In this document: positions 1 to 64,000 of the stretch, piece after piece
Numbering within the stretch: position 1 is the first letter of the stretch
Layout: every line of letters begins with the position of its first letter
Source: Candidatus Marinacidobacterales bacterium
GTDB taxonomy: Bacteria; Acidobacteriota; Vicinamibacteria; Marinacidobacterales; SMYC01
Reading direction: 5' to 3'
DNA: 64,000 nucleotides
Assembly: GCA_965224085.1 (NCBI GenBank)
Contig: CBDCYI010000009.1
Span: 448,001 to 512,000 of the forward strand
Notes under the pieces: generated by a model
Told to the model about the DNA's origin: nothing
What the model saw: only the letters and a program-made list of their open reading frames with translations
Database searches by the model: none
Translations under genes and position numbers: made by a program

Positions 1-602
1 AAGAGGTCTTTGCTCTTCAGCAAGCGAATGATCTTGAAGCGAAACAATTTTTCCGCAGCGTTGGTGTCGATATAAGGAACTGGGAGCCATTGTCCCAGAG
101 CATTCCAAACACCTCTGGAAGCAAGGCAGTGGCAATGTGGATGGGGTTGCAGCACGGAGCCAAAGGTCTGAGGGACAAGAGACGACGCCGGGCCGAGCGC
201 TGTCGTCGCCTGTGGCGTCGCCCATCAACTCGTTGATTGTTTCGTAGGCGAGCCGTGCGAGCTCGGCGAGAAGCTCCCGATTTCTCATGAAGAAGGCCCG
301 CAGCATTTTTGGCACGGTGAACGTCCACATGGTGTGCCCGACGTTTTCGAGCAGCTCGTCTTTGAGAAAGGCGGCGAAAGCGGCCGCACGTTTCGCATCG
401 CATGACGGACAGACACCCCTTTGTTTGCAACTGAGCGTTAATAATTTTTCCGCACCACATGCGTCGCATCGGAGTCTCGCGAAATGCTTCGACGGTGCCA
501 CAATCTAGGTAACGCGCGACAACTTGATCGACGAAGCCTCTCCAGAAGCCGTACTTTTTCTCGAAGCATTGCTCCCAGACCGACTTGACGTCCTCGTAGT
601 AG
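1..602 (-). pseudogene. IS91/ISCR-family (HUH rolling-circle) transposase, frameshifted, 5'-truncated, runs off the left edge
   Basis: Manual translation across two frameshifts: YYEDVKSVWEQCFEKKYGFWRGFVDQVVARYLDCG..FARLRCDACGAEKLLTLSCKQRGVCPSCDAKR (Zn-binding domain), WTFTVPKMLR, and QTFGSVLQPHPHCHCL (HUH motif). Confidence 0.85.
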
Positions 603-611
603 ACGTCGCGG

Positions 612-655
612 CAGGTGTCAACCAGGGTTGACGCCTGGGTGTCCGCCCGGACACC
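612..655. repeat. Twin hairpins at the truncated 5' end of the IS91 transposase
   Basis: CAGGTGTCAACC-AG-GGTTGACGCCTG (612-637) and GGTGTCC-GCCC-GGACACC (638-655). Confidence 0.6.
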
Positions 656-835
656 TAGGCCGGCGGAGCCGCGCTGTTGAGGGTGTGCTCGACGAGTTTA
701 CCTAGAAGCCTGAACACGGAGGTGGGGAACATACGGATTGGAAGAGGATCGGCCCGGAACGGATCGAAGCTCCACTCCGGCGAGAATTCGACCCTAGGAA
801 TCGCCGCACCGCTGGGCGCCCGCCTGGGTGACGAG

Positions 836-1417
836 CTACTCCAGTGCTTCGTATGGCTGCGCTCCAACAACACCCCGGTCACCCACGACGAATGTCGGAA
901 CGCCGGTCACGCCGAGCTCAGCCGCGCGCGCCCAATCGCGGTCGACAGCGCTCTTCATGCGTCGCTCTGCGATCACCTCCCGCGCGTCTTCCGGTGAGAG
1001 TCCGAGCGATCCAGCGATCTCGACCAACCGGTCGGCGTCCGCCACGTTGATGCGGTCGACGAAGTAAGCTTTGAAAAGAGCGTCGTGTATGGCGGCGCCG
1101 CCCGGTTGCACCTCTGCCCATTTAGCCAGCTCTTGGGCGAGCCTGCTGTTATAGGTGTGGGTTCGCGTGCCGAACGGCAGTCCTTCCGCCTTCATCAGCT
1201 CGGCGAGGCGCCTCTGCGCAGCGTCGAGATCGAAGCCGCGACCGGCGAAGAGCTGCTCGAGCGTCGACCCCTCCTCTGGAGTCTCCGGGTGAAGCGGAAA
1301 CTGCATGAACTTGACGTCGACGGCGTAACTTTCGGCGATGCGGTCAATACGCACGGTACTGAGGTAGCACCAGGGTCAGATGTAGTCGGAGAAGACTTCG
1401 AAAACGATGCGGGACAT
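836..1417 (-). CDS. DsbA/FrnE-like thiol oxidoreductase, probable selenoprotein (UPWC motif)
   Basis: ATG at 1417 gives MSRIVFEVFSDYI-TGA-PWCYLST, in frame with ORF 836-1354; family motifs FPLHPETP, GVTGVPTF, VVGAQPY; the TGA at 1376-1378 sits at the first Cys of CxxC. Confidence 0.85.
1344..1362 (-). promoter_or_regulatory. Candidate bacterial SECIS hairpin
   Basis: mRNA UCAGUAC-CGUGC-GUAUUGA: 7-bp stem, 5-nt loop with GU at loop positions 2-3, loop begins 20 nt after the UGA. Confidence 0.65.
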
Positions 1418-1433
1418 GTGTGGGCCTCTCGAG

Positions 1434-2933
1434 CTACTTCAGCGTCATCGGGTCGCGAAGCGGAATATGCGTCACCTCGCCGCCGAAAAACTCCGCCATC
1501 GTGGCCCGGTCATCGGGATCGCCGGGCGCGATCTCGTCCCACTTGCCTACAACGAGAAAGACGATTTCATCAGGTTTTAGGTACTTCTCGGCGACTCGCA
1601 AGACATCCTCCGCGGTGACGGCGCGGATCTGGTCGCGCCACTTTTGCCAATAGGTGTGCGAACGATCGAGATAGGCGTCGGTCGCGAATATGTTGACCCG
1701 CTGACCCGCGGATTCGAACCGTCTTGGGAACGTGTCCGCGAGAGAGTTCTTCGCGACCGAAAGCTCGTCGTCGCTCACGAGCTCGCTCTGCATGCGCCGG
1801 ACTTCTTCGAGCGCGATCTTAGCGGCGAGCGCGACGGTGGGGCTTTTTGATTGAAAAGAGATCCTGAACACGCCTGGCTCGATGGCGTCGAAACCGAATC
1901 GAGCGCCCGCGGAATAAGCGAGTCCCTCATCCGAGCGCACGCGCTTCATGATGCGCGACGTGAACCCGCTGCTGCCGAGGATGTGCTCCATGACTTGTAT
2001 AGGCGCGCGATCGGGGTTCTCCCAATCGGTCCATTGCGGCACGAGATGTCCAATCAAGATCTTTCCTTGAGGAATGTCTTTTTCGACGCGGTACACGCCA
2101 GGCGTAGGGCGTTCGGTCGGAAGAGGTGGCGGCCACTTGGCGTCGCCGCCTTGACCTGGCCAATCGGCGAGATAGCTTTCGAGCTTGGGCAGAAGCGTTG
2201 CGGCGTCGATGTCACCCGACACCGCGATAATCATGTTCTCCGGCCGCCAATACTTCTCGTGAAAGTCCGCGAGATCGGCACGGGTGATGTTCTCGAGGTT
2301 CGCTTGCGTCATACGGCGGCTCGAATAGTGATCCTTGCCGTAGAGTAGAAAATTCCATTCGCGCCGCAGGATATCCCCCCCGTCATCGTTGCGCTGGCCC
2401 ATCGCTTCGAGAATGCTTCCTTTCTCGATGGCGAGGCGTCCTTCATCGAAGCGTGGGGTTCGGAGCACGTCGAAAAACAGATCGAGAGACGCGTCCAGTG
2501 CGGGCGTAATGCTGCGGAGATTGGCCCCCGCCTGCGAATCGCCTCCAAAGCTCGAAATGCTGGATGCGAGAAACTCCACCTCTTCGTCGAAGGTGTCCGG
2601 CGTCATCCTCTCGGTGCCGCCCGAGCGCATCATGCTCCCCGTCAAGCTCGCGAGCCCAACTTTGTCCGGCGGTTCCAGATAGCTACCTTGGCGCAGGATC
2701 ACGCGGAGGCTCACGAGCGGGAAAGTGTGGTCTTCCGCGAGATAGACTTGAACGCCGTTCGACAACACGTGCCGAAAAGAATTCCCATCGGGCACCTCGA
2801 AGCTCAGCTCGTCATAGGCGAGCTGTTCGGGGCGAGCGGGGATATCGTGACCATCGTCGCGCACCGGCATCGGCTGGGCGCCCGCCAAAGTCGTCAACAG
2901 AAGAACGAGACCAAAGCTCCATCGCGTCATCAT
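1434..2933 (-). CDS. M16 family peptidase, non-catalytic subunit, signal peptide
   Basis: LSNGVQVYLAEDHTFPLV, GLASLTGSMMRSGGT, RVRSDEGLAYS; no HxxEH; start ATG overlaps the upstream stop (ATGA). Confidence 0.85.
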   Translation of the reverse strand: MMTRWSFGLVLLLTTLAGAQPMPVRDDGHDIPARPEQLAYDELSFEVPDGNSFRHVLSNGVQVYLAEDHTFPLVSLRVILRQGSYLEPPDKVGLASLTGSMMRSGGTERMTPDTFDEEVEFLASSISSFGGDSQAGANLRSITPALDASLDLFFDVLRTPRFDEGRLAIEKGSILEAMGQRNDDGGDILRREWNFLLYGKDHYSSRRMTQANLENITRADLADFHEKYWRPENMIIAVSGDIDAATLLPKLESYLADWPGQGGDAKWPPPLPTERPTPGVYRVEKDIPQGKILIGHLVPQWTDWENPDRAPIQVMEHILGSSGFTSRIMKRVRSDEGLAYSAGARFGFDAIEPGVFRISFQSKSPTVALAAKIALEEVRRMQSELVSDDELSVAKNSLADTFPRRFESAGQRVNIFATDAYLDRSHTYWQKWRDQIRAVTAEDVLRVAEKYLKPDEIVFLVVGKWDEIAPGDPDDRATMAEFFGGEVTHIPLRDPMTLK

Positions 2934-4689
2934 GCACCTCCCTCGAGCTCGGCAATGCGCTCTTCGACGGTGCGTTCGAGGAGCGGTAGGACTTTCTGAA
3001 AGGGTGGCGGCGCTTGCTCGAACTGCGCCGGTAGCTGCTCCAGCATGCCTTTCAGCTCTTCCAAATTCTCGGACGCCCGAATTTGCTCGAGCTGACTCAT
3101 GATGCGTTGCTGCATTTGCGGAGGCAAGCCTTCGAGCTCGGTCGGTATCTCCACCGGCGCCGATCCTTCTTTGCGGTAATAGTGCGCGACGGCTCGGTTC
3201 GACGGCTAGAAATAAGTCGTGGCGACGCGTTTTACGTCGTCGACGGTGACGGTGAGCGTCTTGTCGGCCCACTCATTGATGTAGCCCCAATCCCCGAGCC
3301 CGTCATAAATGAGAAGCTGTAGCAGCAAAAAGAAACCGCTCGCGAGGCGCCTGTAGGAGCTCGCGGTGATCTGGTTCTTGACTTTTTGAATCTCGCGCTC
3401 CGGGATGGGCCCTTCGCGGATCTTCTTGAGCTCTTCTTCGAGCGCGAGCTGGAGCACCGCAGGCGTCGCGTCGCCTTGGTCTCGGCCGCCAGCGAGAACG
3501 AGCCCGCCCACTTTCGCGAGTCCTGACCAGCACCTGCGTCGACGGCAATCTCTTGCTCGAGCACGAGCGATTTATGGAGTCGACCGCTCCGGCCGTTCAG
3601 GATATTGGCGAGAACGTCGAGCGCATAGGAGTCGCGATGGCGAAACGGCACCGTGTGGTAGCGAAGCTCGATTTGCGGCTGGCAGTCGCAAGTGGCGTCC
3701 ATGCGCTTTTCCGCGGATTGCGGCATCTCCAAGGTCACGACGTCCGGTGGCGTGCTCGCGGCCGCGGACAGCCGGCCGAAATAGCGCTCGGCAAGCGTCT
3801 TGGCTTCGGCGATATCGAAGTTGCCGACAATGGCCGCAGTGAGGTTTCCCGGCGCGTAGTACGTGTCGTAATACTCTTGCGCCTGCGCCAAGCTATAGAC
3901 GCGAAGATCGGAAGGCCAGCCGACGACCGGCCAGCTATAAGGATGGGACTCCCAGAACATCGCGCCGAAGAGCTCGTCGAACTCGCCCGTGGGGGTCGAT
4001 TCCGTTCGCAGCCGCCGCTCTTCGTGGACGACATCCCGCTCCGAGTAAAACTCACGAAAGACCGGCTTCAATAGGCGCGTAGACTCCATCCAGAACCACA
4101 GCTCGAGCTTGTTCGCAGGCACCGTGATGAAATAGACGGTGACGTCCTCGCTCGTAAAGGCGTTCATCCCGGATGCGCCCGCTTCCGTGTAGAGCTTGTC
4201 GAACTCGTCCTTCACCATGAGCTCGCGCTGTGCCTCGACGAGCTCGTCAAAGCGGTGCTCGAGCTCGATGAGCTCCGGCGGCCGCGCTTCGGCGTCGAAG
4301 GGATCTTCAATCTCACCGAGGCGGTAGCGCTCACGCTGCTTGCGATAGATCGCGCGGATCTGCTCCTGCACTGTCTCTTGCTCGTCGATGATCTCGAGGT
4401 CGCGCTCGATGTTCGTTGTGCCGATGGCGTGGCTCCCTTTGAACATCATGTGCTCGAAGAAATGGCTCAAACCCGTGATGCCGGGACGCTCGTTCGCCGA
4501 GCCGACATGCGCGACCCAACCGGCGCTCACGGTTGTGAGCTCGGGCCTTGGGACGACGAGAAACTTCATCCCGTTCACGAGCTCGAAAGTCTCGACGGGG
4601 ACTTGGGTAATCTCCTGGCCGCGAGCTTCGAGGGCGACGAGCGCCAAGCATGCGGCAGCGACAATGCGGGGATAGGTCATGACGATCAT
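2930..4689 (-). pseudogene. M16 family zinc peptidase, catalytic subunit, split by two frameshifts and one in-frame TAG (true pseudogene or assembly error)
   Basis: GLSHFFEHMMFKGS, NAFTSED, EERRLR; continues in ORFs 3206-3511 and 2930-3154. Confidence 0.8.
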
Positions 4690-4893
4690 TCTACTACGCG
4701 GGTGCGGTGCTCTCGGGCTGCCACCTGAAGCATCGAAAATGACGTTTTTTCCGACGGCGCTCGCGCGAAGGCGCTCGCGAAGAGCTCGGCCGTCGAGCGG
4801 CAGGCCGACGTATCACCCGACAGACGGACCACGAATCTCATGCCGTTTGCGTGAGGCGGTTGCGATGATCGTTTCCATGTGCGCGCATCCAAA

Positions 4894-5600
4894 CTAGCAT
4901 GGCAGCTCGCGGGATAGCCGGAGTGGTTCTGTATCGCTGGACGCCGACGGATCCTTTACTCTTCGGGGAGGAGCTCGAGCGGGGACGTTTGGGTTGCGGT
5001 TCTCGAGGGCAGCGTGCTTGCTACGACAGCGACGGTCGCGAGTACGACGAGCGAGCCGAGCGCGGATGCAGCATCGAGTACACCGACGCCGAATAGCTGG
5101 CTTTCGAGCATCGGCGCGACGAGTACGAAGCCTACGATGCCTAGGACAGCTCCCGTTATCGTCAAGCGCATTTGAGTCGAAAACCCGTTCCGGCGCCGAC
5201 GGCGGAGACGCCTGGTATGGCTCCGAGCTCGCGAAGGAGCCGCTCGTGGAATCGAAGCATCTTCGCTTCGCTGTCGTAGCGCGCTTCGGGAATCCCGATG
5301 CCGAACGAAACCACGCTCTCGGCCTCGAATCCCGGGTCGACCGCGGCCAGGCGCGAGAAGCTCTTTCCGAGAAGCGTCGTCTGGAGGAGCAAGAGGCCGA
5401 GAGCGACTTGCGCAACGACGAGAACGCTCCGGAGTCGAAGAGCAGACCCATGCGCGAAGCCCTCGGACTTCAATAGGCTCGGGGCAGAGCCGTGTAGGTT
5501 CAACACGAGAGGCACGAGCGAAAAGAGAAGCACGTTCGCGATGGCTGCAGCGAGACCGAAGATCACGCCGATGGGCTCGAGCGCGAGCTCGACTGCTCGC
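4894..5600 (-). pseudogene. ABC transporter permease (ADOP/FtsX-like) remnant with internal deletion
   Basis: RLRSVLVVAQVALGLLLL, VDPGFEAESV; C-terminus LESQLFGVGVLD..PSRTATQTSPLELL in another frame. Confidence 0.7.
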
Positions 5601-5709
5601 GACGCTCGTAAGGAAAAAAACGGGGGAGCGTCGGGGCATGTCTCTACGGTATCAAATAGTGGGGTACAATCCGGGCGTTCCGACCAGGTGGGAGAACTAG
5701 ACTGACTAG

Positions 5710-7404
5710 ATGAAGCATGTCCACAAAAACTTAGCCGTCGTCACAGCGTTGGCTCTCGTTGGCGCGAGCTACGCTATCGCCGAGAACGCGCCGATCCGAG
5801 CGAAAAATGGGATGGTCGTCTCTCAGAACGAGCTCGCCTCGCAAGTTGGGGTCGACGTCATGAAGGACGGCGGAAACGCCATTGACGCTGCGGTCGCCAC
5901 CGCTTTCGCCCTCGCCGTGACGCATCCGTCGGCCGGAAATATCGGTGGAGGCGGGTTTCTCGTCTTTCGCCCCGCTGAGGGCGAGCCCATGACCTTCGAT
6001 TTCCGCGAGATGGCGCCTGCCAAAGCCACCGACACGATGTGGCTCGAAAACGGCGAGTACAGCTATGAGCGCCATCACCGCAGCCATCTCTCGGTGGGCG
6101 TCCCCGGTACGGTCGCCGGTCTGCACATGGCCTGGAAGGAGCACGGAAGCTTGCCGTGGGAGCGTCTCGTCGAGCCCGCGGTCCGTCTCGCGACGGAAGG
6201 CTTCGAAGTGACGGATGGTCTCGCGCGCTCGCTCGATCGGACCATGGAGCGCATCGGCAAGTTCCCGGCAACCAAAGCGCAGTTCACGAAAAACGGTGAG
6301 CCCTACGAAGCGGGCGACATCCTGAAGCAGCCTGACCTCGCGGCGACGCTCGTCCGCATCGCGGAAAAAGGAGTGGCCGGGTTCTACGAAGGCAAGACGG
6401 CCGAGCTCATCGAAAAAGAGATGATGGCCAATGGTGGCCTCATCACCCAGGAAGACCTCAAGGCTTACCGGGCGAAAAAGCGCGCGCCGATCCGCGGCAC
6501 CTATCGCGGCTACGAGATCATCTCGATGCCCCCCCCGAGCTCCGGCGGCATCGTGCTCGTCGAGATGCTCAATATCCTCGAACGCTACGACATCGCGAGT
6601 GATGGCTTCGGCTCGGCTCGCAACATGCACCGGATGGCCGAAGCGATGCGACGTGCCTACTCCGATCGCGCGCAATATCTGGGTGACCCGGATTTCAACC
6701 CCGACATGCCGGTCGATCGGCTGACGTCGAAAGCTCATGCCGACGAGCTCCGTAAAACGATCCGCGCCGACAAGGCCTCGAAATCGTCACCGGAAAGCTT
6801 CAACTGGCCAGCGGAGAGCCCCGAGACCACGCATTTCTCTGTAGTGGACTCGGCGCGCAACGCGGTATCGGTGACTTATACACTCGAGTTCGGTTACGGC
6901 TCCGGCATCGTCGTCCCCGGCGCAGGTTTCTTGCTCAACAACGAGATGGGAGATTTCAACGGCGGGCCGGGACTAACGGACGAGAGCGGCCTTATCGGCA
7001 CCAAGCCAAACCTCGCCGCGCCGCACAAACGCATGCTCTCGAGCATGACCCCCACGATCGTCGCCAAAGACGGCAAGCTCCTCATGGTGACCGGGAGCCC
7101 AGGCGGACGCACCATCATTAATACGGTCTTGCAGACCATCTTGAACGTCCTCGACCATGAGATGAACGCCCAAGCGGCGGTTGACGCCGGACGCATCCAC
7201 CACCAATGGCTCCCCGATCACATCCGCTACGAGCACCACGGTTTCTCCCCGGACACCTTGAACATCCTCACTTGGCTCGGCCACGACTTGAGAGAAATCG
7301 CGCGTCAAGGCGTCGCCCAAGTCATCGCCGTAAACCACGAAGACAACATGCTCGAGGGCGGCCTCGACCGCCGGGTCCCCAACGGAGGCGCCGCTACTTA
7401 CTAA
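5710..7404 (+). CDS. ggt: Gamma-glutamyltransferase
   Basis: GGNAIDAAVA, AGNIGGGGF, DFREMAP, ETTHFSVVD, LLNNEMGDF, MLSSMTPT, GSPGG. Confidence 0.95.
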   Translation: MKHVHKNLAVVTALALVGASYAIAENAPIRAKNGMVVSQNELASQVGVDVMKDGGNAIDAAVATAFALAVTHPSAGNIGGGGFLVFRPAEGEPMTFDFREMAPAKATDTMWLENGEYSYERHHRSHLSVGVPGTVAGLHMAWKEHGSLPWERLVEPAVRLATEGFEVTDGLARSLDRTMERIGKFPATKAQFTKNGEPYEAGDILKQPDLAATLVRIAEKGVAGFYEGKTAELIEKEMMANGGLITQEDLKAYRAKKRAPIRGTYRGYEIISMPPPSSGGIVLVEMLNILERYDIASDGFGSARNMHRMAEAMRRAYSDRAQYLGDPDFNPDMPVDRLTSKAHADELRKTIRADKASKSSPESFNWPAESPETTHFSVVDSARNAVSVTYTLEFGYGSGIVVPGAGFLLNNEMGDFNGGPGLTDESGLIGTKPNLAAPHKRMLSSMTPTIVAKDGKLLMVTGSPGGRTIINTVLQTILNVLDHEMNAQAAVDAGRIHHQWLPDHIRYEHHGFSPDTLNILTWLGHDLREIARQGVAQVIAVNHEDNMLEGGLDRRVPNGGAATY

Positions 7405-7425
7405 ACGCCGGAATTAGTTAGTATT

Positions 7426-7492
7426 CCTAAATGCTGCCTAAATGCTGCCTAAATGCTGCCTAAATGCTTGCCTAAATGCTGCCTAAATGCTG
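7426..7492 (+). repeat. Tandem repeat, 6 x CCTAAATGCTG (fourth unit has an extra T)
   Basis: Units read directly at 7426, 7437, 7448, 7459, 7471 and 7482; array ends one base before the ATG at 7494. Confidence 0.95.
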
Positions 7493-7493
7493 A

Positions 7494-8013
7494 ATGACGT
7501 ACGTCATGGTCGACATCGAAGCCGATGGCCCCATCCCGAGCGATTACTCGATGGTCTGCCTGGGTGCGGTCGTCGTTGAGCGGACTCTCGAGCGAACGTT
7601 CTACGGCCAGCTGAAACCGATATCGGATCGCTGGAACGAGAAGGCGTTGGCGGTCAGCGGTTTCTCCCGCGAGGAGACCCCTGGCATTTGACGAACCTGA
7701 AGACGTCATGGCGCGCTTTCGCGACTGGCTCGCGGGCGTTTCTGACGGCCAACCTCGTTTCATCTCGGACAATAACGGTTTCGATTGGCAGTTCGTGAAC
7801 TGGTACTTCCATCATTTCCTCGGCGCGAACCCGTTCGGCTTCAGCTCGTCCAACCTGGGCTCGCTCTACAAGGGCGTTGTGCGCGACACGTTCAAGAACT
7901 TCAAGCACCTCAGGAAGACACGCCACACCTACCATCCTGTAGACGACGCCAAAGGAAACGCCGAGGCGCTCCTCGCCATTCGCATTCAGTTCGATCTGAA
8001 GATACGCCTCTAG
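7494..8013 (+). pseudogene. DEDDh 3'-5' exonuclease (Rv2179c-like), one frameshift near 7680
   Basis: VMVDIEADGP, SDNNGFDW, HTYHPVDDAKGNA; halves in ORFs 7494-7691 and 7708-8013, break at a CCCC run. Confidence 0.8.
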
Positions 8014-8939
8014 GCAGAATAGCGGCGAAGAAACGCACTCGCGCCCGCCGCGGTGAGCACGCACCATGCCGCGAAGAGCGCTCCGGGAAGTGCGGTCTCG
8101 GGATTGAAATGCGCGAGCGCGAGGGCGACACCAAGCCCTGCGTTCTGCATGCCGATCTCGATGGTGAGCGCGAGTCGGTGCGGGTAGTCGAAGCGATAGA
8201 GCTTCGCGAGATACCACCCCGCGACATAGCCGAGCGCGTTCACGAGCACCACGTAGCCGAACACTCGCGGGCCGACCGTCGCGATGCGCGGTTGGTTCGC
8301 TGCCACGGCGTAGGAGCAAATCACGACGATCGCAACCGCGGCGATCCCGGGGCAGAGAGACTCGGCTGCGTTTAGATGTTGGCCAAGACGGCGTCGGAGC
8401 CACATTCCCAGTAGAAGTGGCACGAGCACAGTCTGAATGATCGTGACGAAAAGAGGCCAGAACGCAACCGGCATGAAGGCTCCGCCGAGCCACTTCACGA
8501 GGCTCGGGGTCAGCAGCGGCGAGAGAAACGTCGCCACGGTCGTCATCGCGATGGAAAAGGCGAGCGAACCGCCTGCGAGATAGACGATGACGTTGCTCGC
8601 CATCGCGCCCGGGGCCGAGCCCACGATGACGAAGCCGAGAGCTATCTCCGGTGGGAGTCCGCTTTCCGAGGCCACGGTGAAGCCGAGGATCGGCATGACC
8701 GTGAATTGGGTCAAGACGCCGAGAAGAACGCGGTGCGGCGACTCGAGCGTCCGCTTTAAATCACTCGGCTCGAGCACGACGCCGAGCGCGAGCATCGTGG
8801 CGGCGAAGAACCAGAGGAAGGTGTCGGCGAAGATGAGAAAAGCGGGCGGGTACAGATAGGCGATGACAGCGCCCGCCAGCGTGAGCGGTGCGAGCTGTCG
8901 CGAAAGAGAACGAAAGAAGGACATCGCTCGCGTCGTCAC
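8010..8939 (-). CDS. Bile acid:sodium symporter family transporter
   Basis: QFTVMP, APGAMASNV, IEIGMQNAGLG; multiple TM helices. Confidence 0.9.
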   Translation of the reverse strand: MTTRAMSFFRSLSRQLAPLTLAGAVIAYLYPPAFLIFADTFLWFFAATMLALGVVLEPSDLKRTLESPHRVLLGVLTQFTVMPILGFTVASESGLPPEIALGFVIVGSAPGAMASNVIVYLAGGSLAFSIAMTTVATFLSPLLTPSLVKWLGGAFMPVAFWPLFVTIIQTVLVPLLLGMWLRRRLGQHLNAAESLCPGIAAVAIVVICSYAVAANQPRIATVGPRVFGYVVLVNALGYVAGWYLAKLYRFDYPHRLALTIEIGMQNAGLGVALALAHFNPETALPGALFAAWCVLTAAGASAFLRRYSA

Positions 8940-9042
8940 CGGTGGGACCCCCTCTGTCCCCTAAGCTCGAGACGAGCGATTCTACAAGCGCAGCATCGGT
9001 CTATCCAGCCGGCCACGCGACGGGACGGAGAGGTCAGTGCTG

Positions 9043-9348
9043 TCAGTGCCAGATTAGCGCTTCCTTCATGTCCTCGACGGCGGGATAGCGACCCGCGATG
9101 GGCTCAGCATCGACAAAGGAGACGCGCGCGATGCGGTCCGTGGTCTCTTCGCGCAGATAGATGAACCCGACAGGAAACTTGTGTGTGACGGCCGCAGCTT
9201 CGAGGGCGGCGATAGGCGCGAACTCCATGAAAGCATCGACGGGCATAGTGACTCGGATCTCGACGTCTTGTCCGACCACGTCTTGCGAATCCCCAACAAT
9301 CACGACGCACTTGAATCGCATTAGGCGAATTGTCCCTCCAATGGTCAC
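9043..9348 (-). CDS. Hypothetical small protein
   Basis: 101-aa ORF with protein-like composition filling an intergenic gap; no recognised motif. Confidence 0.4.
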   Translation of the reverse strand: MTIGGTIRLMRFKCVVIVGDSQDVVGQDVEIRVTMPVDAFMEFAPIAALEAAAVTHKFPVGFIYLREETTDRIARVSFVDAEPIAGRYPAVEDMKEALIWH

Positions 9349-9398
9349 TTGTGATTCAGCTAACAGGTGCCTGCTGCTACTTCATAGAACATGACACA

Positions 9399-10581
9399 AT
9401 GATGCGCGTGCGTGCGGCATGGGCGGCAGCGGTGGCGATCCTTGGAATCTCTGCGCTTCCCGTGTGCGCCGAAGAGCAAAGGTCGGTTGCGGATCGTTTT
9501 CTCTATGGCGGGGAGTTCGTCTTCAATGCGTCACCCAAAGACCGGGGCTATTTCAACGAGACCGAGTACCGCCACAACCTTCTCCGGCTTTTGCGGCTAA
9601 ACATAGCACTCGAGTTTCGCGCGCACGATAAGATATCTTTTCTAACCGAGATACGCTCGGACAACTTCGATGCGCCCAAGCCTTACGCGCTCTATTTGCG
9701 CATTCGCCCTTGGGCCGAGCGCGAGCTCGACGTCCAAGTCGGGCGCATTCCGCCTGTCTTTGGAGCCTTCGCTAGACGTCGCTACAACATGGATAACCCG
9801 CATCGGCTCGCCCCTCGCCTATCAATATCCCACGACGCTCCGGGCCAATGCCGCGCCAGAAATTCTCGATCAAGTCCTCGCGCAGCGCGGACACAACGTC
9901 ATCGCGCATTATCCAATTGGGGACAGAAGTGTGAAGGCGGGCCTGCCCCTCGTGAACCCTCTGAAGTGGGATACTGGGGTCCAAGCCAGACTCGGCCGCG
10001 ACCCGTGGCAGCTCGCTCTCGCGCTGACCCAAGGGACGCCCGGGAACCCGCGCGTTCGCGACGACAACTCGGGAAAACAGCTCGCCGGCCGACTCGCGTG
10101 GCGGCCCTTTTTTGGGTGGACCCTCGGTACTTCTTTTGCGCGCGGCGAATATGTGGCGGACGAGGTCTATGCGGCGGTGGACGGCGAGCTCGAGCCAGGG
10201 CATCAGAGCTCCTGGGGCCTCGACACGGAATATTCCGTCGGCCATTTCGTGCTACGCGCCGAAGCGATCTGGAGCCACTTCGAAATGCCGACACTCGATT
10301 CGGGCGCGCTCGGCGCCTTTGGAGGCTTGATCGAAGCCAGCTACAAGCTCTCGCCCGGGCTCTTCGTGGCCGCTCGCGTGGACCACATGCGCCATGACCG
10401 GGTTGAAGGAACGGACGGCCCGATTCGTTGGGAGTCACCGATAACGAGGATCGAAGCGGGTATCGGCTATTACTTCCACCGCCACGTCTTGGCGAAAGCT
10501 TCCTTTCAATACAACGAACGAGATTCCGGGCGTGTGAGGGCGCGCGGTATCCCGGCGGTGCAGCTCTTGTTCTGGTTCTGA
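9399..10581 (+). pseudogene. Putative outer-membrane beta-barrel/porin-like protein, frameshift near 9800
   Basis: Signal peptide; QVGRIPPVFGAF, DDNSGKQLAGR, C-terminal VQLLFWF; halves in ORFs 9330-10397 and 9670-10581. Confidence 0.6.
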
Positions 10582-10583
10582 AG

Positions 10584-11246
10584 ATGTCTATCTGCTTCAT
10601 GGTCTTGTGGCTGCTCGCAAGAGGTGTCTCGGCTGACGCGGCTCGCGTTCAAAGTGTCGGTGCCCTGACCGGCCGCGTCGAAGTGCGGCTCGCGTCGAAG
10701 GCGCCACGCGCGCTGCCATCGGTTCGCGAGCTCGGGACACCGGAGCGACGAGGGCGTCCGGACCGGGGCCGCAGCGTCGTTTACTTGGAGACCGCGCCGC
10801 AGGGAGCGTTCGAGGTCCCGCCACCTCGCCGCGCGGTGATGGATCAACGCGAAGAGACTTTCGTCCCTTACGCGCTCCCCGTCACCGTTGGCACGACGGT
10901 GGAGTTTCCGAATAGCGACCCCATCTACCACAACGTGTTCTCGTTCTCGAAGGCGAAGCGCTTCGACCTCGGGCGCTACCCCGAAGGCCGTACCAAGACG
11001 CTGCGCTTCGACCGGCCGGGTATCGTGCGCGTTTTCTGCGAGATCCACTCGCACATGAGTGCTTTCATTCTCGTCTTCTCGCATCGGTACTACGCTTCCA
11101 CCGACGTAGAGGGGCGGTACAGGATCGACGGGGTGCCGCTCGGGGAGTACGATGTGGTCGTGTGGACGGACGGCCAGGTTCGCGGGTCTCGGTCCGTTAC
11201 GATCGGCTCCGGTGGGGCGGTGACCTTGGACTTCGTCGTGGAGTGA
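10584..11246 (+). CDS. Secreted cupredoxin-like protein with carboxypeptidase-regulatory-like domain
   Basis: FPNSDPIYHNVFS, VRVFCEIHSHMSA (H, C, H, M ligand pattern), GRYRIDGVPLGEY. Confidence 0.75.
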   Translation: MSICFMVLWLLARGVSADAARVQSVGALTGRVEVRLASKAPRALPSVRELGTPERRGRPDRGRSVVYLETAPQGAFEVPPPRRAVMDQREETFVPYALPVTVGTTVEFPNSDPIYHNVFSFSKAKRFDLGRYPEGRTKTLRFDRPGIVRVFCEIHSHMSAFILVFSHRYYASTDVEGRYRIDGVPLGEYDVVVWTDGQVRGSRSVTIGSGGAVTLDFVVE

Positions 11247-12890
11247 GCTCTGGTAAAAGCGCTTTCGTCTCTCGAGAACCGCGTTTTTCTCGCCTGCGCT
11301 TTCGTCGCAGTGCTTTCGATCGCGGTCGGGACGCACTTCGTCACCGTGCGGGTCTCTTCCGAAGCCGAAGCCGACCTTCGCCGCGGTCTCGAGGAGGCCG
11401 CGGAGCTTCTGAGCGACCACCACGCCTCCCGCACCGAGACCCTCACGCGTATGGCTTGGTTGATTGCCGATTTGCCCAAGCTGAAAGCGGCCGTCGCCAC
11501 CGGCGACGCGCCGACCGTGTTGCCCGTTGCTGCCGAGTACCGTGAGCGGGTGGGTTCGGACGTTATGATGATCCGCGACGGCGAGGGGCGCGTGCTCGCC
11601 TCGCTTGGAACGGAGGCCGCTGCCGCGTGGGACGAAGGCGCAATCTTTCAAAATACCGCCGCGGGTGTCCTTCAGATCGTGACCGTGCCCATCACGATTG
11701 GTCTCGAGCCTACCGAAGAGTTGGGTATCTTTGAGCCTCGGCTTCTTCCTGAACGACGAGCTCGCGCGCCAGCTCGGCGAGCTCACGCAGAGCGACGTCG
11801 TGCTACGCTCGGATGAGCGCGTCATCGCTACGACGGCTACGACCCTCGCTGAGATCGTCGAGGGCGAAGACTACGTCTCGGTGGCGGTGCCACTCGTCGA
11901 GGACGGTCCGGTCGCGACGCTCTTGCGTTCCCGGGAGGAACGTCTTTCGTTTCTCTCCGCGTTCCGAGAAGGGCTGTTGCTCTCGGCGCTCTTCGGCGTC
12001 CTTCTTGCGATCGTGCTCAGTTACGGCGTGGCACGGACGGTGACGCGGCCGCTTCTCGCCATCACCGAAGCCATGAGCGAGATGACATCCACCGGCGACT
12101 TGGCGCGCAAGATCGAGCTTCGGGGACGGTGGATTGACGCGGACGCTACCGTTCTCGCCCGCGCCTTCAACCGCCTCACGGAGTCGATCGCCCGCTTTCA
12201 GCGTGAGGCCGCTTCTAGAGAGAGGTTGTCCGCGCTCGGACGCATGTCGACAGTGATTGCGCATGAAATACGCAATCCGTTGATGATCATCAAGGCGTCG
12301 GTGCGGAGCTTCCGCCGGGCGAAAGGCATGGATGAGGACGTTCTCGAAGCCGCGGACGACATCGACCATGAGGTCGCGCGAATCGATCGTATCGTGGGAG
12401 ACGTTTTGGATTTTGCGCGGCCGCTGCGGCTCGACCTCCAGCCCACCGATGTTAACGCGGTGTGCCGGAGAGCGGCCCAGTCCGTCGTTGTGGGCGAGAA
12501 GGCGCCGCGGCTCGCGCTCCAGCTCGACGAGGAGCTTCCCGAGATCGTGACCGACGGCGAGCGCCTCGGCATGGCTCTCGTCAACGTGCTCGCGAACGCC
12601 CGCGACGCTGTCGTCGGCCGGTCCGGAAACGGGGGCTCCGACATCGAGCTCAAGACCGAATGCTCGGGAAAGGACGCGGTAGCCATCGTGGTGCGCGACC
12701 ACGGTGTTGGAATTGCCCAGCAGGATTTACCCAAGATCTTCGAGCCTTATTTCACTGGCAAGCGAACCGGGACAGGCCTCGGTCTTGCCATCACGAAGAA
12801 CATCATCGAATCGCTTGGAGGAACCGTCACTGCCGAAGCAATGCCACCGACGGCACCGAGATCCGATTCGACCTACTTCGAGCCGAGTGA
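11243..12890 (+). pseudogene. HAMP-domain sensor histidine kinase, frameshifted (near 11730, near 12838 and possibly at the start)
   Basis: IAHEIRNPL, NVLANARDA, DHGVGI, GTGLGL; true C-terminus GTEIRFDL lies in the frame ending at 12890. Confidence 0.85.
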
Positions 12891-12893
12891 GTC

Positions 12894-14277
12894 ATGACGA
12901 CGAGCGGCAGCATTCTCCTCGTGGATGACGAGGAGCGTATCCTCAAGAGGCTGAGCCGCGCCCTGCGCGATGACGGGCACGACGTGAGTGTGTGCGCGAG
13001 CAGCACCGAGGCGCTACGCATGTTGAACGAACGGAGCTTCGATCTGCTCGTGGTCGACCACCGCATGCCAGAGTTTTCGGGTCTCGAGCTCATTCGTGAG
13101 CTCGTCGATCTCAGTGTCAGTGTCAGTGGCTCCCCTGGGAAACGAGCGTCCGGAGATTCTCATGATGACGGCCCACGCGACTGTCGAGAACGCCATCGAA
13201 GCGATGAAGCTGGGAGCCTTCGACTACCTGCAAAAGCCTTTCGACGTAGAAGAGCTTCTCATGGTGGCAGGCCGTGCTCTCGACCACCGGAGGCTCAGGA
13301 GCGAGCATCGCTATCTGTTGAGCGAGCGTAAAGTCGAGTTCAACGATTACGGCATCGTGGGCGGAAGCCCCGCGATCCGCGGAGTGATCGAAACGCTCGA
13401 GCGGGTCGCACAATCGAAGAGCACGGTGCTCGTCACAGGCGAGACCGGAACGGGAAAAGAGCTCGCCGCCCGCGCCATCCACGACCGGAGTGCTGAGCGC
13501 GACATGCCGCTCATCAAAGTGAATTGCGCTGCCATCCCTGAGACCCTTCTCGAATCCGAGCTTTTCGGCCATGTGAAAGGTGCTTTTACGAACGCGACCA
13601 CGAACAAGAAAGGGAAATTTTCGCTCGCGCATGGAAGCTCGATCCTGCTCGATGAGATCGGTCTCATGAGTACGGAGCTCCAAGCCAAGCTTCTGCGTGT
13701 TCTGCAAGAGCGCGAGTTCGAGCCGCTGGGATCCGAGACGACGCAAAGAGTCGACGTGCGCGTTATCGCCTCGACGAACCGCGATTTGGCAAAGCTGATT
13801 GCGGAAGGGAAGTTTCACGAAGACCTCTATTACCGCTTGAGCGTCATCCCGATCGAGCTCCCGTCGCTCAGGGAGCGTCGGGAGGACATTCCGTTGCTCG
13901 TCGCTCACTTTGTCGACAAGCACCAGAGGCGCACGGGCGAGCGCATCGAGAGCATGGCCCCGGAAGTGCTCGAGTTTCTGGGAAACTATGAATGGCCCGG
14001 CAATGTGCGAGAGCTCGAGAACACCATCGAGCGCGCCGTTGTTCTCGCGGACGGTCCCGAGATCGGTCTCGCCGAGATTTCGCTGCCCGCCGCGGTAAGC
14101 GCAGCGCCCGGCGAGCTTCCCTCAGCCAAACTTCACGACAACGTTGCCTGGGTGGAGCGCGAGTCTATCCGCCGCGCGCTCGACCGCGCGAAAGGTGTCA
14201 AGAAAACCGCCGCCGAGACGCTCGGTATCAGCCAGCGCGCCCTGAGCTATTATTTGAAGAAGTTTGATTTCGACTAA
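12894..14277 (+). pseudogene. Sigma-54-dependent NtrC-family response regulator, one frameshift near 13135
   Basis: ILLVDDE receiver domain; GETGTGKE, ELFGHVKGAFTNA, WPGNVRELEN, C-terminal Fis-type HTH. Confidence 0.9.
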
Positions 14278-14311
14278 TAAGACATTCGTGAAGAAGGACC
14301 GAGGCCGACCC

Positions 14312-15661
14312 ATGAACATTCTAGGGAGCATGCTGCTCATGACCATGATGGTAGGGGTGCCCCAAGAGGGCGCGGAGGGGAAAGTCTTTCCTTACCCCAT
14401 CGACGTTCACGATTTCGACAACGGGCTGCGACTCGTTGGTGTCCAGTTCGACAGCCCGGGGCTCGCCGCGTACTACACCGTCGTGCGCGTCGGGGCGCGC
14501 CAGGAAGTCGACGAAGGCAAGAGCGGCTTCGCGCATTTCTTCGAGCACATGATGTTTCGTGGCACCGAGGCCTTCTCTGAGGAAAAGTATAACGACGTCT
14601 TGCGCGCCATCGGCGCAGATTCGAACGCCTATACGTCCTCGGATCGCACCGTCTATCACATCCTCGCGAGCTCCCGCTCGCTTCCCCGAACCATCGAGAT
14701 CGAGGCCGATCGCTTTAGGCGTTTGAAATACGAGAAAGCGCAGTTCCAGAAAGAGGCAGGTGCCGTGCTCGGGGAGTACAAAAAGAGCGCCGCCAATCCC
14801 TTCATGGGCCTCTTCGAGAAGCTCCAGGACACGGCCTATGATGTTCACCCTTATCAGCACAGGGTCATCGGCTTTCTGAAAGACATCGAAGCGATGCCGA
14901 CCCTTTACGATTACAGCCTCGAGTTCTTCGACCACTTCTACCGGCCCGAATATGTGACGCTCCTCGTTGTGGGCGACTACGATTGGGCGGAGCTCCAAAA
15001 AGACGTCGAGGAGAAATATGGCGACTGGAAGCGTGGCGGCTATGTAGCCGACATCCCAAAAGAGCCGCCGCAGAACGAACCTCGTGAAGCGATCGTCTCC
15101 TGGCCGGCGCCGACGCTCCCCATTCTCGCCATCGCTTATCGCGCGCCCGCGTTCAGCACCGACCGCATCGACATGCCCGGCCTCGATGTGCTGTCCCAAG
15201 TGCATTTCGGCTCGACCTCTCCCATCAACCAGGAGCTCGTGATCGAGAAGCAGTGGGTCGACTTCATTTCCGCGGGCGCGACAGATCAGGCGGACCCTCC
15301 GCTTTTTACCGTCCTCACGCGCGTGCGCGAGCCGGATAAGCTCGAAGAAGTTCGCGCGATGCTGCTCGCTGAAATGGAGCGCATCTCGGAAGAGCTCGCC
15401 GACAGCGACAAGCTCGAAGCGACGAAGAGCCACATGAAGTATCAGTTCCTGATGGGTCTCGATACAGCGGATTCGGTGGCCAACACCATGGCCCACTATC
15501 TCTCGCTGACCAACGACCCCGAGACCGTCAATCGGGTTTACGAGCTCTACGATTCGGTGACGGTCGAGGATGTGCGCAGCCTCGCGAAGAAATATTTTCG
15601 GCCGGAGAACCGGACGATGGTGACGTTGACACAAAGCCCCGAAGTGAAAGGTGAGGACTAG
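14312..15661 (+). CDS. M16 family zinc peptidase, catalytic subunit
   Basis: GFAHFFEHMMFRGT, NAYTS; intact ORF. Confidence 0.9.
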   Translation: MNILGSMLLMTMMVGVPQEGAEGKVFPYPIDVHDFDNGLRLVGVQFDSPGLAAYYTVVRVGARQEVDEGKSGFAHFFEHMMFRGTEAFSEEKYNDVLRAIGADSNAYTSSDRTVYHILASSRSLPRTIEIEADRFRRLKYEKAQFQKEAGAVLGEYKKSAANPFMGLFEKLQDTAYDVHPYQHRVIGFLKDIEAMPTLYDYSLEFFDHFYRPEYVTLLVVGDYDWAELQKDVEEKYGDWKRGGYVADIPKEPPQNEPREAIVSWPAPTLPILAIAYRAPAFSTDRIDMPGLDVLSQVHFGSTSPINQELVIEKQWVDFISAGATDQADPPLFTVLTRVREPDKLEEVRAMLLAEMERISEELADSDKLEATKSHMKYQFLMGLDTADSVANTMAHYLSLTNDPETVNRVYELYDSVTVEDVRSLAKKYFRPENRTMVTLTQSPEVKGED

Positions 15662-15664
15662 ATC

Positions 15665-17161
15665 ATGCGATTCTTGGCCTTGCTCTTGACCGTGCTCGTT
15701 TTCGCGAGCGCTCGGCTCACCGTCGGCGAAGAGCGCAACACCGTTTTGCTGAATAGCCCGGGGAACCCGCTCGTGAGCTTTCGCCTCGTCTTCCACGTCG
15801 GCTCGAGCCAGGACCCGCCGGGAAAAGAAGGCCTCGCGGCGCTCACATCGCTCATGTTGAGCCAAGGCGGCACGGAAGAGCTTTCGCTGACCGAGGTCAT
15901 GGAGGCTCTCTATCCAATGGCCGCGGGTGTCTCGGCGCAGCCCGACAAAGAAGTGACGACCTTCATCGGGCGCGCCCATCGCGATCACTTGGAGCAGTTT
16001 TTCTCGATCTTCCGCGAGCGGATTCAAAAGCCGCGCTTCGATCCGGCGGATTTCGAGCGGAACAAGAATCAGCTGCTCAACTTCCTCACCAAATCCCTTC
16101 GAAGCGCCAATGACGAAGAGCTCGGAAAGCAATCGCTCGAATGGGTGATGTATGAAGGCCATCCCTACCGCCACCCCGTACAAGGAACGGTGCAGGGTGT
16201 CGAGTCGTTAACACTCGACGACGTGAAGGCGTTCTACCGCGAGCGCTACACTTTCGAGAATCTTCAAATCGGTCTCGCTGGCGATTTTCCCGAGGGCTTC
16301 CCGGAGCGCGTCCGCGACGACTTCAAAAACGCGCTTCCGTCGAGCGCTACAAAGGCGGCCCTTCTTTTTAAAGTGGCGCGCGGAAAAGGGCTCGATGTGA
16401 CCATCGTCGAGCGCGACGGGGCGGATTCCACCGCTGTCAGCCTAGGCTTTCCCATCGACCTCACGCGGGCCGACGACGATTTCTATCCGCTTCTGGTCGC
16501 GAACATCTACCTAGGCGATCACCGCAGCTTCAATGGGGTGCTGATGAACGAGCTCCGCGCCAAACGCGGATTGAACTATGGCGACTATTCCTATATCGAG
16601 AATTTCATCCAGGACGGAGGGAGCACGTTTCCCGTGCCGAACGTGCCGCGCCGGCAGCAATATTTCAGCATCTGGATCCGCCCGGTCGCACCCGAGAACG
16701 CGCATTTCGCTCTGCGTGGCGCCATTTTCTATTTGCGCCGCCTCGTGGAAGACGGGATGTCGGAAGATGACTTCGAAGGGATGCGCGAGTACATCATGAG
16801 CTATTCGAAGCTCTGGGCGCAGAACCTCGACCGTCGGCTCGGCTACGAGCTCGACTCGAGCTTCTATCAGACGGGCTCTTACATCCAGGAGATCGAAAAA
16901 AGGCTGCGCTCTATGACGCCGGCGGACGTCAACCGCGCGGCGAAGAAATATCTCGACCGGTGGGATTTCGACGTGGCGATGGTGGCCGCGAGCACTGGAC
17001 CTCTCGCGGAGGCGGTTCGCGCCAACGCGAAAAGCCCCATCACGTATCAGACACCGGGAACGGCCGAAGAGGTGCTCGCGGAAGACAAATCGATCGAAGT
17101 GCTCGAGCTTCCCATCGACAACGTCCGCGTGGTCCCAGTCGCGGAGTTGTTCGAGAAATAA
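15665..17161 (+). CDS. M16 family peptidase, non-catalytic subunit
   Basis: DPPGKEGLAALT, ELRAKRGLNYGDYS; no HxxEH. Confidence 0.88.
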   Translation: MRFLALLLTVLVFASARLTVGEERNTVLLNSPGNPLVSFRLVFHVGSSQDPPGKEGLAALTSLMLSQGGTEELSLTEVMEALYPMAAGVSAQPDKEVTTFIGRAHRDHLEQFFSIFRERIQKPRFDPADFERNKNQLLNFLTKSLRSANDEELGKQSLEWVMYEGHPYRHPVQGTVQGVESLTLDDVKAFYRERYTFENLQIGLAGDFPEGFPERVRDDFKNALPSSATKAALLFKVARGKGLDVTIVERDGADSTAVSLGFPIDLTRADDDFYPLLVANIYLGDHRSFNGVLMNELRAKRGLNYGDYSYIENFIQDGGSTFPVPNVPRRQQYFSIWIRPVAPENAHFALRGAIFYLRRLVEDGMSEDDFEGMREYIMSYSKLWAQNLDRRLGYELDSSFYQTGSYIQEIEKRLRSMTPADVNRAAKKYLDRWDFDVAMVAASTGPLAEAVRANAKSPITYQTPGTAEEVLAEDKSIEVLELPIDNVRVVPVAELFEK

Positions 17162-17319
17162 TAAGAACGGCAATCGTCACCTCAGCCGGACGGGCTGGCT
17201 CTCCTCGTCCGCTGGCGTCCACTCGACGTGAGCATTCTGTGCGCGGCGGCGTTGACGCGCGCCGTCGTCTTTCTCTACCTCATCGTCGAGAACGTGCCAC
17301 AGGGTTGAGCCTGCTCCAC

Positions 17320-17440
17320 AGATACAAGAACGGTCGCGTCGCTCGTGCTCCCCGGCTCGGTGACGCCTGGACAGCCGACGATGAACGGCATAAGGAGCGA
17401 CTCTTCGTACATCCAGCGCATGTCGAACCAGCCGATGGCG
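17320..17440 (-). pseudogene. Sulfatase fragment
   Basis: Translates GWFDMRWMYEESLLMPFIVGCPGVTEPGS, resembling the sulfatase motif HGWFDKRWMYEESLRMP. Confidence 0.6.
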
Positions 17441-17467
17441 CTCTTTCTCACCGAGGCTATTGCGGCC

Positions 17468-17633
17468 CTAGTCCCCTGGAACAGAGATTCGTAACCTAAA
17501 TCTCGGGCCCTTTTGCGCGCTGGCTGCGTTGTTTCTCCTCGAAATATCCCAATATGACTTCGTCGTCAACGCCTTGCCAGCCCACAAAATGACCTCGAGC
17601 TTTAGGCCACGAACCTCTGTTCCAGGGGACTAG
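17468..17633. mobile_element. MITE-like palindromic element (~166 bp) bounded by CTAG
   Basis: CTAGTCCCCTGGAACAGAG ... CTCTGTTCCAGGGGACTAG perfect outer inverted repeat, extending imperfectly for about 65 bp. Confidence 0.8.
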
Positions 17634-18337
17634 TCGAGCTCGGTCAGGAGGTGCCGGAGCTCGTCCTCAATCTGGTCAGGGCCCGCCACGGTCTCGGCGA
17701 TCTCCTCGCGCAATATCTCGCCAAAACGTCGTCGCAATCGATGGACGGACACTTTGACGGCCCCTTCGCTCGTTCCGAGCTCCGCGGCCGCCTCGCGGTA
17801 CGGAGAAGCGGGCTCTTCTCCGATGAGGTAGCCCTTGAGCCTTTCGAATTGCTGTGACTTGCCCGCCTGGGAGGATTGTTCGCGCAGCCGGCTGAGAACT
17901 CGCTCGAGAACCGTCATCGCCCAACGTTTCTCGAACGCCCGCTCCGGCGTCATCTCGTCCACCAGTGCCGTCGCGTAGCGCTTTTCCGCGGTAGCCACGT
18001 CGAGCGAAATCGGCGCCCGGCCGGGATTCCTTTTCCCTGCTCGAGCCTTGTCCCGCTCGTCGGAAAGGAAGTGCTTCAGCGACACCAACAGAAAGGAGCG
18101 AAACCGACCCGACTGCGGCTTGACGTCCCGTAGATAGTTCTTTTCGAACAATCGCAGGAAATACGCCTGGATCAGATCCCGGGCGGCGTCTTCATCGTAG
18201 CCCTGTCGCCGAATGAAGGCATACAGCGGATACCAATAAGCTTCGCATAAGCTCGTGAGAGCTTCTCGGCCTTCACGGGTGTTGTCGTGAGCCGCCGCCA
18301 GCACGAGGCTCCAATGCGTCGTCTGAAAGCGGCTCAT
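17630..18337 (-). CDS. ECF sigma-70 factor (type usually linked to Ser/Thr kinases)
   Basis: RFQTTHWSLV, LCEAYWYPLYAFIRRQG, GRFRSFLL, AVKVSVHRLRRR. Confidence 0.9.
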   Translation of the reverse strand: MSRFQTTHWSLVLAAAHDNTREGREALTSLCEAYWYPLYAFIRRQGYDEDAARDLIQAYFLRLFEKNYLRDVKPQSGRFRSFLLVSLKHFLSDERDKARAGKRNPGRAPISLDVATAEKRYATALVDEMTPERAFEKRWAMTVLERVLSRLREQSSQAGKSQQFERLKGYLIGEEPASPYREAAAELGTSEGAVKVSVHRLRRRFGEILREEIAETVAGPDQIEDELRHLLTELD

Positions 18338-18578
18338 AAAGAGGTTGCGTCGGGAATCATCATCGTGCCCCGTGGTGGCGAAACAGCCGTGGGACGGCTG
18401 AGACGAGTGAAGTTTAATGTGAGAACGGGTGTGTTGCGAACGCCGCTTTCAAAAATGCCTTCGCGCCCGAGTTAGACGCAACGTACCTTTTTCTTTTGAC
18501 CCTGGTTGGCAGGGAAAAAGGCGGCCTCGCCCCCGGGTTTGCCCTATGCCCGCTGGGGGCTGCGGTCATTGAGTTGGC

Positions 18579-19319
18579 TTAATCTAGACCGGTCACTAGA
18601 TAGAGCTCGGACATGTGGCGGACGAAAGTATACGCGTAGTACCTCCCATCAGGAGTCAGGACGATGGGAGTATTGCCCGAGATTCTCGCGGGATCCAGCA
18701 GGAACTCGTGCCAAATCTCGCGCCGCCCGCTGGCCAAATCCACTCGATACACTTCCGTGCGCCCGGCCTCTACGAGATCGCGACGCACGTAGAGCGAGTG
18801 ACCGTCTGCGCTCCACTGAATCGGAATCTCCGAGGCGGCCACGCCCGGCACGGACCGCGCCTCACCGTCGTGCACCGAGATGAGGAGTGCTTCGCCGTTT
18901 TCACCGGGCATCACGACGCGCGCGCCCTCGGGCGAGACGAGCGGTCTCGTTGGAAAACGCGCTGAGGATCGGACCGTTCGTTCGGAAGCGAGAGCTTTCC
19001 GCTCACCGGTGGCGAGCTCTAGAACATAGGCGCGCACCTCCTGCTCTGGCTCGCGGCCCAAAAGGAGCACACGCTTGCCGTCGGGAAACCAGCTCGCGCC
19101 GAGGCAGTCGAAGTTGTCCTCGGTCAAGCGACGGGTTTCCCCCGCCCCGGCTGGAAGAAGCCACAGCTCATTGCGCTGCAGGAGAGAGCCGCGCCAGCTG
19201 ATCGCGAGGATCCATTGTCCATCCGGCGAGAGTCCGATAGCTTCTCCCGGGCCCAGCCGAACAGCCGGCGAGCCGTCGGTTTTTCGGAGATATACCCCTT
19301 GGCCTTCTCCTCCGCCCCC
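18579..19319 (-). pseudogene. C-terminal TolB/PD40 beta-propeller, probably from a Ser/Thr kinase; 5' part lost at IS5
   Basis: VYLRKTDGSPAVRLG, LSPDGQW, WFPDGKR, WSADG, LTPDGRYYAY..SELYLVTGL; frameshift near 19180. Confidence 0.7.
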
Positions 19320-20406
19320 GGCGTTGTTGCACCGCTCTTGGCTGAGCGCGAAATCTACCTATGGTGGTGGCCGAGGTAATGTTCGACCATGAAGTATCCC
19401 AAGCGCAGCCAGTACAAGCACGCGAAGCAGAAGAAGTACCACGTTTCCAACTGGGCGGAATACAACGAAGGGCTGCGCCGCCGGGGCGATTTGACGGTCT
19501 GGTTTGACGAGGAGGCAATCGCGAACTGGAAGGCCGACAAGAGCGGTAAGCCTGGCGGTCAACGGGTCTATTCAGAGATGGCGATTGAAACGGGCCTGGT
19601 TGTCCGGATGGTGTACAAGCTTGCCTACCGCCAAACCGAAGGCTTCTTGCACTCGATCGCCTCGCTTCTCCGGCTGTGTATCGAGATCCCGGACTACTCG
19701 ACGTTGTGTCGGCGGTCGAGGCTGCTCCGCAAGAAGCTGCGGATTCGGAAAGCCGCAAGCAATCAACCAATCCACCTGATGATCGATAGCACGGGCTTGA
19801 GGATTCATGTTGGAACCACCCGCAAACCGCCAAAGCAGCGCGCCTGGCGCAAGTTGCACATCGCCGTTGATCGCAAGACCGGCAACATTGTTGCGTCCGA
19901 ACTGACGGCGTCACGAGCTCGCGACGCAACGCGAGTCCCCCCTTTGCTAACACAGATTCAAGCACCTATAGCGTCGGTGGCGGCGGACAGTGCATACGAC
20001 AAGGAAGCGGTCTACGAAGCCATCGAAGCGCACAGCCCTGGACGAAGGACGCGCGTGGTGATTCCGCCGCAACGAAACGCCACGCTCAGTCAGAATTCGA
20101 ACACCGCCATGCGGGAACGCGACCGCCATATTCGTGCCATCGAAAGACACGGCCGACGTGAATGGTACAAGCTCTCAGGCTGCACCGAGCGAAGCATGGT
20201 GGAGAACGCGGTCTATCGTTACAAGGCGATCATGGGGCCCGAGATGCGGGCTCGAACGTTGGCGAGGCAACGAGTTGAACACAGAATTGGGTGCGAGATA
20301 CTCAACAAGATGACCGCGCTCGGCATGCCCGATACTTACTGCGCCGGGTGACTCTCCGACCGGCACAGGGAGGTCAGCGATTTGCTCCGGGCCGTGCAAC
20401 AACGCC
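19320..20406 (+). mobile_element. IS5-family element (IS903-like), 1087 bp
   Basis: TIR GGCGTTGTTGCAC / GTGCAACAACGCC; no flanking direct repeat. Confidence 0.9.
19389..20351 (+). CDS. IS5-family transposase
   Basis: NWAEYNEGLRRRGDLT, PDYSTLCRR, IDSTG, WRKLHIAVD, ADSAYD, RSMVENAVYRYK. Confidence 0.93.
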   Translation: MKYPKRSQYKHAKQKKYHVSNWAEYNEGLRRRGDLTVWFDEEAIANWKADKSGKPGGQRVYSEMAIETGLVVRMVYKLAYRQTEGFLHSIASLLRLCIEIPDYSTLCRRSRLLRKKLRIRKAASNQPIHLMIDSTGLRIHVGTTRKPPKQRAWRKLHIAVDRKTGNIVASELTASRARDATRVPPLLTQIQAPIASVAADSAYDKEAVYEAIEAHSPGRRTRVVIPPQRNATLSQNSNTAMRERDRHIRAIERHGRREWYKLSGCTERSMVENAVYRYKAIMGPEMRARTLARQRVEHRIGCEILNKMTALGMPDTYCAG

Positions 20407-21138
20407 TGTCGACCCTCGACCTCGTACTCGACCGAGGTGTCTTGCGCGTAGCGGTGGCCTACACACCGCCCCCCGAAGAGGGTTCGCACCCGGAGTTCTA
20501 CCTGCATCCGAAGACGGGGGAGCCGAGCGGCGTCGTATGCGAGCTGAGCCGGATCATGGCCCGGGAGCTCGGTGTCCGGCCGGAGTTCGTGGACTTTGCC
20601 TGGTCCCAACACATGAAGGCACTTCTCGACGGCGACAGTCGACCTGTTGATGAGCTACACGAACACGCCCGAGCGGGCTCTCCACGTGGACTTCGCCGGT
20701 CCCCTGCTGCCCTCCGACATCGTCGTGATGGTCAGAAACGAAGGCGGGATCGAGAGCACCGCCGCACTGGACGAACCGTCGAGTTGCATCGGAGTGGAAA
20801 AGGGCTCTTCGATCGTCCGCGTCGCCCAGCGTCACTTCTCTCGCGCCCGGGTCCTGGAATCGACGTCGCCGGCGCCCGCGCTCAAAAACGGAGAGTTCGA
20901 TGCCTGGGTGACCGACGCGGTCACGCGCATCTTCATGAAACAGAATCTCGAGTTCGGTCTTCTTCGAGAACGGGACGGTCGACTCCTCGTCCTTGCCCGC
21001 GAGTACGGTCACCCCGCGGTGCGGCAAAATGATCCGAAGTTCCTGAACTGGGTCCGGAACTGGCTCCAGTATCACACCGCACAAGGGACCATCGACTACT
21101 GGTGCCACGAGTATTGGTTCTCCTGGATGGCCGATTGA
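20407..21138 (+). pseudogene. Polar amino-acid ABC substrate-binding protein (family 3), 5'-truncated by IS5, frameshift near 20635
   Basis: RGVLRVA, RELGVRPEFV, TNTPERALHVDF. Confidence 0.7.
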
Positions 21139-21141
21139 GTT

Positions 21142-24100
21142 CTAGCGACCGATTAGCATCTCTTCTTCGCGCTGCCAGTAGAACGGCTCGAACGGCACTT
21201 TCTCCGGCCAGAGTTGGTCCAGCGTCTCCCCTTCGAAGAGCTCGCCGTTGTTCATCACGTAGAGAATGTCGGTGCTGTGGCGGATGTTCTCGACGGGATT
21301 CTCGTTGAGCACGACGAGGTCCGCGATTTTGCCCGGCTCGATCGAGCCGAGATCCGCTTCGAGACCGATCGCTTCCGCGCCGGCCAGCGTGGCGGCACGC
21401 AGCGCCTCGAGCGGCGTCAACCCGCCCATCTCGAACATCCACAGCTCCCAGTGGGTCGCCAGCCCCTGCTCTTCTCCGTGACCTCCCACCACGGCGGAGC
21501 CACCCTGGCGAATCGTCGCGGCCGCTGCTTCGGCGGCGAGCACGAAGCGGTAATCCTCTTCGAGCGCCAGCAGGCGGCGGCGGGTCTTTCGATCGATCTC
21601 TTCGTGGGGAACGAATCGCCTCAGCTTGGCGTCGGCGTGTAGATCGGTTTTCTGGCGAAAATAGTACTCGCCTTGAGGGCCGACGAGGTCCACGACGAGT
21701 GTGGGGCAATAGAACGTCTTTCCTCGCGCCATGAGCTCGACAACGTCCCGGTAGACGGGGACGGCCGGGATACTGTGCTCGAAGCCGGTGAACCCATCCA
21801 GCACGTGGGTCATGTCGAAAGCGAGGTGATTGCCTCCGTCGGCCGTCGCGTTGAGACCTTCTTCTCTCGCCGCCATCATGAGCCACTGCCGCTGAATGCG
21901 GCGCGGCTGCAGGTACTCCTTGATCGCGATCGCCCCGAGCTTCTTGTACTGCCGGACGATATTGCGAGCGTCCTCGAGACTGTCGATTCGTGCCGCGCTC
22001 ACGTTCATGGCGGAGCCGGTGCTGAAGATCCGTTGTCCTGTCAACTCACCCGCCTCGACCATCTCGGCGTAGGTGAAGATCGCCTGGTTATCAGCCGAGG
22101 GATCGAAACCGGTGGTGACGCCGTAAGCGAGATGCGCAGCCAGCGACCACGCTCTTTCCGGAATGATGTCTCGGACCGGCCGCAGATGATCGTGCACGTC
22201 GATAAGGCCAGGAACGATGGTCTTTCCAGCGACGTCGAAGACTTGCGCGTCGTCCGGAATGGGGATGTCACCGCTTCGGCCGACCGCCATGATACGGTGG
22301 TTCTCCACCACGACGTCGCCCTGAGGAAGGATCTCGTCTCCACGCATGGTGACGATGCGAGCGCCCCGGAGCGCCACACGGCCGCTTTTGGTATGACGCG
22401 GCACCGATAGCGTGATCGAAAGCTCCGAAGGCTTCAGCTCAGAACCCTCAGCCTCCAGCACGTCATCGCGGTCGATGCGATAAAAGTGATTGGTGACCGC
22501 CCAGCTCAACGTCTCACCATCGGCGGCCCAGTTGAGATCGGCCGCCCCCTCGCGGGTGATTCGCCTCACTGGCACCGCGGGTGCATCCAGATCGATCGTG
22601 AGTGGCTCGCTGGTTCGCGGCATCGCGACGAGGTAGCCATCGCCTCGCAAGAGGAAGGCCGCCGATGCACCGTCGGGAGAAGCGATTGCCTGGGAGGCTC
22701 CGGGAAGCCGCAGGTGTGCCCGCCCGTCCGTGCCGTCGAGCCGTACAGAACGGACGATCACTGCATCCCGCAAGTCGCGCCTTTCGGTAAGCGTTTCATG
22801 GTCCAGGTAGAAGATGCGCTCGCCGTCGAGGCGGAACGTGGGCTGCTGGGCGGGCCGCCTTCGGCCGGGTGCCGGGATCGGGGAGTCGGTAACGAGAAAG
22901 GACTTTCCTCCTTCGGACGATACCCACCGAATCTGCTGTACGTCGCTGAAGTCCTGCGCGAGCCAGGCGCGCGCCGAGCCCATCACGTAGACGAGTCTCT
23001 CGCCGTCGGCGGACCAGCTCGGGTGGTGATAGTAGCCAGGAACCTGACTCAGTCGCTTCGGAGTTCCGCCCTCCGCTGGTACCTTCCAGAGGTGCCCGCC
23101 CTCCTGGTCGGTCCAGCTCACGTAGGCCACGAAGCGTCCGTCGGGAGAAAACCGCGGCGCGTACTCCCTATCGGCGCAGTCGGTGAGTCGTCGCGGCTGG
23201 CCGTCGGGGAGATCCGCCGTCCAGATCTTTCCGAGGGCGCTGAAAACGAGACGGGTCCCATCGGGTGACGCACTCATCCAGCGAAGCTGGCGCGCCTGCA
23301 CCGGACCCTCCTCGAGGCGACGAGAGAAGTGCACCAGCGGCGCGAGTTCCTGTTGCACGTGCGCCGTGAAACGAATCAGGGTCACTTCCGAAGAGCGCAC
23401 ATCGACCGTGTGAATCTTGCCTCCGAACGAGGCCACCACGGCGTTGCCGTCGGGCGTGAACGCGTATCCCGGCAGCAGATCGGTCGCGACATGCCCCTCC
23501 TGTTCGTCCCGGTCGATGGGATACACGAGCCACCGCTCGTCACCGCTCTCGAGATCCCGCAAGCGGAGGCCCGTCCGGGCGTCGTGCCGCGAGCCGTAGA
23601 CGAGAGATCGTCCGTCCGGGGAGAGGGACGGGCGGAGCCCACCGCCGTAGGCGGCGGTGAGCGTTTCGAGTTCGCCGGTCTCCCGGTCCAGTCGTCTTAA
23701 TTGCCAGTGCCCCAGATCAAGGTTGTAGATGTGGCGGTTCGGACTGCTCGAGAAGTAGAGGTAGCGCCCATCGGGAGAGAAGACCGGCCCGGCCACCGAC
23801 CGTGTCGGCCCTTCGGGACGGGTGAGCTGGACGCCCTTGCCACCGTGTTTGTGGAAGAGCCAGAGCTCCTTGAAGTCGAGAGTGGTCTCGCCTCGTCGCG
23901 CTGCGATGTAATTCCCGTCGGGCGAGAAGGCCGGAGCACCGAAGACGAATTTCGTCTCCTGGGTGATCGATCGGAGATCGCTGCCGTCGGCGGAAATGAG
24001 CCAGAGGTTGTCGGTGCCGTCGCGGTCGCTGACGAAGACGAGCTCTCTTCCGTCCGGTGAGAAGCGTGGCTGGTTGTCCCAGGCCGGACCTTTGGTGATG

Positions 24101-24363
24101 CGCGTCGCATCCCCTCCCTCCATGGGCAGCAGATACAGATCCCCCATGAGATCGAAGACGATCTGGCTGCCGTCGGGGGAGACGTCCAGGGACAACCACG
24201 TGCCCTCATCGGTGGTGAAATCCACCGTGCGCGTGGTCTCGAGGGGCAGGGCGTAGCCAGCTCTCCCGTCCCCCGGCGCGGTCTGAGCGAACAAGCCGTG
24301 ACAGGAGAGCAGAAACACCACTCCCCAATAGAGTTCTCTTCGGTTTTTCAGAAACATGGCCAC
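21142..24363 (-). CDS. Amidohydrolase with N-terminal TolB-like beta-propellers
   Basis: FTTDEGTWLSLDVSPDG, many SPDG repeats, PGLIDVHDH, GGHGE, GSIEPGKIADLV. Confidence 0.9.
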   Translation of the reverse strand: MAMFLKNRRELYWGVVFLLSCHGLFAQTAPGDGRAGYALPLETTRTVDFTTDEGTWLSLDVSPDGSQIVFDLMGDLYLLPMEGGDATRITKGPAWDNQPRFSPDGRELVFVSDRDGTDNLWLISADGSDLRSITQETKFVFGAPAFSPDGNYIAARRGETTLDFKELWLFHKHGGKGVQLTRPEGPTRSVAGPVFSPDGRYLYFSSSPNRHIYNLDLGHWQLRRLDRETGELETLTAAYGGGLRPSLSPDGRSLVYGSRHDARTGLRLRDLESGDERWLVYPIDRDEQEGHVATDLLPGYAFTPDGNAVVASFGGKIHTVDVRSSEVTLIRFTAHVQQELAPLVHFSRRLEEGPVQARQLRWMSASPDGTRLVFSALGKIWTADLPDGQPRRLTDCADREYAPRFSPDGRFVAYVSWTDQEGGHLWKVPAEGGTPKRLSQVPGYYHHPSWSADGERLVYVMGSARAWLAQDFSDVQQIRWVSSEGGKSFLVTDSPIPAPGRRRPAQQPTFRLDGERIFYLDHETLTERRDLRDAVIVRSVRLDGTDGRAHLRLPGASQAIASPDGASAAFLLRGDGYLVAMPRTSEPLTIDLDAPAVPVRRITREGAADLNWAADGETLSWAVTNHFYRIDRDDVLEAEGSELKPSELSITLSVPRHTKSGRVALRGARIVTMRGDEILPQGDVVVENHRIMAVGRSGDIPIPDDAQVFDVAGKTIVPGLIDVHDHLRPVRDIIPERAWSLAAHLAYGVTTGFDPSADNQAIFTYAEMVEAGELTGQRIFSTGSAMNVSAARIDSLEDARNIVRQYKKLGAIAIKEYLQPRRIQRQWLMMAAREEGLNATADGGNHLAFDMTHVLDGFTGFEHSIPAVPVYRDVVELMARGKTFYCPTLVVDLVGPQGEYYFRQKTDLHADAKLRRFVPHEEIDRKTRRRLLALEEDYRFVLAAEAAAATIRQGGSAVVGGHGEEQGLATHWELWMFEMGGLTPLEALRAATLAGAEAIGLEADLGSIEPGKIADLVVLNENPVENIRHSTDILYVMNNGELFEGETLDQLWPEKVPFEPFYWQREEEMLIGR

Positions 24364-24389
24364 TCCTCGCTTTGAGCTCGTTTCGTCGC

Positions 24390-24822
24390 TTACTTATACC
24401 GCCACTCGCACCGATGACGCACTCCCTGAGCGAAACGGGCTTCCGGCTCGCGCACGTCGAGCTGGCCGATTTCGAGCCGGCTTCCGAGATCCGCGGTAGG
24501 CTCCAGAAGCTCGAAGGGCTGGAGGTAGGAAGCTCCGTCGTGGAGCTCGAGTCCGACCCGCTCGAACTTGGCGGCGACATACTCTTTGGCGATTGGCGAT
24601 TTCGTAACCCTCATCGCCGTTATCGCGGCCGCGCAGCAGATCGTGTGACAGGAACCTGAGATGGCTCCGGACAAGAGTGGGCGTGATGCGCTCGAGCCCA
24701 GCCTCGAGCGCTTCCTCTTGACGGTCACATCCGAGGATCGCCAGGCTCGACGTGACGAGCCGGGCGAGGGCGAGACGGACTGCGGGCCCGCAGAGGATAG
24801 CACCACATTTTATCTCCGCCAC
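24390..24822 (-). pseudogene. M28-family peptidase N-terminal remnant
   Basis: SHLRFLSHDLLRGR..EYVAAKFERVGL..SYLQPF; frameshift from a 7-bp duplication at 24588-24601. Confidence 0.7.
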
Positions 24823-24859
24823 CTTTCACCCTGTTGCTTCTGGGGAGCTAAAAGTACTT

Positions 24860-25335
24860 TCAGGTTCGCCGGCGCGGATCGAGAGCTTCTCTCAAGGCAT
24901 CGCCCGTTAGATTGAGACAGAGGGTCACCACAAAGATCACCAGTCCGGGAATCGTGGGGACATGAGGTGCGACCGGCAGCAACTGTTGACCTTGACTCAG
25001 CATAGACCCCCAATCAGGCTCTGGAGGTAGGACTCCCAGCCCCAAAAAGCTGAGTCCGCTCCCCAGGATGATCATACGACCTGCTTCCAGGGTAGTCAGC
25101 ACAATGATGGGCGAGACGATGTTGGGAAATATGTGTCGCCAAATGATTTGCCATGAGCTTGCTCCGACCGCAATCGCAGCAGCTACATACTCCCGCTCCC
25201 GAATCGAAAGAGTAGAAGAGCGGATAATAAGTGCAAAACGGGGAATAGCAATCACCGATAGTGAGATGATGACATTGGTTGTCCCCGGCCCGATTGCCGC
25301 TGCGATGCCCAACGCCAGAAGGATAGAGGGAAACG
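24860..25335 (-). pseudogene. Peptide ABC permease DppC/OppC, 5'-truncated at IS1634
   Basis: FPSILLAL, REYVAAAIAVGAS, HIFPN, LSFLGLG, DWGSML, NLTGDALREALDP. Confidence 0.85.
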
Positions 25336-27273
25336 CTAGACAGAAGTTCCCCTAACAGAAACACCTAGAACGGGGTGTAATTCATTGATTCTAAGTGGGA
25401 AACGAGAAAATGTGGCCCCACAAGTTTTCCCATGTATTGATCTGTTTTATATTGATATTAAGCTTTTTATGTGTATTATTGTTGCCATGTATGTCGACAT
25501 CGTTCCCAACCGGAACTCCCGGCCAGCCATCTTGTTGCGCGAGGGTTGGCGAGAGGGAAAGCGCATCCGAAAACGCACCATCGCCAATCTGACGGAGTGG
25601 CCCAAGGCCAAGGTCGAAGCCCTGCGACGCTTACTGAGAGACGAGCCCTTGATGGCTCCGTCGGATGTGTTCGTCGTGCAGCGGACACTGCCCCACGGCC
25701 ATGTCGAGGCAGTGCTCGGCACCATCCACCAACTGGAACTCGATAGACTCATCGCGTCGAAACGATGTCGCGAACGCGATCTGGTTATCGCCATGATTGC
25801 CGAGCAACTCATTCATCCCAGCTCGAAGTTGGGCACGACACGACTGTGGCACACGACAACGCTGGCGCAAGAGCTCGGCGTGGTCGATGCGGACGAAGAT
25901 GATCTCTATGCGGCAATGGATTGGTTGATCCAGCGCCAGTCTCGGATCGAAAAGAAGCTGGCGAGTCGACACCTTTCCGAGGGTGCACAGGTGCTTTACG
26001 ATGTGAGCAGTAGCTACTATGAAGGACGCACCTGTCCACTGGCTCTTTTCGGCTACGGCCGAGATGGTAAAAAGGGCAAACCCATCGTTGTCTATGGAGT
26101 GTTAACGGACCACGAAGGACGTCCCGTGGCCGTGGAGGTCTACCCGGGGAACACAGGGGATCCGACGACACTGCCGGATCAAGTACAAAAGCTTCGTGAG
26201 CGTTTTGAGCTTCAACAGGTGGTGCTGGTTGGTGACCGGGGCTTGCTCACTCAGACTCAGATTAAGGCTCTAAGGCAATACCCAGGACTTGGCTGGATCT
26301 CAGCCTTGCGTTCGACAGCGATTCGCAAACTACTGGACACGGAGTGTTTGCAGCTGTCGCTGTTCGACCAAAAAAACCTGGCGGAGATCACTTCTATTGA
26401 TTTTCCCGGTGAGCGACTGATTGCTTGCTACAACCCTCTGCTGGCCGAAGAGAGGCGAAGGAAGCGCCAGGCCCTGCTTGAAGCGACCGAGGCCAAGTTC
26501 GACAAGATCCGCCGACAGGTTGCCCGGCGAACGAAAACTCCTTTGGACAAAGCTGAAATTGGCAAGAAGGTCGGAAAGGTGCTCAACCATTACAAAGTGG
26601 GCAAGCACTTCACACTGAAGATCGAAGATAGCCTTTTTAGCTACAGCAGACGCGAGGAAAGCATTCGCCGAGAATCGGAACGCGACGGCATCTACGTAAT
26701 CCGCACCAGCGAGCCGCTTGAGCATCTCTCGGCCGAGGACACCGTGCGCAGCTACAAGCGGCTCTCTCAGGTTGAACAAGCCTTTCGTTGTTTGAAGGGC
26801 ATCGACCTGTTAGTACGACCCATCCGCCATCGCGATGCCCAACGCGTGCGGGCACACATCTTCTTGTGCTTGCTCGCCTACTATGTGCAATGGCACATGA
26901 AAAAGGCCCTTGCTCCACTACTTTTCGTCGACGAGCAACTTGACGCCGACCGCGAGACCCGAGACCCCGTCTTGCCAGCTCTGCCCTCGACTTCGGCCAA
27001 AAACAAAAAGAGCGTCCGTCGCACATCTGACGGATTACCTATTCACAGTTTCCCCACGCTTCTTGCCGAGCTTGCTACCCGCAGTCTCAACCTTTGCCAA
27101 CTCAAAGCCGACCCGACCGCTCCACCATTCCAGATGGTGACCGAAGCCAACTCAACACAACAACGCGCAATGCAACTGCTCGGTTTGTTCCCAGTGCCGG
27201 GAAACCTTCCCTGATGAAAAACTCCACGCGTTCAATACATTACGTCTGGCCTAAGCCGGGAACTTCCGGTTAG
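25336..27273 (+). mobile_element. IS1634-family element
   Basis: Imperfect TIR CTAGACAGAAGTTCCC / GGGAACTTCCGGTTAG around a long transposase. Confidence 0.88.
25487..27214 (+). CDS. IS1634-family transposase
   Basis: LYDVSSSYYEG, GYGRDGK, VGDRG, YKRLSQVEQAFRCLK, RVRAHIFLC. Confidence 0.93.
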   Translation: MYVDIVPNRNSRPAILLREGWREGKRIRKRTIANLTEWPKAKVEALRRLLRDEPLMAPSDVFVVQRTLPHGHVEAVLGTIHQLELDRLIASKRCRERDLVIAMIAEQLIHPSSKLGTTRLWHTTTLAQELGVVDADEDDLYAAMDWLIQRQSRIEKKLASRHLSEGAQVLYDVSSSYYEGRTCPLALFGYGRDGKKGKPIVVYGVLTDHEGRPVAVEVYPGNTGDPTTLPDQVQKLRERFELQQVVLVGDRGLLTQTQIKALRQYPGLGWISALRSTAIRKLLDTECLQLSLFDQKNLAEITSIDFPGERLIACYNPLLAEERRRKRQALLEATEAKFDKIRRQVARRTKTPLDKAEIGKKVGKVLNHYKVGKHFTLKIEDSLFSYSRREESIRRESERDGIYVIRTSEPLEHLSAEDTVRSYKRLSQVEQAFRCLKGIDLLVRPIRHRDAQRVRAHIFLCLLAYYVQWHMKKALAPLLFVDEQLDADRETRDPVLPALPSTSAKNKKSVRRTSDGLPIHSFPTLLAELATRSLNLCQLKADPTAPPFQMVTEANSTQQRAMQLLGLFPVPGNLP

Positions 27274-27335
27274 CGAAACGGAGGCGTCTGTTCTATGATA
27301 CCGGCTTCTTGAGCGGTCTACCCGCCAGATGGAGG

Positions 27336-27917
27336 ATGACTATTTTGCCATTTCGAAAATATCTCATTTTCGTAGCAGCGAGCCTGCTCGTGCCTTATAT
27401 GGCACTTGCCCAGGACGAGGATACCGCCAGCTCCGAGGACGCGACCTACGCCCTCATTGATGCTGTCATCGACGCCGATACCCGCGAGGTCCAGAACCAG
27501 CTGGGCGAAGGCGCCGACGCCAGCGTGAAGACGGATGAGGGACTCCCGGTCGTGGGCTATGCCGCCATGAAGGGCGAGGCCGACATCGTCGCCGCGCTCG
27601 TCGAGGCGGGAGCAGATCTCGAAGCTAAGGACAAGACTGGGGCGACAGCGCTGATGTATGCCGCGCAGTTCAATAACAACGAGATCGTCACCGCGCTCAT
27701 CGAGGCTAGCGCCAGCGTGAACGCGACCGACAATCTTGGTTGGACGCCGCTCATGCGTGCGGTAATCGGCGGGAATCTCGACGCCGTCACCGCGCTCATG
27801 GAAGCCGGCGCGGACGTGAACGCGATCGATTTTTTTGGCCGTTCTGCCGTTCGCATCGCGGAAGGCCGCGATCTCGACGAGATCCTCGGCGCGCTCAACG
27901 GCTCACCCGACTCCTGA
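27336..27917 (+). CDS. Secreted ankyrin-repeat protein
   Basis: Signal peptide; GATALMYAA, GWTPLMRA, GADVN repeats. Confidence 0.9.
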   Translation: MTILPFRKYLIFVAASLLVPYMALAQDEDTASSEDATYALIDAVIDADTREVQNQLGEGADASVKTDEGLPVVGYAAMKGEADIVAALVEAGADLEAKDKTGATALMYAAQFNNNEIVTALIEASASVNATDNLGWTPLMRAVIGGNLDAVTALMEAGADVNAIDFFGRSAVRIAEGRDLDEILGALNGSPDS

Positions 27918-27985
27918 GCGACGAAGACACTGTAGCTGAGCTCGAAACCGGGCCGCCCGAGCATGGCTGGGAGGATTCTGGAGTT

Positions 27986-28639
27986 TTGACGCCGGAGGCT
28001 TTCGAGCTTCTTTGTGCTCGGCGGGCCCAACGCGCGTTGGTGCTGGCCGAGCGTTATCTCGAATCTCGCCAGGCGCTTGCGTTCTACGGAGCCGTCGCCT
28101 CATTTCAACGCGCGCTCGGCTCTTTCGAGGATCTCAGAACGCTTGCCGAAGAGCAAGGCCCCGCGGTGCTCGCGCGCGCCTCCCGGGAGCTGGACGAGAA
28201 GGCTTGCGAGAAGGCGATGGGCGCCTATCTATCGGGCGCCGACCGACTATCGCCTCGTGCTTTCTTCGCCCGGGTACTTCTGCAACGTGACCAGACGTGC
28301 ATGCAGGATTCGCACCTGGCTCAGCTGGGAGTCATCGTGCCTCAAGGGGACGGCACGGCCCTCGAGCTGCAATGTGCGCTCTGTTTCGAAGTGTGGCGCC
28401 ACGAAAAAGGGCGCTGCCACGCTTGTGGTGAAACAGCGCTTGGACACTACGCCGCCCCGGAGCTCGCGCACCTGGAAGTCCAGGCGTGTGAATCCTGCGG
28501 GACCTATTTGAATCTCGTCCACCAGGAAAAGGACCCCGAAGCGGTCCCGGATGTCGACGAGATCGCTGCACTGCCGCTCGATGTCTGGGCCAAAGAAAAA
28601 GGCTTTCGTAAACCCATCCCGAATCTCATCGGGATGTGA
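27986..28639 (+). CDS. fdhE: Formate dehydrogenase accessory protein FdhE
   Basis: CALC..W..CHACG, ACESCGTY, VDEIAALPLDVWA; start (TTG after GGAG) uncertain. Confidence 0.8.
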   Translation: MTPEAFELLCARRAQRALVLAERYLESRQALAFYGAVASFQRALGSFEDLRTLAEEQGPAVLARASRELDEKACEKAMGAYLSGADRLSPRAFFARVLLQRDQTCMQDSHLAQLGVIVPQGDGTALELQCALCFEVWRHEKGRCHACGETALGHYAAPELAHLEVQACESCGTYLNLVHQEKDPEAVPDVDEIAALPLDVWAKEKGFRKPIPNLIGM

Positions 28640-28641
28640 CA

Positions 28642-29415
28642 CTAGCTTTTTGTCTGGAGCGTGAAGTCGACTTCAACGTCCGCGAGGACGTTGATGGGAG
28701 CGCCGTCCACACTCGCGGGCTTGAACTTCCACGTCTTCACGGCCGCGATCGCGGCGCCGTCGAGCCCGTTGTCGAGTCTCTGGTGAAGGCGTACGGCCCC
28801 GATCGAGCCGTCTTTGCGGATGATGATCCTCAAGATGACGCGTCCCTCGATGCCGCGGTCAAAAGCGCTCTCTGTGTAGAGGGGCGGTGTGTCCTCGACG
28901 AGCTCCGGCGGGATGAGCAGCTCCGTTTCTAGGGTGACGGGTCTTTCGGTGAGAAAAATTCGAGCTCGACTCGGCTGGCTCGCAATAAGAATGATCTGTG
29001 CGAGATAAGTCCGCCCGCGCTCTTTCGCCCAGCCGAGAGCCGTTCGCCCGCGCCGGTCGAGGACCGTCGTGTCCGCTCCCGCCATCAACATCAGCCGGGC
29101 CGCGTCCACGCGACCTCTTTTGACCGCAATGATAAGCGCCGTATCGCCTCCGTTGTTCTGGAGGTCGAGGTTCGCTTGCGCCTTCGTAAGCAACGTCACG
29201 AGCTCAGGCTTGTTTCCACGGGCCGCATACATGAGCGCCGTGTACCCGTCTCGATCCGCCGCGTCTGGGTCCACAACCGGGTTCCCAAGCAGAAGCTGAG
29301 CCGCTTCATAGTCACCGTCGCGGACCTCTTTCCGGAGCGCCTCGTCAAGGTCCTGCCCCTGCTCAAACCCCGCAAACCCCACTAAAAGAAGCCCGACCCA
29401 AATCCGGTGAAACAT
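28642..29415 (-). CDS. Ankyrin-repeat / TonB C-terminal domain fusion protein
   Basis: Signal peptide; GYTALMYAA, GDTALIIA; PLYTESA..IEGRVIL..LDGAAIAAVKTWKFKPA. Confidence 0.85.
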   Translation of the reverse strand: MFHRIWVGLLLVGFAGFEQGQDLDEALRKEVRDGDYEAAQLLLGNPVVDPDAADRDGYTALMYAARGNKPELVTLLTKAQANLDLQNNGGDTALIIAVKRGRVDAARLMLMAGADTTVLDRRGRTALGWAKERGRTYLAQIILIASQPSRARIFLTERPVTLETELLIPPELVEDTPPLYTESAFDRGIEGRVILRIIIRKDGSIGAVRLHQRLDNGLDGAAIAAVKTWKFKPASVDGAPINVLADVEVDFTLQTKS

Positions 29416-29497
29416 CCCCCCGAGTCTAGCACGAAGCCCAAACCGCCCCCCCCTCGCCGGCCGAGAGTGTAGGAAAAGGAGATGTGGAGCCAGCCCT

Positions 29498-31531
29498 TCA
29501 ATCGAAGCGGATAGCCCGCACCCGCGCCGCGAGACGACGCGGATCGGGCTCGGACGCTCGCGCGAGCTCGGACCACCGAAGGCTCAGCCGCTCGACACCG
29601 ACGCTGTCCGCAGAGAGGTCGATGCGGAGCTCTTGCCAGCCGGGCGCGAGCTCACGAGGCGCAAGCATTTTCCCGTCGAGCTCCATCGAGACCGTTTGCG
29701 AACGCCCTTGAAGGCCTTGAAGAGGCGCTATCGAGAGCACCAGGGTGCGCGCCGATTTTGGGCGGCGGAACAACAGCGTGGAGCGCGTTCGGTGCGCCCA
29801 CCGGAACTCGTATGAGCCTTCCCGTTCGGCGAGCAGCCAGCCGCTTTCGAAATGTTGGCGCGAGCTCGGGGCGCCTGCCTCGATGTGCACGGGGTCGGGC
29901 GGCAGCGCCTCGCGCCGGGTCTTTAAGACGATGATCCCGGGATCCTCGTAGAAGGTATCGACAGGAAGCACGTCCTCGACGAAAGACACAACGCCACGTT
30001 TCGCGTAGGCTTTTTCGATCACAAAATAGCCCAGACCCAAAAAGCGAGCGACATGAGGCGCCGCGGCGCGCTCCCGCTTGAGGAGCTCTTCGGTGATCTC
30101 GATGCGACCTTTGCGCAGATCGATGAGCGGCCGCACGAGCGGAAGACCGAGATAGTACTCGCCCTTCTCGCGCGGCACGCGCGCCGCCGTGCCGACGAAG
30201 ATGCGCTTTCCATGAGTGCGCTGGTGGTCCATGATCTCGGCCGGGGACTGCTCGATACCGGGAATCTCCACGAGGGTGACGTCGCTCGGGTCGCGCGCAA
30301 GCTCGGCGTACACATCGTGGGTCTCGGCGCGAAAAAGAGGTGTCGGGATCGCCAAGTATTCCGCCACGAGAACGACGGCTGCGAGCGCGGTCGGCCAGCG
30401 TCTTTCAGGTGACCAGCGGAGCGCCATCATCATCGCGAGCGAGAGCATCATCATGATGGAGAAGCGCGAAGGTGCACGCAGATTCTCGAGGAGCGGCGTT
30501 TTGCTGATGAGCCAAAACGGCATCGGTACGCCGGTGTCGGCCCCAGCGATGTGTAGCGAGCTTCCGAGGCTCAGGACGAAGAAGACGAGGGCCGCCAAGG
30601 CCCAGAAGCGATGCCTCCACCCGAGCGCGGCGAGGACGAGCAACAAGAAGCCCGGAAAGACGGTCGTCTCCGTCAAATTGTCGGCAAACGCACGAGCGCC
30701 GAACATCGTCTGCTGCGGTGGTGGAACGACGAAAGCGGCGATGTCGGCGACGTAGCGATCCGCGCCGGGATAGGGCGGGTAGCTCCATTGGGACAAGTCA
30801 CGCCAAGCTTGCAAGAGAAGAGGCGCCATGAGTGCTATGACGACGAGACCGACGACGAGAACGCGGGCTACGAGCGCGCGTTCGCGACGGTAGGCAAGCC
30901 ATAGCAGCGTGAACAGGCCGAGGAAGACAAGATAGGAGAGCGCCGTGTAGCCGCACAGAGCCGCCACCAATCCTGTGAGGGCGGCGAGCGGCAAGTGTTG
31001 GCGCGGTCTTTCCGAGAGCTCGTGTAGCAGCAAGACATAGAGCGGGATCCACTCTGTTCCAAGGAGGTCGTAATGTCCTGCGAGGCGCGCAAGCCGATAC
31101 GGACAGAACGCGAACGCGATGCCGGCGAGAAAGGCACCTTCCCGGGTGGCCCCCACGCGACGCGCGAGTGCTTCGGCCGCGAGGGCAGAAGCGACGAATG
31201 TCCAGAGGATGAGAAGGTTCGGGGCTCTGACCGGTCCCGTGAGCTGCTCGAGCGTCGCCACGAGCACGCCTTGCAACGAAGCGAGCGTGTGGAGTGAGAG
31301 GCCGATACCAACAGGATAGAAGATATGCTCGGTCTCGAAAGGGCTCGTGCCGAGCTCGAAGACAGCTTTTTCGACCCACCAATAGTTCCAGAGATAAGCT
31401 TTGGCGTCTCCGCCCACCTCGCCGACGTGATGGGTCCCGAAATGCCATGCGAGTGGATAGGTGAAGAGGACCGCCAGAGCGAGGTAGGCTAGAGCCAGAA
31501 GACAAGCCCGGAGGGCTCGCCTCGACGTCAC
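29498..31531 (-). CDS. Multi-pass membrane protein, GT-C/YfhO-like glycosyltransferase
   Basis: Many TM helices; YLWNYWW, FYPVG, AFAFCPYR, LRAPSRF. Confidence 0.65.
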   Translation of the reverse strand: MTSRRALRACLLALAYLALAVLFTYPLAWHFGTHHVGEVGGDAKAYLWNYWWVEKAVFELGTSPFETEHIFYPVGIGLSLHTLASLQGVLVATLEQLTGPVRAPNLLILWTFVASALAAEALARRVGATREGAFLAGIAFAFCPYRLARLAGHYDLLGTEWIPLYVLLLHELSERPRQHLPLAALTGLVAALCGYTALSYLVFLGLFTLLWLAYRRERALVARVLVVGLVVIALMAPLLLQAWRDLSQWSYPPYPGADRYVADIAAFVVPPPQQTMFGARAFADNLTETTVFPGFLLLVLAALGWRHRFWALAALVFFVLSLGSSLHIAGADTGVPMPFWLISKTPLLENLRAPSRFSIMMMLSLAMMMALRWSPERRWPTALAAVVLVAEYLAIPTPLFRAETHDVYAELARDPSDVTLVEIPGIEQSPAEIMDHQRTHGKRIFVGTAARVPREKGEYYLGLPLVRPLIDLRKGRIEITEELLKRERAAAPHVARFLGLGYFVIEKAYAKRGVVSFVEDVLPVDTFYEDPGIIVLKTRREALPPDPVHIEAGAPSSRQHFESGWLLAEREGSYEFRWAHRTRSTLLFRRPKSARTLVLSIAPLQGLQGRSQTVSMELDGKMLAPRELAPGWQELRIDLSADSVGVERLSLRWSELARASEPDPRRLAARVRAIRFD

Positions 31532-32580
31532 GAAGACCCGGCTCCGTTTTTCTGGCTCCGCCTCCGTCGAAAATACTCCACTTGATATTTGTGCACGGCG
31601 CTTTCGTGCTCGCGATAGCTCTTCGAGAAGTGATGCGTCCCGTCGTTTTTAGAAACGAAGTAGAGATAAGAGGAGTCCGCGGGCTCGAGCACGGCATGGA
31701 TGGAAGCTTCGCCCGGCGAGGCGATGGGTCCGGGCGGGATGCCGGCAACGCGATAGGTGTTGTAGGGGCTTTTGAGCTCGAGGTCGACGCGACGAATATT
31801 TCCGTCATACGTACCTTGGAGCTTCAGCGCGTAAATGATCGTGGAATCCATGCCGAGCGCCATCCCCCGCTCGAGGCGATTCCACACGACTGAGCCGATG
31901 AGCGGCCTCTCGTCGGCGCTCCCCGTTTCTTTTTCGATGATGGAGGCAAGCGCCACGACTTCACGCACCGTCAAGCCTAGCTCTTTGGCCCTGTTCCTCT
32001 TGCCGTCGTCGAACACTGCTTTGAATTGTCCCACCATTGTGCGGGCCACTTCGGCGGCCGTCTGATTGCGCGTGAACTGGTACCGGGTGGGGAACAAGTA
32101 ACCTTCGAGATTGGGCGCGTCTCGGTCGAGCTTTGCAATCAGAGCCGCGTTTTCGAATGCGTCTTCGAGCTTTTCCGCGTCTGAGACACCGTGACTCGCC
32201 AAGTGCTCGGCGATCTCGACGAGCGTCAAGCCTTCGGGAACGGTGACGCCGAACGTATAGATGTCGCCCGCGACGAGCCGGTCCAACACCTCCAATGTGG
32301 AGAGCGGCTCCGAGAAGCGATACTCGCCTGCTTGAATCCGGTTCGTGTTGTCTCGAAGCCTGAGCGCCGCCTTGAAGATCCTCTCATCCTCGACGATACC
32401 TGCTTCGTGGAGAGCGCGTGCGATGGACGCCCCGGCGGCCCCGCGCTCGACGGTGAAGAAAACTTCGTCGCCGAAATTCTTGTACGGCGTCTGCGCGGCC
32501 TCGTAAGCGCTGTAAGCGACGGTGAAGGCGGCGGCCGCGGCGATGAGCAGAAGAAGAACGAGGACTTTGACGACGCGCAT
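31528..32580 (-). CDS. mltG: Endolytic transglycosylase MltG
   Basis: TVPEG, LEGYLFP, ASIIEKET, SPYNTY, PPGPIASPG, YLYFV. Confidence 0.95.
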   Translation of the reverse strand: MRVVKVLVLLLLIAAAAAFTVAYSAYEAAQTPYKNFGDEVFFTVERGAAGASIARALHEAGIVEDERIFKAALRLRDNTNRIQAGEYRFSEPLSTLEVLDRLVAGDIYTFGVTVPEGLTLVEIAEHLASHGVSDAEKLEDAFENAALIAKLDRDAPNLEGYLFPTRYQFTRNQTAAEVARTMVGQFKAVFDDGKRNRAKELGLTVREVVALASIIEKETGSADERPLIGSVVWNRLERGMALGMDSTIIYALKLQGTYDGNIRRVDLELKSPYNTYRVAGIPPGPIASPGEASIHAVLEPADSSYLYFVSKNDGTHHFSKSYREHESAVHKYQVEYFRRRRSQKNGAGSS

Positions 32581-32590
32581 ATCGGAAGCC

Positions 32591-33004
32591 CTACCCGCTC
32601 CTCGAATCCAGGTAGCCCTGGAGGATGAGTGCCGCAGCGACTTTGTCGATCGTCTGTTTGCGTTTCGCGCGCGACATGTCGGCTTCAAGAAGAGCGCGCT
32701 CGGCAGAAACGGTCGTGAATCGCTCGTCCCAAGTCGTCACCGTGAGCTCGGTCGCCGCGCGGAGCGCCTCGATGAAGCGGCCGATTTTCTTTGCTTGAGG
32801 TCCCTCGGAGCCGTCGAGCGACAAGGGCATTCCGACAAGAATCTCGGCGACGTCCTCGCTGCGCGCGAGCTCCAAGAGGTGCGCGATGTCTTTGCGGTTC
32901 CCGCGGCGCTCAAGGGTTTGCTTGGGCGTCGCGATGACAGCACCTTCGTCGGAAAGAGCCACACCTATGCGCCTGTCGCCGACGTCGAGTCCCATTAAAC
33001 GCAT
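32591..33004 (-). CDS. ruvX: Holliday junction resolvase-like RuvX/YqgF
   Basis: [34 protein letters not shown]. Confidence 0.95.
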
Positions 33005-33060
33005 CGTTATATTAAGGTTAAAGAGAGTATAGACTTCGCTCGGAAAAGCGGTCAAACGAG

Positions 33061-34101
33061 ATGATTCTACTCGGCGCGTCCGGACTTGCGCTCGAAAGCG
33101 ACGATCGCACCCTCCTCTCCGCGCTGGCGCTTTCCGCGGCCACCGGGCGCGCCTTCCAATGGGAAGGTTTCCGCCGGCGAACGAAAGGGCTCTGTGCCAG
33201 CGAAGCGCAATGGGTCCAGTTCTTCGCTTCATTGTGCGATGCGAGAGCTTTCGCTGGCGAGCCCGGGGGCAGCGTCGTGGAGTTCCATCCCAAAACACCC
33301 GCTGTGGTTGTACCAGGCGAGCACGAGATATCCATTCCAGGCGACGAGCCTGCCCTCCCGTTTCTTCGTGCAGCGCTTTTCGCACTCGCACGGGCCGAAG
33401 GTGCGTCGCGCTTGGCGGTGAAAGGGAGCACGCACGCGCCGGGGAACGAGACGTTCGAAGTGACGAGCTCGACATGGACGGGAATGCTGAAGCCGCTCGG
33501 CGTCGAACTCGAGGTGCAGCTGGACTCTGCCGGATTTCTGCCGCGAGGCGGCGGCGAGATCACGGCGCGCGTGGCCGGCGGTGCGCGCTGGATGGGCGCC
33601 GATTGGTCGAAGCGGGATGAGCTCGACGCCATTCGAATCGTTTCCGCCGGAGCGTCGCTTCCTGCTCACGTCCAGCAGCGTCAGGCGGCTCGCGCTCGCT
33701 CGGGCGTCGCGATCTCGGGCATCGAGCCATCCGTACAGCTTTTGAAGCTCCGTGCCGGAAGCTCAGGAAGTGTCGTGGCCGTCACGGGATCCTTCGGAGG
33801 GCTCCGCGTCACAATGGCTTCGGTGAGCGAGCGGGGGAAGTCGGCCGAGACCGCCGGGGAAGAGGTTTCGGCTGCGTTTCGTCGCTACGCGCGACAGCCG
33901 CACGTCGTGCCTGAGGGCCTCGTGGACTCGCTCCTGCCTTTTCTCGCTTTCGCCGAAGCGCCGTCCACGCTTACCACGCCGCGCCTCCTGCCTCGCGCAC
34001 TCGCTGGCACGCAACTCGTCGAGGCGTTCACAGGGCGGAAAGTCGAAATCGACGGTGAGCCGAACGGCCCCGCGACCATCACGATCCCGCCTTCGCCCTG
34101 A
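33061..34101 (+). CDS. RNA 3'-terminal phosphate cyclase-like protein, catalytic motifs degenerate
   Basis: Collinear with RtcA: SALALSAATG, GSTH, GFLPRGGG, LPAHVQQRQ, KSAE; EGGGQ, QH and HLxTN motifs altered. Confidence 0.8.
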   Translation: MILLGASGLALESDDRTLLSALALSAATGRAFQWEGFRRRTKGLCASEAQWVQFFASLCDARAFAGEPGGSVVEFHPKTPAVVVPGEHEISIPGDEPALPFLRAALFALARAEGASRLAVKGSTHAPGNETFEVTSSTWTGMLKPLGVELEVQLDSAGFLPRGGGEITARVAGGARWMGADWSKRDELDAIRIVSAGASLPAHVQQRQAARARSGVAISGIEPSVQLLKLRAGSSGSVVAVTGSFGGLRVTMASVSERGKSAETAGEEVSAAFRRYARQPHVVPEGLVDSLLPFLAFAEAPSTLTTPRLLPRALAGTQLVEAFTGRKVEIDGEPNGPATITIPPSP

Positions 34102-34124
34102 CGGGCTTCGGCGAGGCAAGCCCG
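34087..34124. repeat. REP-like palindrome or terminator, copy 1
   Basis: CCGCCTTCGCCCTGACGGGCTTCGGCGAGGCAAGCCCG; similar copy at 39842. Confidence 0.6.
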
Positions 34125-34214
34125 CTGAGCGAGCACTGAGCGCTGGAGTTGCAAACTGCACGATGGGCTTGCATACTAAAACGCTTGGCTGCAACAAACT
34201 AGGAAAGATGCGAC

Positions 34215-35426
34215 ATGAGGCGCGCTAACCTCGCTCTATTGCTGGCTCTTTCCATGTCGGTTGCTCTGTTCGCAGGGGCTGAGTCGCCGGCTCCCGATGT
34301 CGACGCCCGCCTCGAAGACGAAGAAGCGAAGCTCGAGCTTTTGAACGAGAGGCTAGGCCTCCTGAACGAAGAGCTCTTGCAGCTGGATTCGAAGCAAACG
34401 ACACTTCTTGGTGAGCTGCACCGCTTCGATATCCAGATTCGCCTCGCGAACAAACAGCTCGAGCTTCTAGGTCTGGAGCTCAAACGCGGCTATCGTGAGA
34501 TCGACGAGAACCTGAAGCGTATCCAGGCCCTTCAAGCCTCCATCGCCGAGCTCATCCCCTACCTGAAGAGCAGGTCGGTGAGTCTGTACAAGCAAGGGCG
34601 GCTGAGCTATCTGCGGCTGCTTCTTTCCGTGGAGAAGCCTTCCGAACTGACGCGGGCCTACCGCTATGTCTCTCGTCTCGCGCGCGAGGATGGAAAGAAG
34701 ATGTCGCGCTTTCTCGACGATCAGAAAACATTGGAAGACACGAAAGCGCAGCTTCTTAGACAGACCGAAGCCGCCCTCGCGACACGCAAGCAGCTCCAGG
34801 CCGCGACCCGTACGCTCGCGAGCCGGCGGGAGAGCCGGGCGACGCTTCTCTACGAAATCGAGAGCCGCCGTGAGATGGCGGGAACTCTTGTGTACGAGCT
34901 CGAGCAGGCCCGCGAACAGCTCGGCGCCCTCCTTGAAACGTTGGCCGGGGGCGAGCCGCTGCCTGACGCTGCGACGGTCCACATTCCCATGCGCGTCTTC
35001 CAGGGTGAGCTCGGCTGGCCGCTTGACGGCACGCTCGAAGGGCGCTTCGGGACAGAGCTTCACCCGCGCTTCAAAACCGTGACGGTGCGGAACGGGATCG
35101 AGATAGACGCCCCGCTCGGCACACCGGTGGGCGCCGTTTACGACGGTGAGGTCGCCTTTGCCGCCTGGTTCGAAGGCTATGGCAAACTCCTCATCCTTCG
35201 CCACCCGGGACACGTCCACAGCCTCTACGGCTATCTCGATGATTTCACCGTTTCGCCCGGCGATTGGGTGGAGCAAGGCCAGCCCGTTGCCTCGGTCGGC
35301 GAGACGGGGTCGCTTGAGGGCGCACGGCTCTACTTCGAGATTCGGTTCGAGGGCGCCCCGGTCGACCCGGAGACCTGGCTCGATCCGTCGCGAAAGGTCG
35401 CACTTCCAATAAATGCCGCGAATTGA
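34215..35426 (+). CDS. EnvC-like murein hydrolase activator (coiled coil plus degenerate M23 domain)
   Basis: Signal peptide, long coiled coil, WPLDG, NGIEI, GYGKLLILRH, LYFEIR. Confidence 0.85.
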   Translation: MRRANLALLLALSMSVALFAGAESPAPDVDARLEDEEAKLELLNERLGLLNEELLQLDSKQTTLLGELHRFDIQIRLANKQLELLGLELKRGYREIDENLKRIQALQASIAELIPYLKSRSVSLYKQGRLSYLRLLLSVEKPSELTRAYRYVSRLAREDGKKMSRFLDDQKTLEDTKAQLLRQTEAALATRKQLQAATRTLASRRESRATLLYEIESRREMAGTLVYELEQAREQLGALLETLAGGEPLPDAATVHIPMRVFQGELGWPLDGTLEGRFGTELHPRFKTVTVRNGIEIDAPLGTPVGAVYDGEVAFAAWFEGYGKLLILRHPGHVHSLYGYLDDFTVSPGDWVEQGQPVASVGETGSLEGARLYFEIRFEGAPVDPETWLDPSRKVALPINAAN

Positions 35427-35488
35427 CCCACGCCCACTGGCGCGGCAAAATAGCCATAGAGCCTTATCACTGGAGGATTTGCTAGCCC

Positions 35489-36643
35489 ATGAAGAAGGTA
35501 CGCGCCAAGCACCTCATTCTCACTTTCTCTCTCCCGTTCGTTCTCTACGCCATTCTCGGCGGATTTCTCGGCCGTGCCCTGGCGCGCGACAGCACCTACC
35601 GCTACCTCTCCGTTTTCCAGGACGTCGTCACCCTTCTCATGAACAACTATCTGGAGGCGCCGGAGATGGATGAGGTCATGGATGGCGCCATCCGCGGGAT
35701 GATGGAGGCTCTCGACACCGACAGTGTGTATCTCACGCCCGAGGAGTTCCAAGCTTTTCGTGACCCGAATGCGCAGCCGCAGGCGGGCATCGGCGTTGAA
35801 ATCACGAAGCGATACTATCTTCAGGTCGTAGCGGTGCTGCCGGGCTCGCCCGCCGAAGCCGCCGGGCTTCAGCCGGGCGATCAGCTGAAATCCATCGACG
35901 GCGAGAACACGCGCGAGACGAACGTCGTGGTCGGCGATACCAAGCTGAGAGGACCTGCAGGATCCAAGCTCGACCTCGAAGTGATTCGAGGACGCCAGCC
36001 GGAGCCCATCAAGATGACGGTGAATCGCCGTGACGTCGTCTCGTCACCCGTCGAGTTCGAGCTTCTCGAGGACAAAACCGGCTACATTCACGTGACATCC
36101 TTTCGCAGCCGGACGGCCACGGACGTCAAACGCAGCCTCGAGATGCTTAAAGGCCACGGCGTGTTGCGCATCGTTCTTGACGTGCGGAACAGTTTCGGGC
36201 GCCTTGCCGAAGATGGCGCCCATGTCGCCGAGCTCTTTGTGCCTGGTGGCGTCGCAGCTCGGCTGCAGTCGCGCAGCGGTGAGACAACCGACGTGACGCT
36301 AGCGTTCGACGAGGTCGCCTTCGACGGACCGACGGCCGTTCTCATCAATCGAGGAAGCTCGGGCGCCGGCGAGATCGTCGCCAGTGCCTTTCGCTCCGCC
36401 AAGCGCGGGGAGCTCATCGGCATCCAGACCTCCGGCCGCAGCGCGGTGCAAAAAACTATTTCGCTCGGAGATGGTGCCGGCATCATACTCTCGGTGGGCC
36501 AGTATTGGACCCCGGACGGGAAAGCCATGCTGGGTGAAGGCCTCGAGCCGACGATCGAAGTGAGCCGCCCCCCCGACACCCCCAAAGACAAAGACCCCGT
36601 GCTCGACAAGGCTCTCGAGGTCCTTGCTGAAGAGAGCGCTTGA
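35489..36643 (+). CDS. S41/CtpA-like PDZ protease homologue, catalytic dyad substituted
   Basis: GAIRGMMEALD, PDZ GSPAEAAGLQPGD, LDVRN; GSSGAGEI and TSGRSAVQ in place of SASASEI and TFGKGSVQ. Confidence 0.85.
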   Translation: MKKVRAKHLILTFSLPFVLYAILGGFLGRALARDSTYRYLSVFQDVVTLLMNNYLEAPEMDEVMDGAIRGMMEALDTDSVYLTPEEFQAFRDPNAQPQAGIGVEITKRYYLQVVAVLPGSPAEAAGLQPGDQLKSIDGENTRETNVVVGDTKLRGPAGSKLDLEVIRGRQPEPIKMTVNRRDVVSSPVEFELLEDKTGYIHVTSFRSRTATDVKRSLEMLKGHGVLRIVLDVRNSFGRLAEDGAHVAELFVPGGVAARLQSRSGETTDVTLAFDEVAFDGPTAVLINRGSSGAGEIVASAFRSAKRGELIGIQTSGRSAVQKTISLGDGAGIILSVGQYWTPDGKAMLGEGLEPTIEVSRPPDTPKDKDPVLDKALEVLAEESA

Positions 36644-36892
36644 TCAGCATTCAGCATTCAGGATCGCCGTGCCTGCGGTTTTTGCCGCGGGATCCTGAAC
36701 AACGAGCGCGACGCGCACTAAGCGCGAGCCTTGTAAACCTGAAAGCTGTTGAAAGTAACTCACTCGCGTCCGCAGAAAAGCCTGAACAAAATTCTCGTTT
36801 CTGACCGTTTAGAGTTTAAAAGCGGTGGGCCGTGCCCACGATCCGACAAGACGACACGGCCTCAGTCCTGCCGAATGCTGAATGCCGCAAGA

Positions 36893-36928
36893 AAAAGCCG
36901 GCAGCCCCAAAGGGGACCACCGGCCTTT
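36893..36928. terminator. Probable intrinsic terminator between convergent genes
   Basis: AAAAGCCGG-CAGCCCCAAAGGGGACCA-CCGGCCTTT nested hairpin. Confidence 0.55.
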
Positions 36929-36941
36929 CCAGTTAAAGCAA

Positions 36942-38489
36942 CTAGCCTGCGATGACGAACTCCAGCTCTTCTTTGAGCCTCTCGCCTTTGATTTTGTCCG
37001 TCACGTGGATCTCGATCTTGTACGTGCCGGGCTCCTTGAAGTTCGGGATGTTGAGCGGGATTTCGAGGATTGTGAGGGCCATCTCCGCGCTCTGTAGCAT
37101 GAACGGCCCTTCCCTCGTCTGCCCGCGTCCTTGTCCGTCTTTGAAGAAGCGAACCTGAACGGTCAGGTCGGGCTTGTCACCCTCGACGCCGAAGTTATAG
37201 GCGTGGAAGACGACAGCTAGCTCATCTTCGGTGGTGTAGACCGACCCGCGCTTGGGCGTGAAGTGGTAGCCTCCCAGGAGGAAGGCATTTCCGAACTGCG
37301 CCATCGTCTCGCCGGTTTGCTCGGCATCCGAGAACATCAACAGGGAGGAGAGCTTTAGCTTGCCCGACGCGAAGTCGGGGACCTCGAGGTCGATGATCTG
37401 CGTTCCGTGGACTTGCGATTCATCGAGCAAGCCGACGTAAAGCGTGTGAAGGCCGGGGAGGAGCTGCAGCGGCCACTCATACGCGTGCTTGCCGTCCGCG
37501 GTCTTCGAGACTTTTGCGAGCTCCTCGAACTGGTAAATCTCGAAGCCGTCGGCGTTCTCGACCGAGCCGAAGATGGTGACGTCTTCTTTGCTCAGGCCTT
37601 CGGAAATAACTACGTCGATGGCGATGAAAACTTGCCCGGCGGAGGAGCTGAAGAAAACGGGGCTCAGGGTAAAACCGATATCCGTGCTGATCTCTCCCGT
37701 TTCACGAAGAGAGGCGAGGAGCAACTTGGCCGGGCTGTTGGGGTCGAACTTGTTGTCCGGCTTTCTTAGACGGCCCTTTTCGTCAAGCGCATAGTTGATA
37801 CCGGGATTTGTGATGAAACGCTCCTTGACGCGCTCGAGCCGCTCGGCGATGTCGTTGCCGTTCGAGAGGCGAAATCCGAACTGCGCTTGGTTGCGGAACT
37901 CGACCGCGAGACCGTCCGGGATACCCGCTTGCGGGTTCGGATCGTAGACCCAAGTAATGTTGGGGTTGTCCCCGCCTCTCAGATCCTGCGAGAACTCGGA
38001 GCTTCCAACGCCGCCGCCACCTGGTTCTTCGGGGCCACCGGGGCCACCGCCGCCAGCGCCACCCCCACCCCCACCGGCAGCGTCGGCAGTCGGATTTCCG
38101 CCTGCGCCAGCCGTTCGGCCGCGCTGCTGCTGGGACGGGGGTCCGAGAAGTAAGAAAATCTTGCCCATGTCGTTCTCGGAGCCCTTGGCGCCCCGGGTTT
38201 TGAAATTCTTGTCGGCGACTTTGATCCCTGCTTCGTAACCTTTCTTGAACTCGTTCTCTTGGGTTCCGCGGTTAGAATCGCGGCGCATCCAGAAAAGCTC
38301 TTTGAAGAGCTTTCTGTCGTCCTTGCTGATTTGCTGGAACGTCGCGGTTTCTTGCTTTGTGATGATGGGGCCGACTTCTGTCTCCATCCACTTTTTATCG
38401 CCTTTGCTCAGCTTGTCCTGGGCGAGGCCGGTGGCGGCGAAGCCGATTAGGCTAAAGAAGGCAAGAGTCCGCAATCGTTTGTTAAACAT
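36942..38489 (-). CDS. GWxTD-domain protein (variant motif), signal peptide, Gly-rich linker
   Basis: KKWMETEV..II..E, FWMRRD..ENEFK, GSENDMGKIFLLLGPP; C-terminal beta-sandwiches (LSSL, PGTYKIEI). Confidence 0.75.
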   Translation of the reverse strand: MFNKRLRTLAFFSLIGFAATGLAQDKLSKGDKKWMETEVGPIITKQETATFQQISKDDRKLFKELFWMRRDSNRGTQENEFKKGYEAGIKVADKNFKTRGAKGSENDMGKIFLLLGPPSQQQRGRTAGAGGNPTADAAGGGGGGAGGGGPGGPEEPGGGGVGSSEFSQDLRGGDNPNITWVYDPNPQAGIPDGLAVEFRNQAQFGFRLSNGNDIAERLERVKERFITNPGINYALDEKGRLRKPDNKFDPNSPAKLLLASLRETGEISTDIGFTLSPVFFSSSAGQVFIAIDVVISEGLSKEDVTIFGSVENADGFEIYQFEELAKVSKTADGKHAYEWPLQLLPGLHTLYVGLLDESQVHGTQIIDLEVPDFASGKLKLSSLLMFSDAEQTGETMAQFGNAFLLGGYHFTPKRGSVYTTEDELAVVFHAYNFGVEGDKPDLTVQVRFFKDGQGRGQTREGPFMLQSAEMALTILEIPLNIPNFKEPGTYKIEIHVTDKIKGERLKEELEFVIAG

Positions 38490-38644
38490 CAAGGTCTCCT
38501 TTTTTCGTCGAGGTCCGGGCGTCCCGGACACGCAGATGCCTGGCCGAACAGCGCCCGCCGAAGGATACGCTGCTTCGAATCGAAGCGCAAATCGCACCGG
38601 CGCACCGCGGCGACCCTCGTGCAAGTCGCGTGCTATACTGCCGT

Positions 38645-39838
38645 TTGGGGCATGTCATAAAAGCAAATCGCTTTCCCTTTCTGTTATTAGTGGCGTTTTT
38701 GGCCCTCTTGGGGCTCGCCGTGGGCTGCGCCTCCATCAAGAGGGTACAGTACACGCCAGACGAGGTCATCGCGAACCTCCGTACCCGAATTCCAGACGAG
38801 GACGTCCAGAAGATCGTCGTTCCCTATGACATCAACGACGAGATCCGGCAGGTCGCCATCGAGTCCGTCAAAGGCGTTCGCACCGACCACGACAAGACGC
38901 GAGCCATCGTCCACGCCATCGTCAGCCGTACCGGCATGTCGATCTCCTACGACTGGCTGTCGAACAAAACGGCACAGCAAGTTTTCTACGAAGGCACAGG
39001 CAGCTGTCTCGCCTACACGAACCTCTTTATAGGTATGGCTCGGGAAGTAGGCATCGACGCGGTCTACGTGGATGTCACCACCATCGAGACCATCTCGAAA
39101 GAAGCGGACGTCATCGTCAATAACGGCCACATCACCGGGGGCGTGCGTTACGGGCCGGAGCTCCGGATGATCGACTTTGACCGCACACCCGAAAGGGAAT
39201 ATATGGGCGCGAAAGTCATCGACGACTTCGAGGCGATCGCGAACTACTACAACAATCAAGGTTTTCTCTACGGCTACTTCGCTGAGACCGCTGGCGACCT
39301 CGGCGACAACTTCGACCCGAAGGCCGCCGAGCTCGAAATGTACGAGATGGCGCTCGACGTCTATCCGAACTATTACCGCGCCCTCAACAATCTCGGCGTC
39401 GCGCTCAAGAAGCGCGGGCTCGTCGACCGAGCCATCGAGAGTTATCTCCTCGCGCTTCAAGACGATCCCAAATTCGCCGAGGCGCGCTCGAACTTGGGCG
39501 CCGCTTATTACTCGCTAGGCCGCGTGGACGACGCGATCCGCGAGTTCGAATTGGCGGCCAAAGCGAGCGGATCGAACGCTTATTACTACCATCACCTCGG
39601 GGTTATCCAGTTCCAGCAGGGAAATTACAAAGACGCTCTCGACCACTTCAAAAAGGCCGTGTCGCGAGACAGAAGCATTGCGGATGCCCGCTACTACGTA
39701 GGCGAGTCCTACATGAAGCTCGGCAATCAGAAAAAAGCGATCGAGGCCTATCGCAAGACTCTCGAAACCGATCCGAACCATCTCTCGGCGCGCGCCAAGC
39801 TTGACAGGCTCGTCGTGTCTGCCAACAAGTCACCGTAA
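38645..39838 (+). CDS. Lipoprotein with transglutaminase-like domain and TPR repeats
   Basis: Lipobox-like LAVGC; GSCLAYTNLFIGMAR, GHI, IDF (Cys-His-Asp triad); NNLGV and NLGAAY TPRs; start uncertain. Confidence 0.75.
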   Translation: MGHVIKANRFPFLLLVAFLALLGLAVGCASIKRVQYTPDEVIANLRTRIPDEDVQKIVVPYDINDEIRQVAIESVKGVRTDHDKTRAIVHAIVSRTGMSISYDWLSNKTAQQVFYEGTGSCLAYTNLFIGMAREVGIDAVYVDVTTIETISKEADVIVNNGHITGGVRYGPELRMIDFDRTPEREYMGAKVIDDFEAIANYYNNQGFLYGYFAETAGDLGDNFDPKAAELEMYEMALDVYPNYYRALNNLGVALKKRGLVDRAIESYLLALQDDPKFAEARSNLGAAYYSLGRVDDAIREFELAAKASGSNAYYYHHLGVIQFQQGNYKDALDHFKKAVSRDRSIADARYYVGESYMKLGNQKKAIEAYRKTLETDPNHLSARAKLDRLVVSANKSP

Positions 39839-39841
39839 GCC

Positions 39842-39878
39842 CCGCCTACGCCCTTCGGGCTTCGGCGAGGTGAACCCG
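39842..39878. repeat. REP-like palindrome, copy 2
   Basis: CCGCCTACGCCCTTCGGGCTTCGGCGAGGTGAACCCG directly after a stop codon. Confidence 0.6.
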
Positions 39879-39903
39879 CTTCCGAGTCCTCCCTGCCACA
39901 CCC

Positions 39904-39925
39904 TGCTATAATCCCGCGAAGGAGG
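39904..39925 (+). promoter_or_regulatory. Extended -10 promoter and Shine-Dalgarno of hflX
   Basis: TGCTATAAT at 39904-39912; GGAGG at 39921-39925. Confidence 0.7.
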
Positions 39926-39935
39926 GTCGCTAGCG

Positions 39936-41600
39936 ATTCACAGACTCGAAGGAAACGTCACGGGCTTGAAAGGCCGGCAAAAAAAGCAGCTCGAAAAGCT
40001 CTACATGCGCCGGTTGCCCCCGCGAGAGCTCGTAACGCAAGACTTTGCGCGCCGCCTCACGGAAATCTCCCGGGAGATCCGCCGCCAGGTCGGTGTTCTC
40101 GTAACCCGCAAAGGTGAGGTCGAGTGGGTCATCGTAGGTAGCGCCAAGCAGATCGTCCTCCCCGATTTGAAACGCCTCCGCGTCGCGGAGCGGCGCTTTC
40201 GCGGCCTTCGCTGTCTGCACACGCATCTTTCGAAAGAACCGTTGACCCGGGACGATCTCACGGATCTCGCGCTTCTTCGGCTCGACGCGATGTGCGCCAT
40301 CGAAGCGCTCGACGACGGACTTCCCGGGATCGTGCGGACCGCCCATCTCACGCCGGCATCTGCAGGGGACAACGGTTCCGAGCCGTGGGAGCTTATGCCA
40401 GAAGCACTCCCCAGTCAGATCGACCTCGACTTCGTCGAGTTCATCACCCATCTCGAGGAAGAATTCGCGGAAAAACGCGGCGAGCACCATCGATTCGACC
40501 AGCGCGAGCGTGCGATTCTCGTCGGCGTGACGACCGGAAGTGTTTCAGAACAACGCGAGCGCCTCGCGGAGCTCGGGGAGCTCGCCCAATTTACGGACGT
40601 CGTCGTTCTCGACACGCTGGTACAGCGACGGGCCAAGCTCGATCGGCGCTACCTCGTCGGCAAAGGCAAGATCGAGGAGCTCGTCATCCAGTCGCTTCAA
40701 AAAGGCGCGGACCTCATCATCTTCGACCGAAACCTCACGCCGGCGCAGGTGCGCTCGATCGCGGCGGCGACCGACTTGAAGATTCTCGACCGGACTCAGC
40801 TCATTCTCGACATCTTCGCCCGACGCGCGCAGAGCCGGGAAGGCAAGCTCCAGGTCGAACTCGCGCAGCTGCGCTACATGCTCCCGCGTCTCACCGAGAT
40901 GGACACCGCACTGTCGCGTCTGACGGGAGGCATCGGAGGCCGCGGCCCCGGCGAAACGAAGCTCGAGATCGATCGACGGCGCGCGCGTGACCGCGTCGCC
41001 AGACTCCAGAGATCGATCGAGGAGATTCGGCGCAAGCGGGGTGAACGGCGCAAAAGACGTCTGGGTAAGGGGCTCCCAATCGTGACGCTCGTTGGCTACA
41101 CGAATGCGGGCAAGTCGAGTCTACTGAACAGGCTCACAGAAAGCACCGTGGCTGCCGGAAACCGCATGTTCGAAACGCTCGATCCGACGACCCGGCGTTT
41201 GCGCGTGCCGGTCGAGAAGGAGGTGCTTCTCGCCGATACGGTCGGGTTCATTCGAGACTTGCCGCCGGAGCTCATCGAGGCCTTTCGTGCGACGCTCGAA
41301 GAGATCGAGACCTCAGTTTTGATCCTGCATGTCGTCGACGCTTCGTCGCCCGAGTCTCGTGAGCGCATGGACTCCGTCGCGACGATTCTCTCGGAGCTCG
41401 AGCTCGACGACATCCCGCAGCTCGTCATATTTAACAAGAGTGACCTCTTGTCTTGCGACGAACGTGCCGCGCTCGGCTGGCTGCCCGATTCCATCGTTGT
41501 TTCGGCGCTGACGGGTGATGGCATGGACGCGGTCGTCGCGCGCGTCGGCGCGTTCGTGAAGACACCCCAACCCGTCGTCAGCTATCCCAGCTCTTCGTAG
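39936..41600 (+). CDS. hflX: GTPase HflX, long form, probable ATT start
   Basis: ILDRTQLILDIFA, EGKLQVELAQL, GRGPGETKLE, GYTNAGKS, DTVGFI, NKSD. Confidence 0.95.
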   Translation: MHRLEGNVTGLKGRQKKQLEKLYMRRLPPRELVTQDFARRLTEISREIRRQVGVLVTRKGEVEWVIVGSAKQIVLPDLKRLRVAERRFRGLRCLHTHLSKEPLTRDDLTDLALLRLDAMCAIEALDDGLPGIVRTAHLTPASAGDNGSEPWELMPEALPSQIDLDFVEFITHLEEEFAEKRGEHHRFDQRERAILVGVTTGSVSEQRERLAELGELAQFTDVVVLDTLVQRRAKLDRRYLVGKGKIEELVIQSLQKGADLIIFDRNLTPAQVRSIAAATDLKILDRTQLILDIFARRAQSREGKLQVELAQLRYMLPRLTEMDTALSRLTGGIGGRGPGETKLEIDRRRARDRVARLQRSIEEIRRKRGERRKRRLGKGLPIVTLVGYTNAGKSSLLNRLTESTVAAGNRMFETLDPTTRRLRVPVEKEVLLADTVGFIRDLPPELIEAFRATLEEIETSVLILHVVDASSPESRERMDSVATILSELELDDIPQLVIFNKSDLLSCDERAALGWLPDSIVVSALTGDGMDAVVARVGAFVKTPQPVVSYPSSS

Positions 41601-42508
41601 AGACGGCAGTAGCTGTCGTAGCGCTCGCGAGCAATCCTCCCGTCCTCCACCGCGCCTTTTACCACGCAGTGCGGCTCCGGTATGTGACTGCATGACGCGA
41701 AATGGCACTGGTGGAGCAGCGGACGGAACTCGATGAAGCCTTCGGCGAGCTTCGGACGCTCGATGTGGCCCAGTGAAAGCTCGCGGACGCCGGGCGTGTC
41801 GACGAGCTCCCCGCCAAAGTCTAAACTGAAAAGAGTCGAGGCCGTAGTCGTGTGGCGGCCTTTTCCGTGACGATCGACACGCGCGCTCGAGAGTTGAAGC
41901 CCCGGCTGTATCGCGGCCGCGAGCTTTGATTTGCCAACGCCCGAATGTCCCGTTAGCACCGATCGTTTGTCTTTCAAGAGCGCTCGGAGCTCGTCGTGCC
42001 CCGCTTCGGTCTTGGCGCTCGTGAAGATGACGGGATAGCCGAGCGCGCGGTAAAGCTCGAGCTCGGCGCGGGCTTCGACGAGAGCTTGGTCGTCGCCGAG
42101 ATCGATCTTGTTCAGACACAAGGCAGGCGCGATAGCGGCGTCATGCGCAATGACGAGAAAACGGTCGATGAGCCCCGCCTTGAAGCGCGGACGCTCGAGA
42201 GCGGAGACGATGACGATCTGATCGACGTTCGCCGCCAGCACTTGCAGTGATGGCTTTCGCTTGCCAACTTGTCGCACGATCGCCGTACGGCGTGGCAGCA
42301 CGGCGTGGATGACGCCTTTCGACGTGCTGAGAGGAGTGAGCTCGACGCGGTCGCCGACCGCCAGTTGGTTGCGCTCACCCGAGCCGTCGCCCGTGAAGAG
42401 CCTGCCGCGCAGATAGCAATCGAAGCTCTTCGTCTCCGTGTGTACGGACACTTCCTTCCCCAGGATTCTGCAGACAGTTCCGACCTCGACGTCGGTAGGC
42501 TCGAGCAT
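41582..42508 (-). CDS. rsgA: Ribosome small subunit-dependent GTPase A
   Basis: AVGDRV, AANVD, NKID, GHSGVGKS, GRHTT, DTPG, CHFASCSH..EPHC. Confidence 0.95.
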   Translation of the reverse strand: MLEPTDVEVGTVCRILGKEVSVHTETKSFDCYLRGRLFTGDGSGERNQLAVGDRVELTPLSTSKGVIHAVLPRRTAIVRQVGKRKPSLQVLAANVDQIVIVSALERPRFKAGLIDRFLVIAHDAAIAPALCLNKIDLGDDQALVEARAELELYRALGYPVIFTSAKTEAGHDELRALLKDKRSVLTGHSGVGKSKLAAAIQPGLQLSSARVDRHGKGRHTTTASTLFSLDFGGELVDTPGVRELSLGHIERPKLAEGFIEFRPLLHQCHFASCSHIPEPHCVVKGAVEDGRIARERYDSYCRLYEELG

Positions 42509-42590
42509 GGCTATTTCGGGTGAAGCGAGGCGAGCCGCCATGCTATATTCGTTGCCGAACCGCTGTCAAAAACAAGGCCGGCCCATCCAC

Positions 42591-43727
42591 GTGAAACGCC
42601 CCTCGATTCTGATCAGCTGCGGTGAGGCGTCGGGAGACCTCTATGCCTCCGAGCTGTTGAAAGAGCTGAAAAGGCTCGAGCCCACCTGCGAAGCCTTCGG
42701 CCTTTTCGGCGAGCGTACGGAGGCCGCCGGTGCTACGCCTATCGTCCGGCTCGAGGAGATCTCGGTCATCGGCCTCGTCGAGGTCGTGAGCAAACTCCCC
42801 GCTCTTTTGAGCGCGATGCGCCGCCTCTCGACCGCGGCGCTTTCGAGACGCCCGGACGTCGCCGTGCTCGTCGACTTCTCCGGGTTCAATCTTCGGCTGG
42901 CAAAGCGACTGGAAGCGCTCGGGATCCCCATCGTCTATTACGTCAGTCCACAAGTCTGGGCTTGGCGCCGAGGGAGGGTCCGAACGATTCGAAAGCTCGT
43001 GGACGAGATGCTCGTGATCCTTCCCTTTGAGAAGAGCTTCTATGAAAAAGAAGGTGTGAGGGTCCGCTATGTCGGCCATCCCCTCGTGGATCTCGTGTCG
43101 GCATCGGAAAAGCGTGAGGCTTTCTGCCGCCGTCATTCTCTCGATGCTACGCGGCCGATCGTGGCGGTCCTACCCGGGAGTCGCCGGAGCGAGATCGAGC
43201 TTCACGTTCCGTTCCTACGCGACAGCATCGAAGTGTTGTCGCGAAAACAGCCGGAGCTGCAATTTGTCGTCAGCCGCGCACCGACCGTGCCAACGGGGAC
43301 GCTCGTCGATCGACTCGGACTGGCGTTAGATCGTGTGCGCCTCATGAACGGGAGCGTCCACGACGGCCTCGCGCATGCCGCCGTCGCGATCGTGGCCTCC
43401 GGCACGGCCCCGGTGGAGGCCGCGCTTCTCGGCACACCGATGGTGGTCGTCTACCGCGTGAGCCGCGCGAGCTACCTTCTCGGGAAACCTTTCGTCGATG
43501 TGCCGTTTTATTCGATGGTCAACCTCATCGCGGAGCGCGAGCTCGTGCCTGAGCTGATTCAAGACGCGATGACACCGGCCAATATCGTCGAGCAAGTTTT
43601 AGGCTTGATGCAAGACGACCGCGCCGCGTCGATGCGCGCCGGGCTTCTGGACATGAAACAGCGGCTTGGCGGCGGCGGTGCGTCGCTTCGTGCGGCCGAA
43701 GCTGTGCTCTCACACGTCGAGCTATGA
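42591..43727 (+). CDS. lpxB: Lipid-A-disaccharide synthase
   Basis: GEASGD, YYVSPQVWAWR, ILPFE, VGHP, LPGSRRSE, ASGT, PELIQ. Confidence 0.95.
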   Translation: MKRPSILISCGEASGDLYASELLKELKRLEPTCEAFGLFGERTEAAGATPIVRLEEISVIGLVEVVSKLPALLSAMRRLSTAALSRRPDVAVLVDFSGFNLRLAKRLEALGIPIVYYVSPQVWAWRRGRVRTIRKLVDEMLVILPFEKSFYEKEGVRVRYVGHPLVDLVSASEKREAFCRRHSLDATRPIVAVLPGSRRSEIELHVPFLRDSIEVLSRKQPELQFVVSRAPTVPTGTLVDRLGLALDRVRLMNGSVHDGLAHAAVAIVASGTAPVEAALLGTPMVVVYRVSRASYLLGKPFVDVPFYSMVNLIAERELVPELIQDAMTPANIVEQVLGLMQDDRAASMRAGLLDMKQRLGGGGASLRAAEAVLSHVEL

Positions 43728-43753
43728 TAGAGATTCTTTGACTTCAAGGAGGC

Positions 43754-44323
43754 ATGTTCATGCGATGCATCTGGACGCGGCTATCGGTGTTGCTTGCCGC
43801 ATTGTCTTTCCTCACCGCCGGCCCCAGCTACATCGAGGCGGGATCGGTTGTGGCCTACAACCTCGAGCAAATGACGGACCGCGCCGATTTGATCTTTATG
43901 GGCCATGTGGTGGGCAAGCGCGCAGAGTGGAGCGCCGATCGAGCCCGCATTTACACGTTGGTGACATTCGAAGTCGACGACTACTTGAAAGGCGGTAACG
44001 AGGCGCGGGTTACCACCGTGCGTCTTCTTGGAGGACAGGTTGGGCGTTATCTGGCCATGGTGTCCGGAACACCTCAATTCGGAATCGGCGAAGAGGTGCT
44101 CCTGTTTTGCGCGGGGGGCGGCGCAAGAATTCCGTCGGTACTCGGGCTCTCACTCGGCAAGTTCTCCATCACGACCGACGGCAGCGGCGAACGCATCGTG
44201 AAGCGCGACATTTCGACGTTGATGGTCGCGAACCACAATACTCGAGCGCGCAAGCCGGACGATCCGATCACACGCTATCGCCTCGCGGATATCCGATCGC
44301 GGATCGAGGTGTATCAACGATGA
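43754..44323 (+). CDS. Hypothetical secreted protein (possible propeptide-like partner of the downstream protease)
   Basis: Signal peptide; ADLIFMGHV, IYTLVTFEV, LLGGQVG, GEEVLLF; stop overlaps next start. Confidence 0.7.
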   Translation: MFMRCIWTRLSVLLAALSFLTAGPSYIEAGSVVAYNLEQMTDRADLIFMGHVVGKRAEWSADRARIYTLVTFEVDDYLKGGNEARVTTVRLLGGQVGRYLAMVSGTPQFGIGEEVLLFCAGGGARIPSVLGLSLGKFSITTDGSGERIVKRDISTLMVANHNTRARKPDDPITRYRLADIRSRIEVYQR

Positions 44324-45339
44324 AGGCGCGCACCTTCTCAGCCGGTCTCATCGCTTTGGCGCTACTCGTTTTCGTCCCAGGCTCGGGCGCCTATCACATC
44401 ATTCAGCACGTCTCACCGTCCGGAGACGAAGTCGAGCTCGGCTGGGACACGAGCCTCGGCCCAGTCCCGTACTTCGTGAACAACAAGACACCGCTCGACT
44501 TCACTCTCCAGGAAGCTGTGCAGGCCATCGAACAGTCCTATCAGACGTGGGAGGACGTGGAGACGGCGACGGTTACGTTCGAGCTGGCCGGCCTCACCAG
44601 CGCGGAACCGTTCGACTTCTTCGACGAAAGGAGCACGCTTGGCTTCACTTCCGATCCGGATCTCGCATCTCCCGGCGTGCTCGGAGCGACACTTCAGGTC
44701 ATCGACATCTTCACGGGCGAGATCGTCGAAGCGGACGTTTTTTTCAGCAACAACTTCATCTGGTCGGTCGACCCGAATGGAGCCCCCGGTACGTTCGATT
44801 TGGTCTCGGTCGCAACGCATGAGATCGGCCATTTCTTTGGGCTCGACCACTCGCACGTCGGCTTCATGGAGAACGAAGGCTTCGATCGTCAACTCGTCTC
44901 CGGCGCGGCGATCATGTTTCCCTTTTCTTTCGGTCCCGACAACGTCGAGGGCCGCACGCTCACCGACGACGACGTGACGGGCATTTCCGTCATGTACCCG
45001 ACGGGTGCTTTCATCCAGCAGAGGGGACGACTCGCGGGCCGGGTGACGAAAGGAGGCCGAGGAGTGGCGTTCGCCCACGTTGTTGTGTTCAACCCGTTCA
45101 CGGGAGAAACGATTGCCGGCTTCGCGGACGATACGGGGGCGTACGAGATCCGAGGCCTGCCATCGGGCCCCGTGACCGTGCGCGTGAACCCGATATCCGA
45201 CCCCACTTCGCCCGAAGATTTCGGGTTTTCATCGAACATCGCGGATCTCGACTTTCGCGACGCGCTCTTTGTCGGCGGCTCCGCCCAAGTCGTGCCTTCG
45301 GACACGACGACAGGTATCGACATCGAGGTGCAACCGTGA
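44320..45339 (+). CDS. Matrixin/M10-like metzincin metalloprotease with C-terminal carboxypeptidase-regulatory-like domain
   Basis: HEIGHFFGLDH, Met-turn AIMFP, EADVFF. Confidence 0.85.
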   Translation: MKARTFSAGLIALALLVFVPGSGAYHIIQHVSPSGDEVELGWDTSLGPVPYFVNNKTPLDFTLQEAVQAIEQSYQTWEDVETATVTFELAGLTSAEPFDFFDERSTLGFTSDPDLASPGVLGATLQVIDIFTGEIVEADVFFSNNFIWSVDPNGAPGTFDLVSVATHEIGHFFGLDHSHVGFMENEGFDRQLVSGAAIMFPFSFGPDNVEGRTLTDDDVTGISVMYPTGAFIQQRGRLAGRVTKGGRGVAFAHVVVFNPFTGETIAGFADDTGAYEIRGLPSGPVTVRVNPISDPTSPEDFGFSSNIADLDFRDALFVGGSAQVVPSDTTTGIDIEVQP

Positions 45340-46010
45340 GAGGTGCCGTGGCGACGTCGTCCGTTTTGTGTGCCTTCCTGATGGCCACGGCGGCGAGCGC
45401 GCAGTTCGAGGTCAATCCAACGGCTCGGGGTCAATCCAAGCCAAAACGGTTCGAGGTGTCCGGGTTCATCGGCATGCTGTCGGTAAACCAGAGTCTCGGG
45501 ACGGCCACGAACATCTATCAGACGGTGACCGGCGAGGCGGAGAATATCGATTTCGGAAAACTCCTAGGATTCAGAGCGAGCTGGGCTTTCACATCTATGA
45601 TCACTGCCGAGTTCAACGTGTCTCGTGGCAACAACACCCATGCGCTCACCGTCGACGACGAAACGGTCGGCACAGAGAATCTTGCCGAACAGTTCGAGAC
45701 CGATCAGCTCTTTTTAGGCGGCAACCTCATCCTCCAGTTTCCACGGGGCCACTTCGTGCCCTACGTCACCGGCGGCGGCGGACTTCACCGAATGACGCCA
45801 ACGAGCCCAATTGCCGAAATCGAGCACGTCTCCGCGTTCGACATCAACTTTGGCGGCGGCACCAAGCTCTGGTTTCCATCGCCGGACCGACTGGCCGTAC
45901 GCGTCGACCTGCGCTATCACACGGCGACGGTCGGCATCACGTTTCCTGGTGGCTCGTCGAAACCGAAAGGACTCGAGCTCACCATCGGCGCTTCCATCGC
46001 CATTTTCTAG
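45336..46010 (+). CDS. Outer-membrane beta-barrel protein
   Basis: Signal peptide; PYVTGGGG, INFGGG, C-terminal Phe. Confidence 0.75.
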   Translation: MRGAVATSSVLCAFLMATAASAQFEVNPTARGQSKPKRFEVSGFIGMLSVNQSLGTATNIYQTVTGEAENIDFGKLLGFRASWAFTSMITAEFNVSRGNNTHALTVDDETVGTENLAEQFETDQLFLGGNLILQFPRGHFVPYVTGGGGLHRMTPTSPIAEIEHVSAFDINFGGGTKLWFPSPDRLAVRVDLRYHTATVGITFPGGSSKPKGLELTIGASIAIF

Positions 46011-46083
46011 TCGTCGCGCCGACGACCTTCCGGATGCGTGCGCCGTCACGCGACTCCGAGGCGTGAGGCGGGATGAAGCCGTC

Positions 46084-46112
46084 TTGACAGCGTCGATCCT
46101 GTGGTCTAACCT
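46084..46112 (+). promoter_or_regulatory. Sigma-70 promoter of tRNA-Thr
   Basis: TTGACA-17 nt-TAACCT. Confidence 0.65.
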
Positions 46113-46156
46113 TTCGACTTCGCCCCTTCCCTCGGGCGGGTGCCCACCTACAATAA

Positions 46157-46231
46157 GCCGGCGTAGCTCAGTGGTAGAGCAGCTGATTCGTAATCAGCAG
46201 GTCGGAAGTTCAAATCTTCTCGCCGGCTCCA
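46157..46231 (+). tRNA. tRNA-Thr(CGT)
   Basis: Acceptor stem GCCGGCG/CGCCGGC, anticodon arm GCTGA-TTCGTAA-TCAGC, GTTCAAA T-loop, encoded CCA. Confidence 0.97.
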
Positions 46232-46594
46232 GTAGTTTCAACAACTTACAGATATTTGCGGATGAGCAGTGACCAGCAAGTAGGCTTTTAGGGGACGTTT
46301 AGGGGACACGATGTCTTCGGGAGCTTTTCTGATTATCATGAACTCCACCCCCGCGACTTAGAGGACACTATCCTTGACATCCTTGAGCGCCTTGTCCACC
46401 AAACGCGAGCACTCGGGGCAGATCGCCGAGGACGTGGTGTATATCTCCGTGGTTTCGGCGCTTTTGCCGAAAGGCGAAAACTGAAACTCGGACCATCCAG
46501 CCTCTCGGTTTGGCACGCCAGTACGGTGACAAAAGAAACACACTTGCCCTGAGCCCGCGTTTCTATCCATTTGAACCTCGTAGGGTCAAGATAT

Positions 46595-46856
46595 TCATGC
46601 GGCTTCCCGATGGTAGAAACGGAGCAACCCCCCAAGGCGTTCACGGCACTGAATGGCGCCCTCTAGACCGTTAGTCTGAGCGATCGCGGGCTCGGGGAAC
46701 AATAAGAGATTGTCCTTGCCTTGATGATTCCTCTCGTGGTGATGATGGGCGACGTAGTCCTTCAGCGCGTGACGCAGGGAGTTCTCCCCGAACAAGATGA
46801 GCTTCGAAAGACATTCCTCTTTGACCGATCTCACCCAGCGCTCCGCGAACGCATTT
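46595..46856 (-). pseudogene. rve integrase-core transposase, C-terminal fragment
   Basis: NAFAERWVRSVKEECL, HHERNHQG, RERLGGLLRFYHREAA. Confidence 0.8.
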
Positions 46857-47085
46857 GGCTGTACCGTCGACTGCACTTGATAAGAGCTCTGCGTCAGAAC
46901 GTTTTCGGATAACGCATCCATTCCACCCGTATGTGGGCGAGGAGTACGAGCTCGTCGTTTGGCGGCAAAACTGGAGCGAAGAGAGGCTCTACTTCGAGGA
47001 CGGTAGAGGGCGATTGAGGTCGGTCCCAGTACATTGGACGGATCTGGCAGCGGAAGATACCGTTGTCATCGTGGGTGCGGGGCGA
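46855..47085 (+). pseudogene. DUF5372/Y4bD-like small protein fragment
   Basis: FRITHPFHP..GEEYELV..SVPVHWTD. Confidence 0.6.
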
Positions 47086-47157
47086 TTGTCCAGCGTCAAC
47101 TACCTTTCCCGCTCGTGTTGCCTCATTCGAAAATCGCACCGGTCGTGAACTCTTGCC

Positions 47158-47963
47158 GGTATTGTCAAGTTGACGTTGAGCGAGCGAACCTATCGCGTCG
47201 AGCTGACTTCCTTTGCTCTCATCGGACGGCACAGGTTACCTCCTGCCAGACGATGAAAGCGCGGTCTCGTAGCTCCCGATGATGATGCGCTTGCAACAAA
47301 TGCCGTCCGACGCGAAAGAGATTTTGCACGAGTCCATGCACGGTCAAGAATCGTTGCGCCTGCCCAGGAGCTTTAAACTTCCGCATCTGTCGTTCCCGTT
47401 GTCGCGTCGGTTCGTGCGAGACTTCGGCTAGGTTGTTTCTGTACTGGTCAGTGTCGTGGACGACGGACGGCATGACCTCGCGGTGAGCGGCGCTGTAGCT
47501 TCTCAGTTTGTCGGTGACCAGCTGCCAGGGCGGGCGGCCTTGCCCCTTCAACAGCTTGCGGAAGAATCGTTTGGCGGCTTTCTGATCACGGCGAGGCTGG
47601 ACGAGGATATCGATTACATCACCATCTTGGTCTACCGCGCGCCAGAGGTATTGGCGTTCACCTTGTATCTTTATGAAGACCTCGTCCAGGTGCCATGTGT
47701 CACCGAGACGACCCTGCCGACGCTTCAGTCGCCGAGCGTATTCCGGCCCGAACTTAATGCACCACAGTCGGACCGCTTCGTAAGAAACCGTGATGCCTCG
47801 CTGAGCGAGCAACTCTTCGACGTTTCGAAAGCTCACGCAGAATCGGTGGTAGAGCCAGACGGCGTGGCTGATGATTTCCGGTGGAAATCGATAGCCGTGG
47901 TAGCTTGGCGCATCGGTCTTCATTGGACCATTCTGTCAGTCATCAGCTCAATTTGACAATACC
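47158..47963 (-). mobile_element. IS6-family element, 806 bp
   Basis: TIR GGTATTGTCAAGTTGA / TCAATTTGACAATACC. Confidence 0.92.
47219..47923 (-). CDS. IS6-family transposase
   Basis: GYRFPPEII, WHLDEVF, YLWRAVD, TDKLRSY, NNLAEVSH. Confidence 0.95.
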   Translation of the reverse strand: MKTDAPSYHGYRFPPEIISHAVWLYHRFCVSFRNVEELLAQRGITVSYEAVRLWCIKFGPEYARRLKRRQGRLGDTWHLDEVFIKIQGERQYLWRAVDQDGDVIDILVQPRRDQKAAKRFFRKLLKGQGRPPWQLVTDKLRSYSAAHREVMPSVVHDTDQYRNNLAEVSHEPTRQRERQMRKFKAPGQAQRFLTVHGLVQNLFRVGRHLLQAHHHRELRDRAFIVWQEVTCAVR

Positions 47964-48923
47964 GGCGTGAATATGAGGCGGGTCTACGCAACCGTGGGAG
48001 CCTGACCGTCTGGATCTCGCTCACCGCCGGCAAGCTTGTGAACTGGGACGCGCCCCGGCCGAGGAGGAGGAAACCGGGCCGTCAACGCAAGTACTCGAAC
48101 CACGCCATCGAGACGGCTGTCACCCTGGGCATGGTGTTTCATCTGTCATCTAGGCAGAGCGAGGGATTGCTGCGGTCGTTGTTCGCTCTGATGAAGCTAG
48201 ACAACGATGTGCCCGATCACACCACGATTTCGAGGCGCAAGGCGAAGCTGGGTAAGGTCCCCTTCTACCAAGACAAGCAGAAGACGCCGTTGCACATCTT
48301 GATCGACAGCAGCGGTCTCGCTGTCCACGCCGGCCAGCTGCGCAGAGCACCAAATAGCAGGGACTATCGCAAGCTCCATCTGTGTGTCGACGAGCAGAGT
48401 GGCGAAGTCGTCGCCGGCGAGCTGACGAGCAAAAGAGCCCGCGATTCATCGCGGGTTGCATCGCTTGTCGGACAGAGCGACAGTCCCATCTCATCGGCCA
48501 GAGCTGACACCGCATACGACGCCAGCGGCGTCTATGAGGCAATCGAGAATCACAGCGCTCATCGCTCGCCGAGGGTGCTGATACCGCCGCGCAAGGGCGC
48601 CCTGCTCGCATCGGGGCCGGCGAGCAGCCGACAGCGCAATCGCAACATTGCAGCACAAGCTCGGCTCGGCAAACGAAAGTGGCACACAGAATCGGGCTAC
48701 AGCAAACGGAGCAAAGTCGAGACAACGTTCCATCGCTACAAGGCTATCGTGGGCTCAGCGATGCGAGCGAGAGGGTTGGCGGCACAGAGAGTCGAGGCAA
48801 GGATCGGGTGCAAGATTCTCAACACCATGACGGCGCTCGGGATGCCTGATAGCGAGATGATCGGGTGATGGGAGTCGGGGCCAAGCGAGCTCTCGGCCTC
48901 TATCGGAGTTGTGCACCAAGGCA
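47964..48923 (+). mobile_element. IS5-family (IS903-like) element, 5' end removed by IS6; transposase ends at 48868
   Basis: PDHTTISRR, IDSSG, RKLHLCVD, ADTAYD, RSKVETTFHRYK; right TIR GAGTTGTGCACCAAGGCA. Confidence 0.88.
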
Positions 48924-48936
48924 GTCTGCCGGCACC

Positions 48937-49097
48937 ATGCCTGCTTGATTTCGTCGTTTGTTCGCGCTCTCATCTCCGTCTTCAAGGCTCGTCGCGAGCT
49001 GGCTCTCGACAATGTCGCTCTTCGGCAGCAGCTCGCCGTCCTCCGCCGTTCGGTGAAACGGCCGCGGCTCTCGAACGTCGACCGCGGGTTTTGGGTA
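48937..49097 (+). pseudogene. rve integrase element N-terminal fragment
   Basis: RRELALDNVALRQQLAVLRR..RPRLSNVDRGFWV. Confidence 0.7.
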
Positions 49098-49185
49098 ACT
49101 GTAGAGCCTAAGGGCCCTTGGCCCAGTCGCTAAGCTGCTGATTTATGGTCTATTTCAAAAGGGCTGAGTTTTGGCACAGGACGGG
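49098..49185. repeat. Recurrent unassigned element end; other copies at ~51087-51195 (inverted), ~58055-58617 (interrupted) and ~62380-62464
   Basis: Shared CTAAGCTGCTGATTT..TATTTCAAAAGGGCyGArTTTTGGCACAGGACGGG. Confidence 0.8.
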
Positions 49186-49399
49186 GGAGACATTTCCGAT
49201 CGGCTCCAAGAGTCGTTGCGTGTTGTACCAATGGACCCACTCGAGGGTGGCGAACTCAACGTCTTCGAGACCACGCCAGGGCCCACGTCGACGGATCACC
49301 TCGGTCTTGTAGAGGCCGATGATGGATTCAGCCAAAGCGTTATCGTAAGAGTCGCCTCGGCTGCCGACGGACGGCTCAATACCCGCCTTGGCTTGCCCG
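49186..49399 (-). pseudogene. IS3-family (IS51-like) transposase C-terminal fragment
   Basis: AGIEPSVGSRGDSYDNALAESIIGLYKTE..ATLEWVHWYN. Confidence 0.88.
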
Positions 49400-49600
49400 G
49401 TAGGGTCGAGGGCTGGCGCGGTGCTCCGTAGGCGCGGCCTATCTGTTTCTCCCCGTTTCCTGTGGGAGTGCCTCACTAGCCGCACCGTAAGTCCGTTTCC
49501 AGCCCCCGCCACATCGCACGCAGCGTGCGGCTTTCCCGCACTACGCGCTCCTGCACACTTCCCGCGAAGGGTTATGTGACACCCGTGCCAGGGGATTGAC
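49400..49600 (-). ncRNA. Group II intron 3' remnant (domains V-VI)
   Basis: GGAGCGCGTAGTGCGGGAAAGCCGCACGCTGCGTGCGATGTGGCGGGGG (DV-like, GAAA loop); terminus CTCGACCCTAC. Confidence 0.8.
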
Positions 49601-49645
49601 CGCTTAGGATCAGTCGGACATGCTCGTACTGATCTGCCGCGTCCT

Positions 49646-49993
49646 TTACTTGGGGATTGGGGATTTCCCGACGACTTTTCCAATCTTGGGGGTATAGTTC
49701 GTCCGTGTCCCCCTGCTGTGCATCAACGCGCGCCTGACGGCCTCGGGTTCCTTCTGGATCACGCACAGGAGCGTCGCCGCCGGGCCGCTGACCCGGCGTG
49801 TGCCCTGCTCCCATTTCCGATAGCCGGACAGGCTCATGCCCATCAGGGGCGCCATCTGTGCCTGCGTAAGCTTCGCTTGCTTCCGAACCTCGCGTGGCAC
49901 TACGGGTGCATGAACGATGGCAGGACCTCCGCCCTTCGCATGGGCCAGAGCCTCTTCGAGCGATTGAATCAAGTCCTCTCCGAACGTGCTCAT
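49646..49993 (-). CDS. HigA-like Xre-HTH antitoxin (C-terminal tail may be read-through into foreign DNA)
   Basis: LIQSLEEALAHA, LTQAQMA, KWEQGTRRVSGPAATLL. Confidence 0.88.
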   Translation of the reverse strand: MSTFGEDLIQSLEEALAHAKGGGPAIVHAPVVPREVRKQAKLTQAQMAPLMGMSLSGYRKWEQGTRRVSGPAATLLCVIQKEPEAVRRALMHSRGTRTNYTPKIGKVVGKSPIPK

Positions 49994-50334
49994 TTCCTCT
50001 CCTTCTCCTTCCCGGCGGCCTTGATCGCCGCCACAAGCGCGGACACCGTTCGCCGCTCGTGCGGTTTCAGGTCCGTCTTTGCCGACTTTGCATAGGCGAG
50101 AAGTGCATAGACCGGCATGTCTTCGCCACCATAGAAGTAGATCACTCGCGCACCGCCTTGCTTGCCACGGCCCAAGGCCCCGAAACGCAGCTTTCGAACA
50201 CCGCCCGTTTCCGGTATCTCATCGCCCGCCATGGGATTTTCCGCGAGGAAGTCAATCAGTTCGCGTCTCTCTGTCTCGCTGAACAGCTTGTCGGCCTGAC
50301 GGGAAAAGGTCGGGGTTTCGGCCACCGTCTGCAT
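49990..50334 (-). CDS. RelE/HigB2-family toxin
   Basis: TVAETPTF, NPMAGDEIPETGGVRKLR, GKQGGARVIY, YAKS. Confidence 0.9.
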   Translation of the reverse strand: MQTVAETPTFSRQADKLFSETERRELIDFLAENPMAGDEIPETGGVRKLRFGALGRGKQGGARVIYFYGGEDMPVYALLAYAKSAKTDLKPHERRTVSALVAAIKAAGKEKERK

Positions 50335-50698
50335 CCGACACAATATAACCCAATGGGGCATTCACGGCAATGCTTGAACAGGATGGGGTGGCGCGCCCGT
50401 GGTCGTCTGGTCAAAATACTCGAACGCCCAGGAAGTCAGCAGTTTGCGCCTTCAGGTGACTCCGGTCCTCCGCGGAAGGTGTCCGGTGCTCCGCAGAATT
50501 CCGATTTGAAACGAGGGGCGCACGAGGGAAGCCAGGGTAAGAACGCATGTAACGTTCTTAGTCCCAATAGTTTACATACCAACAATGTCAAGGACTGAAG
50601 GGCCACGCCCAGATGCAAAAGCACCCCTCCGCATAGGTCTTGCCCGCCTCGATCCGATTCGAGCCAGGAGAGGGCGTTGGCGCTCCTCCACTACGACG

Positions 50699-51086
50699 TG
50701 ACATTATCAGATCAGGCCGGTCCCTATTTTTTATGATGTCCAGCCGAAGGCGTCCATGGGAAAACGACGACGCAGGAAGTTCACGGGGGAGTTCAAGAAG
50801 GAAGCGGTCCGGTTGTTCAGGGAAGGCGAGCGCAGCATCGGCCAGGTCGCTAAGGAACTGGACCTGACGGAATCAGCCCTTCGAAACTGGGTGAAACAAT
50901 ACAAAGTTGATCACGGTGAAGGTCCACGCGAGGCTCTGACGACGGCGGAACGTGATGAGCTGGGTTCGCTACGATGTCGAGTGCGCACGTTGGAGCAAGA
51001 GCGAGAAATATTAAAAAAGGCGGCGGCCTTCTTCGCGAAAGAAAGCGAATGAGATTCAATTTCATTCACGCGGAGCGGGCCAACTA
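50699..51086 (+). mobile_element. IS3-family left part: orfA (50756-51052) and truncated orfB
   Basis: RRKFTGEFKKEAV..EREILKKAAAFFA with an A6G slippery site; cut by the repeated end at 51087. Confidence 0.85.
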
Positions 51087-51546
51087 CCCCGTCCTGTGCC
51101 AAAACTCAGCCCTTTTGAAATAAACGATAAATCAATAGCTTAGAGTCTGTGTTTGCGACCGTGCCAAGGGCCGTAGGCTCTACAATCGTCTTGGGCGGAC
51201 AGGTCGTCACCATGCAGACGACCACCTGGTTGAGAGCGAATATCCAAGCGTAAGAGAACAAGTAAGAATAGACGAAGCGATAATGGACTTGTACGGAATC
51301 GTGTATGCCTGTGTCGAGTACCACAAGAGCCGGGATGCGCAGCAACAGTAGCTTTTGCAGGTACGCGCGCGCACCCTACGGCCTCGGCTCCACCCGTGCG
51401 CCGCGTGCGTGGCCCACCGGGCGAACCCTCCCTGACCGCCTTCGGCTGACGCCGCTTATCGAACGTTGCGCCCGTTCCACCGTCCCAGCTTCCGCAGTCG
51501 AGCAACATACGAACGTCCCCGCTGGTTTCGTGGGTGTTGGCTCGGG

Positions 51547-52356
51547 ATGACTCCGACCAAGAGCGGTATGAGCGGAAAGCCGTCGGACTACGAGAACCGG
51601 GCGCGCGAGCAGATCGGCGAGTGGAAGAAACCCGACCAGGGCTGGTTCGGCCAGACCATGCGCCAAATCGGTTGGCCCGTCGACCGCGTGCGGGCGCTGA
51701 TCGGGAACGCGGCCGTCGCAACGGGTCTGCATGACGTGCTCGCCAAGGCGCTCGCCGGCACGTTACATGTCCTCGGGGACGCTGCCGCTCGTGCAGCCCG
51801 TTCCCCACTGGCAAGCAAGCTCTTCGACGAGACCGGGGACCGGCTGACGCCGAGCCACACCAAAAAGAAAAACGGGCAACGGCTCCGCTACTACGTCTCC
51901 CGGCGCCTCATCCAGCACAGTGGCCAAAAAGACCTCTCCGGCTTGCTCGACCGCAATGCGTTCGCTGCTTGCCTCTCTATGGGGCCCGACCGCATTCGCG
52001 AGGATGCACTCCGCATCCACGCACCGTTCCGCTTGCGTCGACGCGGCGTCGAGACCAAGCTCGTTCTGGGCAACCCCACGAAATCCGTCGACCGCACACT
52101 CCTGCGCAATATCGCCAACGCCCTCTCCTGGCTCGACCGAATCAAAGCAGGCAAAACCTATGAGCAGATTGCCACCGAAAACGCCATCCCAACGGACCGC
52201 GTGCGCAAGGCAATCCGTTATGCCTTCCTGGCTCCCGACATCGTCCGCGCCATTGTCGAAGGCCGCCAGCCCGTTGGGCTGACCTCGAGCTACCTCTTGC
52301 ATCATCCGCTTCCCGACGATTGGGAGAAACAGCGAGTGCTCGTCAAAACGCTGTGA
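51547..52356 (+). pseudogene. Chimeric ORF: EcsC-like N-terminal fragment joined to an internally deleted serine-recombinase C-terminus
   Basis: DYENRAREQIGEWK; LFDETGDRLTPSHT..RYYVS; RRRGVETKLV; LAPDIVRAIVEGRQP. Confidence 0.65.
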
Positions 52357-53639
52357 GCCTGCCAGCGCCCACTTCGTGAATAGGCTCGGTTAGCAGCAAG
52401 CTGCTCTCCGACACTGGCCTCCACCAATCAGACTCAAACTGGCCCAAATTTCCTGTCATGGTTTCCAGACTCGGATAGCTCCTTGTACTGGACCGTCTGC
52501 GGAGTCATCTTCGTTTCCTCCGTAAAACTCCGCTGGATGAATTCGAGGTTTGGCCAATTCGAATTCCACTATTCGCCTTCTCCTCAGGCGCGATCTAGGC
52601 ATTGAGCGTCTTCTCATTGTCTGCGCGATTAAGTGAAAAAACGTCCCGATAAGCCCCAAAATCGCCCCAAATTGCACGCTAATGGCCTGGTTAGCTCTGT
52701 TTCTGATCGTTTCCAGCCAAGAATCGGAAGCTCCACTCAAGCCTCCCGACTGCGATAGTCAGAAAGATGTTCCCGTAGACGAACATTCGCTGATGAGACG
52801 TAAAGCCTTTTGCGGCAATGAGTAACGGTCGGAGCCGCCTCCGGAGGGTTTACGACACGGCCCTCTTTCAAGCGTCCAGGAGGTTGAGATTGCCGTATAA
52901 AAAATTTGATTGAAGCAAATTCGATTCCGGCTCGGAACGAGCACCCGTCGATGAGATGTGCGGGGACCAGTACGTGGTGGCTTCCTTTAAGTCACTGTAA
53001 AAAAACAGGATAGAACGCTGTGGGCATCAGGGCTTCTCTGAGTTTTCGCTACATTGCCCCAACCACGCGCACGGCCAAAAGTTCGATCCTGACTCCCAAA
53101 ATTGCCAAAATACCTTTTGCCGAGACCGGATGGCTCGAGACTGCACCATCCGCCACCCAGTCTGCCCAATTGTGACACTGCAGAGACGGGTGAGATTTTC
53201 CGCGCCGTTGGCGCGGTTTTGCAGGATCACGTGGCACCAGAGACGCGCTAGAAGGACGGAACGGGCCTCATTTTCGGTATTCGTCTCTAATCCCGATTTT
53301 CGAGTGCCACGTTTGCGCCCAATAGGAGAACGGACGCTGACCGGGCCGTGCGGCGGCGGAAAGAAAGGCCACCTGAGAGGCCCAAAATCGAGGTCGGGAC
53401 TACCGCGGCGTAGCTGCCCGAGCACGTTCTGGTCCAGGTGCGGCCCGGGCCTGGATCCAGGTCTCCGCCCTGGAACGTGGCATCCCGTTGCTGGATGGTG
53501 TTTTCCCTGCGCGTACGGGGAACCCGAATCGCCCGACATCGCCTCCGACACGCCCCAGATCTGGGGCTCGCCACGGGGCGATGACGATCGAAACGGCCCG
53601 GCGCGCCAGTCTTGAGTTCGTTTGTATTCTTGGACACGA

Positions 53640-53788
53640 CGGGTTCCCCCGCATATCTTGCAACGGTAACGCCGTCTGCGACCCGACTTGGTGGTAAACC
53701 AGCCGTAGCCACCGATGTTGATGCCCCGCTTTCCACAGTGCTCACACTCTGGCTTGGAGCATGTCTGATTCTGGATGGGTTTCATCAT
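53640..53788 (-). pseudogene. IS1-like transposase N-terminal Zn-ribbon fragment
   Basis: CSKPEC..GWFTTKSGRRRRYRCKICG; a matching C-terminal remnant (AMQAGLTTRCLTFRDIF) lies near 57680-57735. Confidence 0.6.
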
Positions 53789-53883
53789 TCTAGTGTAGCG
53801 GCGTTGAAAAATAGGCTGTTATACTCATAATCTCATGGGCTTGCAGTCGATCGATCAACAGCGAACAGGGCAAGCACCGAAAT

Positions 53884-54020
53884 TCGATTGGTTCAACATG
53901 TGCCGGCTGCTCGAGCCGATCGGCTACGTGCCGCCAGCGGAATTCGAAGCGCGTTACTATGAGCAGGCCGCAGTGACCTGACTCAACTAATTCGCCCTCC
54001 GGGATTCCAGGTACGATTCA
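53884..54020 (+). mobile_element. IS3-family right-end remnant
   Basis: DWFN..RLLEPIGYVPPAEFEARYY, then CTCCGGGATTCCAGGTACGATTCA. Confidence 0.75.
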
Positions 54021-54493
54021 GTGCACTTCTGGTGCATTTTCTTGTGAAGCGGAGCAGTCGAAGCAAATGTTTAGTTCGTGGCGAGCCTATCAGATAAACC
54101 GGGAAAGTCACTGTTCTGCACGTGGCATGGCAAGGTGCGCCACATGACGCCCCGCCTACACTTCTCCTGGCCTATCCGTGCGGGTGAACCGGTCTACGTC
54201 GTGTACGCCGGCCGGAAGCTCACCAGGCGATGACGTCTTCGGCCGATACAGGGAACCGATAATGCCCGCTTCGCGCAGGAAAAGGTCAACCTGCCGAAAG
54301 CGTTTTCTGGACCTTGCACTGCTGGATGACCGCCGTCCAGCAGTGGGACGAGCCGAATCTGGGATGAAGCCTTCATGACCGCCAGCACGCTGAAGCGCCT
54401 CGTGCGCGACACGGACCCGCCGGCACGCCGTACCCAAGACCGACAGATAGTCTTGCCGAGCCAGCCGGTGCGGACCGCTCCGGGCGGGGGTTC

Positions 54494-55345
54494 GTGATGG
54501 ACGCCTTCGACCTCGATGAAACCGTCATCGGGCGCTACAAGGCCTTCGCACGCTCCTTTACAAATATCCGCTCGCCGGAGCTGAATGCGAAGGTCGATGA
54601 ACTGTACGCGACCAAGCGCTTCTGGCCCGAGCCGTTGGTCCAGCTCAACCCGCACTATGCGGGCGGCGGATCGATACAGGATTTCATTGACGCCGGCGAT
54701 CTAGAACCGGAATGCGCCGACGTGTTTCGGGACCTCTTGGCCTCGGGAAGCCCCCGGGATCGAACGCTGAGGCTCCGCAAGCACCAGCAGCAGGCCATCG
54801 GCTATGCCCTGAACAATCAGAGTTACGCCGTCACGACCGGGACAGGCTCGGGGAAGTCACTGTGTTTCTTCATTCCGATCATCGACGCCGCGATCAAGGC
54901 GCGGAAAGCGGGCCAGGCCCCGGGCACCCGCGCGATCGTCATCTATCCGATGAACGCCTTGGCAAACAGCCAGGCGGAAGAGCTGAGGCGCTACCTCGGT
55001 GTGGGCAACCCCCACACCCCCACCTTCGCGCGATACACCGGCCAGGAAGGCCCGGATGAACGGGAGCGCGTCAAGGACGACCCGCCGGACATTTTGCTTA
55101 CCAACTTCATGATGCTCGAATTGCTCATGACGCGGCAGAACGATCTGGACCGGAAGGTCATCGAGAATTGCCGCGGCCTGCGGTTCGTCGTGCTCGATGA
55201 GCTGCACACCTACCGCGGGCGCCAGGGCGCGGATGTGGCGATGCTGATGCGCCGTCTCAAGGCGCGGATTGGCGATCCGAAGGCATCCGCCGATTTGCGT
55301 CGGCACGTCCGCGACCATGGCAAGCGAAGGCGCCCCGGAAGAGAA
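54494..55345 (+). pseudogene. Large DEAD/DEAH-box helicase (DUF1998/DruE-like class), N-terminal fragment
   Basis: WPEPLVQLNP, HQ, TGTGSGKS, PMNALANSQ, TNFMMLE, LDELHTYRGRQGADVA, (frameshift) GTSATM. Confidence 0.85.
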
Positions 55346-55672
55346 GCGCGCCGCTTCTTCCGTCTTCTCCCTTTTGAGCGCGCAGACCCTCTTCACGATG
55401 AGCGACGAGTGCATTGTGAACAGCTTAGTCGTCTTGACGATCGACTTCTTTGGAAGTCGGCCTTGGGCAAAGTCGGTGTCGGAGAGTTGGACTGCGTTCG
55501 GGTCATCCGTGATATGTGAGGTTATTGCCGCCAGTACGAGGTCTTCCCCGGCAGCATTGAAGGAATCAGGGGAAAGGATCAGCGCGGGGCGTCTCTTGGA
55601 CGACGTGAGGTCGGTGAAGGGGAAGAAGACCAGTACGATGTCGCCCTGTCTATAAACTGTCGTAGACGGCAT
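55345..55672 (-). CDS. PemK/MazF-family toxin; native stop lost at the junction
   Basis: GDIVLVFFPFTDL..KRRPAL, AAITS, GRLPKKS. Confidence 0.85.
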
Positions 55673-55850
55673 CCTCCTTGTTCTCCCAGAACTCGAAGCT
55701 CCGCTCCGAGGCCTTCAGCCACGGCAGGTCCTCGGTGAGCCGCTTCAGCTCATCCTCTGAAAAGACTCGGTAGACCTTTCCCGAAGCGGCGTCGCTCACT
55801 TCCTCCAGCGGCCTGAAGACCCCATCCCTGTACTCGACCTTAATGCTCAT
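55650..55850 (-). CDS. AF2212/DUF104-like antitoxin
   Basis: IKVEYRDGVFRPLE; acidic tail FWENKEDAVYD; overlaps the toxin start. Confidence 0.75.
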   Translation of the reverse strand: MSIKVEYRDGVFRPLEEVSDAASGKVYRVFSEDELKRLTEDLPWLKASERSFEFWENKEDAVYDSL

Positions 55851-55956
55851 TATCCAGATTATATCAGGCAAAGCTTAAAACGTGTTTCCCGGTCGTGCGT
55901 CGGGGCATGACGGGATGATCCTCGCATCACAGCAAGGGTCTGCTTCGCAGGACGCC

Positions 55957-56153
55957 TGAACCGCCCCGGGTTTCCCGGAGACTGTTTTAGTTGAGTCTCG
56001 CCATCTCTAGCAAGCCTTCCTGCGACCGATAGTAGTTCATCTCGTACTCGACGGGGGCGACATTTCCGATCGGCTCCAAGAGTCGTTGCGTGTTGTACCA
56101 ATGCACCCACTCAAGGGTAGCGAACTCGACGTCCTCGAGACCACGCCAGGGCC
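55957..56153 (-). mobile_element. IS3-family right end (inverted copy at ~57848-58008)
   Basis: TGAACCGCCCCGGGTTTCCCGGAGACT plus transposase C-terminus. Confidence 0.8.
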
Positions 56154-57499
56154 TGTCCTTCATCATTATTGATCCAGCGGGAATGGTACCGCTGGTGGCC
56201 CTACGACGAACGAAGAAACCCGGGTCGGCGCGCGCGGGAACTTGCCGAGATCACGCGATCAATGGGCCGCGGAGCTGGACAACGCAATCGCGAGGGACCC
56301 CAGCAATCGACGCGCAGCGACTAAACTGGCTCAGGCGGCGTCACGCCATTCGTAGCGGTGATGAAGCCCACCCACTCGCGGCAACGCGACGACTTTTGCG
56401 GTCGGTGATGGTCGGGGCGTGACGGGTCTTGAGTTCGGGGTGTCTTTGTCGAGACCCAAGTGGCAACGGTCCTCGTGGTAGTAGCTGATGTACAAGCGCA
56501 TGAGCCGGACGAGATGCCGCTCACTGAGGACAACTACATGCTCTAACATCTCGCGGCGGCAGTTTCCGATCCAGCGTTCGGCGGTACCGTTTTGCCAAAG
56601 GCTGCGATAAGAAATGCGAACAGGCTTTGTGCCCATGGCCCTGATGAACTCCACCACTGCAGGGCTGAAAATCGCGTCGCGGTCAAAGACCAAGTATCGT
56701 GGTGCCGTGTCGTATGGGAACGCCTCGCGCAGTTGTTGAATCACCCACGCTGACGTGGGGTTGTACGTCGCGTTGAAGTGCAAGATATGGCGACGGCCGT
56801 GCTCGATGACGAAGAAGCCGTACAGCAGCCGTAGCGACGCCGTCGGTACGGCGAACAGTTCCATCGCGGCGATGTCGTCCTTGTGGTTCCGCAAGAACGC
56901 AATCCATCGCTTCACTTCGTCGGGTTCGGCTCGGCGGCGCGGCATGTATCGCGACACCGTCATCTCGCTGACAACGAATCCGAGCTTCGTCAGCTCAGCG
57001 TGGATACGAGGTGCACCCCAGCCGTCTTGGGCCATCGTGCGGACGAGACGACGAATCTCGGCATCAATCCGAGGTCGACCTGGATAGCACGGACGGGAGA
57101 TCCGAGCCCAGTATCGGCGGAACCGATCTCGATTCCACCGGGCGACCGTGTCGGCGTTCACGATAACGAGCCGGCTCGCCCACGCTGGCCACGAGCTTCG
57201 GAGCGCAACCCAGAATGCTCGGTCCGTGTCCTCGAGCGGTGGCCGGGGGCGCTCCTTCTTCAACGCCGTAACTTGCAGCCGCAGGGCCAGGTTTTCAATC
57301 ACGAGGTCGGCTCGGCACCGACACATCGCCCGGATCGCACGGGCGCCGAGTGAGACGAGGAAGATGAGGACACGGAGCATGGCGGCAGAGTTTGCCGTCT
57401 CAAGACCGGGATCTCAAGCGGGAGATGCGCTCGTTGGCCGAGGCGTGAACGGTGCGTAAGTCCTTGATTTCAGGAGCGGACGGATATTGATGATGCACA
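56154..57499 (-). mobile_element. rve-integrase IS-like element, copy 1 (1346 bp); transposase 56331-57380
   Basis: Ends TGTCCTTCATCATTAT / ATATTGATGATGCACA; WGAPRIHAEL, DRD, NGTAERWIG, VGGLHHRY. Confidence 0.85.
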
Positions 57500-57847
57500 C
57501 CGTGGGATCCTCGTCGATGGCTGTGATCCGCAAAAAAGAAAACCGGCCAGAAGCAGCTGACCATGTCAGGTCTAAAACGCGCAATCAACGCCGGATCGAC
57601 TATTTGCGGAGCACAAGTGTCAGTTGGCCTGCGTGTGCCGGCAAATGTTATCGCTACTAATAAGGATGTCGGGGTGCCCACGAAGATGTCCCTGAACGTC
57701 AGGCACCGCGTGGTCAGCCCAGCCTGCATCGCCGAAAGAACAGCGTCTCTCGAAATCAGGCTCAAACTCTAGCACGTGAGCGGGTTACGCGGCTGCGGCC
57801 AACACTTGATTGCGGAAGCACCCATTAATTCGCAAGAACCTCCACTC

Positions 57848-58008
57848 CGCTCGAGTGGGTGCATTGGTACAACACGCAACGACTCTTGGAGCCGATCGGA
57901 AATGTCCCCCCGGTCGAGTACGAGATGAACTACTATCGGTCGCAGGAAGGCTTGCTAGAGATGGCGAGACTCAACTAAAACAGTCTCCGGAAAACCCGGG
58001 GCGGTTCA
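57848..58008 (+). mobile_element. IS3-family right end
   Basis: LEWVHWYNTQRL..; CAGTCTCCGGAAAACCCGGGGCGGTTCA. Confidence 0.8.
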
Positions 58009-58137
58009 GAATTGCACGTGGTACGTCATCATGGAGCTGAAGATAACACCCTCGGGCCAGACGATTGTAAAGCCTACGGCCCTTGGCCCCGGCGCAAACA
58101 CAGACACTAAGCTGCTGATTTATGGCCTATTTCAAAA

Positions 58138-58583
58138 GGGGCTTATATCCATGACTAGACACGACAGAAGAATAGGAGAAGATGAAATATGCGGTCACTA
58201 AAAGGATGCTTCATGCTCGCCGTAGCTTTCGTTTTGACGCTCAACAACTTCTTCTACGCCGTCAATCCCGCTGCGGCCAAGCCCATATTCGATTGGATCG
58301 ACCCTTTCGCAGTCGTCGCCCTCGTACTCGTTTTCATCGAGAAAATCCTCGGTTCGATGCGGGGCGAAACCGAATGGCCTCGGCTCGTGGTGACGGTCCT
58401 GGTGGGGGCGCTGGTTCATTTATACGCCTACAATTACTTGGCGAAGATGGCGGGCAGTGGACTGGAGAGCGGGACCTTGTGGCTGGTTATGGTGCCGTTT
58501 GCGGTCTCCTTGCTCATCTATGAGGGCCTTTTTCTGATTCGTGAATCCAAATAGGGGCTTGTCTAGTCATGTATATAAGCCCC
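58138..58583. mobile_element. Non-autonomous 446-bp cassette with IS1595-like ends, carrying a passenger gene
   Basis: 24-bp TIRs GGGGCTTATAT(C/A)CATGACTAGACA (23/24 match); 8-bp direct repeat TTTCAAAA at 58130-58137 and 58584-58591. Confidence 0.88.
58182..58554 (+). CDS. Small membrane protein, about 4 TM helices (cassette passenger)
   Basis: AGGAGA then ATG at 58182; the hydrophobic frame is ORF 58189-58554 (alternative start, or +1 slip in the A run near 58200). Confidence 0.7.
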
Positions 58584-58718
58584 TTTCAAAAGGGCCGAGT
58601 TTTGGCACAGGACGGGGTGCGTCCGCCGATTCGACCCCAAGATGTTGGCAACGCGATACGCTCAAGCCCCATTATCTAGCGGCCTGCTCCGAGCTTGAGC
58701 CCTCAACTAATAAGAAAC

Positions 58719-59972
58719 TCAGGGTGTAGCGTTGGCAAGAGGTGTGAGAGTGACGTCAAAACCGAGCTCCCTTAGGCGTCGTGTCATTCGTATTGTGAGC
58801 TGTTCCTTGTCACGTTGATGGAAGTAATCGGCACCCAGTTCCCGGTATGGAATCTCATTGTGGAGCATGTAGTAGACGGCGGTGATGATGGAGGCGGCGA
58901 CGGCGACGACAGCTTTCTTGGGGCCCCGACGAGATTTGAGCCGGAAGAACTGGGCACGCAGATAGCTGTCGCGCTTGCGGCTTGCCGCCCAAGCGGCTTG
59001 GACAAGAGCGGTCTTGAGCCATGGAGCCCCTTTGCGGGTTTTCTGAGAAAAGCGTTTACCGGCACTCTCATGAAGCCGTGGGCATAGACCGGCCCAAGAG
59101 CGAAGGTGTCCGGCCGTTGGGAATGCCGAGACATCGGGTCCGATCTCGGCGACGAGAATGGCCGCCGTGGCTTCACTGATGCCCGGGATCGTCACCAGAA
59201 GCTCGATGGCCGACCGAAAAGGGCACAGGCTCTCTGTGATACGGGATTCGAGCGCGCTCACTGAGGCTTCAAGCTGCTCGATATGATTGAGATGAAAACC
59301 CAACAGGAAACGATGATGGTCGGTAACGTAGCCCTCGAGCGCTGCGCTCAATTCCTGTTCAGTGGCTTTGAGTCGGCTCGAGCCCAGCTCACTCAGCTTG
59401 TGAGGGTCGCTTTCTCCCGCAATGATCGCTCGGAGAATCGCCCGCCCGCTTACTCCCAAAATCGTGCTAATCACGCTCGTCAATTTGATGTTCGCGTCTT
59501 CCAACGTCTTTTGAATTCGCTGGGTCTCCCGAGCGATTTCTCGAACGAACTGCTTTCGCGTTCGGGTCAGCTCTCGCAGTTCCTGGATCGGCGTTGGCGG
59601 AACGAAGCTAGCTCGAATGAGACCATGGGCAAGCAAATCCGCTATCCACAAGGCATCACTGATATCGCTCTTACGACCCGGCATGTTCTTGACGTGGGCC
59701 GGTTGTGCCAACACCAACTCAAAATGACCTTCGAGCACATGCCACACCGGCTTCCAATACACTCCGGTCGCTTCCATCGCTACAATCGTGCAACCGCACT
59801 GCCCCAGCCAATCCAACATTTCCAGCAATTCGCTCGTGGCCGTGCCGAACACACGCGTCTCGCGCACCACCTTCCGCTTCGTCGCTACCCGCACGCAAGC
59901 CGTAATCGATTTCTGGTGGACGTCCAATCCAGCGCATCGCTTATGAACCACTCTAATCGCAGCCTCCTTCAC
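58719..59972 (-). CDS. IS110-family DEDD recombinase/transposase
   Basis: CAGLDVH, MEATGVYW, GRKSDISDA, TIPGI, WAGLCP..ESAGK. Confidence 0.95.
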   Translation of the reverse strand: MKEAAIRVVHKRCAGLDVHQKSITACVRVATKRKVVRETRVFGTATSELLEMLDWLGQCGCTIVAMEATGVYWKPVWHVLEGHFELVLAQPAHVKNMPGRKSDISDALWIADLLAHGLIRASFVPPTPIQELRELTRTRKQFVREIARETQRIQKTLEDANIKLTSVISTILGVSGRAILRAIIAGESDPHKLSELGSSRLKATEQELSAALEGYVTDHHRFLLGFHLNHIEQLEASVSALESRITESLCPFRSAIELLVTIPGISEATAAILVAEIGPDVSAFPTAGHLRSWAGLCPRLHESAGKRFSQKTRKGAPWLKTALVQAAWAASRKRDSYLRAQFFRLKSRRGPKKAVVAVAASIITAVYYMLHNEIPYRELGADYFHQRDKEQLTIRMTRRLRELGFDVTLTPLANATP

Positions 59973-60170
59973 GTCGCACCGGCGTGGAGCCCACGAACTT
60001 GTAATCTAATAGACGCGCTCAACTATCCCAGCTGGAATAGAAAACGCAATTTGGGGTACGCGCAGGACTCCCAGCCAAACTTGACAACGGGCTCAGTCGC
60101 ACCAACGTTAAGCCGACCTCTGAGCCGGTGCCACCTTCACAGACTACCGCGTTTCATTTATTCGGGGTGA
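59973..60170 (-). ncRNA. Candidate IS110 bridge-RNA region (5' non-coding end)
   Basis: About 200-bp non-coding stretch upstream of the transposase with complementary segments (GGCTCAG/CTGAGCC, CACCGG/CCGGTG); assigned by position. Confidence 0.5.
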
Positions 60171-60248
60171 CCGCCAGGCCGTGGAAAACTTGACATGCCC
60201 CTGAGCGGCTTCAGCAAGGTGACGGTGGACGACGTCGCGGTCGCCCCC

Positions 60249-61238
60249 CTAGGGTTCATCGGTCGGCGCGGACGTGTTGATGTCTGGGTAGAGCCACGAG
60301 TGTTCGAGTCCGGCGTGTCGCTTGCCGTATCGTTCCGGTATGTTCTGTGTCCAGTTGCTGGGCAACGTCAGACAGCACGCCAGTAAAACAACGAGTACGA
60401 TTCTCTGTAACACGAAAGGCGCTTTTTTGGGCGGGGCTTCCACCTCCAGTGCCTCTTTGACACCACTTCGCAGCCGATCCAGGCGCCGAATGCGCGATCG
60501 GATCAAAAAAACGATACCGATCGACACCATGATGAGGTTCAGGGTCTGCCCGGTCCCGAGAGCCAGACGGTGAGTCGGATAGTCGCGAAACAGATCAATG
60601 AATACACGCAAGAACGCATACCAGAAGACGAAACGAGCTGCGGTTGCCCCCGGTGTGGGGTTCATCTTTCGAACACGGAGGAGGAAAGGCACCAGCAGAA
60701 GATTCTTGATGCCGTCATAGAGAACCACCGGATGCCGGATTCCAGCTGCGTCGGGAAACAGCACTCCCCACGGTACATCGGTGAGAGCACCCACGATCTG
60801 ACCGTCGATGAAGTTCCCGACCCTTCCCATTCCCATCAGAAACGAACCGGGGATCACGACTGCGTCGAACAGCGCGAGCAGGTCCTTTCGATAGAGCAAG
60901 GCGAAGGAGGTGACGGCTACAGTCGCTCCGAGAAGTACCCCGTGAGACGCCAGGCCCCCAAGCCAGTATGCCGGAATGAGGATAGGGTGCGCGCTGTAGA
61001 AGGGCCACTCGTCGAATGCGACTTCGATGAGACGCGCCCCGACCAAAACGCCCACCACGATGAAAAGGGTGAGGGTGTATACGTCTCTGGAAGTGAGTCC
61101 GAGCCGAAGCCTGTGGCGGCGCAGAAACAGATGCAAATGCAGGAATCCCAGCGAATAGCCCAACCCATACCACCAGAGATAGACGCCGCCCACTTCGGCA
61201 ATGATCGGGTCGACATTATGGACATAGGGTCCGAACAT
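60249..61238 (-). CDS. lgt: Prolipoprotein diacylglyceryl transferase-like protein (divergent, island-borne)
   Basis: VDPII, WWYG, GARL, GGLASHG, GRVGNFIDGQIVG, RHP..LYD. Confidence 0.85.
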   Translation of the reverse strand: MFGPYVHNVDPIIAEVGGVYLWWYGLGYSLGFLHLHLFLRRHRLRLGLTSRDVYTLTLFIVVGVLVGARLIEVAFDEWPFYSAHPILIPAYWLGGLASHGVLLGATVAVTSFALLYRKDLLALFDAVVIPGSFLMGMGRVGNFIDGQIVGALTDVPWGVLFPDAAGIRHPVVLYDGIKNLLLVPFLLRVRKMNPTPGATAARFVFWYAFLRVFIDLFRDYPTHRLALGTGQTLNLIMVSIGIVFLIRSRIRRLDRLRSGVKEALEVEAPPKKAPFVLQRIVLVVLLACCLTLPSNWTQNIPERYGKRHAGLEHSWLYPDINTSAPTDEP

Positions 61239-61711
61239 CTTTTAAGCTCCCGCATGACATAGCTGTACGTCGTCAGAGTAATTCGGACAAAAGCGCCGTT
61301 TTTCTAAGAGACGAACGCGCCTACCCTACCCGGGCCATTCGTCAGAGGTTGTACGTCGGTCCTTTCTAGTCGTTGAGCAGCCGACAGACAAAGCGGATGC
61401 GTCCCTAGGTTCGTGGAAAAAGAACAGCGCACCTCCACTTCGTCATCAAGGTATCAGATCAAGCGGCGACCTCACCGCTAGCGAGAACCTCGGGCAGATG
61501 TTGGTAGCCATCGATGCGTCGTAGCTGAATCTGGCCAGAGGCAATAAGCGCAAAGAGCAAAGCGACAGCCCACTCCTCGGTGGTGAACGACGCCTGGGTC
61601 TTCGTCCGGCGTCGAAACTCGCGGTTGAGGTTCTCCAAAGCATTGGTTGTACGAATCGAGGTGCTTCCGCTATTAAGTGTTGGTGAGATAACGCTAAGAC
61701 TTTACGCTGCA

Positions 61712-61907
61712 TTAACCCTAATCGCAAATAAACGTCACCGTGTCTGAGGTCTTTGGCCCCGTGAATAGCACCTTTTCCAGGTTCTGCATACACCGTGCAG
61801 AATCACCTATAGTGGCGGCGAGCGGGTGCCCCAGCACGAGCTTCTCGCCTGCGCCCAGTGCGGCTGTTTCGCGTTTCGTGCTTCGAAGATTTTGCGATTA
61901 GGGTTAA
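61712..61907. mobile_element. 196-bp MITE-like element
   Basis: Perfect 17-bp inverted repeat TTAACCCTAATCGCAAA / TTTGCGATTAGGGTTAA. Confidence 0.7.
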
Positions 61908-61912
61908 ATTAC

Positions 61913-62268
61913 TGCCTTGGTGCACAACTCGCGATCTCGGTCCACAATTGTCCTTTACTCACGGATTCGAGGTTCCCCATGAGCATTTTCAAACGCACTC
62001 AGCGGAAGTATGTGATGAAGGCCTATCGCGTGAGGAATTGGCGTGAATATGAGGCGGGGTCTACGCAACCGCGGGAGCCTGACCGTCTGGATCTCGCTCA
62101 CCGCCGGCAAGCTTGTGAACTGGGACGCGCCCCGGCCGAGGAGGAGGAAACCGGGCCGTCAACGCAAGTACTCGAACCACGCCATCGAGACGGCTGTCAC
62201 CCTGGGCATGGTGTTTCATCTGTCATCTAGGCAGAGCGAGGGATTGCTGCGATCGTTGTTCGCTCTGA
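61913..62268 (+). mobile_element. IS5-family left part (same element as 47964-48923), 3'-truncated
   Basis: Left TIR TGCCTTGGTGCACAACTC; KAYRVRNWREYEAG; ~62040-62270 is nearly identical to ~47964-48193. Confidence 0.85.
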
Positions 62269-62502
62269 TGTCAAAACTTGGAGTCTCCGGAAAACCCGGT
62301 TCTCCTCTCGCAGGTAGTCGATCACATCCTGCTCCTGGCGGTTGAGCCAGCCAGCCAGAACGAGGAGTAGGAATTGCACGCCCTTGGCCCGGGCGCAAAC
62401 ACAGACACTAAGCTGCTGATTTGTTGTCTATTTCAAAAAGGGCCGAATTTTGGCACAGGACGGGATCGGTCAGTCGAGTTTTCATTAATTAAATCATCCA
62501 CC

Positions 62503-63848
62503 TGTCCTTCATCATTATTGATCCAGCGGGAATGGTACCGCTGGTGGTCCTACGGCGAACGAAGAAACCCGGGTCGGCGCGCGCGGGCACTTGCCGAGAT
62601 CACGCGATCAATGGGCCGCGGAGCTGGACAACGCAATCGCGAGGGACCCCAGCAATCGACGCGCAGCGACTAAACTGGCTCAGGCGGCGTCGCGCCATTC
62701 GTAGCGGTGGTGGAGCCCACCCACTCGCGGCAACGCGACGACTTTTGCGGTCGGTGATGGTCGGGGCGTGACGGGTCTTGAGTTCGGGGTGTTTTTGTCG
62801 AGACCCAAGTGGCAACGGTCCTCGTGGTAGTAGCTGATGTACAAGCGCATGAGCCGGATGAGATGCCGCTCACTGAGGACAACTACATGCTCTAACATCT
62901 CGCGGCGGCAGTTTCCGATCCAGCGTTCGGCGGTACCGTTTTGCCAAGGGCTGCGATAAGAAATGCGAACAGGCTTTGTGCCCATGGCCCTGATGAACTC
63001 CACCACTGCAGGGCTGAAAATCGCGTCGCGGGCAAAGACCAAGTATCGTGGTGCCGTGTCGTATGGGAATGCCTCGCGCAGTTGTTGAATCACCCACGCT
63101 GACGTGGGGTTGTACGTCGCGTTGAAGTGCAAGATATGGCGACGGCCGTGCTCGATGACAAAGAAGCCGTACAGCAGCCGTAGCGACGCCGTCGGTACGG
63201 CGAACAGATCCATCGCGGCGATGTCGTCCTTGCGGTTCCGCAAGAACGCAATCCATCGCTTCACTTCGTCGGGTTCGGCTCGGCGGCGCGGCATGTATCG
63301 CGACACCGTCATCTCGCTGACAACGAATCCGAGCTTCGTCAGCTCAGCGTGGATACGAGGTGCACCCCAGCCGTCTTGGGCCATCGTGCGGACGAGACAA
63401 CGAATCTCGGCATCAATCCGAGGTCGACCCGGATAGCGCGGACGGGAGATCCGGGCCCAGTATCGGCGGAACCGATCTCGATTCCACCGGGCGACCGTGT
63501 CGGCGTTCACGATAACGAGCCGGCTCGCCCACGCTGGCCACGAGCTTCGGAGCGCAACCCAGAATGCTCGGTCCGTGTCCTCGAGCGGTGGCCGGGGGCG
63601 CTCCTTCTTCAACGCCGTAACTTGCTGCCGCAGGGCCAGGTTTTCAATCACGAGGTCGGCTCGGCACCGACACATCGCCCGGATCGCACGGGCGCCGAGT
63701 GAGACGAGGAAGATGAGGACACGGAGCATGGCGGCAGAGTTTGCCGTCTCAAGACCGGGATCTCAAGCGGAAGATGCGCTCGTTGCCCGAGGCGTGAACG
63801 GTGCGTAAGTCCTTGATTTCAGGAGCGGACGGATATTGATGATGCACA
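62503..63848 (-). mobile_element. rve-integrase IS-like element, copy 2 (1346 bp); transposase 62680-63729
   Basis: Same ends and length as 56154-57499; nearly identical 349-aa ORF. Confidence 0.85.
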
Positions 63849-63850
63849 GG

Positions 63851-63879
63851 CCGTCAGGCCGTGGAAAACTTGACAATAC
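63851..63879. mobile_element. Orphan IS6-like end (second copy at ~60171-60199)
   Basis: CAGGCCGTGGAAAACTTGACAATACC resembles the IS6 TIR at 47948-47963. Confidence 0.55.
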
Positions 63880-64000
63880 CCAGCTACCAGGTTTTCGATC
63901 ATAACGTTGAGCCTTCCCTGCGGCGAGAAACTACTCGCTAAATGTGATATGAACTATCGGATGTCAGAACTTGGAGAAGCGACTAGAGAAGTCCTTGGAC

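What the first reader, a model, noticed from the sequence alone, without database searches (positions are those of the whole stretch)
58130..58591. Transposase-free mini-cassette carrying one unknown membrane-protein gene, with empty target sites in the same window
Seen: 446 bp with 24-bp TIRs (one mismatch) and an exact 8-bp duplication TTTCAAAA. It contains only an RBS and a ~120-aa ORF with about 4 TM helices that ends 5 bp before the right TIR. The uninterrupted target TATTTCAAAAGGGC..TTTTGGCACAGG is present at ~49151, ~51100 (inverted) and ~62429, which shows this is an insertion. Known: IS1595-family elements have ~25-bp TIRs and 8-bp AT-rich duplications and form non-autonomous passenger-carrying derivatives. 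Inference: a minimal gene-delivery cassette mobilised in trans; no promoter fits inside, so expression would rely on the TIR or flank.
Basis: partly seen in the sequence, partly recalled or inferred. Interest (0 to 1): 0.8.

Follow-up and report, generated by a model that had tools for sequence, protein, structure and literature searches.

The report
Transposase-less mini-transposon carrying membrane-protein gene
A 446-base mobile DNA cassette with no transposase of its own carries one small membrane-protein gene of unknown function and has copied itself within and between unrelated bacteria; the kind of element is known, the cargo is not.

Summary
Window 58138-58583 is a 446-bp element with 24-nt inverted ends (1 mismatch) and an exact 8-bp duplication, TTTCAAAA. 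It holds only a Shine-Dalgarno site and a 121-aa ORF predicted as four helices.

It is a real mobile element. The genome has 6 copies, and 5 of 5 full-length ones have perfect 8-bp duplications at four different sites. A Gammaproteobacteria MAG has 11 copies, and Alphaproteobacteria and Marinacidobacterales MAGs hold one to two.

The cargo is a real gene. It has 71 homologues, and dN/dS between cassette copies in different hosts is 0.07-0.3. TIR-less syntenic homologues sit in Nitrospinota-type chromosomes. A decayed-TIR copy lies at one site in Bryobacterales MAGs.

The ends and the AT-rich 8-bp duplications match IS1595-family elements of the same genomes (10-18 of 23 end bases). No transposase-bearing element with the same ends was found, so the helper is inferred.

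This fits the known class "mobile insertion cassette". It is a new member with an orphan cargo that matches no protein family or specific fold. In this genome only 2 of 6 copies keep the intact 121-aa frame. The "empty sites" are paralogous ends of an rve-type IS, not empty alleles.

The parts
58130..58137 (.). left copy of the 8-bp target-site duplication, TTTCAAAA
58138..58161 (+). left terminal inverted repeat, 24 nt
   Evidence: exact match, none expected in 100 shuffles
58174..58178 (+). Shine-Dalgarno-like AGGAG, 10 nt before the ATG
   Evidence: read
58189..58554 (+). passenger ORF with stop codon: 121 aa, four predicted transmembrane helices, orphan family
   Evidence: GC at codon positions 1/2/3 is 0.56/0.36/0.71.
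58200..58203 (+). A4 run; it is A5 in the two copies that share flanks (C9:10954 and C5:2294317), which shifts the frame read from Met1
58213..58215 (+). internal ATG (Met9) preceded by AAGGA. It is the start of the many 113-aa database homologues and of copies with the A5 run.
   Evidence: several 113-aa hits covering 93% of the query
58426..58426 (+). a G that is missing in 4 of the 6 genome copies, which frameshifts the last third of the protein
58560..58583 (-). right terminal inverted repeat, 24 nt, 1 mismatch (position 12)
58584..58591 (.). right copy of the duplication, TTTCAAAA
58031..58617 (-). host of the insertion: the 5' end (terminal repeat plus leader) of an rve_3-type IS. The cassette interrupts it, and it is cut off on the left near 58010.
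   Evidence: 95 copies of its terminal 20-mer; consensus; a full copy encodes an rve_3/HTH_21 protein
49151..49180 (+). paralogous uninterrupted target (same IS end)
51093..51122 (-). paralogous uninterrupted target (same IS end)
62428..62463 (+). paralogous uninterrupted target with one extra A

Best explanation
This is a mobile insertion cassette: a non-autonomous transposable element made of two 24-nt IS1595-type ends around one passenger gene. A DDE transposase encoded elsewhere, most likely of the IS1595 family, binds the two ends. It moves the 446-bp unit into AT-rich 8-bp targets and duplicates them.

Shown here: the element's mobility, the absence of a transposase inside it, the multiple independent insertions, and its presence in several phyla. 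Also shown: the cargo is a conserved gene under purifying selection.

Inferred: the transposase family, from the 8-bp AT-rich duplications and from end resemblance to PF12762 elements of the same genomes. Also inferred: that the cargo was captured from a resident chromosomal gene of the kind seen in Nitrospinota-type genomes, and that the cargo is transcribed from the flank or from an atypical promoter.

The cargo is a 121-aa inner-membrane protein. The positive-inside rule, applied by eye, puts both termini in the cytoplasm. Its most conserved stretch (residues 79-99, YAYNYLAKMAGSGLESGTLWL) would then face outward. Its biochemical role is unknown.

The window copy is one of two intact copies in this genome. 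It sits inside the leader of another IS, in a nest of IS fragments.
For: Structure and chance.

Copies: the genome has 6 places. All 5 full-length copies have 8/8 duplications: TTTCAAAA, GAACGCAA, CAGCGTTT, and ATTTCAAA twice within a duplicated 13-kb block.

Other genomes: G403 has 11 copies, all 446 bp. Nine of the 11 have perfect 8-bp duplications. The other 2 have swapped flanks, the signature of an inversion between inverted copies. All 11 ORFs are intact. G404 and G401 each have 1 full-length copy with a perfect duplication.

Empty form: a joint skipping 454 bases was seen in 4 of 4 runs laid.

Gene reality: 71 homologues among 175 candidates, with 13 invariant columns. dN/dS is 0.07-0.37 in 34 of 36 pairs; the two exceptions differ by only 8 and 11 bases. 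GC3 is 0.71 against GC2 0.36. TIR-less homologues lie in conserved synteny between a methyltransferase-like gene and SDR-like genes (neighbours named by eye).

IS1595 link: PF12762 is present in all 4 cassette-bearing genomes searched, with 15, 26, at least 150 and 8 matches. Their elements have 8-bp AT-rich duplications, including TTTCAAAA and ATTTCAAA, and ends sharing 10-18 of 23 bases with the cassette; the best is a 2674-bp element in G403. Those elements carry passengers: a D12 methylase with a PD-(D/E)XK nuclease, and a Panacea-domain protein. A published IS1595/IS1016 member makes 8-bp AT-rich repeats and has the IR GGGGCTGTACTAGA (PMC12561309, passages).
Against: No transposase-bearing element carries the same ends. 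With up to 5 mismatches in G000 and up to 3 in five other genomes, every hit belongs to a cassette or a cassette remnant. Exact-match scans of JGI metagenome contigs and of IMG/VR found nothing.

Homology to the best IS1595 candidates stops after about 23 nt, so the cassette is not a simple deletion derivative of them. In G000 the best IS1595 end shares only 13-15 of 23 bases.

Four of the 6 G000 copies carry the 1-base deletion at 58426 (one of them is restored in frame by a further 5-base loss), so the cargo is dispensable here.

No promoter was detected. The RNA-library contigs do not prove transcription, because DNA can be present in such libraries. The direction of capture is unresolved: the tree has 12 of 21 inner branches open.
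Confidence: 0.8

Rival explanations
1. The cassette is mobilised by a transposase of another family that also makes 8-bp duplications, and the likeness of its ends to IS1595 ends is superficial.
For: No cognate IS1595 element was found. End identity is at most 18 of 23. G000 holds a pair of ends with 16 of 23 identity around a DDE_Tnp_1/DUF772 transposase gene.
Against: That pair belongs to a 294-bp element which the 1688-bp IS merely interrupts. None of the 8 other copies of that IS examined has those ends. That IS was not found in G403 or G404, which hold 11 and 2 cassette copies. All 17 IS1595 ends compared share 10-18 of 23 bases, against about 6 expected by chance. No other family was tested systematically.
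Confidence: 0.12
2. The origin runs the other way. The family began on the mobile cassette, and the TIR-less copies in Nitrospinota-type genomes are old domesticated insertions whose ends have decayed.
For: Decay of the ends with retention of the ORF is seen directly in Bryobacterales. Four MAGs and one metagenome contig share one upstream flank; the ends are degenerate, and the right end is lost in L038, L040 and L105. The tree cannot be rooted.
Against: The TIR-less copies are the more diverse set (52-60% identity to the query) and keep one synteny in 9 genome loci and 1 metagenome locus. More distant relatives (P0074, P0081-87) exist, but their context was not examined.
Confidence: 0.25
3. 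The ORF is a chance open frame in a plain non-coding MITE.
For: Other frames of the GC-rich element are also open (113 aa and 73 aa). Four of the 6 local copies are frameshifted.
Against: Homologues exist without any TIR in other phyla. dN/dS is well below 1. The codon-position GC pattern is that of a coding frame. The four-helix model is confident. All 11 ORFs in G403 are intact.
Confidence: 0.02
4. The cargo serves the element rather than the host, for example as a membrane toxin or addiction factor that penalises loss of the element.
For: Related IS1595 elements in G403 carry a restriction-modification pair and a Panacea-domain gene, both selfish or defence-type cargo. Weak sub-threshold hits to holin families were seen (E 0.1-0.16).
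Against: There is no partner gene inside the cassette. Frameshifted copies persist beside intact ones. The gene is a stable single-copy resident in Nitrospinota-type and Bryobacterales genomes. There is no PADLOC match.
Confidence: 0.08

Closest known systems
Mobile insertion cassettes (MICs), e.g. MIC231 of Bacillus cereus and the qnrS2/qnrD cassettes
   Same: IS-type inverted ends and a target duplication around passenger ORF(s), with no transposase, moved in trans by a related IS. MICs are named with MITEs and solo IRs as IS derivatives in PMC3129680 (passages). The qnrD and qnrS2 cassettes were seen in search listings and abstract starts only (PMC3913671, PMC5444012, PMC2600179). The content of the MIC231 paper is recalled; it was seen only as a reference.
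   Different: The ends here are of the IS1595 type. The cargo is an orphan 4-helix membrane protein rather than a resistance or metabolic gene. The unit is very tight: 51 bp before and 5 bp after the ORF, between the 24-nt ends. The same cassette occurs in MAGs titled Acidobacteriota, Gamma- and Alphaproteobacteria.
IS1595-family 'transporter' IS with passenger genes (ISPna2+/ISNwi1+ groups; Siguier et al. 2009)
   Same: 8-bp AT-rich duplications, ends beginning GGG..TTAT, and passenger genes. Examples found here are the 2569-bp and 2674-bp elements of G403. The notion of transporter IS is in PMC3129680 (passage). The group names and end consensus are recalled from ISfinder and were not tested.
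   Different: Those elements encode their own PF12762/PF12760 transposase; this cassette does not. Sequence likeness is confined to about 23 terminal bases.
MITEs
   Same: Short, non-autonomous, multi-copy, with TIRs and a target duplication.
   Different: MITEs are non-coding by definition; this element is almost entirely one gene.
ISApl4 (IS1016 group of IS1595)
   Same: 8-bp AT-rich direct repeats (for example TTAATAAA, TTTAATTA). Its IR GGGGCTGTACTAGA shares the GGGGCT start and an ACTAGA motif with this cassette's TIR (PMC12561309, passages).
   Different: It is a 712-bp autonomous IS with 14-bp ends. In ungapped register only 8-9 of 14 bases agree.

Membership tests
Mobile insertion cassette (MIC) | terminal inverted repeats of an IS type | tested here: met
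   24-nt TIR with 1 mismatch. It shares 10-18 of 23 bases with the ends of 17 PF12762-element termini.
Mobile insertion cassette (MIC) | target-site duplication at independent insertion sites | tested here: met
   Perfect 8-bp duplications in 5 of 5 full-length G000 copies, 9 of 11 in G403, 1 of 1 in G404 and 1 of 1 in G401.
Mobile insertion cassette (MIC) | no transposase gene inside | tested here: met
   The only credible ORF is the 121-aa membrane protein. PF12762 matches lie elsewhere in the genome and none is in the window.
Mobile insertion cassette (MIC) | one or more passenger genes unrelated to transposition | tested here: met
   A conserved ORF under purifying selection, with TIR-less chromosomal homologues.
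Mobile insertion cassette (MIC) | mobilised in trans by a cognate transposase | not testable with these tools
   Multi-copy spread implies it. No cognate element was found.
IS1595 family (as a derivative) | 8-bp, AT-rich direct repeats | tested here: met
   The same holds for PF12762 elements of the host genomes and for ISApl4 (PMC12561309).
IS1595 family (as a derivative) | ends matching those of a family member closely enough for the same transposase to act | tested here: inconclusive
   The best match is 18 of 23 (G403, 2674-bp element). In G000 the matches are 13-15 of 23. No element matches with 5 or fewer mismatches in G000, or 3 or fewer in five other genomes.
IS1595 family (as a derivative) | DDE transposase with an N-terminal zinc ribbon (PF12762 + PF12760) | tested here: not met
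   Absent from the cassette, as expected for a non-autonomous derivative. It is therefore filed as a derivative and not as a member IS.
MITE | non-coding | tested here: not met
   363 of the 446 bp code for a conserved protein.
Any curated protein family for the cargo (Pfam, NCBIfam, PADLOC, PHROGs) | score above the curated cut-off or a significant E-value | tested here: not met
   Best Pfam score is 16.7 bits against a cut-off of 34.3. NCBIfam scores are far below their cut-offs. PADLOC gave 0 matches. PHROGs E-values are 0.03 or more.

The most novel reading that the evidence does not exclude
A single orphan membrane-protein gene was lifted from a resident chromosomal locus of a Nitrospinota-type bacterium and packaged between IS1595-type ends into the smallest possible gene vehicle. 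It then passed between unrelated phyla that share one host-associated community: the cassette occurs in RNA-library contigs, one of them from a run labelled sponge metagenome. It is kept under purifying selection and has become fixed at one site in Bryobacterales. That would mean the protein gives a habitat-specific benefit that works in any Gram-negative envelope. With its conserved face turned outward, it could provide immunity or exclusion against a membrane-acting toxin or a phage.
Probability: 0.2. Interest if true: 0.7.

Novelty: new member of a known kind. Interest (0 to 1): 0.5.

Why it matters
This cassette shows the whole life cycle of a minimal gene vehicle in natural genomes:
- a resident, TIR-less gene;
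- an active cassette, with 11 identical copies in one genome and near-identical copies (93-98% protein identity) in MAGs of three phyla or classes;
- decay of the cargo after insertion, as in this genome;
- fixation with loss of the ends, as in Bryobacterales.

It also flags an orphan family of small membrane proteins: only 26 clusters out of 1.84 billion representatives. Selection keeps this gene even on a selfish carrier, which makes it a reasonable target for functional work. For annotation, it shows that IS-dense genomes hide coding passengers inside what looks like IS debris.

Tried and rejected
Cargo function:
- Pfam, NCBIfam, PADLOC and PHROGs gave nothing significant.
- Foldseek against the PDB gave no hit at E <= 0.001.
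- VIA-align wide gave a best Z of 10.6, to a KCNQ1 voltage-sensor bundle. That is below the tool's own caution level of about 13 for helical bundles, so it indicates only a generic four-helix bundle.
- The ESM Atlas returned unnamed clusters at 0.90.
- The homodimer prediction returned no verdict.

Spread:
- The protein was not found in the other 400 sampled genomes of the phyla.
- tblastn found no match in 72,556 plasmid or 50,697 phage records.
- The second metagenome scan gave only 2 loci, one Bryobacterales-type and one resident-type, with no new architecture.

Helper transposase:
- A pair search in G000 looked for any two TIR-like ends (8 or fewer mismatches) 0.5-9 kb apart with at least 6 of 8 duplication bases. 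It gave one pair, which proved to be a 294-bp element interrupted by an unrelated IS. That DDE_Tnp_1 IS is rejected as the helper.
- Alignment of the cassette ends with the best IS1595 candidates shows no homology beyond the TIR.

Solo TIRs:
- G000 C4:56353-56376 has no partner, and the adjacent DNA gave no Rfam match.
- The solo TIR of G404 is a 136-bp remnant of a cassette.

Origin: the maximum-likelihood tree with distant relatives was unresolved.

Reads: contigs of the four runs show no indel at 58200-03 or at 58426 (table 4). Contigs drop rare variants and the runs may not be the source, so the frameshifts of the other copies are neither confirmed nor refuted. Depth in RNA-library contigs (174 over the cassette against about 4.8 in the unique right flank of X14) cannot be read as expression, by the tool's own caveats.

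No supplementary files were consulted.

Full report
**What is there.**
Window 58138-58583 is a 446-bp unit bounded by 24-nt inverted repeats with one mismatch at position 12. It is flanked on both sides by TTTCAAAA. The TIR occurs nowhere else in the window, and none is expected in 100 shuffles.

Inside are an AGGAG (58174-78) and one ORF, 58189-58554. The ORF is 121 aa and ends 5 bp before the right TIR. AlphaFold2 on a 34-sequence alignment gives four long helices with mean pLDDT 86.8. The element is 52.5% G+C against 60.1% for the window. The ORF shows a coding pattern, with GC1/2/3 of 0.56/0.36/0.71.

**It is a mobile element, not a local oddity.**
The window's genome (G000; the window is C9:448001-512000) holds six places matching the unit. 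Five are full length and one lacks the left 60 bp or so.

All five full-length copies have perfect 8-bp duplications: TTTCAAAA, GAACGCAA, CAGCGTTT, and ATTTCAAA twice. The last two lie in a 13-kb block that is 99.7-99.85% identical between the end of contig C5 and the start of C9. They therefore count as one insertion.

A TIR search with up to 5 mismatches finds only these copies plus one solo TIR at C4:56353-56376.

**The "empty sites".**
The sequence interrupted by the cassette is the 5' end of an rve_3-type insertion sequence, made of its terminal repeat plus leader. Its terminal 20-mer occurs 95 times in G000. The consensus runs into the start of a transposase gene. A full copy encodes an rve_3/HTH_21 protein.

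The sites at 49151, 51093 (-) and about 62428 are thus paralogues, not empty alleles. They still show what the target looked like. Contigs of all four public runs laid on the region contain the joined form that skips exactly 454 = 446 + 8 bases.

Two independent insertions in G000, one cassette in G401 and one IS1595 element in G401 have all hit the same AT-rich patch of this IS end, at TTTCAAAA or ATTTCAAA. In a 60% G+C genome, a 95-copy repeat with an AT-rich patch is simply the commonest good target.

The window copy lies in a nest of IS fragments. An rve_3 ORF lies at 56331-57380 (-) and an IS110-family transposase at 58719-59972 (-).

**The cargo is a real gene.**
A search of 5.8 billion clustered proteins gave 71 hits at E <= 0.01 among 175 candidates, ranging from 96% down to about 47% identity. 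The alignment has 13 invariant columns and a strongly conserved stretch, YAYNYLAKMAGSGLESGTLWL.

A profile search of 1.84 billion representatives found only 26 clusters at E <= 0.001, so the family is small.

Between cassette-borne copies in different hosts, dN/dS is 0.07-0.37 in 34 of 36 pairs. The two higher values, 0.56 and 0.97, come from pairs only 11 and 8 bases apart. For example, the window copy and the Gammaproteobacteria MAG copy differ at 25 of 363 bases, with dN/dS 0.11.

No curated family matches, and no specific fold match was found.

**Three states of the gene in nature.**
Of 21 loci found in one-genome-per-species contigs:
- Seven are TIR-flanked cassettes. Two are in MAGs titled Candidatus Marinacidobacterales, one of them decayed. 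Four are in one Gammaproteobacteria MAG and one is in an Alphaproteobacteria MAG. Protein identity to the window copy is 93-98%.
- Four are in Bryobacterales MAGs. They share one upstream flank and have degenerate ends, and the right end is lost in two of them. The ORF is intact, with dN/dS of 0.04-0.22 among them.
- Nine are in Nitrospinota-titled or unclassified MAGs (52-60% identity for the whole-length matches). They have no TIR and keep a conserved neighbourhood of a YidC-like gene, a 373-aa gene, a methyltransferase-like gene, this gene, then two SDR-like genes, named by eye.
- One (L050) has other flanks and was not classified.

Two further loci from metagenome contigs are of the Bryobacterales and resident types.

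The Gammaproteobacteria genome (G403) has 11 copies, all 446 bp, and all 11 have intact ORFs. Nine have perfect duplications. The other two are inverted copies 17.7 kb apart whose flanks are swapped, the mark of an inversion by recombination between them.

I read the resident form as the likely source of the cargo. The tree is unresolved, however, and the reverse direction is not excluded.

**State of the cargo in this genome.**
The six copies fall into two types.
- The window copy and the C11 copy keep the 121-aa frame. They differ by one residue.
- The other four lack the G at 58426, which frameshifts the last third of the protein.
  - Two of them also have A5 instead of A4 at 58200-03.
  - One has a further 5-base loss that restores the frame.

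The deleted type sits at three different sites, so it transposed after the cargo broke. Mobility therefore does not depend on the cargo.

Many database homologues are 113 aa and start at Met9 (58213), which has its own AAGGA. The A-run therefore only toggles the N-terminal eight residues.

Contigs of the four runs show no indel at either place, but contigs drop rare variants.

**Which transposase moves it.**
No transposase-bearing element has these ends, in any of these searches:
- G000, with up to 5 mismatches;
- five other genomes, with up to 3 mismatches; every hit there is a cassette or a cassette remnant;
- exact-match scans of JGI metagenome contigs and IMG/VR, with 0 hits.

The family-level evidence still points to IS1595:
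- PF12762 genes are present in all four cassette-bearing genomes searched: 15 matches in G000, 26 in G403, at least 150 in G404 and 8 in G401.
- Where their ends could be defined, these elements make perfect 8-bp, mostly AT-rich duplications.
- Their ends share 10-18 of 23 bases with the cassette's, with a common GGG..TTAT......TGAC layout.
- The closest are two G403 elements of 2674 bp (18 of 23) and 2569 bp (16 of 23). Both carry passengers: a Panacea-domain gene plus an unknown ORF, and a D12 methylase plus a PD-(D/E)XK nuclease.

Likeness stops at the TIR.

The one rival seen was a DDE_Tnp_1/DUF772 IS lying between TIR-like ends in G000. It fails on two counts. Those ends belong to a 294-bp element that the IS interrupts. 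The IS was also not found in G403 or G404.

**Expression.**
No sigma-70-type promoter was detected in or beside the element.

Contigs from three RNA libraries of two studies contain the cassette:
- One 418-nt contig covers 58138-58555.
- One 365-nt contig comes from a run labelled sponge metagenome. It bridges the flank of the C11-type locus into the cassette.

This is compatible with read-through from the flank. DNA carry-over cannot be excluded.

**Comparison with what is known.**
Transposase-less units that carry passenger genes between IS-type ends are called mobile insertion cassettes. They are listed with MITEs and solo IRs as IS derivatives that a related transposase can activate (PMC3129680, passages). 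Resistance-gene examples, qnrS2 and qnrD, were seen here only as search listings and abstract starts.

IS1595-family elements with passenger genes are also described. That paper was seen only as a reference, and its content is recalled.

A published IS1595/IS1016 member makes 8-bp AT-rich repeats and has the IR GGGGCTGTACTAGA (PMC12561309, passages).

Searches for 'Marinacidobacterales' (0 papers), and for mobile insertion cassettes together with IS1595 or with membrane proteins and MAGs, found nothing on this cassette.

**Verdict.**
This is a new member of a known kind. Of interest are its tightness, its orphan cargo under selection, its presence in several phyla, and the fact that all stages of its life cycle can be seen. 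Its helper transposase and the cargo's function remain open.

Noticed in passing
G000 genome-wide (e.g. C4:963504 and C4:965194; C5:1475538 and C5:1477236); outside the window: A 1688-bp IS encoding a 454-aa DDE_Tnp_1/DUF772 transposase gives about 100 matches in G000 and in G402, and 12 in G401. Several copies lie head to tail about 1690 bp apart, which suggests tandem arrays.
   Followed up: partly
G000:C9:570407-572388 (outside the window): A 294-bp MITE-like element with IS1595-like ends (16 of 23 bases shared with the cassette) and the duplication AATAATCG. It is interrupted by a copy of the 1688-bp IS, and it is the only copy with these ends in the genome.
   Followed up: partly
window 58031-58617, 49102-49185, 51093-51200 (-), 62380-62465; 95 copies in G000: The 5' end of an rve_3-type IS (terminal repeat plus a leader of about 130 nt) is one of the commonest repeats in the genome. 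Many copies look truncated or solo, and it acts as a hotspot for IS1595-type insertions.
   Followed up: partly
G000:C4:56353-56376: A solo cassette-type TIR (2 mismatches) followed by AAAAAAAA, with no partner within 9 kb. It shares GAATCCAAA just inside the TIR with the cassette. The adjacent 337 bp gave no Rfam match.
   Followed up: partly
L101 and L102 (G403:C16:184283-184728 and 201972-202417): Two inverted cassette copies with reciprocally swapped duplications (TTTATTTA/AAAAAAAA and TAAATAAA/TTTTTTTT). This indicates a 17.7-kb inversion by recombination between cassette copies.
   Followed up: yes
L072:5107-7675 and L073:266-2939 (G403): IS1595-family elements of 2.6-2.7 kb that carry passengers: a D12 adenine methylase with a PD-(D/E)XK nuclease (a mobile restriction-modification pair), and a SocA/Panacea-domain gene with an unknown 239-aa ORF.
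   Followed up: partly
G404 (Alphaproteobacteria MAG), whole genome: At least 150 PF12762 matches scored out of 258 candidates in a 5-Mb genome, mostly one 350-aa type. This is an extreme IS1595 expansion.
   Followed up: no
G000 C5:2283774-2296371 and C9:1-13008: A 13-kb block that is 99.7-99.85% identical between a contig end region and a contig start, with a 541-bp difference. It is either a segmental duplication or the same locus assembled twice, and it contains one cassette copy.
   Followed up: partly
window 57977-58010: A sequence resembling an IS3-family terminal repeat (recalled likeness, not tested) abuts and truncates the rve_3-type IS that hosts the cassette. The IS3-type reading frame upstream looks broken.
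   Followed up: no
G403:C4:390921-391366 and 391869-392314: Two cassette copies in the same orientation only 503 bp apart, each with its own perfect duplication (CTGCAAAA, TTTCAAAA).
   Followed up: no
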